A DNA stretch of 64,000 nucleotides from Mobula hypostoma (Eukaryota), in the NCBI RefSeq assembly GCF_963921235.1, contig NC_086108.1:24428001-24492000 (forward strand), read 5' to 3'. This document shows positions 1 through 64,000 of this stretch, one piece after another. Numbering within the stretch: position 1 is the stretch's first letter; every line of letters starts with the position of its first letter. The notes under the pieces are model-generated. The model saw only the letters and a list, made by a program, of their open reading frames with translations, made no database searches and was not told the origin of the DNA. A program made the translations under genes and the position numbers.

Positions 1-85
1 TACCTCACTTAAAGTAAACACAAACTTAGACTCAGGTGTGGGACTTCTGTGTCTTCCGTTGAATTAGTTTAAGGTTTGGAAGTTA

Positions 86-1090
86 CAAAACATAACACAT
101 GGTGAATTGCCCGTTTGGTTTTAGAACTAGTTTGTCCATAGAAGACAGAGGGTAGTGGTCAAAGGGACTTATTCTAGCTGGAGGTCTGTAATCAGAAGTG
201 TTCTGCAGGGATCTATACTGGGGCCTCCGCTGTTTGTGATATATATAAATGACCTGGTTGAAAATGTAAATGGGTGAGTAAGTAAGTTTGTACAAACGTT
301 TGTAGATGATACGAAGATTAATGCTATTGTGAATAGTGTAGATGACTAGTAAAGAATAAGGTGGGATTTAGAAAAGTAACAGAGAAGGGTGAAGAATTGG
401 AACACAGAGATTAACCCAGAAAAATATGAAGAATTGCACTTTGGTAGGTCAAATGTAAAGAGGTAGGACAAAGTTAAGTGCAAGATCCTTAACAGTGTTG
501 ATGAGCAGAGGGATCTTGGGGCCCGAGCTCATCTTTCCCTGAGCATGACTACACAGATTGATAGGGTGGCTCAGAAGGCATATGGCACGTTTGCCTTTAT
601 TAGTCAAGACACCGAGTGAAAAGTCAGGAATTTATATTACAGCTTTACAAAACTCACATTAGGCCGCATCTGGAGTATAGCATACAGTACTTGTTGCCCC
701 ATTATTGGAAAGACAGTGAGGCTTTGGAGAAGGTGCAGAGAAGGTTTACCAGGATGTTGCCTGGAATGATAGGTTGGACATACTTGAGTTCTTTTCTGTA
801 GCGTGACAGACTCTGAAGAGAGATCTGATCAAGGTTTATAAGATTATGAAAGGCTAGATGGAGCCAACAGACAATATCTTTTTTTCAAGTGATGAAATGT
901 CTAATGCCAGAGAGCATGCATTTCAGGTGAGAAGGGGTAATTTCAAAAGGAGATGTGAGGGGCAAGTGAGTGGTAATTTCAATACACAGAGGTTGGTGGG
1001 TGCATGGAATATGCTGCTTTGAGAGGTGGTGGAGGCAGATACAACATTTTGGGCCAAAGGGCCTGTTCCTGTGTTGTACTGTTCCTGTTC
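86..1090 (+). mobile_element. CR1-type LINE, decayed 3' part of ORF2 (RT) and 3' tail
   Basis: Fragments such as LQLYKTHIRPHLEYSIQY...LEKVQRRFTRMLPG, interrupted by stops and frameshifts. Ends in the ...ggcctgttcctgtgttgtactgttc tail. Confidence 0.9.
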
Positions 1091-1688
1091 TCAATTCTAA
1101 ATGAGATCGCAACTCAAAGTGAAAGAGCATAAAAATTTGTTTTATGGTAAAACTTTGAAGGTTACATGCATAGAGAGACCTGTTACTGTACAAAAAGTTA
1201 AGATGTGAAAAGCAGTACTTACATGGTAATCAAAATACCATGGAACTGAAATCAAGATAAAGTGTAATACTTACTGTCTCTAATGCTCGCAGTGAAAGCA
1301 GATGGGTATAAAATGTAATGGCAAAGGGAGGGGGGAGGCAGCACTAGAATAAATGCTCAGATATTACACTGCTTACCGTGTCATTTGTAAAAGGAAAAAT
1401 GCTTTAGAATGGAAAATGGAGGATAAATTAAAGCCAGAACTTGGTCATAAAAGTGCATGAATGTCTCATGCAGAACTACAAAGCACCATAGCCTATATTG
1501 CAGAAAATAATTCACAGCATTAATGTAAGAGGTGCACAACCTTCCGAAGTACCCACTAAGAGGTGAAAGGATGTTTTCAAAGACCCTTTGAAGAAGTGTA
1601 GCATCCTTTTTGATTTGTGGGAATCGCTGACCCGTGACCACTCAAAGTGATCAAAGAGCATTAGGGATTTGAATCCATGCATTGAGAG

Positions 1689-1911
1689 TGTTATGTTTGT
1701 TCTTAATAAAGACAAACTTACATGAGTAAAAAACTAACACAGTTATTCACAATCAGGGCTTCAACTTGATCAACCTCATTTTACTCGACACACTCCAGCC
1801 CGCCAAGAGTGTGTGTCATCTGTTCACCAACATCACTTCCAGTTCCGGGGTGAACCGCATACATCGCACACTGGAAACTGAAGTTCTTTATCATGTACAC
1901 ACATAATAACA
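1689..1911. mobile_element. Putative solo LTR (~220 bp)
   Basis: Termini TGTTAT...ATAACA form a perfect 6-bp inverted repeat with TG...CA ends. No clean TSD (gagag vs tggag). Confidence 0.5.
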
Positions 1912-3334
1912 TGGAGAACACACAGAAATTGTGAGGAAAGTTGGGTAAATTAGGATTATTTTTTACAGAACAAAGAAGATGTAGGTGAGATTAAATTGAA
2001 GTAGATAAAATTATGAGGGACCTAAATACAGTGAATAGGAAGAAACTACCTCCTTAGCAGAGAGGTTATTAAAAAGGGAGAATAGAATCAAAGTAATTGA
2101 TATAAAGCTTTGAGGCAAGATGAGGGAAAAATTGTGAATCTCTGTCTGTGACTCTTAAGCAGTCTATTCATAAACTGAACTTTTTCAATTCAATTCGGTT
2201 TCACTTTGAGAGGTTCCATCAAATTTGATCTTCATCCACAACTTTTGAACTGTAGTGCCTTTTGCTGTAGTGCCTTTCAAATGTCACTCTTCTCTCGTAC
2301 AAATATCATCCAGTGAGATTAATGAATGTGAGCTGTGTCAGCTATTCGAACCAGCACTCTTCACTTTCCAGTTACTCAACCGTTTAATTAATGCACCAAC
2401 TGATTGTGCTCAATTTCTGTTCACTCAACAACCAGCTAGACTTTCTTTTTTAAATCATCTTTTCCTAATTTCTTCAGAACAGCAAAATGGATGAAAACTA
2501 GACCTTGCTTCGTGAAAGGGTGAGAGAGGTAGAAACCTACACTACATAATGCTAAATAGTAATTGTGTGTTGTTGTTAAGAAGACCTAACTATGGCCATA
2601 GTTCTGGAAGGTGGATAATTCTGGATAAATGAATGTCCTCCTTTTGCATCCTAATTTTTTCTCATTGATTTAACACTAAGATGAGCTTTGGACTCATATC
2701 CCACAAAATACAGAAATAAATTAATGCAGACAAAGAAATCTGAAGTTAAAACATAGAACAAAGAAAATGTTCAGCATGTCACTGGATCTGTGAACCTTAT
2801 TCAACACAACACCAGTCCAATTACATCCCAAATCATGACAATCATTCAGCTCCGGTCTGGCGTTCATCCCTTGAACTGATTTTCTCAACCATCGGTGGCC
2901 ATGCTTACAGCTACTAAAGATCAAAGTTTTCTTTCCGCTCTGCTTCTTCTGTCAATGTGAAGATACTTATTGTAATCTTACTCTGGCCAAGCTTTTGCTC
3001 ATCAAACCTCACATTTTCCTCCATGATTCTGCAGCAAATTTTGTCTGAAAAACATTTTCTTTTTAATACCCCAGAAGCTTCTTGTCCTTTCATAAATATA
3101 AATGACCACTTATCACCACAATAAATAAATCCATATGTGGTTTAAACAATGGCCTACAAAATTAAATGCATCTTCTGCTGAGAATGAATTAGAACAACAG
3201 AAGGAAGAACTTAAGTTCTTGCATTTCTATGTTTCTTGGAGTTTGTGAAATATAGGGAGTACAGGCCAAATATAGATGGCTAAACTCTGACAAGTACATA
3301 GTAAACTATTAGTGTGGAATATACAAATCAAAGG

Positions 3335-3960
3335 CAAGTCAAAGTACATTTACTATCAAAGTATGAATACTTTATACAACCTTGAGATTTGTCTTTGCAC
3401 AGGCAGCTACAAAACAAAGAAACCCAATAGAACCACTTAAAACAAAAGAAGATCATCAAACACTCAACATGCAGAGAGAGAAAAAAGAAAAAAACGTGCA
3501 AACAATTAAAGTAAGCAACTAGAATTCAGAACTGAAGTCTATTAACACTGTGAAAGTTACAGGCCACAGCCACAGTTCGGTGCAGAGATGAGTAATCCCT
3601 GAGCAGTAATGAGTTGAAGTTCAGCGTGGAGATGAGTAAATTCTCGCGAAGCAACAATTTGAACCAGCCCTTGTATCCTGTCCTTTTCAATCTGGACTGG
3701 CGCTTAAATTGGCCAGACTTTGCTCTCAGACCTGGACCCTGCTGCTTCGATCCCTCTTGGGCCGGTGCCCTACCACCTCAATTCGGCCTGGACCCACCTT
3801 TTCCAATTCAGTTCAGCACTTAAATCGGCCAAACCTCGGGTGTTTCCTTGCTGTCAGGCCTGCCTGGGTATGAGCCCTGCTGCCTCAACTCTGAATTGCT
3901 TCTGCTCACCTCAGTTCTGCCAAATCGAATTGCCTCAAAGTTCGCTCCAGGAAAGGCCAA
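3335..3960 (-). repeat. Non-coding interspersed repeat with a Rex/Babar-like 3' tail and internal degenerate GC-rich sub-repeats
   Basis: Left end aagtcaaagtacatttactatcaaagtatg resembles the LINE tail at 58598. Internal cttaaattggcc / cttaaatcggcc motifs recur. Confidence 0.45.
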
Positions 3961-6756
3961 ACATTGGCTCATTTCCCCAGTATCATAGTTGGTTCCAGGT
4001 ATTTGAACCGGCACAGGTGTATGATGGAGTATTGTGCTTAGAAATGGTAATGGAATGGGAAAATCTTTCGCACGTGGCAGAATCTGGGAGAGAGGTCAAT
4101 GCTGTTACTATGGTTGAAAGGAATTAAGGGCACTAATACATTTGTTATGATTTCAATGAGTGCTGTTGAGACAATGCCACTTTGGTTTTAAAACTTGTCA
4201 AATGTAGGCTTTTGAAATGTTACATTTCTCACCTTGATATATAAAGAAATGTCAGGGAAGAAAGCAGGCAGGGAAATGCACTGAACCAATCAACTGATGG
4301 AACTGATTTATGCTTCTGCTTATTGCTTTAGGGGATGAAGACAGGAGAAAGCATAGAGTTAGATTAAATTAAAATGGGAGAATAGAAAAAACAAAGAGGA
4401 CAGAAGTTAAGGAGATTACTCAAGTGGTAAAAGGATTCAGACTGCTGGGACACTCCACATCAAAACATATTAATCTTTTATCAAATGGTCATTATTCATC
4501 AAGGGCAATAACTCCATCAACAGCCACTCTAGGTTTCTGGAGTTGGCAGGCATGAGTTGGTGACCATTAACAACTGCAAATTTAATGACTGTCAGCAGCT
4601 ATGGATCAACAAGTACCAGTTCTCCCCCAGAGGAGAGGGGCAAGGCTGTAACTATCACTGAACAGAAGTGCTGATCACTGTATTTCTCTCTTTGTCTCAG
4701 TCTTCTGCGGGTGTGCTGTCTCATCGGTTAATAAACCGCTTTATTTCAGGTTGTTAATGTTGTTCTTAGCAGGAAGTCCACCAGTGTACAGTAAATTCCC
4801 ATACAAAGGGCAGATGGAACTGTCAGAAAGAAGCAAATTCAATCTCTGCTGAATCCCTGTCCCGGGACATACAACTTCAACACCTTTTTAGGCGTCTTTT
4901 GCATTACAAAAAAAAAGATTGAAAGAAAACAAGCGATATGTAGTACTGAAGTTTAATTCAAAGTTAATCGAAATTATTCTCTGCTGCTTTTGCTGCGACT
5001 CAGGACTTTTCCCATATCCATAATCATGTTTAATTAGGCACCACAACCACATCAATGAAAAATAAGCATCAGATTTCAGCCAGAGCCAAATGCAACACTG
5101 CTGATTTACCACTTAATCTGTTTTGATCTTAGGCTATGGAATATTCCCATAATTACAGGAGTGTATCAATCACTTAAAGAATAACTTATCTGGAAAAAAA
5201 CATTGTCAGATAGACAAAAATTTATTTGGAAAAAACCATTGCATAAGTATTTATGGATTGTTTCTTACTCTTTGATATTTATAAATTATTTTCTAATGTG
5301 GCATGGCTGTATTTTTAAGCTGCTTTGGTTTAAAATACATCAGTAAACACACTGCCTCATGTATAGGTTACAAAGCCATTTCCATTTCACCATCTCATAA
5401 ATCAGATTTGCCACAGGAATGACTGAAAATATGGAGACAGCAGTATTGATTTTTTTTTCTTTTCAATAATACAATGTATAAGCTGGTATTTATCTAATTC
5501 TCTTTAATTAAAGTCACCCATCCCCTATTTCTTTCTCAGCTAAAAGGATAATCAATGTCTTGATATTTATTCCACTGAGGATAGTTCTGCATTCATTTAG
5601 TAAACTAAACAACTTATTTTTTATTCACTGAGCATTCTAGCACAGGCAAACAAAGACAGCAGTTCAGGAGAACATGTTATCAGTGACCCTGTCAGAAACA
5701 CAATGTGTAGCAAGTTGCATTCACTGCTTTTACTGAAAACTACACCATTTGATGTAGCTTATTGATCAGAACAAAATGAGGGCTCTTCTTGTAAGTCTCC
5801 AGGAATTTACATAACGAGGAGTTGAACCATGCAGATTGGTGGGGAAGACTGGGGGTGCATGGGATGTTAATTTCCTTCTCAGCTCCACTGCACAATAGAG
5901 CAATGAATCCCAAACTGGGGTAAGTCAATCTCCTAGATGAAAATGGATGAGATTACAGAAGATTTAATAATACTAAGACAGAATGTTCAATTTTTAAACA
6001 AGTGAAAATTTGCTCTACATGCTAGCTGTGGAGTGGTTGAACACCTCCAGGAAAATTCAAATTATTCTAACTTCTTAAAGGACGTTGTTGAGGGATGTAT
6101 TCCAGTGCATGTGAACAAGTGTGGTATGTTGTTGAAAATATGGGGAACTACTGCATAAAGGGAGTCACAGTAATTTTCACAGCTTCTGAATTGAAGGGAG
6201 GAGGTTGGGAGGGTGGTGCGGGGCTTGGATAGGAAACTGTAAGGATAATTTCTGCTTCAGCAAAAGGTATTTTTTAACATGAAAAAGTAAAGAGCCTTCA
6301 CTGGAATATTGCCAAGATAGAACATCAAAATGTAATAATTAAGAAGCATTGAAGTTTTGATTCAAAACTTGTTCATATGTAGGGGAAGAGAAACAAGGGA
6401 TTCCATGGTTCCATCTTTCTAAGTCCTCCTGAATTTGTGACTTACTGTCAGAGACGATGTAACCCAGTACAGGTTAAAGATGGATAAAGAAATGTGAGCA
6501 CAGTGTAAACATTACTGGATTCAATGACCTGCACTAGTTATCCAGAGACATGAGTAAATTACTCTCACCATTGACAACTAACAATTTTGAATTTAAACAA
6601 AAATGGGGGATAAAAATCAGTAAGTGTCATCACAAAACTGCTAGACTACCATAACAACCCATCTAGTCAGCTAATGTTCTTCATGTATGATATGACCACA
6701 GATCCATCAATGTTCTTCAAACTGGTCTAACGTGTCAGTCAGGTCAAAGGTAATTA

Positions 6757-6895
6757 GAACATGAGATATTCTGGAGATGCTTAAAATCCACAGCAACACA
6801 CACAAAATGCTGGAGGAACTCAGCAGGTCTGGCAGCATTTGAGGAAATGAATAAACAGTCGATGTTTCAAACCGTGACCTTTCTTCTGGACTTTT
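6757..6895 (-). mobile_element. Penelope-like element 3' end (pLTR) fragment
   Basis: Contains cacacacaaaatgctggaggaactcagcaggtc...cagtcgatgtttc, homologous to the terminus of the 34418-36902 element. Confidence 0.8.
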
Positions 6896-7715
6896 AGGGA
6901 AGGTAATTAGGGATGGGTAGTAAATGCTGGCTTTCCCAGGAACACCGATTTTTCTGCAGTGATCAGAGACCATTGGTGTGCCCACTAATAGTTACCAAGC
7001 ATGTGATTTCAAATTCTTTGAAAAATAATTGACAGATTAGTATCTTAAAAAGTGCCCGTGCACTTTGTCCACTCCAATGAAATAAATACATACTATAGAA
7101 TAACCCACATTAAGGAAAGCTTTTAAATCTTTACAGAGAGAAACCTGTAACTCAGGTGGTTCTTTGAAACCAGTTTTCAACAGAGAGAGAATCCACTAAT
7201 TTATGGTTTTAAAATAAGAAAATGTATTTCTTATATAAAGTGTCCTATCCTTGCACTATATATATATTTGAAGTATGGCTGCAGTACTCAGAAGTGAAAG
7301 TAATTTACTTTACTTGTCGATTAATTACTTAAGTGGTATTTCCAGGATAAATTCAACATGCCCTGGTAAGCTTCTCTCAATTAACTCCTAAAACAGGACA
7401 TGCATACAAGACCCTGGAGATGACAAGATCAGATCTCTTAACTCTAGGCCAAGTTCTAATTTGAACTTTATTGTTTTACTTTGGAAACTAAAGATCAATT
7501 TTTTTTTACCTTACATGTTATCTGACTTAGAAACATCTTAATATGCTCTGCTGCCCGTGAAATACTTCTGAGGTGTAGTTACATTTCAAGTATTGAAATT
7601 GGTTTGCTAGCACTTTTTAAAAATGTGTCAATAAATATTTCATTATTCCCTTTCATACAGATTCAAGGAAATTCTACGTGATAATTGACAAACGCCAAAG
7701 ATTTTTAGATCATTA

Positions 7716-8955
7716 CTAGACAATGGGGTGACCCGTTGGGGCACCCTTTGAGAAAAGGGTAGTGCAGTCTGATGTGACCAGAATGTAAATTAAATTTTCC
7801 TGAATGCTATTGGTATCGCTTTGCTTTGGAAACTGAAGCAGAAAACCACAGTTTATTAAAGAAGAATGATGTGTAGCAAAGCAACTATAGTTCCTCCTCG
7901 TTTAACGAAGGACACTTTTGATGGCATCATTTCTGGTTTATTTTCCATCCCTGTGCCTCTTGTTGTCATTCAGGAGATGTGCAGTCCTTTCATCCCCTAT
8001 CTCTTCATCTCTTCTGCTTTTTGTTCTTTGTCTCTGAACCTGGAGACGTGCATTTCTCAGCTCCTTTGTCTCTTCCTCGCTCCTCCTCCTGTGCCTGTTT
8101 TTGTCATTCTGGAGACGGGCAGTCCTTTCAGCCCCTGTCTCTTCATCTCTTCTGCTGTTTGTTCTTTGTCTCTGATCCTGGAGACGTGCATGCCTCTCCT
8201 CCACTGTCTCTTCTTCTCTCATCTTCTTTTTGTCCTGACTCTTTGATCCTGGAGTTGTGCAACCCTGGCCTCATCCGATTCTTGTTCTCTCCCTCTCCTT
8301 GCTGCTTTCTGATGACGTTTGGCGTCATCTCTTGACCATAATGTTCCCCTTCCCTTTCCACGCGGCATAATTAGGCTGACCATTTTTTTTTACCCTAATG
8401 CTGGATAGAAGATACGAAGCACTAACACCAAAGGATGCTGATTATTCTTGATGATGTGGTTGGCGCTCTCCTAAATGGACGTGATATAGTCACCGCCGTT
8501 CTTTGACTGCAGCAAAGGGTTTTATGGGTGTCTCAAAGTGTGTGATTACAATAAGTTTTAATTATCTCTTATTGATGAGTCTCAGTTTGATCTGTCCCAA
8601 TCCTGCACATGCTAATGGTGATGAGCAGAATGTGACCCCTCGAAATAGAGCTGCCCTGCCCTTTTGCTCCAGCAAGTGTCGCTGCTGAGGCAGGCTATGT
8701 GCATGCGTCGGGCTGTCGCGTCCCGATTTCCATGATGGCGGGTCGTCTCTCAGGTGAAAGCGAGCCTGTTGATTTTGGCGAATGAGCCATGTTATACGAA
8801 TATATAACCCTGAACTTTGCCTGCATTCTGCAAGTTAGCGCATTTTAATTCAATTTAGCCAAAAAAAGTGTCACTGTATTGCACCATTTGCGCTAATGGG
8901 AGGTCACAAACAGACAGACATACAGACCAGAGCATGAGAGTTTTGGTAGTATTGC
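7716..8955 (-). mobile_element. Non-autonomous Helitron (~1.24 kb)
   Basis: Minus-strand 3' end has a GC hairpin GGGTGcCCC-AAC-GGGtCACCC (7726-7746), then CTAG (7716-7719) followed by T. The 5' end reads ...aatactaccaaaactctcatgctctggtctgtatgtctgtctgtttgt, a Helitron-like start with (TCTG)n; the terminal TC is not clear. No TSD. Confidence 0.8.
7938..8368 (-). pseudogene. Helitron-borne ORF of five 23-aa STPR-like (E-T-x-E-E-R-x-x-R-L) repeats, with one frameshift
   Basis: ATG at 8368 gives MPRGKGRGTLWSRDDAKRHQKAARRGREQESDEARVAQLQDQRVRTK. After a frameshift near 8225: EEETVEERHARLQDQRQRTNSRR / DEETGAERTARLQNDKNRHRRRS / EEETKELRNARLQVQRQRTKSRR / DEEIGDERTAHLLNDNKRHRDGK*. Confidence 0.75.
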
Positions 8956-9249
8956 ATGACAACTTATTGCATGACAAGTATTAAATAACTTTGTCATGGA
9001 GTCCACTGTAACAGAAAACCATCAAGCAAACGCATAAGATATGTTCATTACAACCTCTTGCAACTTTCAAAACTATTGACACATGGATATAGAGCAGAAA
9101 GGGTATAAGTGTACAAGTTTAGGTCACTGAATCTTAGTCAGGGTTGATGTGTTGATTGGGAACACTTTTCCTCTCTGTTATTTTGAGGATTAATTGTTAT
9201 TGATATTGCCTTTGTCTTCCAACTAAGAAATACAGAGGAAGAGAAAATT

Positions 9250-9760
9250 TTGGAGTGTTTATATAAAGGTGCTTGGAGGTGGCATACAGGTAGTAGTGAA
9301 AGTGACATACAGAACACTGCTTTGTTGCATAAAGCATCTACATTCTACAGTTTTTACATCATTATCATTACACCTTTATGGAATACCATGCACATTTCTG
9401 GTCAGTACTTCAAGAAAGGATGCATTAACATTGGAGAGGGTGTACAGGAAATTCATAAGGACCTTGCTGGAAAATGCTGATTAAGATATACGAATGAAAT
9501 TATTAAAGGATTATTAAATCAAGGTTTATAAATTGTGAGGTGCCAAGATAAAGTGAACAGGAGCTCTGGTTTACTGTACTTTAGCAAAGGGATCGATAAT
9601 TCAGGGATAATTCAAGGTAAAAGGATTGCAGAGTTAAGTATTTTTTGTTCAGTCAAGGGTGATGATGCTGAGAGGCCAGCAGAGATCTAGAACCTGGTGC
9701 CTGAAAGTGTGGAGATGGAAAATAACATTACATTTAACTAAGTGTTGGTTAAGCATTTAA
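9250..9760 (+). mobile_element. Old CR1 LINE fragment
   Basis: RKDALTLERVYRKFIRTL is homologous to the CR1 ORF2 C-terminus. Heavily decayed. Confidence 0.65.
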
Positions 9761-10117
9761 CATCTTATTGCCATGAAAGCCAAGAAACAAGATTAATGAT
9801 GGCTTTTACTGAGAGATATGATATGCTGAATGCCCGCCTACATAACACTAATTAAAATCTAAACATATTTTCAATTTCTCCCTAAGAAATTGAGCAAAGT
9901 TCCGGAAGTACTACAGTACTCTCCTACCTAGAATGACATGATTTTATGACTGAAATTGACACTAATGTGACTTCAGTTGCAATCCCTGCTGGTATATGGT
10001 TCTAAAAGACAACATTCAAGCCCATTTAATCATTCACATGCTATTGTCTCTCTGCACAAGTTACACATTTCCTGACAGTCGACGTTCCCCTTCCTGACTG
10101 ATTTATAGTTCCTGGAA

Positions 10118-10490
10118 TATGAACTCAGAGCAATACAGTAAGGACACAGGCCCTTTGGTCCAACAAGGTTACACCAATCACAATGCCCACCCAGTTTGCC
10201 CCTGTGTTCAGTCCTTATCCCTTTAAGCCTCACTTCTCCATGTACCTGTCCAAGTACTTCTTGAATGAGGCTATTGTACCTGTCACAAACACTTCTTGCA
10301 ACTCTTTCCATATCTTCATAACCTTCTGTTTGAAAAGATTGCCCCTTAGGTCCATTTCAAATCTTTCCCCTAAATCTATGCCCCTATTTTTGGACCATTA
10401 CAACCCAGCTTCTCTATTTTAAATATTTCCATAAAGTCGGCTCTCATTCTCCAATGTTACAAGGAATAAAGACCTAAACATAGCTGAACT
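10118..10490 (-). mobile_element. CR1 LINE 3' fragment
   Basis: Reverse-oriented CR1 3' tail (caatacagta...acaggccctttggtccaac) with adjacent ORF2-end sequence. Confidence 0.75.
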
Positions 10491-10649
10491 CTTTGCTTTG
10501 CAGCCTATAGAAAACAGATAACTTATTTAATTTATTGCTCTGTTTGTTATAATCCACAAGTTACACAGCAACTTACATTTATGGTATCTTTACCACAGCG
10601 AAATTTTTTCCAGTGGCTGCCCAAAGGGGAATGCAGATTTTGAGGATTT

Positions 10650-11490
10650 TAAGACCATAGATAGGGGCTCAGCCCTTCGAGTCTGTTCCACCATTCCATC
10701 AAGACTGATTTATTATCACTCTCAACCCCAGTCTCCTGCCTTCTCCCTGTAACCTTTTCACTAGTCAAGGACCTATCAATCTCCACTTTAAATATACCCA
10801 AAGACTTGACCACCACAGCTTTCTGTGGTGAAGTATTCCACAGATTCACCAGCACCTTCTTAAAGAATTTTTTCCTCATCTGTTCTAAAGAGACATCCAT
10901 CTGTTCTGAGGCTGTGCCCTCTGGTCCTAGACTCCCCTCACCATAGGGAACATCCTCTCCACATACACTCTATCTGAACCTTTTAATATTCAATAGCTTT
11001 CAATGAGATTCCTGTTCATTCTACTAAACACAAGTTATAAAGGCCCAGAGCCAACAAACACTCCTCATGTTAACCCTTTCATTCCTGTGATCATTCTCGT
11101 GCACCTCCTCTGGACCCTCTCCAATGCCAGCACTTCCTCTCTTAGATAAGGGGCCAAATCTGCCTGTTATTTCATCAAATAATTCCAACAGATTTGCCAG
11201 TCAAGTTTTCCCATTAAGGAAACTATGACTTCAGCCAATTTTATCACGTGCCTCCAAGTATTCCAAAACCTCATCCTTAAGAATAGACCCCAGTGCCTTC
11301 TCAACAACTGAAGTCAGGCTAACTAGCCTATAATTTTGTTTCTTATGCTTTTCCAAGTACCTTCTCCATAGTAATAGCAACTATGCTCATGTCTGCCTCC
11401 TGACACTCTCAATCTCCTGGCATGTTGTTGGTGTCCTCCATATTGAAGACTGAAACAAAATACTTAAGAGATTGTCTGCCATTTTATGGG
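10650..11490 (-). mobile_element. CR1 LINE, decayed and internally deleted
   Basis: MRKKFFKKVLVNLWNTSPQKAVVVKSLGIFKVEIDRSL, plus the CR1 3' tail at ~10650. Confidence 0.85.
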
Positions 11491-11859
11491 TTTACATTGA
11501 GGGAGAATGCCAAGACCATAGAATTATGTGAGTAGCGGTCATCCCCAGGTTACAACCATTGGCTAATGTGATGGAGGATACTACCAATGAATGAGTTCCC
11601 ATTATTAAGTTCTTAAGACCCACATACGTATGAATGTCATTTACCGAGCAGCACTAGTTACACTAATTACTCCTCTCTCTCTCTCTCTCTCCACTTTAAG
11701 TAATCATTCTTTCCTATCATAATTATGTGTTTTTGATATCATGTATCACAATACTGTGGAATGATGCTTACCACATTGAGTGATGTTGTAACTTATTGGT
11801 AACTGTGGCTTTCAACCTTCTTATCGCAAGAATTAGCCAATGGACTCTCTTCTGGAGTA

Positions 11860-11958
11860 AAACAGCACAATGTGCTTTGAGGAACTCAGCAGGTCAGCCA
11901 GCATCAATGGATGGAAATAAACAGTCAGCGTTTCAGGTCAAGACTATTCATCAGGATA
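11860..11958 (-). mobile_element. Penelope pLTR fragment with degenerate hammerhead motif
   Basis: Minus strand tatc-CTGATGA-atagtcttgacct-GAAA-cgctgactg, followed by the pLTR terminal sequence. Confidence 0.7.
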
Positions 11959-13869
11959 GCAGTATCTTTTTGTAACTAAGACTCTCTTCTGGATTGCTTT
12001 CAATGCAAGTATATTCTTTCTTACATAAGAGATCAAAAACTGTACACACCTGCTTCCCGTCATCACTGTAACATAAAGTTGCGCACTTCATTACCTTCAG
12101 GATGTGGTCATGCTTCCTTCTAAGGCTCTGTAAACTGTGCTAATGTTGATATATTATACAATTTGTTTGCTCTGAAGATTTCCACCAATGAGCTGCTTAC
12201 TTCCCATGCAAAATCTGTGCTGATGAAGCAGTTGCAAATGGTCAATCAGAGATTGCATCAACTTGACACAACATCTTTGCCCATGATTTTCACTGTAGTG
12301 GCCAAAAAAGTGCTATTCATTCCAAAATTACTGGATTATTGCAGTGACAGGATGAAAAATCTGTTCAATGTTTTGTATGACACAGAGGATTGTTGAAAAA
12401 TTAATGATATCAACTGTTTCTTGATGCAAAATTGTGCAAATAATGAAAAGAAAATTGATGCCCAAAACAGTAGCACATCTCATTCTGTATAAAAGCTGAC
12501 ATAGTCAATAAAATAAATTGAAATTTTGTTTTGTATTATTATGCACAAATCATCCAGTGCATCATCTACCTCTTCAGAAAATAGTAAGCAAAACTAACAT
12601 ATTTTCTTGATGGAAATAATGGCTTTCACATAAGAGATTAAAATGAGATTCTGTTTGCTTTCAGATACAGAACAATGAAAGGTTCTACAGGGGAACCTGC
12701 ATAGCAGCAGCATGAATCTTGCTAACACTTCTCCTTCAACAAACATCACCAAATCAGTGTGATACGTCAAAAGATCAGTGTGATTATTTATGCAACCATT
12801 TTGATTGGATGACTTTTGTTGTACTGCATACATAACAGTGATGTCACTTCAAAAGTAGCTAATTAGCTGTGAATAGCTTCAAAAAGCATCTTTTTTTTGG
12901 CACAGAACAACATCAAAACTTGGATATGTTAATTCTTACATACTTGGAAAATTTATTTTTAAAACCGTTAATTTTAAAAGGAAAATTATCATAAGGGCAA
13001 ACTATTATCACTGCACCCTAAAATATCTGTCAAAGAGGTTCAATTATTTTATTATCTGATATAAGTGTTCTTTGTACATTATCATTATTAAAGTAATTAA
13101 AACTTATTATTTGTTTTGCATACTGTATAAAGGCCAAAGTCAGCTTGCTTCCATTCCAAATTCATCTCCAAAGACCATCCTTTGCCTCCATATGATTATC
13201 ACAATATTTATCAAACTGAAGACAAGGCAATGACAGCAAAGATGCAATGAATGCCACGGGGAATACCACATATTGCGAAGGGCATACAAGTCACTTTGAA
13301 CAGTGCCATGTTGGGTTCTGGGAAATCTTCGCGATTTAGAACATTTTGCTATATAGTTGTGTCACATTAAGTGCAGCAGGACAGCAAGTTCAAAAGGAAA
13401 TCTCCTTGTTCTGGAAGAAATAAAAAAAGACAGTCTATTCTAACTCTTTTGCTTCACTCCACCTTCCTCCCATCTTTCCTTATCTTAATTTACCAGCTCA
13501 AGCTATTTTTTCATAGGCTTGGCAAGCCTTCCCTTAGAGACATCCACATCATCAAATACTCTCTGTGGTGTGAAATCCCATATTCTTACTCCTCTTTGGA
13601 AAAAAAAAACCCTTAGATTTTTTAAAGTATTTGTTTTGTATTTTTAGCCTGCAATTAAATACTTTGCCATGAATATACACTCTTAGTTCAGCAACTCCAT
13701 CAAGGCCTAAAGACTTTTTCTTCAGAGAAAAGTGATTTGGTCTGTTCAACCTTTCCTGAAATGTAGATTGTCACATTTCTATAGCATCCTTGTAAATCTT
13801 GTTAACCAGAAGTCGGGGAAAATGGGTTGGTAATGCTTGATCACTGCAACTGAGCAACTACAAATGCTA

Positions 13870-13993
13870 AGCAACACACATGAAATGCTGGAGGAACTCA
13901 GCAGGTCAGGCAGAAATAAACAGTCAACAGGTCCCCCAGCATTTTGTGCGTGTTGCTCAAGATTTCCAGCATTTGCAGTCTCTTGTGCCTCTA
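13870..13993. mobile_element. Fold-back Penelope mini-insertion (inverted pLTR ends) with 14-bp TSD
   Basis: Inverted arms gcaacacacatgaaatgctgg... / ...ccagcattttgtgcgtgttgc. Flanked by aactacaaatgcta (13856-13869) and aactacaaatgtta (13994-14007). Confidence 0.8.
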
Positions 13994-14271
13994 AACTACA
14001 AATGTTAGTTTGAATAGCTTGACGATGGAATATCATGAAAGTTCCATAGCATTTACTTGTTTTCAGAATTATAAATAAAGCAGTAGCAATGTGGTTATGT
14101 CATGACACTTAACAGCACTTGAAGTGCTAGAGGTTTGGAGGACAGCGAATGTTGTTCTATTCTTCAGGAAAGACTTCAATTTGGGAAGTTATAGGTCAGT
14201 TAGCCAGAAATTGGCAGTGGGTAAATTATTGGAAGGCATCCTAAGGGACAAGCTACATAGGTGTTCTATCC

Positions 14272-14680
14272 AAATGCTGTGCAAAAGTCTTAGACACATA
14301 TACATAGCTTAAGACTTTACAGAATATTGCATTTGTTAATTAAGAGCAGTGTGCGAGTTTGCAAATCTGTTGGGAGCAAATGGAAAATAGAGAGCACCTT
14401 GAAGGAGGAGTGCGGGACAGTTGACAGAGATGGAGTGCTGACACAGGGGAGGCGGGTGGCATGAGTGCAGACACAGCCAACCCCGAGACTCCAGGCAAAG
14501 TCACTTGATTACAAACAATTGGTTTATTGATTATTACCGAATCTCTCTGGTGCTTCCTGCTCCCTCACTTCTCCCGCTTTTCCCAACCATGAATCCCCTT
14601 TCCCTGCCCCCTCCCCACTCTCAGTCTACAATAGAGACCCGTATTAGAATCAGATTCATCATCCCTCTCGTATGTCATAA
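14272..14680 (+). mobile_element. Tc1-type MITE copy, right end missing
   Basis: Starts tgctgtgcaaaagtcttagacac. Internal sequence is shared with 36962-37445. Confidence 0.65.
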
Positions 14681-14799
14681 AACTTCAGGCCTGTGCGTGA
14701 CAGCAGATGGCTGCTGCTTAGCTACTCTCTGGAAAAGCATTTCTCCCGGCTACATTGGACCCTTTTCAGTTTGCTTATTCCTTAAATCAGTCCATTGAT

Positions 14800-16000
14800 G
14801 ATACCATAACCTCTGCCCTAAACTCTGTCCCACCCCCAGAAAACTAGCTGTTGTTTATAGACTTCAGTTCACCATTTAACGACATTATACCCCAGAAACT
14901 GGTGGGGAAAATGTCCCCAATGGATTTCAACACCTCCCTCTGTAACTAGATCCTGGACTTCTTAACAGGAAGGCCGCAGTCAGTCCGTGTGGACAGCAAC
15001 GTCTCAACACCCATTTTGCTGAGCTTTGGTGCTCCCCAGGGCTGTGCGCTCAGTCACTGCTGCTCACACTGCTGACCCATGATTCAGCTCAAACCATACG
15101 ATCAAGTTTGTGGATAACACAAAAGTGGTTGGCCTTATTAACAACAATGGTGAGATGGAGTACAGAGAGGAAGTGGAGTGACTGATAGACTGGTGTGAAA
15201 GCAACAACCCAAGTCTGAACTTGGAGAAGATCAAGGAATAATTGTGGACTTTAGGAAGGTGCGGATGAACCACCCCACTCTGGCGCCTCTATAGAGAGTA
15301 AAGTGCACTAAGTTCCTGGGAGTTCACATCACAGATGAGCTCTCCTGGTCCCCCAATATCATCTACCTGAATTAAAAGGCACAGCAACACCTCCATTTCC
15401 CAAGGAGATCGAAGGAAGCGAGGTCCCCCTCCCGAAACATCTAAACTGAATTTTACAGGAGCACCACTAAGAGCTTCCTGACAAGTTGCATCTCCATCTG
15501 GTACGGGAGCAGCAGAGCATCAAACTAGAAGTCCCTTCAAAGGACTGTGGGAACGGCCAAGAGGATTATAGGGGTCTCACTACCAACCATCCAAGACATT
15601 TATCAAGAGCGCTGTGTACACAGGGCTCTTAGTATTATCAAGGATCTGACCCATCCCCTTTGACTTCCAGGAGACTCTGATGCATGAAGACAAGAACAGT
15701 TATGATGGAAAACAGCTTCTTCCCTTAGGCCATTAGACTTCTGAACTCCCTGACGCATTGTATTTGAAGTGTCACAGGTTAATTTGTACTGTATCTTATA
15801 ATACTTAATTTATGCACTTTACTTTGTTTATCTGTGCAGAATTCATTTGTAGATTTTATCCTTACTTTCCTAAGATATTGTGCATTATATGTATGCTATG
15901 CATACTACTATGCTTTACACTCTGGTCCAGAAAAAATTGTTGTCTTGTTTGATGGCATTCATGTATATAGTTCAATGACAATAAACTTGACTTAACTTGA
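14800..16000 (+). mobile_element. Rex1/Babar-type LINE, decayed RT and 3' UTR
   Basis: Homologous to [11 protein letters not shown]...GAPQGC...KF.D.T.VVGL. Tail is aataaacttgacttaacttga. Confidence 0.8.
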
Positions 16001-16149
16001 AAATCAAAGCAGGCCACACAATTTCGGGGTCAGATTAATAAATACCAGTCTTGCCATCCTTCAATGTAGGAAATTTAAGATGCCAGGCCAATCTCAGGAA
16101 ACAGCTTGCTTGCCTCCTGGTCAGAAGGATTTGGTTCCTGACTTCAGGA

Positions 16150-17045
16150 GTTAGAACAGAACAGTGCAGCATTGGAAAAACAACGATGTTGTGCTAATCT
16201 TGATGTCAATTTATAATAAATGCCCTCTTCCTGTGTATCATCCATAACTCTCCATTCCCTTCAGATTCATGTGTCTATCTGAAAGGCTTTTAAACTCCAC
16301 CAAACTGCCAGCTTCTACTATTACTCCTAACCCAGACACTTACCACTCTGCATGAAATCACCTCTCACACTGCCTTTAAACTTTCTCCCTCTAACCTTGA
16401 CATCACATCCTTTGGTGTTGATATCTCTGTGCTGGGGAACAGATTCTGACTGTCTACTCTATGTCTCCCATGTTTTATGAAAACTTCTATCAGGTGTATA
16501 CTTAGCTTCCAGCACTCTAGGGAGAACATCACAAGTTTGTCCAACCTTTCCTTGTATCTCCTGCCCTCTAATCCAGGCTGCATCCTGGAAAACATTTTCT
16601 GCACCCTCTTCATAGTCTTCACATCCATCCTAGACTAGAAATGTACATAATACTTCAAGTATGCTTTTACGTAGTTGCAGCATGACTTGCTTCTTCGTGA
16701 ATTCAACAGCACTACCAATGAAAGCAGGCATGTCATACACATTTTTTATCACCTATTCGACTTGCATATCCACTTTCATTGAACTGTGCACCTGGACCTT
16801 TAAATCCCTTTCTACTTCAAAGCTATTATAGGGTCTATCATTAACTGTATACTTTCATTTGACCTTCCAAAGCAACTCCCCACACTTCCCATATTAAACT
16901 CCATTAGCCTCTTCATATCTTCATATCTTCAACTGATCCATTTCTGTTTGATGATCTTTTACATTGTCCACATCTCCACCAATTTTGGTGGCATTTTCAA
17001 ACTTGGTAATCCACTCATCCACATTTTCATCCAAATTATTGATCC
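16150..17045 (-). mobile_element. CR1 LINE fragment
   Basis: MKRVQKMFSRMQPGLEGRRYKERLDKL and INNLDENVDEWITKF...TKIGG, with the 3' tail at ~16155. Confidence 0.85.
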
Positions 17046-19309
17046 CAGTGCCATTCCTTATAGAACAGTGCTGGTCCCTTACCGCCAGACAGAGTAACGG
17101 CCTTCTACTACTACTCTGTCCTTTTTGGACATAAAGCCAAGTCAGATTAGAGTAGATGCCAGGTGTGGGCCAGCTGCCCCTCCAGTGGTGTATGGAAGAA
17201 GCAGTGGATTGCCAGATGCTGCTGCATAACTGGGGAAGTTTTAAACCAAGACTTGCCATCCACTCAGCTAGGCACAAAAGATAACATTTCTGACCTTCGG
17301 TTGATGTTACCATGGTGATTCCATTACTGAAGCCTCCATTGGCTTCTCTGCCACTGCCTGACAGGTGCATTGGGCCTACTGGAACAAGTGCCAGATTGCT
17401 GCCATGTGGACAGATATTACATATTAGGCTCAAGAGTTCTCCTCAGAAAATGTACCTGGAAATGGGATATTGTTTTTCAAGCATTTGCACTCTTGTGTTA
17501 CTAGCCGAATCACTCAGTGGGCTGAGTCAAGGCTACAGAACCTGGCAAGCAGAAACAATAAAGGGAATATCAAAGGCAGCAGCCTCCACCAGCCACTGCT
17601 GTTCCCTGATTACACACTCAGGTCCTGCAAGTGAAATGCAATGATGTGGCACCTTAGGACATTCAGACCGTCTGGCAGCCATGACAGCAATGACAGCACA
17701 CCACCATATTATACCATTAGGATGCACTCAGCAGGGGAACTGGTTATAATCCAACAGGGCCCCAGTCATTCCAAGTCACCAATTGCCATTAAAATATGCT
17801 TCTGGAGAAAATATGTAATTTACCTGAGACTCTGTCCAATTTATTTTATATTTCATTGTTTTTCAATTGTCTGGCATGAGCAAGATAAACTGCAATATTT
17901 TTAAATCAAATTTTAAGGATTCAGGCATCAAGTTTGCTATTGTCTCAGACATTAGTATGACATGGACAACATACAATTTAATAACAGTTTTGGGCAAAAA
18001 GTTGCTGACAATTCTATTTTAATTAACACGATAAATTTAGGTGAAGGCAACATCAAGTTGTTACAGGAGGTTCTTAAGTGAAACTCAGTAAGGAGGAATT
18101 GCAAAATCATCCATTTTGTTAGTGAGGTGGATACAGAGTAATTTTTAAACAGCTAGCTATAAACTGAATCTGGCCTCTGAGGTATAGCAGCATTGAATTA
18201 AATCGCTTCTGCCCTTCTTTATCACAGCTAACAAAATCCATCAACTCCAGTTTTAAGGCTCTCAGTTGACATTGTGGGAACAATAATATATGATGCTGGA
18301 GAAATTTGATGTCTGGGACAGTCTACAAGACCAGCTGCTATTGAATTAACCCTTTACCAGCTCACACTTATTACAAAACTATGTATTCTATCAACTGATT
18401 TAAAACAAATGCATTATTATAGTAATGAAACACTTGGAAGAGATTGAGGAAATGATATAATCATGATAGAGTGATTCATAATGATTATGACAATTCAAAT
18501 CTAATCATGATTATAATTCTCTTATCACTCCATGTATAAAGAGAATAAATGATAGGCCAATTTGAATAGAATTCTGTAAAGCAATCATGAGTAGGCAGTA
18601 CCAATGAAGACTCAGTATTGTTATAATTTCTGTATAAAACAGAAAACAGAAAATGCAGGACACTTTTAGCAATCTGGTTGATCTATTCTTAAGTTAACAA
18701 CAGTACAGTAGGTCTCTGCACAAGCTTAAACCATCTTTAGTGTGAATAAGTTCACAATTTTACCATACTGTGTTTGAAGCAGAAGTGGAGTAAATGTGAA
18801 GATCCCAGCTCTCTTTTTGCAGAAAAGAACCACACCCTGGCTTCCCCTCCCTTCTAAATCAAGGAAATAAATAATTCATCCTGATGAGTTTCCATTAAAA
18901 CAAACAAAACGTGCATGCAGAGTGGAGGTAGGAGAAATGGAGTCAAATAAATGATGACACAGGGCTAATTGGGAGCTGTAATTGAACAATGAAACAACCA
19001 AAAGAATGATAGAGAGGAGCTAAAAATGATAAAGGTATGAACAGTAACTGCTGTACCTAAAATATGGGGCACTCATCATGATTTGATATAAATGAACTCA
19101 GTATTGAAACTGGAAGGCTGTAATTTAATGTGCTTGCTGAATTTCATTTGAACAATGTCCGAGGCCTGAGTTTCCTTTTCTACATTGACCACTATTGTTT
19201 GCCAGCTCACCTTGCAACTTTCTAATTCTATCCACACATTCCACAGAATTGCCTAATTATTAATATAAAGTTCAGGTGTACAACATAGACCCTCATCCAG
19301 TTAATCTCT

Positions 19310-19640
19310 AAATAGAAATATACAACAGCACAGTAATAGGCCAGTAAGCCCATGCCAACCAACAACTGTCCATTTACACTAATCCCACGCTAATTCTTCT
19401 TTATTCTCCTTAAATTCGTATCAACTCCTTAAGAACCTACCACCTACCTACCTACATATTCAGGACAATATAAAGTAGTCAATTAAATCACCTACTGGAC
19501 ATTAGCAAATGAATGCACCTGGAGGAAATCTTGAGGTCACAGCGAGAGTGTGCAAACTCATGCTGTTGGCAGTATGGGTCAGAATTGAATCCAATTCACT
19601 GCTAGAGTGAAGCAGCAGCTCTCCAAGCCCACTTACGCCA
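19310..19640 (-). mobile_element. V-SINE (HE1-like), decayed
   Basis: Reverse-oriented core (cacctggaggaaatc...ggtcacagcgagagtgtgcaaactc) and CR1-like tail, homologous to the other SINE copies in the window. Confidence 0.6.
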
Positions 19641-20339
19641 ACATGATCACAACTGCATTGCCCTACATGGTGTTTGGTTTGGATAATTCGTTTGATTTAC
19701 TGTAAACATTTGGATCAACCTATGATTGTTGCCAATCTCATTGTCATCTCAGGACATGGTACAGGATGGTGGGACTGCGTAGCTGGACAAAATAACGCAG
19801 GAAACAACATCTGTAGAAAGGACCAAAAAAATACTTTAAACAAGTTACTTAAAATACTCCATTTCAAGAGGGCCTGCGAGATATATCTCGGTTTAACTCC
19901 AGTGTACATTTTCTACAGCAGTGATTCATTTTTACCTATCTATGCAATAATCAATAAATAAGATACACCTTCCGTCAAATGGCAGAGAGTAATCTATTAC
20001 AAGTGTTTATATCTGAAGTTATTACCAACAATTTCCAGATTTTGCTTCCAATCTGACACCATCAAGAGAGATTTGCTTTCCTGTATTGGAAATAAAATGT
20101 TCATAATGGTTTCTGTCAGTTCGCATGTTGCCCATAAACACTAATCATTTTATTACGAGGATTATGCCTTTCTCTGGATATGTTATTGTGACAAAGGAGT
20201 TGCCAGATGAGCATTTAAGCAAAGAAGGTTAGTTTACTTCATACTTTGTAATACTGATTTCAATAATATGAGAATTTACCCCACACCCTACATCTAACCA
20301 CCACGAATTTTTGTACAAGTAATTTACTTCTGTATTTAT

Positions 20340-20590
20340 TGAAATAAAGCTTTGCATAGGCCCTTTAAGCCGTGCCGCTTAGCAACCTTGGCCTAGCCTA
20401 ATCATGGGACAATTTATAATGACCAATTAACCTACCAACCAGTACGTCTTTGGACTGTGGGAGAAAACTGAAACACCCAGTGGCAACACACGTGGTCACG
20501 GGGAGAACGTACAAACTCCTTACAGGCAGCAGTGGAAAGTGAACCCAGGTCATCTGCACTGTAAAGCGCTGTGCTAACCTGTATGCCCCT
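20340..20590 (-). mobile_element. V-SINE (HE1-like)
   Basis: Contains gtacgtctttggactgtgggagaaaactgaaacacccag...cacggggagaacgtacaaactcc, the V-SINE central domain in reverse. Confidence 0.75.
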
Positions 20591-20734
20591 TATTTTTTAG
20601 TTTTCGAGAATACTTCCAATAGGTGATAAGTTGCCTTAGATAATGTGATCACAATGTTGTGTCAAGATTAAGCTAACCCTACCCTCCCACACAGCGCCCC
20701 ATTTTTTTTTCATCCACATGCCTATTTAAGAATT

Positions 20735-23470
20735 GGGGGAGAGAGAGTGGCACTACAAATCAGGGACAATTGATCTGCACTCTGAGGGGATGTAATGGAG
20801 AATACATCCACCTGTCTACATGGCTAGAAATCAAAAATAAGAAGGGTGCAATCACCAGACCCGCAGTTGCCACTGGGACATTGAGGAACAAATATGCAGG
20901 CAGATTAAGGAAAGGTGTAAAAACAATAGGGTTGTTGTTATGGGGGATGTCAACATCCCTAATATAAACTAGGGACTTCTCAGTGCACAAGTTTATATGG
21001 GGCAGAATTTGTTACGTGCGTTCAGAAGGGTTTCTTAAATCAATATGTGGACAGCCTAACAAGAGGAGGGGCTGCACTGGATCTGGTGCTGGGTAATGAG
21101 CCTAGCCAGGAGACCAACTTTTCAGTGGGTGAGCAGTTAGGAAACATTGACTACAACTCCTTAAGTTAAGGATAATTAGACACCTTGCAGGAGGGCATTA
21201 AATTAGAGCAGGGTAAATTATGAGAGCATTAGGCAGAAGCTAGGGAGAGTTAAAAGGGAACAGCTGCTTTTGAGCAAATCCATATCTGACATGTGGAGGG
21301 TATGTAAAAATCAAATGGAAAGAGCACAGGGCAGGTATGTTTCAGTCAGAAGGAAAGACAAGGATAGCAAGGTAAGAGAACCTTGGATGCCAAGAGAGTT
21401 GGTGAATTTAGTCAAGAAGGAAAAGGAAAATATGTAAACCTTAGGAAGCTAGACTCAAATAGAACCCTTGTGAATGATAAAGAAAGCAGAAAAGAACTCA
21501 AGAAGGGAATTAGGAAAGCCAAGAAGGGCCATGAAAAGTCCTTGGCAAGTAGGATTAAAGAGAATCACAAGGCATTCTGTACAAACATCAAGAATAAGTG
21601 GATAACTAGGGAGAGGGTAGGACCACTCAACGATAAAGGGGGGATCATTTACTTGGATGCGAAGGATGTTGGTGAGGCCCTTAATGAGTACTTTACAGCA
21701 GTACTTACAAAGGGGAAGGATGTAAAGGATAGGCAAATCAGTGGCAAACGTATTGACGTGCTCAGACATTTCAAGTTAACAGAGGAGATAGTTTTGGGTC
21801 TCTTAAAGAGTAATAAGTTGGGTAACCCCCCTGGGCCTGATAGGATATAAACCAGGTTTTTGAGAGAGGCAAGAGAAGACATTGTTGGGGCCTTAACCGA
21901 TAGCTTTGTGTCTTCTCTAGCCACAGGTGAAGTCCCAGGGGACTGGTGAGTAGCTAATCTTGTTCAATTATTCAAGAAGTGAACCAGGGATAATCCTGGA
22001 ACTATAGACTGGAACTATAGAATGGTTGGAAAGATACTGGAGAGGATTCTTAGGATAGAATTTATGAGCATTTGGAAAACCATGGGAGAGGTACTTTGTG
22101 CGGGCAAGTCGTGGTAGTGCAATGGTTAGCATGACTCTGTTACAGCTTGGGGTGTTGCGGGGTTCAATTTCAGCACTGTTCTGTAAGAACTCTCTGTATT
22201 TCCTTCCAGAGTGCACAGTGCACAGGTTGCCTCCCATAGTCCAAAGATGTACCAGGAAGTTTAATTGATCATGGTAAATTGTACTGTGATTAGGTTAGAG
22301 TTAGTTGGGTTTATCAGGGATTGCTGGAGCAACACGGCTCAAAGAGCCGGAAGGGACTACTCCAGGCTGTAGTACTAAATAAACAAATAAATAAATGAAT
22401 AAAGTCACTTCTTACTAACAATCGTGTTTTTTGACGAGGTGATGAGGATGATTGATGAAGTTAGACCCGTGGATGTTGTCTACATGGATTTTAGTAAAGT
22501 GTTTGACAAAGTTTCTCATTGGAGGCAGATCCATAACATTAAGATGCAGAAGATCCATGGTGAGTTGGCCATTTGGTTTCAGAACTGGATTGCTCATAGA
22601 AGACAGAGGGTAGTGGTCAAGGGACCTACTTTAGCTGGAGGTCTGTTAATGGTGCTTTGTGGGGTTCTGTTTGTGATGTATATAAATGACCTGGATGAAA
22701 ATGTAGATGGGTGGTGAGTAAGTTTGCAGATGGTACAAAGATTGATGGCATTGTGGATAGTGTAGATATAGATTAGTTGCAGATATGGGCAGAGAAATGA
22801 CAGATGGGAGCTTAACCCAGCCAAATGTGAAATAAAGCACCTTGGTACGTCAAATGTAAAGAGGCAGTACAAGGGTAAGGGCAAGACTCTTAGTAGTGGT
22901 GTTAAGCAGAGGGACCTTGAGGTCCAAGTTCATGTCTCCCTGAAAGTGGTTGATCGGCTGGTTAAGAAGGCATATGGCATGCTTGGCTTTATTAGTCGAG
23001 GCAATGAGTTCAAAAGTCAGGAAACTATGTTGCAACTTTATAAAACTCTGGTTTAGCCACATTTGAATTATTGCACACAGTTCTGGTTGCCACATTATAG
23101 GAAGGATACTGAGGCTTTAGAGGTTTACCAGGATGTTGCGAGGATTAGGGGGCATGTGCAATAATAAGAAGTTGGACAAATTAGATCGTTTTCTCTGGAA
23201 TGGCAGAGGCTGAGGTGAGATCTGATAAAGGCCTATAAGATTATGAGGAATAGGAAGAGTAGACAGACAGTATCTTTTTCCCTGGGTTGAAATGCCTAAT
23301 ACCAGAGGACCATGCATTTAAGGTGAGAGGGGGTAATTTCAGGAGAGATGTAAGGAGCAAGATTTTTTTTTTAAAGTTTAGATTGCCATTTGATTACTAA
23401 TTTCATTGGTTCGGCACACCATTGTGGGCTGAAGGGCCTGTTACAGTACTGTACTGTTCTGTTTTCTATA
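20735..23470 (+). mobile_element. CR1 LINE ORF2 (endonuclease end to RT and 3' tail), decayed, with nested SINE
   Basis: LKKGIRKAKKGHEKSLASRIKENHKAF...PGPD, VDVVYMDFSKVFDKVSH, FVMYINDLDENV. Tail is ctgtactgttct. Confidence 0.92.
22125..22402 (+). mobile_element. V-SINE nested in CR1
   Basis: tRNA-like head ggttagc...ggttcaatt, core ctcccatagtccaaagatgtacc, and (aata)n tail. It interrupts the CR1 RT. Confidence 0.75.
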
Positions 23471-23734
23471 TTCCCCATTCTGAGGTTTGGTCTGAACAGT
23501 AACTGATTGTCTGGGATATGCCTGCATGCTTTTATGCACTGAATTCTTGCCACACGATTGGCTGATTAGATTTTTTTCTTAATGAAGTATACAGCTATAT
23601 CTAATATCTTGGCTACTGAGTATATATTAAGTTTTTATCTTTTGATAGATTTATCTGGCATAATTTTTTCTTGTCATCAGTGGCCAACACAAGATTGTAA
23701 TTTTCTTGTGTTTTTGGTAATAAGCAGTCCATTT

Positions 23735-24186
23735 GTCATAAACACGAGATTATGCAGATACTGTAAACGTTGAGCAACCCACAGATTGTGCTGGAGGAAC
23801 TCAGTATTGTAGGGTCACAGCCCAAGAGGTTGAGTCTTTATTCCCCTCTATAGACCCTGCCTAACTTGCTGAGTTCCTCCAGTATTTTGTTTTATTTATC
23901 GATAAGCGTGAAGTCGATCTTTCTGGCTCTTTGAGCCAAGCCACACAGCCACTGATAAACTCAGTTAACCCTAACCTTATCACTAAGCAATTTACAATGA
24001 CCATTTAACCTACCCAGTACATCTTTGGACTGTGGGAAGAAACCAGAGGACCCAGTGAAAACCCACACATTCCATGTGGGGGATGTACAGACTCCTTAGA
24101 GAATGGCGCTGGTATTGAACTCGGAACTCCAGAATGCCCCGACCTGTAATCACATCACTCTAACTGATACACTACCCATCTGTGCT
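23735..24186. mobile_element. Fold-back Penelope mini-insertion with a nested minus-strand V-SINE (~23891-24180)
   Basis: Inverted arms gctggaggaactcag / ctgagttcctccagta. Flanking direct repeat agtccattt at 23726-23734 and 24187-24195. Confidence 0.65.
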
Positions 24187-27100
24187 AGTCCATTTACTAT
24201 GTCTGCATTGAAAGTATTCTGAATTGCCTTGCCTAGCAAATCCGAATATACAAAACAGCTCCTTTCATTTTCGGTCCTTCTCTATAATAATTCCTCCAAA
24301 GGTGATAACCAGTTCTTGACCTATTGAGCATAGTCAAATGACGGATGATGGTGACCGTTCCTTTCAGCTTTATTTCCTTGTCTGACAACCCTCAGAATAC
24401 TGTCCTTTAACTTCCATCAGCCTGACAATGGAGAAACATCTCATTAAATATTTTTCAATCAGCAATTTTGCCTAATTGCAGTTAGAAAAGCCTTTGACAT
24501 GATTTGCAGAAGTGTGCTTACACTTTGATCTCCTCAAGGGATTTGAATGCAAACAGATGTGCCCACCTGTAACAGTGATGAAACAAAACACTCAAATGAA
24601 AAATGTCTACAATCAGATAATTAAACTCTGACACATTTGTTTTATCTAACTTGGAGAAAAAGTAATGTTTGAAATAACTGATCCATTGGCATCAAGATGA
24701 AAACTGATTCACATCAAACAGAGAAATTTTGTAGGTGACAAGGGCTTTGGAGGCTATTTGCCTTTGAGAATAATTTTTGGAATGTGTTTTCCTAGTGGAT
24801 CTCCAGTGACAGATGTCATTTGCAGTGAAGGCTGTTTCATTGAGCTCTGCAGTTTTGCTGTTGATCTCAGACAGGGCTGAGCTCCCTCAGGTGAGGTGTT
24901 TGCAGTTTACTGGCCTATAGGTAATTCAGTCAACACTCATTAAAGTCTGTGACGACAACAGTAAAGTTCTGTACTCCAGGAGCAGATGTGCAGTATTCAT
25001 AGCATTAGGTTTGTTTGCATTGAAATTGATACAAAATAAATGTCCTCAATAGCATATCAGATCACTGCAAGTATTTTAGATTTCAGTCATAACACAGGCG
25101 GCCTTCAGAGACAACGCTACCCTACAAGCGAGAGGAGCAAATATCAACTCAAAAACAGGTACCATTGTCCCTGGAGATAGCAAAACGTGTCTGCAAAGCA
25201 GATCGCACATTACTATTTATTTCAGTATGTAATTAATATGTAATCATCATTCAGTGAAGTTCTATAAAATCACTTTGCATCATTTTTGCTAGAGGAGTCA
25301 GCCATGTTGAATGATGGGATGGGCTTTAGAGATCTGGTGGTCTGCTCCTGCTGTTACTTTCTTGAGCTCTTATGTTGGCACTTGTCTGTTGCAAGTTCTG
25401 CATCAAGTATGCATGAGGTTTACATCATTCTGCATATCTTGTTCTTTTTGAACTGAGAGGGGATTGTCTATTTTTCTTGCAAGAAATTGTTGCTGGGAAC
25501 TCCAAGGGCAACTTTCACGGTACAGAGTCCCTCTGATTCCATCACTCTTATAATGACCCTACAGCTTTTGGATACTCCCATACCTTGGCTCTGAATCCAA
25601 GTGCCACATTTCCCTCCCCATAAAGTTCAACCACCAAGTCTAAGGACTGCTTAAGTTTGCAGTTATTCCCCGAACTGTTACTGGTGTTGTGCTCTCCAAC
25701 CAACTTGCACACCCATTGGGGCACTCCAGCATTCTTAGGCAGTTTCACCCATCCACCATTTTATTCCGGTGAAATCAACTTCACTTTGTCTCTTCAGCTA
25801 CCAATGCAGTTTTGAGCTTGCTAGAGTGATGAAATTATGCCGCAAGAAGGGAAAAGTTGTGAATTGACTGAGGTTTCACACAAAATATTTTTTTGAGACT
25901 ATAGGATGTAGCCAGCTCTATCAGTAATCACTTATACAAGGAGAAAGGTGGCCTGTATGTATGCATGAAAAGCCTTTTTCGCACTGCAGCATTTTATTAT
26001 TTTGATTAGTGTTATTGCTCCTGTCTTATACTGTTTTGTCTTCTATTTCATGATCTGATTTTGTACAATGTTGAAATGTTCCTCTGCTGTGCTACATTTT
26101 TTGTACTTGTATAGGATCACATGATAGCATTTTGTGCTACAAGACAGATAATGCCATATTTATGTAGACATCAGAAATTAAGCAGCAACAGTTCCTCAGT
26201 CACCTCTTTGGAATTGCAGGTAATGATCACAAAGACGAATGCTGCTTCTTTTGCAACCTAACCACAGATTTTATTTCCATTTACCCCTTCTGCCAAATTT
26301 TGTGCTGTGATGCATGTTTGCAAAACCTTGGATAGCCTTTCCACCAAAAGACGAATGTGTTTCTTCAAGAAGGTGAACACAAAAGGGCACAGAAAATTGT
26401 TCAGTTGCAATATCTGCACACCCACAAGAAGCAACAGAATAAAGCTTTCACTGTCCATTTTTTATGGATTTTTTTTTCTAAAGTCCAGAGTCAATGTATG
26501 AACTGGTAGATATTAGAAGCAAAATATTATTCCTATTAGAGGTCTTCAGGAGCATAGAATGTGCTTGTATGAAACTCGTGGAGTGCCACTTATCATTTGT
26601 TAAGTCCCAATCCTCATTAATATCTGGTTCCCTCTCTGATGAAAACCTACCCTCAATCATGTCACTATGCTGGATTATCACCACTCCCTAGCTGACTCCA
26701 TCAATATGCAGATGGGGTCTAAGATTGCCTTGACTTGCCCTTGTGGAAAAATAACAATCAAGGCCTGGCTCAGACTAATCCAGGCCAGCAGATGAAAGAA
26801 ATTGTGCCTAGCAAATGATACCAGGCTGAACAGTGCTTCATTGTCAGCAGAGGCTCTGCAGAAAATTGCCTTCACTCACTCTTCACTCCTTCAATGAGTA
26901 TTTAACTTCCATGTCTGCACACTACAACCCATTTTACCTACAGCCTCTCAGCATTGCAGCAGCTATCCACTGGAATGGTGTTAATGAGCCTCATTTAAAA
27001 TGTCAAAGATAATATTTTTATCTTATATTTCATTATTTCACAACATGCTTTCAATTAACAATTTGTATTAGTTCATTATTTGTAATTACTTCACAAATAT

Positions 27101-27531
27101 GTTTTCATATTGTTTAAAATCATTGCAAATGTCCTCAACCACCTTGGAAAACCATACATTTAAAAGAGTGGAGGTACCTCAGACAGCAGTCAGCCATCGA
27201 TAGCCGTCAAGGCAGTCCATGGATGTGACATCAGGTTCCACCACCTGAGATCTGGCTGCCCTACTTTGTGGAGGAGCTAAATAGTGAAAGCCTCTACAAT
27301 GCCAGTAAGCAACAGCAGCTGTAGGATTAATGGGGCAAGAGGCGAGGGATGTGTGGGTATGATTTTGCCCATTGTGACTGCAGCAGTCACACTCTGAGAC
27401 AGGATTGTGAAGTCAAGGTGACACAGGACAGGGAGAAGTTCACTGTGAATCACCACTGAAGGATAAAGGAAAACATTATGCAATGTTTAAGTTATACAGA
27501 AACATGAATGACTTTGCCTCCTTTTGATATG

Positions 27532-27980
27532 ACCATAAGACGATAGGACATAGGAGCAGAATTAGGCCATTTGGCCTATCAACTCTGCTCCACCATTTCA
27601 TCACGGCTGATCCATTTTTCCTCACTGCCCCAATCTCCTGCCTTTTCCCCAAATTCCTTCATGCCCTCACCAATCAAGAATATATCAAACTCTGCCTTAA
27701 AAATACATTCAGACTTGGCTGCAACAACTGCCTGTGGCAACGAATTCCACAGATTCACCACTCTCTGGTGAAAGAAATTCCTCATCTGAGTTCTAAAAAG
27801 ACACCCCTCTATTCTGAGGCTGCATCCTCTGGTCTTAGACTCTCCCACCTAGGACACATCCTCGCCACATCCACTCTATCAAGGCCTTTCACCATTCAGT
27901 AGTTTTCAATGTGGTCACCCATCATTCTTCTGAATTTCAGTGAATACACGTCAGGAGTCAAACTCTCTTCATGTGGCAAG
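27532..27980 (-). mobile_element. CR1 LINE 3' fragment
   Basis: GESKTRGCSLRIEGCLFRTQMRNFFHQRVVNLWNSLPQ, with a (cataaga)-type tail. Confidence 0.9.
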
Positions 27981-28582
27981 AAACTGTAACATCTCAGAGA
28001 GCAGCTCTGAACATTCACTTGGTCAGCACTGCATAGTGAGACACAAGCAAAGACAGCAAGGGAGAAAAACATCAAACGATGAATGCAAGAGATAGTGAAG
28101 GTTGAGCTCCATGTCTCTACCACTCAACTGTGCAGCAGGAAGGGTAGATTTGGCACAAGCTTCCTGTGCAGCTCCTGCTTACACAACATTTCTCCAGGCC
28201 TCAATTCTGGCAGTCATCATTCTCTCTTGGAAAACGGTCCTATATTCCTTGCAAAGGCGAATCTGTTGAAATATTCTGGCATTTTTTGACACTTGCAGCA
28301 ACGTTTCTTCGTGTCTTATCACTTTATCTGTCATTCCTATTGCAATGCCCTAATATTCCAATCATTGGTTGCAATACAGTCAAAACTCACTATCACTTGG
28401 AAGTTCACAGACTTTCCCCAAGTTTATGGATTTGGATTGTGTTTCACATGTTCTTTTTGAAAGGTCAAACAGTTTAAAGGACCACAGTTACCTCCTCCTG
28501 CACAGTAATACTTCTACATTCATTACCATATGGGATCATTCTTGACTATCAGTTCACTCTAAAAAAGAACCTGATTAGCTGT

Positions 28583-28785
28583 GAGCAACACACACAAAAT
28601 GTTGGAGGAACTTAGCAGGTCAGGCAGTACCCAAGGAGGGAAATAAGCAGTTGATGTTTTGGTTCGAGAGTCTTCATCACTTCTTATTGATTTCCCTCCA
28701 TAGATGCTACCTGTACGGCTGAGCTCCTCCAGCATTTTGCATGTGTTGTTCCAGATTTCCAGCGTCTGCAGTCTCTCTTGTGTCT
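28583..28785. mobile_element. Fold-back Penelope mini-insertion with perfect 11-bp TSD
   Basis: Inverted pLTR arms, with tgattagctgt at 28572-28582 and 28786-28796. Confidence 0.85.
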
Positions 28786-29269
28786 TGATTAGCTGTAACA
28801 AGCTCTAGGAGGTCCTGCAGCAGTGAAAGCTGCAATTAAAACCAATATCTTGTTTTTCCCCTCTGACTCAACTTCTCCAAAAGGGGCTTAAGCAATACAA
28901 GAAATTCATCAGCACCAACAGCGATGTGTTCTCAGTACAGTTGACCGACTTCTACACTAGTTAAAAGTTAAGTAACACCTAAAGCCTAAACTAAGAGAAT
29001 GTTGGGCGAGAGTTGAAATCTTGGGAGGTGGGTTTTTAGTATAATAGGCAAAAGGATGATCCAAGTAAAAGTAAACAAGGATGCTCATAAATTCAAGTGA
29101 ACCCGAGCTTGCTTCACAAGGCTGTTGTCTATTACAGAGGGTCCACCGTTAGTGGTGCTGCTTTAGAGGAATGACTGCAATAGCCCTGTCCCAGGCTGCT
29201 TCAGAACCACACAAATTTCATGGTCTTCAAGATGGGTGGGAGGGATAGGAGACAGGGAGGTGCGCATGT

Positions 29270-29980
29270 TCCAGTCTGTATCAATGGTGTTGCAGTTAAC
29301 AGATTGAGAGTTCCAAGTTCCTAGGAGTGAATATCATCAGTAGTCTGTCCTGGTCCTACCACATAGATGTCATAGCCATGAAGGCTTACCAATGCCTCTA
29401 CTACCTTAGGTGGCTAAAGAAATTTGGCCTGAACCCATTGACACCTACCAAGTTTTATTGATGCACCAGAGAAAGCATCCCATTAGGATGCATTTCATCT
29501 TGGTATGGCAAATGCTCTCCACATGACCACAAGAAACTACAGAGTTGTGGACACAGCTCAGCACAACACAGAAACCATCCATAGACTCTGTCTATACTTT
29601 TCACTGCCTCCGTAAAGCAGCCAGCATAATCAAAGACCCTACCTGCCAAGGACATGCTCTCATCTCTACCTTTCCATCAGGAAGAAGATGACTGAAAGCA
29701 AAAACCACCAGGTTTCAAGGACACCTACCCCACCATGATAAGGACCTTCAACAGTTCCCTAGTGTGATGAGATGGACTCTAGACCTCACAATTAATGTTG
29801 TTTATGATTTTGCACCTTATTGTTAACTTGCTCATTGGCTGTTACACTTTATTCTGCATTATTATTGATTTAACCTGTTCTATCTCAACGAATTGTGTAA
29901 TGATTTGATCTGCATGAACAGTATGCAAGAAAAACTTTTTACTGTATCTTTGTACATGTGAAAATAATAAATCAATTCCA
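29270..29980 (+). mobile_element. Rex1/Babar-type LINE 3' fragment
   Basis: Homologous to KFLGV.I...LSWS.H and to the 56245-57157 copy. The 3' UTR ends aataataaatcaattcc. Confidence 0.75.
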
Positions 29981-30992
29981 ACTATTTTATATTTCTCATA
30001 TATCCTTCTGACAAAGAATGTTATTTGGCCACAGGCTATTCTAGTTCCCTAGTCCAGATACTGACTGGCCTGTGTATATAGGTATCTAGGTGGGAAACAA
30101 GCACAATTTGTGGATTGATATAAAATTGCCCAGAGCATTGTAATTTATTTCTCACGAGATACTTCTCATAACACATTGTGCTGAAACAAACATTTTGTGA
30201 CTCGTTTTCTAGATCAGTTTTGTTAGTTGCACCCACAATCTGTTTCCTAGATTTCTCATATTGTAGCCATAGAAGAGTACAGTACAGAAACAGGTCCATC
30301 ATCCCATCTAATCCGTGCCAAACCATTTAAATTGCCCACTCCCATTGACTTGCACCAGGACCACAGAACTCCATAACCCTACTATAAACATACATGAGAT
30401 CAAGAAATTAACCTTTTATTCCCAAAGAGCTCTGGAAACTAACTGGTACATCTTTGCAATGTAGGAGGAAACCGGAGAGTCTGGAGAAAACCCCCTAATT
30501 CACGGGGAGCTTTTACGACCTCCTTGTGAATGCATGGGAATTCTCCAGGTGCTCTGGTTTCCTCACACATTCCAAGAATGTACCCGTTGCTAGGTTAATT
30601 GTCCTGTGACAAGGCTACAATTAAACACGTGGGTTGCTGAGCAGTCCTGCTCATTGGGATAGGAGGGCCTGTTCCGTACTATATCGCTAAATAAAATGAA
30701 ACAAAATAATCCTGGTAGGTTGGAAATGTATGGCCAGTTATAATACATATTGGGAAGATCACTGGTAGGAGGTCATAGAATATTGTGGATTTATTAAGTA
30801 GAATATGTTAAGCTTTCATTTTCCTTCAATGTTCATTGCATAAAGTCCCTTAAAGTTCACTCTCATGAGCACATCCATCCCCTCACTCTAAGTGGTACCG
30901 TAGACCAAAGCTGGTATCATTTTACTGTGATTTGCACCCTGTTGCACAGTACTGCAGCAAGGTGATCATGAGAGGAATTTAGTAATTACATA

Positions 30993-31058
30993 CTGTACTG
31001 TGCAAAAGTGTTAAGCACTTATGTACAACTAGCAGCCAAAGACTTTTGCACAGCACTG
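30993..31058. mobile_element. Tiny Tc1-type MITE (TIRs only)
   Basis: ctgtactgtgcaaaagtg...gacttttgcacagcactg, the same TIR as 36962-37445. Confidence 0.65.
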
Positions 31059-31971
31059 CAGCAAGGTCATGTGGAATCATGGGGTTATTTACTAATTGCA
31101 CACACTACAAATCAGTTGTCCATGCACCAACATGAGATGCAATATTTGATTTTCTTAGCTGTACATAAATCAACAAAATTGGAGTAGATCATAATTAGTT
31201 TTACATAGGATGACCGCAGTTGGCAGTCACAGAGTGGTTCAATTAATCTGCCTTAAAGCACTTAGATCTAAGATCCAGAGGAGAAAACCTGGTTTACCAA
31301 CTTCACTACTGCATGCAAGAAAACAATAACCGCTCATTCACTCACACTGCGGCTACTGGACAGTGGTTGAATGGTAATGCTTTTGCCCCTTGATGATTTC
31401 ACTTTCTCCCTCTGGGTGGACCGCAATCGTACCCACTGATTTATTGATTTAATGAAAGCTAGGATTGAATAAGTTAGCTTTGTAACCACATTTTTGACTT
31501 CAACACAAGTATACCCCTTGACTAATAACTTGTAGTCTCAGACCATTGATTTGTTTAACGTTGTTAGCACTGAGTGCACAAACTGCTGTGCAAATTGGTC
31601 TTCCTGAGAGGGAAATAGTTCACCAAAATTCCATACAGGTTCCCTGCAGAATTAAAATTTCAATTTAATATTGTCTGTAAAGTGCACTTGATGCTAATAC
31701 TTCTGCAGTGTGCATGCAGAAATATTACCATCAAGTGTTTCTCTCTCCAGAGATGTTGCGAGATTTGCCGAGCATTTTCAATATCTACTATCTTCTGATT
31801 CTGAATGTTCAGCAGTTTCCTTGCATTGATAAACTCACGTTTTTCAGAGGTGTCAATACTTAAGTTTGTGGAGAGTAAGGAATCAAAACAATACAATGAA
31901 AAATAACTGGTGGACAGTGACAGTAAATTGAACAACATGCAGGAGAAAGCATAAGCCACGTTGGTCTAAAC

Positions 31972-32043
31972 CAGGGGTTCCCAACCCTTTTTATGTCTTG
32001 GGCCACTCCCATTAACCAAGGGATCCGTGGACCCCAGGGAACA
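31972..32043. mobile_element. Small hAT-type MITE, right end damaged
   Basis: Begins caggggttcccaacc (hAT/Charlie-like terminus) and ends ...ggaccccagggaaca. Confidence 0.5.
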
Positions 32044-33058
32044 GCGATGAAGCTTAAACAAATAAAGCATATTGATACTTAATGACTTTACTTCACCAGT
32101 AGAGGTCCATGTACCAACACAGGAGAAAAAGTGAATGGGTTCTGGTATTTTTTAAGCTGCTTTTCCTAATATTCCTGCATTTGAAAGTTCTGGGGAATTT
32201 GCATTTATACTGAATTTCTGTAATGAATACTTAATCCAGAAGATCCCATCTGCACTATTTTACTCTTGAAGTGTGGGACTACCTGACTTTGTGATTTCAA
32301 ATGTAAAAGAGTTTTTTAATCTCATTCGTTGCTTCCAATTCAGAACAATATAGTTAGAATTATTCAACCCTTTTCTTGTAGCGAAGAGCCAGGAGACTCT
32401 GAAGCAACCCTCTACCCACCAATTATCTTGCATCATTATCACCAGACAAAATGGCTCCTTGACAGCTAAAATAGAAGTTAATGCAGTTATGTCTCCAGAG
32501 TAACTTGCAGATATCCCCCTGTACATCTCATAGATCCCATGCCAAGTCAACAGCAACTACCAAGCCCATGGAGCATGCTGTTAGTGTCACTTTATTTTGT
32601 GAATGTAATTTCACAAAACATAATGCTGGAACACGAAGTATACAGGTTTTAACTTTCCACAGTTGTAAAAATTCTATTGCTCCACAGTAAGTGACAGAAG
32701 TAATGCCTTTTTGTTCTAGAAATGTATTTTGTATAAATTTAATTTTTCAGGAAAAGTGCCAGTGCTGTACAATGCAGATTTTACACACTAGGTGCATGCA
32801 GGCTGCATCCAAAGGAGAATATATAATCCTCAACCTCCATCATGAATGGTATGAATGCAAGCTTTTAAACAGTTTAGTTACGGTGGAGAAACAACCTCAA
32901 CTAAGGTCAAGAATTAAAAACACTTAATTTTTCCTTCTCGCTGTCTGGTGCCACATTATTGTTTCTTTCCTGCTCAACTCAACTGCTGATGCCAAGTACA
33001 AACTGCGGGAATCACAAACTTTTGACTAGTTTCAACACAGCACAAGCACGTTATATAG

Positions 33059-33753
33059 TGTAAGGGGGTTTCCATTTTTATGTTACTGCGGAGGCTAATT
33101 AAAATGGTGTCTTTGTTATGTTAATCTGGGGAATGCGGCTTTGTTGTGTTAAACACTGAGAAAGTTTGCGCTAACAGTTTGTTTTTGCTTTAGAGTCTGA
33201 CAAGAGGGTGCTATTAATCAATTGGGATAGATGTTATGGTTTTGGTGTATTTGAAGATACTGTATGCGCGGGGTTTTGGGGCAGAAGGCAAGGAGAGCGA
33301 GACAGAGGATGGACGAGATGCTGTGAGTCCGCTAACGGGGTTGGACCTCGAGTGGGACGTTCGGCGAGGAGACGGAGACGGACTCGTGTGGAGCGTCTGG
33401 TCGACCACCGTTGTTGGTCCCAGGCGGCCGGTCGAGGTGGTCCGAGGGGGTCGCAGGATGAAGAAGAAGGTCCTTGAGCTCCAACGGTTTTGTGCATGAA
33501 GAGATTGAACTTTGATAAGTGTGGTGCCTTTTATTTTCCTTTTATATTTTATTCTCTTTTAATTATATAGATCCAGTAATATCTATAAACTGTAAATCAT
33601 TTAGTTTCATCTGGTGTATTGTCTGTTATTTGGGCGGGGTGGGGTACCTCACACAGCATCCACACAAACGAATTATCCAGTTTGGTGGGGCCGAGGCTGT
33701 TTCCCTAGACGACAGCGAGCCGAGCGACCCTGAGGGTGGCCGGGGGGGCTACA
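33059..33753 (+). mobile_element. Solo LTR (~695 bp), Gypsy-like, young
   Basis: Termini TGTAAGGGGG...GGGGGGCTACA (TG...CA). The interior is CpG-rich against AT-rich flanks. No PBS or internal genes. TSD not clean (atag vs gaag). Confidence 0.7.
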
Positions 33754-33934
33754 GAAGCATGAATGTTTTGATGCCCATGTGCCATTAGCATTGGGCAACG
33801 TAACGAGCTGCAATGTATGATACAAACAATAAAAGTTACTTATGTAAAGCTTTTTGAGATTCTTCTGATAGCCATGGTGTACCAAAAGTAAAAATTCTTC
33901 CTAAATATCCACATAAGATGAGATTGAAGCCTCC

Positions 33935-34260
33935 TAACACATGCAAAATGCTGGAGGAAATCAACAGGTCAGGCAGCATCTATGGAGGAGAATAAACAGC
34001 ATTTCATGTTGACACCCTTCACCCTTCATCAGGACTGGGAAGGGGGAAGAAGCCAGAATAAGTGGAGAAGGGAGAAAGTGTTAGGATGGTTGGTGGGGAG
34101 GTGGGGGGGGGGAATGAAATGAGAAGCTGTGGAAAAGGTAAAGGAAGAATTTGATAGGATACGAGAGTGGAACATGTGAGACCAGGAAGGAGAAGGGGCA
34201 TTGAAAAGGAGAAGGGGAAGGAGGAGGTTATAGGCAGGTGTGGAGAGGAGAGCAATCTAT
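33935..34260 (-). mobile_element. Older Penelope pLTR fragment
   Basis: aacacatgcaaaatgctggaggaaatcaacaggtcaggcagcatctatgg...cccttcatcaggactgg, followed by a purine-rich tract. Confidence 0.75.
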
Positions 34261-34514
34261 ATAGGAAGTTCAGGAAACATTAGAGTTGTGGGTCAGGGCA
34301 GGAAGGATGTGGAGGAAGGAATACCCTGTTTGTTGAAGGCGGAGGGCATCCCTGATGTTCTGGAAAGCCTCATACATATGTTCAGCTATTTGAAACTAGC
34401 CAGCTCTATTCAGTCAGAAACAACAGGAATTCTGCAGATGCTGGAAATTCAAGCAACATACATCAAAGTTGCTGGTGAACGCAGCAGGCCAAGCAGCATC
34501 TATAGGAAGAGGTG

Positions 34515-34556
34515 CAGTCGACGTTTCAGGCCGAGACCCTTCGTCAGGAGTAACTG
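34515..34556 (-). ncRNA. Minimal type I hammerhead ribozyme in the PLE pLTR
   Basis: Minus strand cagttactc-CTGACGA-AGG gtctcgg CCT-GAAA-C-GTC-gactg. It has both core boxes, stem II, a loopless palindromic stem III (ACGT) and a GUC cleavage triplet. Confidence 0.8.
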
Positions 34557-34849
34557 AAGGAAGAGTGAGTAAGGGATTTGAAAGTTGGAGGGGGAGGGGG
34601 AGATGCAAAATGATAGGAGAAGACAGGAGGGGGAGGGATAGAGCCGAGAGCTGGACAGGTGATAGGCAAAAGGGGATACGAGAGGATCATGGGACAGGAG
34701 GTCCGGGAAGAAAGACGGGGGGGGGGGGGGTGACCCAGAGTATGGGCAAGAGGTATATTCAGAGGGACAGAGGGAGAAAAAGGAGAGTGAGAGAAAGAAT
34801 GTGTGCATAAAAATGAGTAACAGATGGGGTACGAGGGGGAGGTGGGGCC

Positions 34850-36900
34850 TTAGCGGAAGTTAGAGAAGTCAATGTTCATGCCATCAGGTTGGAGGCTACC
34901 CAGACGGAATATAAGGTGTTGTTCCTCCAACCTGAGTGTGGCTTCATCTTTACAGTAGAGGAGGCCGTGGATAGACATGTCAGAATGGGAATGGGACGTG
35001 GAATTAAAATGTGTGGCCACTGGGAGATCCTGCTTTCTCTGGCGGACAGAGCGTAGATGTTCAGCAAAGCAGTCTCCCAGTCTGCGTCTGGTCTCACCAA
35101 TATATAAAAGGCCACATCGGGAGCACCGGATGCAGTATATCACCCCAGTCGACTCACAGGTGAAGTGATGCCTCACCTGGAAGGACTGTTTGGGGCCCTG
35201 AATAGTGGTAAGGGAGGAAGTGTAAGGGCATGTGTAGCACTTGTTCCGCTTACACGGATAAGTGCCAGGAGGGAGATCAGTGGGGAGGGATGGGGGGGGA
35301 ACGAATGGACAAGGGAGTTGTGTAGGGAGCGATCCCTGCGGAATGCAGAGAGAGGGGGGGAGGGAAAGATGTGCTTAGTGGTGGGATCCCGTTGGAGGTG
35401 GCGGAAGTTACGGAGAATAATATGTTGGACCTGGAGGCTGGTGGGGTGGTAGGTGAGGACCAGGGGAACCCTATTCCTAGTGGGGTGGTGGGAGGATGGA
35501 GTGAGAGCAGATGTACGTGAAATGGGGGAGATGCGTTTAAGAGCAGAGTTGATAGTGGAGGAAGGGAAGCCCCTTTCTTTAAAAAATGAAGACATCTCCC
35601 TCGTCCTAGAATGAAAAGCCTCATCCTGAGAGCAGATGCGGCGGAGACGGAGGAATTGCGAGAAGGGGATGGCGTTTTTGCAAGAGACAGGGTGAGAAGA
35701 GGAATAGTCCAGATAGCTGTGAGAGTCAGTAGGCTTATAGTAGACATCAGTGGATAAGCTGTCTCCAGAGACAGAGACAGAAAGATCTAGAAAGGGGAGG
35801 GAGGTGTCGGAAATGGACCAGGTAAACTTGAGGGCAGTGTGAAAGTTGGAGGCAAAGTTAATAAAGTCAACGAGTTCTGCATGCGTGCAGAAAGCAGCGC
35901 CAATGCAGTCGTCGATGTAGCGAAGGAAAAGTGGGGGACAGATACCAGAATAGGCACGGAACATAGATTGTTCCACAAACCCAACAAAAAGGCAGGCATA
36001 GCTAGGACCCATATGGGTGCCCATAGCTACACCTTTAGTTTGGAGGAAATGGGAGGAGCAAAAGGAGAAATTATTAAGAGTAAGGACTAATTCCGCTAGA
36101 TGGATCAGAGTGGTGGTAGAGAGGAACTGATTAGGTCTGGAATCCAAAAAGAAGCGTTGAGCTTTGAGACCTTCCTGATGGGGGATGGAAGTATATAAGG
36201 ACTGGACATCCATGGTGAAAATAAAGCGGTGGGGGCCAGGGAACTTAAAATCATCGAAAAGTTTAAGAGCGTGAGAAGTGTCACGAACATAGGTCGGAAG
36301 GGATGAACAAGGGGTGATAAAACAGTGTCGAGGTATGCAGAAATGAGTTTGGTGGGGCAGGAGCAAGCTGAGACAATAGGTCGGCCAGGACAGGCAGGTT
36401 TGTGGATCTTGGGTAGGAGGTAGAAACGGGAAGTGCGAGGTGTGGGAACTATAAGGTTGGTAGCAGTGGATGGGAGATCCCCTGAGTGGATAAAGTCGGT
36501 GATGGTGTGGGAGACAATGGCCTGGTGCTCCTTAGTGGGGTCACGATCGAGGGGTAAATAAGAGGAGGTATCCGCGAGTTGTCGCTGCGCCTTGGCAAGG
36601 TAGAGGTCAGTACGCCAGACTACAACAGCACTCCCCTTATCGGCGGGTTTAATAATAAGGTTAGGATTAGTGCGGAGGGAGTGGAGAGCAGAGTGTTCCG
36701 AAGGAGTGAGGTTGGAATGGGGACAAGGTGCGGTGAAGTCGAGACGGTTGATGTCCCGTCGGCAGTTAGCAATAAAGAGATCCAGAGCAGGCAGAAGACC
36801 AGAGCGGGGTGTCCATGAAGAAGAGCAGGGTTGAAGACGGGAGAAGGGGTCATCGGTGGGGGTGGAAGCGTCCTTGCCGAAGAAGTAGGCTCGGAGACGG
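34850..36900 (-). pseudogene. PLE reverse transcriptase - Cys linker - GIY-YIG endonuclease (two frameshifts, near 36303 and 35295)
   Basis: IIKPADKG, FYLLPKIHK..GRPIVS, MDVQSLYTSIP, GVAMGTHMGPSYA, RYIDD, linker CKRNKCYTC, and VIYCIRCSRCGLLYIGETRRRL...EHLRSV...HF...GMN. Confidence 0.93.
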
Positions 36901-36961
36901 AGATTCAGTCAGTCTGCCTTACTCAGTTCAATAATACTTTCTCCACTTGCATTCCCACCTA

Positions 36962-37445
36962 CAGTACTGCGCAAAAGTCTCAGTCACATATATATAGCAC
37001 AGTATTATATTTGTTAATATGGAGCAGAGAATGAGTGCAAAGTATGTTGGGAATGGTGAGGATACAGTACTGTGGGAGGGATGTTGGGGCAGGTAGCAGA
37101 AAAGAAGTGCCAGGGCAGGGTGGGAGAGGGGAGTGGAATTTACTGGCTCGGGTACAGACATGCACAGCCCTGAGGCACCAGACGAGGTCACTTGATTGCA
37201 AACAATTGGTTTATTTATCATTACAGAATGTCTCTCTGGTGCTTTCTGCTCTCTCCCCACTACCTTCCCCTTTTCCCAACCATGATTCCCCTTGCCCTGC
37301 CCCCTTCCCACTCCCAGTCCACACTAGAGATCCATATCAGGATCGGGTTCATTATCACTCATTCGTCATGACATTAATTACTACAAAAGTCTTTGGCGCT
37401 CTGGCTATATACAGTATATGTGCCTAAGACTTTAGCACTATATTG
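36962..37445. mobile_element. Tc1-type MITE with composite interior
   Basis: TA|cagtactgcgcaaaagtctcagtcac ... gtgcctaagactttagcactatattg form imperfect TIRs. The interior is shared with 14272-14680. Confidence 0.7.
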
Positions 37446-39877
37446 CAGAGGGTCAGTAATCTCATTATCCCGTATTGCATACATTTTGGTGTTCGGCTTG
37501 TGCAAAATCTTGTTGCAAAATAGGAATTCAGATTGTCATTGCTTTTCTATTTCTATGTTCATTCATTCATAGGAAGTAAAGTTTACAGGAAATTAATAAG
37601 GGAGAAAAATACCAGCTCTAACCTCTGAGCCAAATTGAATAGATATGTCTTATGGTGACTGTATGAAAATGAGTACAATTTTTGTTTTAAATCACAGGAT
37701 CCTATTCATAAACAGAAGCAAAAAAAGATTTTGTTTGGTTCACTACTTAACTTGCTTGACATGAAATTTGATATGACAAGGAAAATTGCTTTTCATATTC
37801 TTCATGAAAAATTAAAAGAGACATATAAGGGTGAAAATAATATACACCAAGAACAAATGTAATGCATTCTTCGTACTGAGGACAATACTACTACTTTCCT
37901 ACAGATCTAGTACATCACTACTACTGCCGACAATGTTTAGCATTGCATATTGGACTGCCACCAATTACCCCCCAAAAACTTCAGCAAGTTCAGTACATCT
38001 ATGAACGCACACATAACTGCAGAAGACCCAAATCTATTGGTACATTTTGCTATTGTAACCTGACTTATCTTGAATTGATTGCAATGGACAAAAAGTTGCC
38101 AGGAATTAATATAATTTTGAATTATGTTTCATATATTTAAGCTAATTTAAATATTTTTATATGTTTTAAAAGTAATATTAAACCTTTTTCCCCCACATAC
38201 AGTAACTTGTTTATTCTCTTATAGTTTTAGATCATGTCCGAATGTTTCTGAATGTCAGAAACTTTCACATTTTTAGAAATAAAGCCACAGTTAGTAATTC
38301 TAAACATTATTGGCAACATGCGGCACTCTGCTTCCAAAATTCAATACCGTTTACATCAAGGAGAACAGACTCAATAATATATATTGTTACTTTATAGCAC
38401 TCCTAATGAAGGATATACTTCCAGATAAGATAAGCTAAGCAAAGTGGTTTGGCTAATCATTAAATGTTTTATTTGTTCGGTAGTTTTCAAGTGGATCCAA
38501 CTGTGTACTTGTAGCAATGTTTATCAGTTACATAGTATATAGAAATATAATTTATGTGCTTGCTAATTCTTCTCCTCCAAGCCAGCAGATGGCAGAATGC
38601 TTTTGAAGGATCATCTTCTACCACTGTTTTTGATCTTTGTCAAACATCATTTTGGTTTAATTCTGTAAGGGACGTGCTGACAGACATGTAGACTGAGCAG
38701 TGTTGAATAAAGGATGAAACTCAGTTTCAACCATTGTTTGCATGTTAAAACAAACACAGTATTTTCCCCTTCCCTTGAAGTTGACAGGATATACATGTGG
38801 GCAACCCTGCTGTCATCCCGAGGGATCTAGCATTGTACAAGCAACATGTTCTCATTGAAGGATGCAGCCGGACAGTGTTGGAAGTAAGCTTTTTGTTATC
38901 TACTGTAAGTGACATAAATGTTCAAAGCATTTTGGGAAAACTCATTTTGTCTATCTTAATAGAAATCAGTATCTCTCTGTGAGATTAACAAAATAAAATA
39001 AAACTGGACACGAGTGAAGATCAAGAGAAGGTGAAATTTTCATGCTGGACTATTTCATTGTTTTCGTATAATGCTAATAATTATTTCAAAGAAGAATACA
39101 TTTTTCTTCTGAAATGCAATTCACTGGAAAGATATTCAGAAGAAAAGGATTCAATAGACAAATCACTAATTCTGAAGTAAATAATTCCAGGATTATTGAT
39201 GACTTCATTGTAACCAGTGATGAGAGTGGTTTCAGGTCCTAGGTAACAGGCGATGAGCAAAGATAACATGTAGATAGCAAAGACCAATAGAAGGGGGCTC
39301 CTGAAAGCAGCATCATCAGTACAAGATTCGAAGATTGTAAGGCCAGTTGAAGAGAATGCCAGAGTATGGAATCACAGGGGAAGAGTCAAAGACTGACAAC
39401 GTGGATGTGAGTTGACAACAGCACTGCTGAATTTATCAGATAACACACAGCTGAATGAAGAGTATATTATCACTTAAAACTCAGCAATGTAGATGTCAAA
39501 TATGAAAAAAAATTATATAAAATTTCAAAAGACAAATCTGACCAATTTAGCACAAAAATCCAGATACCAAATACCATGACTACTCAGAGTTTCCAATTCT
39601 TTTGGATCACCAATCTCTGAGGAAATTTGAGGAGTTGTTAAAGAGTAGAATCTTGCAGAACAAGAAATCTAACTGCAGAAAAAGATGAAGAACAAGATTG
39701 AGAGGCACCTGAATAAGTTATATTCTTAATATATGACCAAGCTTTACATTTCCAAACAACATTCTAATCTTTATCAACAGTTCACTGGTTTACGCAAAGG
39801 TGAGGATAACATATCCTCCATTGAGTTCAGTCAAGATCAGTTGCCTGGAATCGTGATTTTTTTAAATTTTGAGAATT

Positions 39878-40305
39878 TGGAATCGGAATCAGGTTTAATA
39901 TTATCGACATATGTCATGGACATTTGTTGTCTTTGTGGCAGCAGTGCAATGCAGTACATAATAATGGAGACAAAGCATGAATTACAATATGTATATAAAA
40001 TAGTTAAATTAAATGAGTAGTGCAAAAATAGAAACAAAAAGTAGTAAGGATGTGTTTATGGGTTCAATGTCCATTCAGAAATCAGATGGCAGAGGGGAAG
40101 AAGCTGTTCCTGAATCATTGAGTGTGTGTCTTCAGGCTCCTGTACCTTCTCCCTAATGGCAGCAATGTGAACAGAGCATGGCCTGGGTGATGGAGATTGT
40201 TATTAATGTATTCCACCTTTTTGAGGCATCGCTCCTTGACAATATCCTGCATGCTATGGATACTAGTGCCCATGAGGGAGCTGACGATGATTTCAACTCT
40301 CTTTA
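39878..40305 (-). mobile_element. Rex1/Babar-type LINE 3' fragment
   Basis: HPGHALFTLLPLGRRYRSLKTHT, with tail ggaatcggaatcaggtttaat on the plus strand. Confidence 0.8.
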
Positions 40306-41179
40306 CCAATGTAATTAGTCCAAATATAAGGGATATCAGATTTTGTTACTATTCTGACTTAATTATAACATACAGTATTGCAGTGTATATCTTGCAAACA
40401 TTTGTTAGCACATACTTTAAATCAATGCAACGTCACAACATTAAAAATGAAAATTTCTGAATAATGGGCTGAATTTCTTTGAAAGTAGCCTTGAAACTTC
40501 TTCAGTCCTCCGGGAACTGACCATGTTCAGTGCTCAAGTTAGAAAGGACAAAATTTTATATTCACTCTTGCCTATCCCCTTAATGTCAAAGGATTTAGCT
40601 CAGTTATTGTCACAGCCAGAGTTTGAAGAAGAAAGAACAGGTGATCTCAGTAAATTATGAAGCCCTGCTGTAGAAACTGATGGCTTTGCCCAATTACATT
40701 TGGAATATTAATCAATTTGAAAGGTGTAGAGTGGTGTGCACACAGGATTAATTAGTCTGGTCAGGTATCAACTTTGAACAACTTTATTTAAGAGGCACTC
40801 AAAGAAGTGATGTTAAAGCAGAATAGATCTATAAGACAGTAGAGTTCTAATTACACTGCATCAAAGACATTAATTTGGCTGGGATGACAAGACCTCTAGA
40901 GGATATCAAAGTTATCTTCGGCAGAGTAATGTTCCAGAGAAGGGAAATCAGATGATTTTTTTTTACTGTGACTATTTAAATCCTGAGGATCTTCTGAATA
41001 CAAATCCATTAAGAGTAGGCTTCCTCATGAAAAGTAAGATACATAGTAAAGGCACAATTGCATGCACAGAGTGGCTCCAAGGCCTCATGTAAGTTTAGTT
41101 ACAGCAGGATAGGTCAGAGGATTCAGAGTTGTAGTGAGTTAAATTACCCACTACCAGTTCAGATGCTTGATCATGTAGG

Positions 41180-41940
41180 ATTATACCTGTTCCTGAACAA
41201 TGGTGAAGTGGCACCTAAGGATCCTGCACTCCTGCTCCAAAGGTAGTAGTGAGAAGAGAGCATGGCCTAGATGGTGGATGCTGCTTTCTAGTGGCATCAC
41301 ACATGCAAATATACTCAGTGGTAGGGAGGGCTTTGCCTGTGATGGCCCACCATCAACAATAATCATCTGTAAACAGTTCACAATCTCAGTGTTAACCTGC
41401 AGCAGTCTGCCGCTCACCCACAGCCACACATTGAAGGCAGTTGAACTCTCCATAGCAGGGTAGTACATGAAACGCGGTCGCAGGAAGGCAACATCCATTA
41501 TCAGGGGACCCTCACCATCTAGGCCATGCTTTCTTCTCGCTGCCGTCATCAGGAAGGAGGAACATGAGCCTCAGGATCCATACCACCAGGTTCAGAAACA
41601 GTTACTACCCCTCCGCCATCAGGCTTCTGAACCAAGGGGTTCAGCCACATCATTGAAATGACCCCACATCCTATGGACTCACTTTCAAGGACAATTTATC
41701 TCATGCTCTCAATACTTATTGCTTATTTATTTATTTATTTATTTATTTTGTTTTGTATTTGCTCAGTTTAATGAATTCTGCACACTGGTTGAATGCCCAA
41801 GTTGGTGTATCTTTCATTGATTCTTTTATGGTTATTATTCCATTAAGGACTTACTGAGTAGGCCTGCAAGAAGTTGAATCTCATGGTAGTGTATGGTGAC
41901 ATATATGTATTTTGATAATAAATTTACTTTGAACTTTGAA
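41180..41940. mobile_element. Rex1/Babar-type fragments (minus ~41180-41345, plus ~41440-41940)
   Basis: HHLGHALFSLLP-type coding remnants in both orientations. Tail aataaatttactttgaactttgaa. Confidence 0.7.
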
Positions 41941-41974
41941 ATCTTAGCAATTCCAAATATCACTGTTACTCATA

Positions 41975-42375
41975 GTCATAGAGAAACATAGTGCAAAACA
42001 AGACCTTTAACTCACTAAATCCCTGACAACCAACATCACCTAGTTCACAGGGCAACCAAATCTATGACAACCAACACCACCCCATTTACAGGATACCAAA
42101 TCCATGACAGCCAACACTACCCAGTTTACATGACAACCAGCACCACTCTGTTTACACTGCATTAATTCCATTTTTAAAAAAAACTCTTCAACATTCTTGT
42201 CAACTCTACCCAGATTCTACCATCCTCCTGCACAACCAGAAACAATTTACAGTGTTCGATTAATTTAAGAAACCAGTGAACCCAGAGAAAACCCATTATG
42301 ATCCCAAGGAAAATGTGCAAAAAGACCACACAGACAGCAACAGGGTTAGGATTAAAACCAGCTCACTGGAGCTGC
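41975..42375 (-). mobile_element. V-SINE with an internal ~40-bp tandem expansion, interrupted by a Rex LINE (head continues at ~43281-43320)
   Basis: Four units starting tgacaaccaac at 42025-42156. SINE sequence ...cactggagctg|caaggtagtagctctactaactg is split by 42376-43280. Confidence 0.6.
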
Positions 42376-43280
42376 ATCCATCACCACCACCCTCCACCTG
42401 GACAGAAAAGACACATACGTTCGAATGCTGTTCATAGACTTCAGTTCAGCATTCAACACAATCATTCCTCAGCACCTGATTGGAAAGCTGAGCCTACTGG
42501 GCCTGAAGACCTCCCTCTGCAACTGGATCCTAGACTTCCTGACTGGGAGATCTCAGTCAGTCCAGACTGGAAGCAGCATCTCCAACACCATCACACTGAG
42601 CATGGGGGCTCCCCAGGGCTGTGTGCTCAGTCCACTGCTGTTCACTCTGCTGACCCACGACTGTGCTGCAACACACAGCTCGAACTACATCATCAAGTTC
42701 GCCGATGACACGACCGTGGTGGGTCTCATCAGCAAGAACGATGAGTCAGCATACAGAGAGGAGGTGCAGTGGCTAACGGACTGGTGCAGAGCCAACACCT
42801 GTCTCTGAATGTGATCAAAACAAAAGAGATGGTTATTGACTTCAGGAGGACACGGAGTGACCACTCTCCGCTGAACATTGACAGCTCCTCCGTTGAGATC
42901 ATTAAGACCAGACTGTGCAACAGTTTCTTCCCCCAAGCCATCAGACTCCTCAATACTCAGAGTCTAGACTGACATCTACATCATTTTTTATTATTATATT
43001 GTAATTTGTCCTCTACTGTGCCTATTGTCTTGTTTATTAATTATTGTAATGCCTTGCGCTGTTTTGTGCACTTTATGTAGTCCTGTGTAGGTCTGTAGTC
43101 TAGTGCAGTTTTTATGTTGTTTTACGTAGTCTAGTGTAGCCTTGTGCTGTCTCACATAGTTTAGGGTAGTTTTGTGTTGTTTCATGTAGCACTAGGATCC
43201 TGGAGGAACGTTGTTTTGTTTTTACTGTGTACTGTACCAGCAGCTTATTCTTGAAATGACAATAAACTTGACTTGACTTG
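42376..43280 (+). mobile_element. Rex1/Babar-type LINE, young, internally deleted
   Basis: [18 protein letters not shown]...[13 protein letters not shown]...[14 protein letters not shown], jumping at ~42905 to TRLCNSFFPQAIRLLN. Tail aataaacttgacttgacttg. Confidence 0.9.
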
Positions 43281-43369
43281 CAAGGTAGTAGCTCTACTAA
43301 CTGTTCCACTGTGCCAACAGAGCTCAGATTAATTCCACATGACCACCAATACTAAATGTAAATATGGAA

Positions 43370-43880
43370 TGCATAAGGATGAGGCTACATTTGGAGTACC
43401 GTGAGCACTTTTGGGTCCCATATCTAAGAAAGGATTGTCTCATATTGGAGAGGGTCCAGAGGAACATTATCAGCATCATTGCAGGAATGAAAGGGTTAAT
43501 ATACGAGGAGTGTTTGACGGCTTTGAGCCTGTACTTGCTGGGATTTAGAAGAAAGACGGGTAAGCTCACTGAAACCTTTCAAATAATGGAAAGCCTAGAC
43601 AGAGTGGATACGCAGAGGCTGTATCCACAAGATGGGAGATTGAGCACACAACCACAAAATAGAAGGACACCCCTTTAGAACAGAGATGAGAAGGAATTTG
43701 TTGAGCCTAAGGCTGGTGAATCTGTGGAATTCACAGATCTGTGTAGAGCAAGTTATTCACTATATTCAAAGGTTTATGGGAGAAGGCAGGAGAACGGAGT
43801 TGAGAAGGAAAATAAATAAGTCATGATTAAATGGTGGAGCAGACTTGATGTGCTGAAAGGTCTAATTCTGCTCCTGCCTT
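43370..43880 (+). mobile_element. CR1 LINE 3' fragment
   Basis: RLHLEYREHFWVPYLRKDCLILERVQR, with tail ctaattctgctcct. Confidence 0.85.
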
Positions 43881-44662
43881 TTGGACACACTGTTATTTTT
43901 CATCAAAAGGGATAATCCCCAATCCATTAAATTAAAACAAGATTGTTGCAATCCTTAACCTCTGCAAGCCTCACAAATTCCTTTAAAGATTACAGCTCAT
44001 ATCACATTCATTCTCCAAGCTAGTGGACAATATCTCTCCCACCCTACCTCTCCAGCTCTTTGACAAGGGCAAATTTGGACCTTGGTGGAGCTGATGTGCA
44101 CAGGTTGTGTCCTCACCACCCCGGAGGTGACTTCAACATAAACAAAACATCAGCACGCCAGTGAGCTCCCTGTCCATGGCTTACTGTTTGACACCAATGT
44201 TCATTACTGAAGACTGTCAAGACATCAGATGCCTTATGACTGTAAAATGACTCAATTCCCTGCAACTCATTGATGACACAACTGCAAATGATGTACAATC
44301 ATTGGCAGACCTCAAAAATGCATCAGCACAATCTTTATTGAACATGGAGATGAAATTTGAAATTTTTGAAAATAATATCAATAACAGCTGGAGAGAAACA
44401 CCCTATGTTTGTAACATGTTTTGCAAAGTGAAGCATGCATTTTGCTTTAAGGCACAGTTTTCGATACTGTAGCTATTATGCAGACAACACTGACTGCTCA
44501 CATTTGCTTGCAGATATACATTACAGTGTTAGTCAATAACATGACTGGACTACCTCATGGTAGAAAGAGAGGAGCCCAGAATACTATAAACACAGGCAGC
44601 AACTGGCAGCTTAGAATCTGATGAACTGCAGTTTATTTTCTTTGGTGCTGTTGACCACAATT

Positions 44663-45850
44663 TTAGATTCAGATTTATTTATCGTAAGTATATCAAAACA
44701 TACAGAGAAATGTGTCGTTTGCATTAACAGCCAACACACTCAAGGATGTGCTGGAGATAGACCTCAAGTATTGCCATGCATTCCAGTGCTAACGTAGCAA
44801 AACCACAATGTTCAACATGACAACACAATATACCACATTGAACACAAGCAGCAACAACAACAAAACAAGCCTCTTTCCTACCTGCCCATCCCTTCACACC
44901 CAGAGGCTTTGAACTGCAGGATAGATGATCTCTGAGGCACCAGTTCCTGGCCTTGGACTCTAAAATTCATAGACATTTAGTGGGTAACCTCCAGTCTCTG
45001 GCCCGGACAGACCCTCTCTCTCTGGATTTACCAAATTCAGTCTTTCTACCTCCAGGTTCGCTGAGCTCTGGACTTCGACAACCTCTGGGCATCGATCTCA
45101 AGATGTGCTGATCACAGGGTTGACCTTCTTCGGGCCTCAACGCCAGGCTTGAACTTTGCACCTTGACCCCAGGATTCATGAATCATGAGTTAGGCCTTTG
45201 GGCCTTGACCCCAGTTCTAGCTAAACAGCAGTTTTACCTCCAGGCTTTGACCAACCTAACTAATGGGATCGTAGACCTTTGACTGCCCAGTGCTTTGGGC
45301 CTTGGTTTCTGTACTCATACAGACCTCAGATCCTGATAGCCTGGGGTGTTACTAGCCCTTGTGACTTGTGCCTATATGGACCTTTGACTCAGGATTCGGC
45401 AACCCTGGGACCACTAGTCTTCTCAGCACCTGTCCATCCAACCTGACCTCAGGTTCATGACCTTCAAATGCAGAGCTTTCTAACCTACATACCAAACACA
45501 GCTTTCTGACCCAGATTCTTCATCCTTGTCCGTAACTCCTAACATGACCCCTAATTAATCACACTCTCCTCCAAACCATTCCTACAAACCAAAAACAAAA
45601 AACAGGTCTGAGCCATGGCAATAACAGATACCACAGCTCGGCACGAACTTGACCCAATCCTCGGCTTCTGCCCCTGTTTCTTCCTTTACTGCCCCAATCT
45701 CTTACTCTCACTCATCCCTGTTTCTAAACCTTAACCTGACTTCTATCTCCCCACAGTGTCCACAAAACCACCCTACAAAGCTCAAACAATCTACCAAACC
45801 TGAGCCAGAACCCCACAGAAAATAAATCTACAAAACCACCATGTCAAGAA
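44663..45850 (-). repeat. Non-coding LINE-tailed repeat with degenerate internal tandem motifs
   Basis: Tail ttagattcagatttatttatc. Many ggccttgac/ggactt-type motifs at 44940-45480. Duplicated head-like blocks at ~45500-45655 and ~45715-45850. Confidence 0.45.
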
Positions 45851-46375
45851 TTGCCTGGAAAAAGAAATTTGCAGTGTAACCTGGGACATCTTAGTTGATA
45901 GGGCAGCAATTCACAGTGGGAGATTATTTACTTACAATGACACAGTAGGTCCTGAGGCACACCAATCTCATCAATCCCTTTTGCCTTCATTCTCTCTCAG
46001 ACCTATCAATGAATATTTGCCACTTCTGTGCATTAAAGCATAACTTGCAGTGGCCCATTCACTTATGTCTTTAGGAGGAGGGTGGAACTGTAAAACCCAT
46101 GAAGTTAGAGGAAGGATGTGTGAACTCCACGCAGAAGGCATTTAAGATCATGGTTGAATTCAGGTCTCTAAAACAGTGAGATGTCTACTGTAACTGCTAT
46201 AACTCTATGTTGGCCGTGAATACAATCAACACCCTTTGACATGCCTCCAACTGCTAAATCAGCAATTGAATAACACTCCACTCAACATAACAGGATGCCA
46301 AAATAAACACCAATTTCATGTCTCTGTATCATGGTAAAAATATTATGCTTTTATATACTTTCTTGTCAATGATAG

Positions 46376-46455
46376 ATAGAAACACAGAAACATAGAAAAC
46401 CTACAGCACAATACAGGCCCTTCAGCCCACAAAGCTGTGCCGAACATGTCCTTGC
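46376..46455 (-). mobile_element. Short CR1 3' tail near the astn1 exon
   Basis: atagaaacacagaaacatagaaaacctacagcacaatacaggcccttcagcccac. Confidence 0.75.
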
Positions 46456-46648
46456 CTGGTAAATGCAATTAGAAAATTCTCCTCTTGGCGTGTCAGTTAA
46501 CAACTGCCTTACCACTTGGACAATGCCCATAGATTGAAAAGAAAATGCTACATCTTTGCATAAAGAACAAAAGTAGGAACCATAATGTTCTTCAATTCTG
46601 TACATTGTCATAAGTTTGTAAGCAACAAAACAGAAAATTAAATCATAC

Positions 46649-46840
46649 CTGAATGTCCCAACAAACACTTGTCCAAGTGCAAGCTCCTTAGTCTGGTTAT
46701 TGTAACCATAGAAGACATCCCTAAACCAGGTCTGATTTAGAGAAATGTTGGCATCAGCACAATCTGTACCACCGGTGCAGGATTCAGAAATCAGCTGACA
46801 CATCCGTCCATCTGAAGCTAGTTTGTAATCTTCAATACAA
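46649..46840 (-). CDS. astn1: Internal coding exon of astrotactin-1 (end of an EGF-like module and following linker)
   Basis: Minus strand reads ttttcttcag|T TGT ATT GAA...GGG ACA TTC AG|gtatga, giving a 192-bp phase 2-2 exon. It translates as CIEDYKLASDGRMCQLISESCTGGTDCADANISLNQTWFRDVFYGYNNQTKELALGQVFVGTFR. This matches recalled vertebrate ASTN1 ([21 protein letters not shown]...[30 protein letters not shown]) better than ASTN2. Confidence 0.9.
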
Positions 46841-47986
46841 CTGAAGAAAAGAAAAAAAATTGATTAATCATAATAAATGGAAGAAAACATAACTTTACCT
46901 TTATTTAAAACTGCAGGTCATACAAATTAAAAACAATATCCTAATACCAAAAGAGATTTTTAGAATCACCTAGAAGTGAGAAGCTAAAAAAAAAGAGAAT
47001 TGAACTGTTTGGAGACATCATTATTTGGGTAAATATACATCTTTTATTTCAACTCTATTACTAAAGAGCTGGAAGCCTAATTTTCATAAAACCAAGGAGT
47101 TAGACTATCAACTTCTTGTTTGACTTGAGTTATCAGTCGTGAATCCTTGATGCATTTGGCCAATGATGAAGAATCATTAACCTGAAGCATTAACTTTGTT
47201 TCCTTTCCCTTGTATCGAATCCAATGCTGTTGAGAGTCTTCAGCATTATTGTATTTTCAGATTTCCAGCATCTGCAGTTTTTGCTGCAATTTCCAATGAC
47301 TGAACATGTCCATATACATGCACATCATAATTCCTTAACTTCCGAATTATGTGCCTTAAAAGTTCAGTTTTTCCAACTTCATTATAAAGCAAAAGTATTC
47401 ATGAAAAATTATGTTAAATATTTTGTTTTTTTTTGTGATTGCAAGTAAATTGTGTTACCATGCCTATCATACTTAACTAAGAGGATTAAGTAAGAACAGT
47501 AACCTTATGTTGATAATGGAGCACTAGCCTTTTGGCATACTTTGTGATAAGAGGAGCTCCTGCTCAGATTTTCTTATTTTTCCTGGTTGATGAATGTCAA
47601 TAATTATATTTCTGTAACATTTTAAAGACAACTCCAACTTACTTAGCACTAATTGCAAAAGAAATATGAGAAGTCATGAATCAATGATAACACAAAATTA
47701 TATTAACTTTGCAAAACAAATGCACTGCAACCATATGTACATTTTCTGATCAGACATGATTTCACATTTTTCTTTCTCCTAGTCTGAGTATTTTCAGAAT
47801 TTCTGTTATTATTTTGGATTTCCAACATCTGAAGCACTTTTTTTTTGAAGATATTCATGTATCATTTCACCTTTAACTTGGAACTTTTAATTTTATTCAC
47901 CTTTGAGTCTCAGTTTATCCGAGCACTTGGCACTTCATTTTAAAGGTGATCGTAAGCTGAAATCAAAAGGCAATGACTGTTCCTAC

Positions 47987-48212
47987 TTCCATTTTATTTT
48001 GCAAGTTTCTAATTCTGTGGACAATTTAATTCTTTGCTAGCTAAAATCCAAAAATGGAGTTAAATCTATTATAGCCAGAAAGGTTTGAATTTTACTTTAG
48101 ATCCACTTTATTCTGCAAGTTTCTAATTCTGGGGACAATTTAATTCTTTACTAGCTAAAATCCAAAAAATGGAGTTAAGTCTATTATAACCAGAAAGGTT
48201 TGAATTTTACTT
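47987..48212. repeat. Tandem duplication of ~114 bp of unique sequence
   Basis: tgcaagtttctaattctg...ccagaaaggtttgaattttactt occurs at 48000 and 48114 with few mismatches. Confidence 0.9.
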
Positions 48213-48501
48213 CCCCCAAATGAAATGATTTCAGAATCTGTCACAATTATTAGCAACAATGCCGTACTCCAACATTTATGAGAAGTATCATGGAATGGAC
48301 CATGTCCTTTTGCATAGTCGAAGCCATTTAATTCTCTCATTATAATATCTATGTGCTCTTTTATGTTGCTGTTTCCAAAAGTTAATTAATAGAATAAAGT
48401 TTTCAACAGCTTTATAGATGTCAGTAGCTTAAAAGTAACAGCAGCATCCAGTTCCACAATGCATCAAAACATAGCACTTCCAGGGAGCACTGATAAACAT
48501 A

Positions 48502-49133
48502 GAAACACACAAAAAATACTGGAGGAACTCAGCAGGACAGGCAACATCTATGGAAAAAAGTGCAGTCGATGTTTCAGGCCAAAACCCTTCAGCAGGACAG
48601 GAGAGAAAAAAAAGCTGAGGAGTAAATTTGAAAGGTGGGGGGAGGGGAGAGAGAAACACCAGACAATAGGTGAAACTTGGAGGGGGAGGGATGAAGCAAA
48701 GAGCTTGGAAGTTGATTGGCAAAAGAGACAGAAGACCACGGAAGAAAGAAAAAGAAGGGTGGAGGGAATGGACCACCAGAGGGAGGCGATGTGTGGGCAA
48801 GGAGATAACATGAGAAAGGGTCAAGGCATAGGAAATGGTGAAGAGGTTGGTGGGGGGGGGGGTGGGTGAAGGAAGGCATTACTGTAAGTTTGAGGAATCA
48901 ATGTTTATACCATCGGGTTGGAGGCTACCCAAGCGGAATATAAGGTTTTGCTCCTCCAACTTAAGCGTGGCTGTATCCCGACAATGGGGGAGGCCATATC
49001 GGAATGGGAATGGGAAGTGGAATTAAAATGGGTGGCCACTAGGAGATCCCACTTATTCTGGTGGACGGAGCGTAGATGGTCGGCGAAGCGGTCTCCCAAT
49101 TGACGTCGCATCTCAGCGATATACAAGAGGACA
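48502..49133 (-). mobile_element. 5'-truncated Penelope-like element (GIY-YIG end + pLTR) with 14-bp TSD
   Basis: LLYIAEMRRQLGDRFADHLRSVHQNKWDLLVATHFNS. TSD cactgataaacata at 48488-48501 and 49134-49147. Hammerhead variant CTGCTGA..GAAA. Confidence 0.9.
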
Positions 49134-49299
49134 CACTGATAAACATAAACCACTTGAAGCAATTTCAATGTCTGGCAGTACACTCTGTTTTTAAAAGGTA
49201 CCCTTACACATTCTTTACTTCTCATTTACGAAGGAAAATACCTACACAGATAAAAAAAATAATGCATCAGAGGCATGTGCTGAACCTTTAACACTTCCA

Positions 49300-49765
49300 T
49301 ATGAATGAACATACAAATTAGAAGAGTGAAAAAGATGTCTTCTCTGCCTAAATAAATCTTTCTTAAGTTTTAGATTTGTCCACAAGTGGAAACATTCTCT
49401 CCACATCCAACGTGCCAAGTCTCCTTAGGATCTCGTATTTTTATCAAATACCCTCTTAATCTTCTAAGTTCCGTCAGGTATTACCCATGCTTGTCCAATC
49501 TTTCCTCAGAACACAACCTTCTCATTCCAGGCGTTAATCTAGTAAATGTTCTTTGAATGTATCCAAGATATTAGATTAGATTATGAGAACTCTCAGTCCT
49601 CTTTTATTGTCATTTAGAAATGCATGCATGCATTAAGAAATGATTCAATGTTTCTCCAGAGTGATATCACAGAAAACAGAACAAACCAAAGACTAACACT
49701 GACAGAACCATATAATTATAACATATAGTTACAGCAGTGCAAAGCAATACCATAATTTGATGATA
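49300..49765 (-). mobile_element. Decayed CR1 fragment followed by a Rex-type 3' UTR (49571-49765)
   Basis: CR1-like ggaaacattctctccacatcc..., then a (tagat)n tail with ttttattgtcatt. Confidence 0.55.
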
Positions 49766-51084
49766 ATTATCATTCTGTCTTAAATTCTTACTTCAGTATT
49801 ACTGGAGTACTCTAGATGTGTTCTTACCAATGTCTTCCATAACAATTTGTGCAAATTCGGAGATATTAAAGGGAGATATTCCAGCAGGACCAATGAACAG
49901 TGAGCCAACAGGCAGAATGACTTACACTTACACACTGCTTTTTGTAAATACAGAATATTACAACCATGAACGACTTTTGACATGAAGCGAACTTTGTGAT
50001 TGCAGAATCTGGCCACTAATTCACACATATTAAGATGACATCAACAAGATTAATATGATTTAATGATATGGATGGAGCACTTGGAGGACACCCACATAGC
50101 TACAGCAAGAACATGTAAACTCCACTCAGACAGCACCCAAAGTTGGAAATGAACCTGGATCTCTGGAGAATGAGGCAGTTGCTCTAGCTGTGACACTGTG
50201 TCATTCAATGGAATCTCCCCCAATTTGCCCAAGAGCATGCAGAAATTTAGCTTCATGTTAATGCAGACCATACGATTGCTCTTGTCAGGCTAAACATGGC
50301 TTGGGAAATAGTTACTCAGTTTTTCCAGCCATGGCATTTGGAAAAAATTTATACTTCTAAATATCAGTGGATTTGATCATTATTTTGAAATGTGTATTTT
50401 TTGTTTTACATTTTGTTGAAAAGATATTTGAGCACATAAGAAATAGAAGCAGGAGTAGGCCATCTGGCCCGCTAATGTTAGAACTTCCAGTCATTGATTT
50501 AAAACATCAATGCTTTTTAAAGGGTTTCTACTAGTTTGTGGGAATAAATAACAGCAGAAACCATGATCACGGTAATTAATTTGACACTTGTTCCAATTTC
50601 CTTGTGTAAGAATTTGAGTCAACAAAATTTGTATAGAAAACTACTTGATGAATGATTAAAATTACTCTCCTTGTTTCCTCCATCTCTACCCTCATTTGTC
50701 TGTCTGCTGCTGACATTGTTTAGACAGATTTGTCTTTGCCAACTGTCTTCAACTTATTATTTCTGAAGCGAATAGTTTTTCTTTTCAATAACACAGGTTT
50801 TTCTTTAAATGACTAATCATCTCTTTTTAACAAACAATTGTCAGTCAGGCCAATGCCTTGAGAATTCTCGTCACAAGATTCCCGGCACAGCGGCCTCTCC
50901 GGTTCCAATCAACAGTAAAACTTCTCACCCTGTTTGTCTTGTCGATGATCAAAACCCATTAAAATCTGCAAGTCTACCTTGCTAGCAAGCTGGATAATGA
51001 AGATATTGCACAGTTGCAGCCTAAAGCGAGGAGCATGCCCTTGTATCACCCCACATCCTCCTAAACGGGGAGTGTTGCATTTGA

Positions 51085-51866
51085 GGGCCCAAAGCATTGT
51101 TAATGATCCCTTCTATTCATCCCACAATCTCTTTGACTCAATACTGTCAAGAATTTGGTATAGAAGCATCAGAACTAGGACTCCAGACAAACAGCTTCTT
51201 TCCTCATTCTGTGAGACTAATGAGTACCCTGCAACTGTGGTCTTGTCACTAGGACAGTGAACTGTTTATTGTAATGTTTTTCTTTTCACCTGTGCTGTGC
51301 ACTTCACATGCATTTTGAATTATATTTTATGAACTTATATGCAGTAATATTTTTGTTTCATGTGCTCTGAGTGATAGATGTATCGTGGGAGCGCTGTAGT
51401 CTGGAGGAACACTGTTTCATTTGGTGATATATATGTACAGTTAAATGACAGTAGAACTCCGCAATGGACCGTTCCAAGCCTGGCTGCGAAAGGAGGTGGG
51501 TTGGCATGGGGCGAGCAACCATATCAAATAAAACCCAGAGTTACAGAAACACACCAACAGGAGCTCCACGGACCTCCACCCTGGGAGGGGAAGTAACTTC
51601 ACCTAGAAGATGTATGAAGTCATGTGACGAAAGCCGGAAGTCTGTAGAAGCCATAGGACTGATCAGTCTTCTATAAAAAAGAGACTGCCCAAGGAACACC
51701 TGACAATGCAAAATTGAAGCTGATATGAAGAAGATGGGCTACACCTGGGGACAACTTGAAAGACTGGCCCAGGACAGAGGACCACGGTGAGCTGCTGTCA
51801 GCAGCCTCATTTTCCAGTAGGAGTGATGGACTAAAGAAGAAATGACAATAAACTTGGACTTGAACT
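51085..51866 (+). mobile_element. Rex-type LINE 3' fragment whose tail is split by an RTE insertion
   Basis: SIVNDPFYSSHNLFDSILS..YRSIRTRT. Tail aaatgaca|...|aaatgacaataaacttggacttgaact. Confidence 0.65.
51451..51839 (+). mobile_element. Bipartite non-autonomous RTE-type element (5' UTR joined to 3' end) with 8-bp TSD
   Basis: RTE-like head ccaagcctggctgcgaaaggaggtgggttggcatggggcgagcaacc. The 3' part encodes PRNT...IEADMKKMGYTWGQLERLAQDRGP. Short (aag)n tail. TSD aaatgaca at 51443-51450 and 51840-51847. Confidence 0.7.
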
Positions 51867-53552
51867 CCATGGAGATTTCTCTTATGTCCATTAGTAATTT
51901 CAGACAGGTCCTTAGACACATTTGCCAGACAAAGCCATCTCTCCTGATTATATCAGTAGTTTTATTTGCTTCTGCTGAACTGAACCAGGCAAGAGAATAT
52001 GTGGACATAAAATTCTCATCAGGAGACAGTTCAAGTCTACAGAGTCCAAAATCTTTCAGCTGGAAACAAAGGCAGTGAACATCATATCAGCTGGTAGATG
52101 GCAGGAGAAATATGCAACAGAAAAAACTGCTTTAAAAAATCAAGTGAAATGCTGTCATATTTGTGAAATTTTGTATTCTTTGCTGAATCTAATTAAGTTT
52201 CAATGGTAGGAGCTTAATCATTTTAGCAACAGAATATGACTGACAAACAGTCCCTCTTTACTAGCACCTCAAGTTTTGTTGCTTCAGTTAATGACTTCAC
52301 ATCAAACATGTAGGTTTGAGCAGCCTGGTGCTATATTAAATCCAATTTCTCTGACAAACTGAAGTAATTATAAACTTTAGGCATGTATTATTCTAATCAA
52401 TTGAAAACGACCTTTCGTTTATTTGGAGTTCTCACTTTATATAGTTTCTTACTGAACAGTACTTACTGATTATAGCATAAAACTGTCAGAGAATGAAACC
52501 GTTAAAATAAATGTGAGAAGAACCACAGAGAGCATTTCCACTTAATCAGTTCAGAATTTCAAATTTGACCTGTCACATGTACCACTGCAGCTTTAATACA
52601 GATATTCAAAGACACAAATATTACAACTAAAGTTAGTCATCTTAATGTGAAATGTCTACCTGCACACAGAGTTGTAAAAGATGTATGGCACTTTGGGAAC
52701 AAAATAGAAAATTCTCCCAGTTTCCATTCAGCATCAGTGAAGGTATTAAAACGTAATTTTCTAGACAGTGTTGGATTTCATTTTCATGTAAGTTAGATTG
52801 TAGCAAGCCCAAAAAGTAGGGGAGAAAACATTATACCTTTTCTTAAAATAGCTTTTCAGCAATTGGACTCATTGACCTTAATTTTATAGGTAACTTTTGT
52901 TGACTGCACTTGTGCAATTTCTAATTTTTATACTTTTATCTAAGTTGTAGATTTTCCTTTGAGTTCTGATTACATTGTTCTGGTTGGTCTCATATAATCA
53001 TACAATTTCAATCAATTCTGTTCAACTGTGGCTTCAGCTTGACATCTAGTAAAAAGATACAAAACATCTTTCTGCAATACTCTTGAGGGAGTGACAGAGC
53101 GAGAGTGAGAAGCATACATCCACTTCTACTCACTGTTTTCTGTAGCTGCTATTGATGACACTACAGCACCCACTGGAAGCTCAAGCAAGGTTATCTCTTC
53201 AACTGAACAGTGATAGCTGTAAGGAACGTACTAATACATACAGGACAATTTTTTGTTTTTGGGAAATGCTGAAGCATTTTAATAAATGCCCACTTTTTCA
53301 GAAAATGTAATCCTTTCATTCTGCAAGATTTTTTTCTTTACCAATTCATTAATTTTCAAAATATTATTTTGAGTTCAAATCTTCCATTATTAAACTTACA
53401 GTAGTGGCTTTTGGGAGGTTAAATTTGCCAATGTAATTGATATATATTTTTTTCCTCTATATATTTTTCATAGAAGAGAGAAATACAAGATTGAGATTTA
53501 TTCAATTATATTTCAACTAACTGGTACAAAGACAATAGAAGGGAAGGGAAAA

Positions 53553-54369
53553 ATGTGGATAAATGTGAAGTTATCCACTTTGGTGGCAAAAATAGGAAAA
53601 CAGATTATTATCTGAATGGTGGCCGATTAGGAAAAGGGGAGGTGCAACGAGACCTGGGTGTCATTATACACCAGTCATTGAAAGTGGGCATGCAGGTACA
53701 GCAGGCGGTGAAAAAGGCGAACGGTATGCTGGCATTTATAGCGAGAGGATTCGAGTACAGGAGCAGGGAGGTACTACTGCAGTTGTACAAGGCCTTGGTG
53801 AGACCACACCTGGAGTATTGTGTGCAGTTTTGGTCCCCTAATCTGAGGAAAGACATCCTTGCCATAGAGGGAGTACAAAGAAGGTTCACCAGATTGATTC
53901 CTGGGATGGCAGGTCTTTCATATGAAGAAAGACTGGATGAACTGGGCTTGTACTCGTTGGAATTTAGAAGATTGAGGGGGGATCTGATTGAAACGTATAA
54001 GATCCTAAAGGGATTGGACAGGCTAGATGCGGGAAGATTGTTCCCGATGTTGGGGAGGTCTAGAACGAGGGGTCACAGTTTGAGGATAGAGGGGAAGCCT
54101 TTTAGGACCGAGATTAGGAAAAACTTCTTCACACAGAGAGTGGTGAATCTGTGGAATTCTCTGCCACAGCAAACTGTTGAGGCCAGTTCATTAGCTATGT
54201 TTAAAAGGAAGTTAGATATGGCCCTTGTGGCTACAGGGGTCACGGGGTATGGAGGGAAGGCTGGGTTCTGAGTTGGATGATCAGCCATGATCATAATAAA
54301 TGGCGGTGCAGGCTCGAAGGGCCGAATGGCCTACTCCTGCACCTATTTTCTATGTTTCTATGTTTCTAT
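53553..54369 (+). mobile_element. Young 5'-truncated CR1 LINE with an uninterrupted ORF2 C-terminus (53555-54271)
   Basis: 238 aa open: KCEVIHFG...RDLGV...LYKALVRPHLEYCVQFWSP...RGHSL...FFTQRVVNLWNSLP. Tail (tatgtttc)n. Confidence 0.95.
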
Positions 54370-54962
54370 GAAAGCAGGATTTCCCAGTGGCCAACCATTT
54401 CAATTATAATCCCCATTCTCATTCTGACATGTCGGTCTATGGCCTCCTCTTCTGCAATGATGCCACTCTTAGGATGGAGGAGCAACACCTTATATTCCAT
54501 CTGGGTAGCCTTCATCTTGATGGCATGAACATCAATTACACAAATTTTTGATCATTTTTTCACTTCCCCCTTCTCTCTTCTTCATTTACCCACTCTGACT
54601 CCCCCACTTCTCCTCACCTGCCTCTTACCTCCCCTAATGCCCCTCCTCCTTCCTTTCCTCCCATGGTCCACTCCCCTCTCCTACCAGATTCCTCAATTTC
54701 CACCTCTCACCTCCCAGCTTCTTACTTCATCCCCTTTCCCCACTCACTTGGCTTCACCTATCATCTTCTAACTTGTACATCTTCCCTTCCCCTCCCCCAC
54801 ATTCTTATGCTGGCATCTTCTCCCTTCTTGTCCTGATGAAGGGTCTCGGCCCGAAACATTGACTGCGTATTCATTTCCATAGATGCTGCTTGACCTTCTG
54901 AGTTCCTCCAGCATTTTGTGTGTGTTTCTCTGGATTTCCAGAATCTGCAGAATCTCTGATGT
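54370..54962 (+). mobile_element. Penelope-like 3' fragment (GIY-YIG end + pLTR) with hammerhead motif at ~54829-54865
   Basis: gtc-CTGATGA-a-GGG tctcgg CCC-GAAA-catt-gactg. The upstream sequence is homologous to 34850-35040. Confidence 0.85.
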
Positions 54963-55339
54963 TTAGGATGGAAGGATTTTGTATTTGGACCAGGAAGCCC
55001 TTTGCAATTAAACACTTTATTTCAAAACCAAAGTAATGACAAAGGGAAATGGCCCATATCATCTGATTTTTTTCCAAAGTACCCATATGTCACAAGCCAT
55101 AATGGAGATTACCAATCATGAAGTTTTAAGAAACTAAGAATCAAATAGGTTATTTAGGGTCAGCAACAAAGAAGATTACACTAAATTGCTCCATTCTGTG
55201 AAGTAGCTGTGAGTGGGACTTTGGATTTTTCCCCAGCTAAACATACAGAGCAAAACCCATTTAAATAACCAATTCTATATACCATGTTTTATTCTTCACT
55301 TCAAAGAAGACTGCTCAGTGCTCAAAACTGCATGTTTTT

Positions 55340-57655
55340 ATCTCCCTGGTAATGCTCCCCAAATGCTCCTTCATATATTAACAACTATAGTGGTGCTGCT
55401 TCAGGCATCCATGCTGAACTCGTCCATTTCATCAAATTTGTCTCCAACTTCCACCCTGCCCTTAAATTCACTTGGTTCATTTCTGACACCTCCCTCCCCT
55501 TTCTTGATCTTTCTGTCTCCATCTCCAGCAATAAACTGTCCACCGATACCTTTCATAAACCAACTGATTCGCATGGCTATTTTGACTTCCCTAACTATCT
55601 CTGGCAAAAATGCTACTCCCTTAACTCAGTTCCTTTGTCAATGCTGAAACTGTTCCCAGAATGAGTCATTTCTTTCCAGGGTATCAGAGATGAGTTCCTC
55701 CTTCCTCCTCCATTGCCACTGCCCTCACCCGCATTTCCTGCATTTCCCAGGCATCCACGCTTACCCCATCTTCCAGCGGCCTTAACAGAGATAGAACTGT
55801 TTTTGTCCTAACCTACCACCCCATGAGCCTCCACATCCCACACATCATTCTCTGCAACATCCAACATCTCCAAAGGGATCCTATAATTAAACGCATCTTT
55901 ACCTCCCACCCACATTCTGCTTTCCACAAGGATCATTCCCTCTGCAATTCCTTGTCCATTTGTCCCTCCCCAGTACTTCACACTGCAAGTGGCAAAATGC
56001 TACACCTGCCTATTTACCTCCTTCCTCTCCTCCATTCAGGGCCCCAAGCAGTCCTTCCAGGTGATGCAACATTTACCCCGTGAATATGTTGGGGTCATCT
56101 ATTCCAGTGCTCTTTATGTGGCCTCCTCTACATTGGTGAAACATGTCATAAACTGGGGAACCACTTTGATGAGCATCTCCACTCCATCTGCCAAAAGCAG
56201 AATTTCTCAGTGGCCAACGATTTTAATTCCTATTCTCATTCCCATGTACATGGTTCTAACTCCATAATCAAGTTCGCAGATGACACCATGGTGGTTGGCC
56301 TGATCAGAGGGGATGACGAGACGGCCACAGGGACGAGGTCTAGCACCTGGCTGTGTGGTGTGCCGACAACAACCTGGTCCTTAACACCCAGAAGACCAAG
56401 GAGATCATTGTGGACTTCAGGCATGCTAGGAGCCACACTCACGTCCCCATCTGCATCAACGGAGCTGTAATGGAGCGTGTATCAAGCTTCAAATTCCTTG
56501 GTGTCCACATTTCTGAGGATCTCACCTGGTCCCTGAACTCCTCCATCCTGATCAAAAAAGTGCAACAGTGCCTTTATTTCCTGCAGAGCATCAAGGAAGC
56601 TCACCTCTGTCCCAGGGTACTGATGGACTTTTACCACTGTACCATTGAGAGCATACTCACCAACTGCATCTCAGTGTGGTATGGCAATTGTCCCGTATCG
56701 GAACGCAAAACACTCCAGTGTGTAGTGAAAACTGCCCAGTGGATTATCAGCACCCAATTGCCCACCATTGAGAACATCTACCATAAACGCTGCCTGGGCA
56801 GGGGGAAAAGCATTATCAAGGATGCATCTCACCCTAACCATGGACTTTTTACTCTCCTCCCATCCGGTAGGTGCTACAGGAGCCTCCGCTCCCGCACCAG
56901 CAGGCACAGGAAGAGTTTCTTCCCTGAGGCTGTGACCCTGCCCTGCTGAACCTCACATCACAGCGCTAAGCAGTATTGCACCCATATTGTACTGTCTCAG
57001 TACTTTTATATTTGTGTGCTGTAGCACTTACTTTTTATTCACAGTTATTTTGTAAATAACACTATTCTTTGCATTTCTGGTCAGATGCCAACTGCATTTC
57101 ATTGGCTTTGTATCTGTACTCGGCACAATGACAATAAAGTTGAACCTAATCTAAACTATTCAGTCCATGGCCTCCTCTTGTGCCATGATGAGGCCACCCT
57201 CAGGGTGGAAGAGCAGTATCTCGTATTCTGTCTGAATAGACTACAACATGATGACATGAAAATTGAGTTTTTCTTACAGTAGAAAACATTTTAACTCCCT
57301 CTTCCCTGCTTATATTTCTCACTTTTGCCTCACCTGCCTATCATCTTCCTCCAGTGCCCCACCTTCTTCCCTTTCTCCCAAGGTCCACTGTCCTCTCCTA
57401 TCAGATTCCTTCCTCTCTGAACCTTTGTCTTTCCCACCCACCTGGCTTTACTTATCACCTAGCTCTTCTCTTTCCCCTCCCCTCACCTTTTTATTCCAAC
57501 ATTTTCCCCCATCCTTTCCAGACCTGAAGAGAAGTCTTGGCCCAAAACATTGACTGTTTATTCATTTCCATAGATGCTGCTTGACCTGCTGAGTTTCTCC
57601 AGCATTGAGCGTGTGTTACTTTAGATTTCCAACATCTGCAAAATTTCCTGTGTTT
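55340..57655 (+). mobile_element. Decayed Penelope-like element with a nested Rex LINE
   Basis: Colinear with the RT/GIY-YIG/pLTR of 34418-36902 (e.g. KCYTCLFTSFLSSIQGPKQSFQV). Interrupted at ~56245-57157. Confidence 0.85.
56245..57157 (+). mobile_element. Rex1/Babar-type LINE 3' part nested in the PLE
   Basis: [15 protein letters not shown]...WCADNNLVLNTQKTKEIIVDFR...FKFLGVHISEDLTWS...SFFPEAV. Tail aataaagttgaacctaatcta. Confidence 0.9.
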
Positions 57656-58642
57656 ATGTTTTTTTAAAATTCTGGTAAAGAACTTCATGGGCATAAAGCG
57701 TGATTAGAATATGGTCGGAGCATATTTATGTCTAAACAGGTTGATGTAAAGGCAGCCCAAGTTCAACACTCTTAATATTCTATCTGTTTGATATAGTTTG
57801 TTAATTAGTTCTGCATCTATTGGCTCATGATTTGAGTGGATGCACACCCAAACCATTCTTTTGCCTACTAGGTCCAAGGTACTCACCATTTAAATCTATT
57901 GTCATGCAACTGAACTCAGCTCTGCGGGCAGCCACCAGAAAATACAGTCAACCTAGTGTACAGCTCCCAAAGCTTTTGAATATTGTACCTGCCACTTCTA
58001 TCGGCATGTTATGGAACATAGTGAGGCTGTGCATTCCTACAGCACTCCCTCTCCAAACTTGCCAGATTGTGTCAGAGACACCTCCTTCTGATCCTTATAC
58101 TTTGTCAACCTGCACTCCACTGTCTCTCTGTAATACTATATCCTGCATTATTTTGACCCCTTTATATGACTTCATTATGCTGATGCATGGAACAATCTCT
58201 CTAGATACATACAAACAAAAACTTTTTACTACCTCATAACATGTGACAATAATAAATGATTACCAATATTGCAGCGGGTGCTAGCAACCCTATCTTGTCA
58301 ACTGGAATTAATTTCCAGTGTCTGTACTGTCAGACTTCAACCTCCAAACAAATTATTTTGCAATAATGATGAAAGAAAATAAATAAAGTCAACAATGAAA
58401 ATTTGACAAGTCTTCAGCATTATCATTATTAATCAACATGAAGGATATCTTAAAATATATTGGAATTGACAACATTAAATGCACTTCCCTGACTTTCTTT
58501 AAAATTGTAATGATGAGACATTTTCCTTGATGTGACCTGCGAGGCCAATTGACTTTTTCATCTGACCCACACATGGTTATTAGATAAATGTACTTTGAAA
58601 TCTAGCATGCTTATTATCAAAGTATATAGATGTCACCATATA

Positions 58643-60251
58643 CAGTGCCCATAAAAAGTATTCAACCTCCTTGGAAGTTTTCATGTTTTATTGTTTTACA
58701 ACATTGAATCACAGTGGATTTAATTTGACACTGATCAACAGAAAAAGACACTTCCGTGTCAAAGTGAAAACAGATCCCTAGAAAGCCATCTAAATTAATA
58801 AAAAACATAAAATACAAAATAACTGGTTGTATATTTATTCATCACCTTTAAATCAGTATTTAGCAGATGCAGCATTGGCAGCAATTACAACCTTGAGTCT
58901 GTGTGGATAGGTCTCCATCAGCTTTGCACATCTGGACACTACAATTTTTCCCCATTCTTCTTTACAAAACTACTCAAGCTCTGTCAGTTTGCATGGGAAT
59001 CACGAGTAAGCAGCCCTTTACAAGTCCATCCACAAACCTTCAATTGAATTGAGGTCTGGACTCTGACTTGGACACTCCAAGACAGTAACGTTGTTGTTTT
59101 AAGTCACTCTTGTGTAGCTTTGGCTTTATGCTTTGTCTCTCTGGAAAACAAATCTTCTCCCAAGTCGCAGTTCTCTTGCAGACTGCATCAGGTTTTCCTC
59201 CTGGATTTCCCTGTGTTTCACTGAATTCATTTTACCCTCTACCTTCACAAGCCTTCCAGGGCCTGCTGCAGTGAAGCATCCCCACAGCATGACACAGCCA
59301 CCACCATGCTTCACGGTAGGGACGGTGTGTTTTTGTTAATTTACAGTGTTTGGCTTATGCCAAACATAGCATTTAGTCTGATTGACAAAAAGCTCAATTT
59401 TGGTTTCATCAGGCCATAGAACCTTCTTCCAGCTGACTTCAGTCTCCCACATGCCTTCTGGCAACACCAGCCGAGTTTTTTCAACAGTGGTTTTTTCTTT
59501 GCCTCTCTCCCATAAGGCTGCGACTGGTGATGCACTGGGGCAACAGTTGTTGTATGCATAATCTCTCCCATCTCAGCCACTGAAATTTGTAACTCCTCCA
59601 GAACTGTCATATGTCTCTCGGTTGCCTCCCTCACTAGTCCCCTTCTTGCATGGTCACTCAGTTCTTCAGGATGGTCTGCTCTCTGCAAATTTACAGCTGT
59701 GCCATATCCTTTCCATTTCTTGACGACTGATTTAACTGTACTCCAAGGGCTATTCAGCGACTTGGAAATTTTCTTGTATCCATCTTCAATTGTGATTTTC
59801 AATAACGTTTTTGTGGAGTTGCTTGGAGTGTTCTTCTGTCTTCATTATGTAGATTTTGCCAGGCTAATGGCTCACTAGCAGCTGGACCTTCCAGAAAGAG
59901 GTGTATTTTTACTACAGTCGGTTGAAACACCTTGACTGCACACAGGTTTCCAGAAACAGATCCCTATTTAACTAATTATGTAACTCCTAAAACCAACTGG
60001 CCAGTGATGATTTGGTGTGTCATATTAAAGGGGGGGGGGAGGGTGAATACTTATACAATCAATTATTTTATGTTTTACATTTGTAATTAATTTAGGTCAC
60101 TTTGTAGAAATCTGTTTTCACTTTGACATGTAAATTCCTTTTCTGTTGATTAATGTCAAAAAATGCCAAATTAAATCCACTGTGATTCAATGTTCTGAAA
60201 CAAGAAAACATGAAAACTTCCAAGGGGAATGAATACTTTTTATAGGCACTG
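58643..60251 (-). mobile_element. Full-length Tc1-family DNA transposon (1609 bp) with long TIRs and TA TSD
   Basis: TA|CAGTGCCCATAAAAAGTATTCA...TGAATACTTTTTATAGGCACTG|TA, with ~200-bp imperfect TIRs. Confidence 0.95.
58853..59845 (-). pseudogene. Tc1 transposase pseudogene
   Basis: MKTEEHSKQL...GYKKISKSLNSPWSTVKSVVKKWK...KHGGGCVMLWGCF...RRFVFQ...ASAKY*, with several frameshifts. Confidence 0.9.
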
Positions 60252-60259
60252 TATATACA

Positions 60260-60730
60260 AGGAATGAAAGGGTTACCGCATGAGAAATATCTGGCAGCTC
60301 TTGGACTGTATTCCCTGGTGTTCAGGAGAATGAGGGGGAATCTCATAGAAACAGTCAGAATATTAAAATGCCTGAACAGATTAGATATGGCAAAGTTATT
60401 TCCCATAGTAGGGGAATCTAGGACAAGAGGGCATGACTTCAGGATTGAAGGACATCCATTTAGAACAGAGATGAGGAAAAATTACTTTACTCGAAGGGTA
60501 GTAAATCTGTGGAAATTGTTGCCATGAGCAGCTGTGGAGGGCAACTCATTGGGTGCATTTATGACAGAGATAGATAAGTTCTTGATTAGCCAGGGCGGCA
60601 AAGGGTATGGGGAGAAGGCAGGGGAGTGGGGATGACTGGACGAATTTGATCAGCCCATGATTGAATGCGGAGCAGGCTTGATCGGTCAAATAGCCTACTT
60701 CTGCTCCTATATCTAATGGTCTTATGATCT
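60260..60730 (+). mobile_element. CR1 LINE 3' fragment
   Basis: MKGLPHEKYLAALGLYSLVFRRMRGNLIET...RVVNLW, with tail ctatatctaatggtcttatg. Confidence 0.88.
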
Positions 60731-61861
60731 AACTCTGACATTTATTTTCATGCAGACATTTTCAATAAATCCATCATAGAATAATACTCATAACAGAATC
60801 AATGAAAAACGCACCAACTTGGGTGTTCAACCAATATGCAACTAAAAAAAGAAACAATTATAATAGTAATAAATAAATATGGAATAAATATTGAGAGCAT
60901 GATATTATTAAGAGTCCTTGAAAGTGAATCCATAAATTGTGGGAATATTTCAATGATGGGGCAAGTGAAGTTGAGTGAAGTTATCCCGTTTTGTTCAAAA
61001 GCCTGATGGTTGAGGAGTAATAACTGTCTCTTAACCTGGTGGTGTGAGTCCCAAAGCTCCTGTACCTTCTTCCTCATGGCAGCAGTGAGAACAGAGTTTG
61101 TCCTGGGTAGTGGGTTCCCTAATGGTGAATGCTGCTTTCCTGCAACAACATTTCATATAGATGTACTCAATGTTGGGGAGGGCTTTACCCAAGATGGACT
61201 AGGCTATATCCACTTAGTTTTGGAGGATTTTCCATTCAAGGGCATTGGTGTTTCCATACCAGGCTGTGATGCAGTCAGTCAGCATACTCTCCACACACAT
61301 CTATAAAAGTTTGTCAAAGTTTTAGATGTCATGCTGAATCTTCAAAAAATCCTAAGGAAATAGAGGCACTGCCATGTTTTCTTTGTAATTGCACTTACGT
61401 ACGTGCTGGGCTCGGTATGTCCTCCAAAATTATAACACCAAGGAATTTTAAATCACTGATCCTCTCCACCTTTGATCCACCTGTGATTCAGGCTAAGTCA
61501 GTGGTGTCATCAGCATACTAAAATATGGTATTGGACCTGTGCTTAGCCACACAGTCATTAGTGTAAAGCAGGTAGAACAGGGCTCTAAGCAGTTAGCCTC
61601 CTGGTGCACCAGGGCTGATGGAGATTGTGGAGGATACATTATTCTCAATCCAAACGGACTGAGGTCTGCACGTGAGGAAATCAAGGATCCAATTGCATAA
61701 GGAGGTACTGAAGCCAAAATCTTGGAACTTATTGGTTAGTTTTGAGGGAATAATGGCATAAAATGCTGAGCTGTAGTCAATGAAGAACATTCTCAGGTAG
61801 GCATCTTTGCTGTTCCAGGGTTCAGCGAAGAGCTAATGAGTTGGGTCATCATCAAAAGGAT

Positions 61862-62097
61862 GTCTTTAGTCAGAGGGTAGTAAATCTGTGGAATTCATTG
61901 CGACAGATGGCTATGGAAGCCAAGTCATGGAGTACAGTTAAAGTAGAAATTGATAGTTTCTTGAATAGTAAGGATATCAAAGGTTACTGAGCGAAGGCAG
62001 GAGAATGAGGTAGAGTGAAAAAATAAATTAGCTCTGATGAAATAACGGAGATGACACGATGGGCCAAATGACTTAATTCTGCTCCTATGATGTATGG
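61862..62097 (+). mobile_element. CR1 3' fragment
   Basis: tttagtcagagggtagtaaatctgtggaattc...ttaattctgctcctatg. Confidence 0.8.
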
Positions 62098-62630
62098 ACA
62101 TCAGTGAACCTCACGTCCATAAGAGATAGGATCATTTTATAAAATTATAAAATGCAGCATTACATCAAGGCCCAATACGAGCTTGAGGTAGAACACCCTC
62201 ATCTTTTATCTGGGTAAATGGTAGGCTTCCAGATTTGATAAAGAATTCTCCAACTGAAGGTAACTCACTCTTTCTTTCTGTCTGCATCAGAACTTGCCAT
62301 TTCTGTCTGTAGTCAATCTGTGATATTTGCTCTGGTTTTCTATTAATAAAGCAAGCAGAGTGGGGCATGCCCCACAGCCTTGCCACTTGCATCATATCAC
62401 ACAGTCAAAGCAGTATAATCCACTTTTAACTGCCACAGTAGTCCATTTCATCTCACCTCACCCAACCCTCCCCAACGTTCTCTGCATTTAAAACCAATCT
62501 TTTTCTCAAGTTCTGACAAAGGATTGTGGACCTAAAATATGAACACTGTTTCTCTCTCCATAGATACTGCCTGGTGTGCTGATTGTTTCCAGCATTGTTT
62601 GTTTTTGTTATGAACCTGTCCAATTACTTG

Positions 62631-62799
62631 CAACACGCACAAGATGCTGGAGGAACTCAGCAGGTCAGGCGGCATCTATGGAAAAAAGTACGGTAGACAT
62701 TTCAGGCCGAAACCATAGATACTGCCTGGCCTGCTGATTTCCTCCAGCATTTTGAGTGTGTTGCTCGGATTTCTAGCATCTGCAGATTTTCTCTTGTTT
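62631..62799. mobile_element. Fold-back Penelope mini-insertion with 15-bp TSD
   Basis: Inverted pLTR arms. Flanks ctgtccaattacttg (62616-62630) and ctgtctagttacttg (62800-62814). Confidence 0.8.
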
Positions 62800-64000
62800 C
62801 TGTCTAGTTACTTGTTAGACTGGATTCACTTATGGGCACTAGGTAAGTACACCAGGATTCCACCTCCTCCCCCCACCCACCGCCAATCAGAAAAAAATTA
62901 TTTTTATAAAAGTAAAGTGGCTTCATTTTGTCATTATGAAACTATATCATTATTTCAGTATTGTTTTTCATTAAATTCAATTCACAATCTGCATAGTAGA
63001 TTTATATCTCAAGTATTGCCAGCATTAATCCAGGATTATGGATTATAAATCTGAATTATCTGATCCAAGTACAAACAGGAAGCTTGGTGCACCATTTTTT
63101 CTTCTCTCTGGGCAACTTATTAAGTTATTGACATAGAGGGAAAATAGAGAATTAGTGAGAAATTATGAACAGGTGGATACTTTGTGAACTGCAGGTAAAT
63201 AACATTTTGCTCTTTTATGTACAGCAGGACTGGAAATCACTTGCAATTTACATCGGCAGTTTCTATGTACTGCAAATTGCAAATATCAGAAGGGAAAATA
63301 ACTAAAACGTCTGGTGCTTCCTGGAGGTGCATTCAGCACATTCCCAGAGAACTTTTCTACTTGTTTGCTTTAAGAAATTTCTTAGTTCTGTTTTTTTGCT
63401 CCCTGTAACACTGGTGAGAGTTTTTAAGTTTTCCTTTCACAGCTGGATGCAAATTTGAAATTGCTGGGTGCATTGCAGTTTAAAGTAAGCTTTTAAGATT
63501 TAATATTTGGGTAGGCACTGTTAATGCCCATGACAAAGGTAGTGTTTAAGAGTAATCAGCTAGAAACTTCCTTTATTATTAAGCAAATAGCAAGAAGCCT
63601 AGAACCTTGAAAAATACTTCCCCTTAAAATTAAATGAAACATTCACTGATAGGGTAAAAAAATAGCATGTTGTCATGAGTGCAACAAATTTTCTCCTCTA
63701 AACGCATTTACACTTACATCGTGGTACAACAATTATGCCAATATGAGGTAATTTATCATTTGCTTTACTATGTATCATTCACCTTCATGATTCCAGACCA
63801 GAGTAATGCAGCTCAGTGATTTGATGCTTAGGATGGAAAACCGATGTGACTTTGCTGGAGAATCAATTGTTGCAAACCATTGATTTACCGTTGAACTATG
63901 CACGGCTGTTTATTTGGAAATCCATGTGAGCGCAAGGATCAGTCTGAAGATTAGCTGCATGAACTAGGCTTCTCCGGAAAACAGTTCTCACTGCTGTTCA

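What the first reader, a model, noticed from the sequence alone, without database searches (positions are those of the whole stretch)
7716..8955. Compact Helitron carrying a stand-alone STPR-repeat mini-gene instead of Rep/helicase
Seen: Helitron 3' hallmarks (hairpin then CTAG|T) and a Helitron-like 5' end enclose a gene-like cassette. It has a CpG-rich upstream block (~8640-8790), an ATG at 8368, a basic N-terminus (MPRGKGRG) and five exact 23-aa E-T-x-E-E-R-x-x-R-L repeats. A stop follows at 7938, a second in-frame stop at 7902 (after TRNDAIKSVLR), then AATAAA at 7852-7857 before the terminal hairpin. Known: 23-aa STPR repeats form the DNA-binding domain of silkworm FMBP-1, and similar repeats occur at the N-terminus of some Helitron proteins. 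Inference: this may be a family of small Helitrons that amplify an independent ~150-aa DNA-binding protein (a trans-regulator of the autonomous partner, or raw material for domestication) rather than a random deletion derivative. This copy has one frameshift.
Basis: partly seen in the sequence, partly recalled or inferred. Interest (0 to 1): 0.75.

Follow-up and report, generated by a model that had tools for sequence, protein, structure and literature searches.

The report
Abundant mini-Helitron with leftover transposase start
This is one decayed copy of a very abundant small rolling-circle jumping element that has lost the middle of its transposase gene and kept the DNA-binding start, so it looks like a mini-gene but most likely carries it as a passenger.

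Summary
The element is real. Summed contig depth over 7716-~8952 is thousands of times the flank in two DNA-type runs, and copies end at CTAG|T in unrelated AT-rich flanks. The repeats are STPR-like: Pfam E=0.017, below cut-off; a homolog profile hits FMBP-1 at E=2e-5.

The 'independent mini-gene' reading is not supported. Full-length Helitron RepHel proteins start with the same basic N-terminus and repeats in one ORF. The ORF stops mid-repeat, three codons after similarity to its closest homologs ends. The 11 codons before the second stop resemble a RepHel C-terminus (rank 7 of 10,654), and autonomous Helitrons also have AATAAA there. The frameshift is not private to this copy: the in-frame form of the A-run is 13-28% of depth, a still out-of-frame form 30-56%.

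Best reading: a non-autonomous internal-deletion derivative of an HLE1 Helitron. Full-length copies, the direct parent and dN/dS could not be obtained. No look-alike was found in earlier scan notes. Side lead: the closest named proteins are snake gene models that fuse this module to other sequence.

The parts
7716..8952 (-). Whole element: one copy of a high-copy non-autonomous HLE1-type Helitron (~1.24 kb)
   Evidence: Summed contig depth, median 4637-fold (X1) and 2768-fold (X5) over flank across 15 inner bins; single copy in the window
8905..8952 (-). 5' terminal region with (GTCT)n-like microsatellite; the terminal TC of the family is missing in this copy
   Evidence: Head-to-tail joint 8952->7722 in one X1 contig; length variants at 8919 and 8923; same layout at 5' ends of autonomous L005/L007/L010
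8640..8790 (-). CpG-rich block upstream of the ATG; inferred remnant of the parent's promoter region, promoter activity not shown
   Evidence: CpG o/e 0.81-1.11 against 0.25 for the window
8222..8368 (-). ORF part 1: ATG, basic N-terminus and first STPR-like unit (49 aa as it stands)
   Evidence: 32-34 of 48 residues identical to P0001, P0002, P0004, P0009
8224..8231 (-). A-run of variable length in the family; site of the frameshift
   Evidence: 2-nt-shorter form 13-28% of depth, 1-nt-shorter form 30-56%; products of 142 and 74 aa
7941..8221 (-). ORF part 2: STPR-like units 2-5, the fifth truncated; inferred deletion breakpoint near 7950
   Evidence: PF21107 E=0.017, 16 bits against cut-off 27; similarity to P0001-P0004 ends at 7950
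7938..7940 (-). First stop (TAA), at the column just before the conserved T of RepHel C-termini
   Evidence: also present in one other copy (X5 joint letters); alignment column
7902..7937 (-). Eleven codons and second stop; probable degenerate relic of the RepHel C-terminus
   Evidence: Rank 7 of 10,654 stop-anchored 10-mers of the window, score 13.8; true C-termini score 30-37 in leave-one-out
7852..7857 (-). AATAAA, inferred poly(A) signal of the parent transposase transcript
   Evidence: AATAAA lies between RepHel stop and hairpin in L002, L003, L008, not within 500 nt in L005, L007, L010
7726..7746 (-). 3' terminator hairpin (8 of 9 stem pairs)
   Evidence: Helraiser has a 19-bp palindrome 11 nt from its end (PMC4778049)
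7716..7719 (-). 3' terminal CTAG followed by target T
   Evidence: Loose ends at 7714/7715 in X1 (64 and 120 records) and X5 (57 and 110)

Best explanation
A non-autonomous HLE1 (canonical) Helitron made by one internal deletion of an autonomous element. The left ~1.0 kb (5' end, upstream region, ATG, basic N-terminus and about 4.8 STPR-like units of RepHel) was joined near 7950 to the right ~0.23 kb (last codons of the helicase, its stop, poly(A) signal, hairpin, CTAG). It keeps the two cis signals for rolling-circle transposition and was copied to thousands of sites by a RepHel supplied in trans. The ORF is a passenger: the A-run slipped freely and out-of-frame forms spread at least as well as in-frame ones. 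Shown: high copy number, fixed 3' end, A-run polymorphism, repeat/RepHel fusion in relatives. Inferred: the deletion, the helicase-end relic, mobilisation in trans.
For: (1) Depth and loose ends; one head-to-tail junction contig, as expected from circular intermediates (PMC4778049). (2) P0011, P0014 and P0018 start MPR-basic, and these and P0013 continue through E-[TS]-x3-R-type repeats into Helitron_like_N and PIF1 in one chain; L007 is an unbroken 1609-aa ORF of this kind. (3) The best representative hit, P0002 (62% identity), continues after the repeats into a CxxC segment aligning with the RepHel zinc-finger start (7 of 14 identical to P0016, E=0.007, and to L002, E=0.027, small local database). 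(4) Similarity to P0001-P0004 ends at 7950 inside a repeat unit, and those proteins run on for 116-249 residues. (5) C-terminal relic rank 7 of 10,654 with the modal N-to-stop spacing of 9. (6) AATAAA before the hairpin in 3 of 6 complete autonomous loci. (7) In-frame form is 22-36% of the shortened forms in 4 of 4 runs; of 5 long records listed across the site, 2 are in frame and 3 are not (table 8, my count of net gaps). (8) 8 of 9 listed near-fixed copy-versus-family differences in the ORF are non-synonymous.
Against: The direct parent was not found: no genome is held, no RepHel core lies in the window, and the autonomous loci are distant relatives with no DNA similarity beyond the microsatellite. 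The C-terminal relic scores 13.8 against 30-37 for true ends, differs at the conserved V-V-Y core, was first noticed by eye, and drops to rank 13 of 10,653 with 14 columns. HELIANO lists STPRs among 17 domains 'encoded in different ORFs' from RepHel (PMC11417382 section 22). Pfam finds no STPR hit in P0013, P0014, P0018 (E<=0.01) or L007 (E<=0.05). Depth shares come from short contigs in a repetitive tract and are not copy counts; 182 substitution rows and 27 joints were not shown. Few of the listed joints suggest variable breakpoints into Rep/helicase, so the family has one fixed structure, which a maintained mini-gene would also have.
Confidence: 0.75

Rival explanations
1. The parent Helitron already had the STPR repeats as a separate accessory ORF with its own stop. 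The mini-element kept that ORF whole and lost RepHel, and the ORF is now a decaying passenger.
For: HELIANO places STPRs in ORFs separate from RepHel in HLE1. The 7938 stop is seen in one other copy and is not among the listed near-fixed differences.
Against: The ORF ends inside a repeat unit where homologs continue. All full-length relatives retrieved have the repeats in frame with RepHel, although the search selected for long proteins.
Confidence: 0.12
2. One reading: a minority in-frame subfamily makes a 142-aa STPR-only protein that binds AT-rich DNA, such as Helitron ends, and dampens or helps transposition in trans, and is kept by selection.
For: An in-frame form exists in 4 of 4 runs at 13-28% of depth, with ATG, stop and AATAAA in order. 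Stand-alone STPR arrays bind AT-rich DNA (PMC4856987). The N-terminal 489 aa of Helraiser are needed for DNA binding.
Against: Out-of-frame forms are commoner. All gene-like signals are also found in autonomous elements. No stand-alone homolog of 50-161 aa among 51 candidates (weak, the search is length-limited and word-based).
Confidence: 0.08
3. The Helitron captured a fragment of a host STPR gene (ZNF821- or FMBP-1-like) with its promoter, as bat HelibatN3 captured the NUBPL promoter.
For: Promoter and exon capture by non-autonomous Helitrons is documented (PMC4778049). The closest named proteins are snake gene models, not annotated transposases.
Against: FMBP-1 similarity is remote (E=1.6 single sequence). 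No intron lies in the ORF. The closest homolog continues into a RepHel-like CxxC start, and MPR-basic starts are shared with RepHel proteins.
Confidence: 0.04

Closest known systems
Non-autonomous HLE1 (canonical Helitron) elements, as defined in HELIANO (PMC11417382) and the bat Helibat/Helraiser system (PMC4778049)
   Same: 3' hairpin about 10 nt before CTAG, T after the end, TC start in the family, no RepHel core, high copy number, head-to-tail junction.
   Different: Keeps the transposase start with its repeats and probably the last helicase codons. This copy lacks the terminal TC. No description of this family was found in the papers searched; Repbase and Dfam could not be searched.
STPR-bearing autonomous HLE1 RepHel transposases (P0011, P0013, P0014, P0018; loci L002-L008, L010; STPRs noted in HLE1 by HELIANO)
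   Same: Basic N-terminus followed by 23-residue repeats; microsatellite just inside the 5' end; AATAAA before the hairpin in some.
   Different: Zinc finger, Rep and helicase are absent here. The repeats are only about 36-40% identical to those of P0007 and P0008, so these are cousins, not the parent.
STPR domain of silkworm FMBP-1 (PF21107, PDB 5D23) and ZNF821
   Same: 23-residue period; Glu1, Arg6 and Leu10 in 5 of 5 units.
   Different: Below the Pfam cut-off; Thr/Ser2 in 4 of 5 and Arg9 in 3 of 5 units in this copy; carried on a transposon; DNA binding untested.
Snake 'RNA-binding protein 25-like' gene models (XP_013920868.1 Thamnophis, XP_058029732.1/734.1 Ahaetulla, KAK9405686.1 Crotalus)
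   Same: 58-63% identity over the repeats and 32-33 of 48 N-terminal residues for the Thamnophis and Ahaetulla models.
   Different: Unbroken ORFs that continue for 190-249 residues, largely into sequence with no Pfam or clear Atlas match; annotated as host genes.

Membership tests
HLE1 Helitron (non-autonomous) | 3' hairpin followed by CTRR | tested here: met
   Hairpin 7746-7726, CTAG at 7719-7716; family ends at this point
HLE1 Helitron (non-autonomous) | 5' TC terminus | tested here: inconclusive
   Absent in this copy; implied for the family by one head-to-tail contig
HLE1 Helitron (non-autonomous) | Insertion between A and T without target duplication | tested here: inconclusive
   3' T met: alignments of other copies extend to 7715/7714. 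The 5' A is not testable in this copy, and no empty-site joint is among the 15 joints shown, 27 not shown
HLE1 Helitron (non-autonomous) | Dispersed, multi-copy | tested here: met
   6722 and 5993 contigs laid in X1 and X5; heterogeneous flanks
HLE1 Helitron (non-autonomous) | Termini shared with an autonomous RepHel element | not testable with these tools
   No genome held; viral, metagenome and genome collections gave no cognate element
Autonomous HLE1 | Rep (HUH) and PIF1 helicase domains | tested here: not met
   tblastn of four RepHel cores against the window gave no hit at E<=0.1
STPR domain (PF21107) | Pfam gathering score 27 bits | tested here: not met
   16 bits, E=0.017; snake-type homologs 14.7-22 bits
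STPR domain (PF21107) | Strict 23-residue period with Glu1, Thr/Ser2, Arg9 (PMC4856987) | tested here: inconclusive
   Period 69 nt for 3 of 4 intervals; Glu1 5/5, Thr/Ser2 4/5, Arg9 3/5; profile A1, which includes GA-passing P0007, hits 5D23 as sole PDB match, E=2.3e-5
STPR domain (PF21107) | Binds the major groove of AT-rich DNA | not testable with these tools
   Needs a binding assay
Functional transposon-borne mini-gene | Intact ORF in the family majority | tested here: not met
   In-frame form 13-28% of depth, out-of-frame 1-nt-shorter form 30-56%
Functional transposon-borne mini-gene | dN/dS below 1 across subfamilies; discrete polyadenylated mRNA | not testable with these tools
   No full-length copies; runs are contigs and their RNA status is a guess

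The most novel reading that the evidence does not exclude
An in-frame minority subfamily expresses a 142-aa STPR-only protein that regulates its own Helitron family in trans, and the same Helitron lineage, possibly moved horizontally between distant vertebrates, also gave snakes a fused host gene. This repeat module would then be a portable DNA-binding unit repeatedly released from the transposase.
Probability: 0.08. Interest if true: 0.7.

Novelty: new member of a known kind. Interest (0 to 1): 0.25.

Why it matters
As best read, it is an ordinary kind of element. It is useful as a repeat-library entry and as a caution: a deletion derivative inherits a start codon, a stop and a poly(A) signal and so mimics a mini-gene. 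It would matter more if an in-frame subfamily proved to be under selection, since I know of no Helitron-encoded stand-alone trans-regulator (recalled, not established by search). The snake gene models that share this module are the more promising lead for co-option of a Helitron N-terminus.

Tried and rejected
No own genome was available, so no copy collection, consensus or dN/dS. The metagenome pattern scan gave 1 locus, L001, a chance 25-nt match in a bacterial contig, which was dropped. Two viral-contig scans found no RepHel relative among 2 and 31 candidate stretches. The genome-contig scan gave 14 loci of 44 stretches; 12 lie in one bacterial genome record and look like eukaryotic contamination; none is the parent. 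L006 was misframed and not used for C-termini. L003, L007 and L010 were left out of the C-terminal profile as near duplicates, and L008 was used only. The target frame was set wrongly; the test was redone.

Near-length protein search: 0 of 51 candidates. P0005 and P0019 were treated as unrelated or host STPR hits. ESM Atlas hits were all under 0.9, leads only. No RNA holder was listed. X10 and X16 are only guessed to be RNA; their depth relative to DNA-type runs is roughly flat over the element (0.017-0.066), which contigs cannot turn into evidence on expression. Sharing of this insertion by organisms A and B is only suggested: X5 records overlap the element by 24-25 nt, below the 31-letter bridging rule. 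The exon-like ORF at 46669-46839 gave no PDB or Pfam hit. No structure prediction or complex prediction was run.

Full report
Observation. The minus strand shows the features at the stated places: ATG 8368, stops at 7940-7938 and 7904-7902, AATAAA 7857-7852, a hairpin at 7746-7726 and CTAG|T at 7716. CpG o/e is 0.81-1.11 at 8601-8900 against 0.25 for the window. Some details are overstated. Repeat starts are 71, 69, 69 and 69 nt apart, but only 1 of 5 units fits the quoted pattern and the fifth is cut by the stop. Position 8955 reads GC, not TC. The hairpin alone is modest (z -1.75). The element is single in the window, and no genome is held.

A large family. Twenty of 24 listed runs, under seven organism labels and a skin metagenome label, hold part of the element's words, none half or more. 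I laid 4 of them. In the two DNA-type runs the summed contig depth over 15 inner bins is a median 4637-fold and 2768-fold the flank; this is not a copy count but indicates thousands of copies. Loose ends cluster at 7714/7715 with unrelated AT-rich flanks. One contig joins 8952 to 7722 head to tail, and its intervening letters imply a family 5' end starting TC about 5 bases beyond 8952. Of 6722 contigs laid in X1, 1049 are 99% or more alike, 1790 are 95-99%, 2638 are 90-95% and 1245 are under 90%. Grabundzija et al. (PMC4778049; abstract and passages seen) describe TC/CTAG ends, a palindrome 11 nt from the end and circular intermediates for Helraiser, which fits.

The repeats. Pfam STPRs scores 16 bits, E=0.017, under the cut-off of 27. 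FMBP-1 is the only PDB match, at E=1.6 for the single sequence and E=2.3e-5 for a six-row profile that includes a cut-off-passing member. Of the residues named as conserved in PMC4856987 (passages seen), Glu1 is kept in 5 of 5 units, Thr/Ser2 in 4 of 5 and Arg9 in 3 of 5. The array works like an STPR array by inference; strict Pfam membership is not met.

Where the ORF comes from. The representative search gave 7 proteins at E<=0.001. The best, P0002 (unnamed Logan record, 79-87% identical to the snake proteins over its N-terminal part), continues after the repeats into a CxxC segment that aligns with the RepHel zinc-finger start (7 of 14 identical; E=0.007 and 0.027 in a small local database). 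P0007 and P0008 show the same order of repeats and zinc finger. A profile search gave 10 longer proteins among 8000 scored; of the 8 scanned, P0011, P0013, P0014 and P0018 carry Helitron_like_N and PIF1 in the same chain as the N-terminal repeats. L007 is an unbroken 1609-aa ORF of this type, and P0014 matches Helraiser at E=1e-265. Pfam calls STPR on P0011, P0012 and P0016 only, all below cut-off. Against this, HELIANO (PMC11417382; section 22 read, passages, and one row of Table S11) counts STPRs among 17 domains encoded in ORFs separate from RepHel. Either way STPR in HLE1 elements is in print.

The join. Similarity to P0001-P0004 ends at 7950, inside a repeat unit and three codons before the stop, while those proteins go on for 116-249 residues. 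Complete RepHel proteins end in T-x-N-[IV]-V-Y-x-x-x-L with the stop 8-11 residues after the N, 9 in 5 of 7. The 11 codons before the second stop have T, N and L in those columns and a spacing of 9. They rank 7 of 10,654 stop-anchored 10-mers of the window, 3 of 3,614 with exact spacing, and 13 of 10,653 with 14 columns. The score (13.8) is far below true ends (30-37) and I saw the likeness by eye first, so I put the relic at about 60%. AATAAA lies 342-345 nt after the RepHel stop in L002, L003 and L008, with hairpin and CTAG at +426/429 in L002 and L008; L005, L007 and L010 have none within 500 nt. L005, L007 and L010 have a (GTCT)n tract just inside a TCTATA start, 940-971 nt upstream of the ATG. 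Every gene-like signal is therefore something an autonomous parent would already carry.

Is the ORF kept? The frameshift lies in an A-run. As it stands the ORF gives 49 aa; one base shorter gives 74 aa with one repeat motif; two bases shorter gives 142 aa with five. The two-base form is 28, 13, 13 and 13% of depth in X1, X5, X10 and X16, and the one-base form is 50, 44, 56 and 30%. No other frequent indel in the ORF compensates (table 4, not truncated). Of five long records listed across the site, two are in frame and three are not, by my count of net gaps. These are short contigs in a repetitive tract, so the shares are rough. Eight of nine listed near-fixed differences between this copy and the family in the ORF are non-synonymous; 182 rows were not shown. 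The stop at 7938 is seen in one other copy and is not among the listed differences.

Mechanism. A single internal deletion most likely produced a master element with both cis signals, which RepHel supplied in trans copied by rolling-circle transposition (established for Helraiser; inferred here). The retained ORF rode along and tolerated slippage. Confidence 0.75. Rivals: a separate accessory ORF in the parent (0.12), a selected stand-alone protein in a minority subfamily (0.08), capture of a host STPR gene (0.04).

Literature and earlier notes. 'Helitron' with 'STPR' returns 2 papers, the HELIANO preprint (listing only) and article. Searches (listings and abstract starts) showed no title describing this family or a stand-alone STPR Helitron. 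PMC7786948 (passages) gave nothing on it. The library lacks most subscription papers, and Repbase and Dfam could not be searched, so the family may be catalogued. HELIANO's supplementary figures were not seen and may bear on the same-ORF question. The scan's notes hold no look-alike; a word search gave one related theme, e1-7682889, which I did not test.

Verdict. A real, abundant non-autonomous HLE1 family; a new member of a known kind; interest 0.25. The snake gene models deserve their own look.

Noticed in passing
P0001, P0003, P0004, P0009: The closest named proteins are snake gene models from three genera (Thamnophis, Ahaetulla, Crotalus) in which this repeat module is fused in frame to a shared 190-249-residue continuation with no Pfam or clear Atlas match. 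That part recalls squamate SCAN/zinc-finger gene N-termini (recalled, no call). Possible co-option of a Helitron N-terminus.
   Followed up: partly
window 8222-8400 against P0002: 34 of 48 N-terminal residues are identical, and the likeness extends a few codons upstream of the ATG. This closeness to snake-type sequences, against about 36-40% to P0007 and P0008, hints at horizontal transfer if the host is not a squamate; not tested at DNA level.
   Followed up: partly
window 7992-8643 (tables 5 and 5c): The same 650-base skip with 10 other letters occurs in both RNA-guessed runs (depth 56 and 122; organisms A and B) and is not listed for the DNA-type runs. It removes the ATG and most repeats and lacks GT..AG ends. 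It may be a deleted copy inside an expressed host transcript.
   Followed up: no
window 8951-8978: A 13-base direct repeat separated by 2 bases sits at the 5' junction, where this copy lacks the family's terminal TC.
   Followed up: no
window 46669-46839, minus strand: Exon-like, cysteine-rich ORF segment that recalls vertebrate astrotactin (recalled; no PDB or Pfam hit).
   Followed up: partly
window 34850-36908, minus strand: Fragmented reverse-transcriptase element (RVT_1 E=8e-5) with a GIY-YIG-like tail by eye, Penelope-like (recalled); partial copies elsewhere in the window.
   Followed up: partly
L002-L008, L010-L013, L015: Twelve eukaryote-type Helitron loci, including an intact 1609-aa RepHel ORF, lie in one record titled as a Dehalococcoidia MAG, which points to animal DNA contamination of that record.
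   Followed up: partly
window 9356-9500: A second repeat family begins here (depth 700-1300 against 12 in X1).
   Followed up: no
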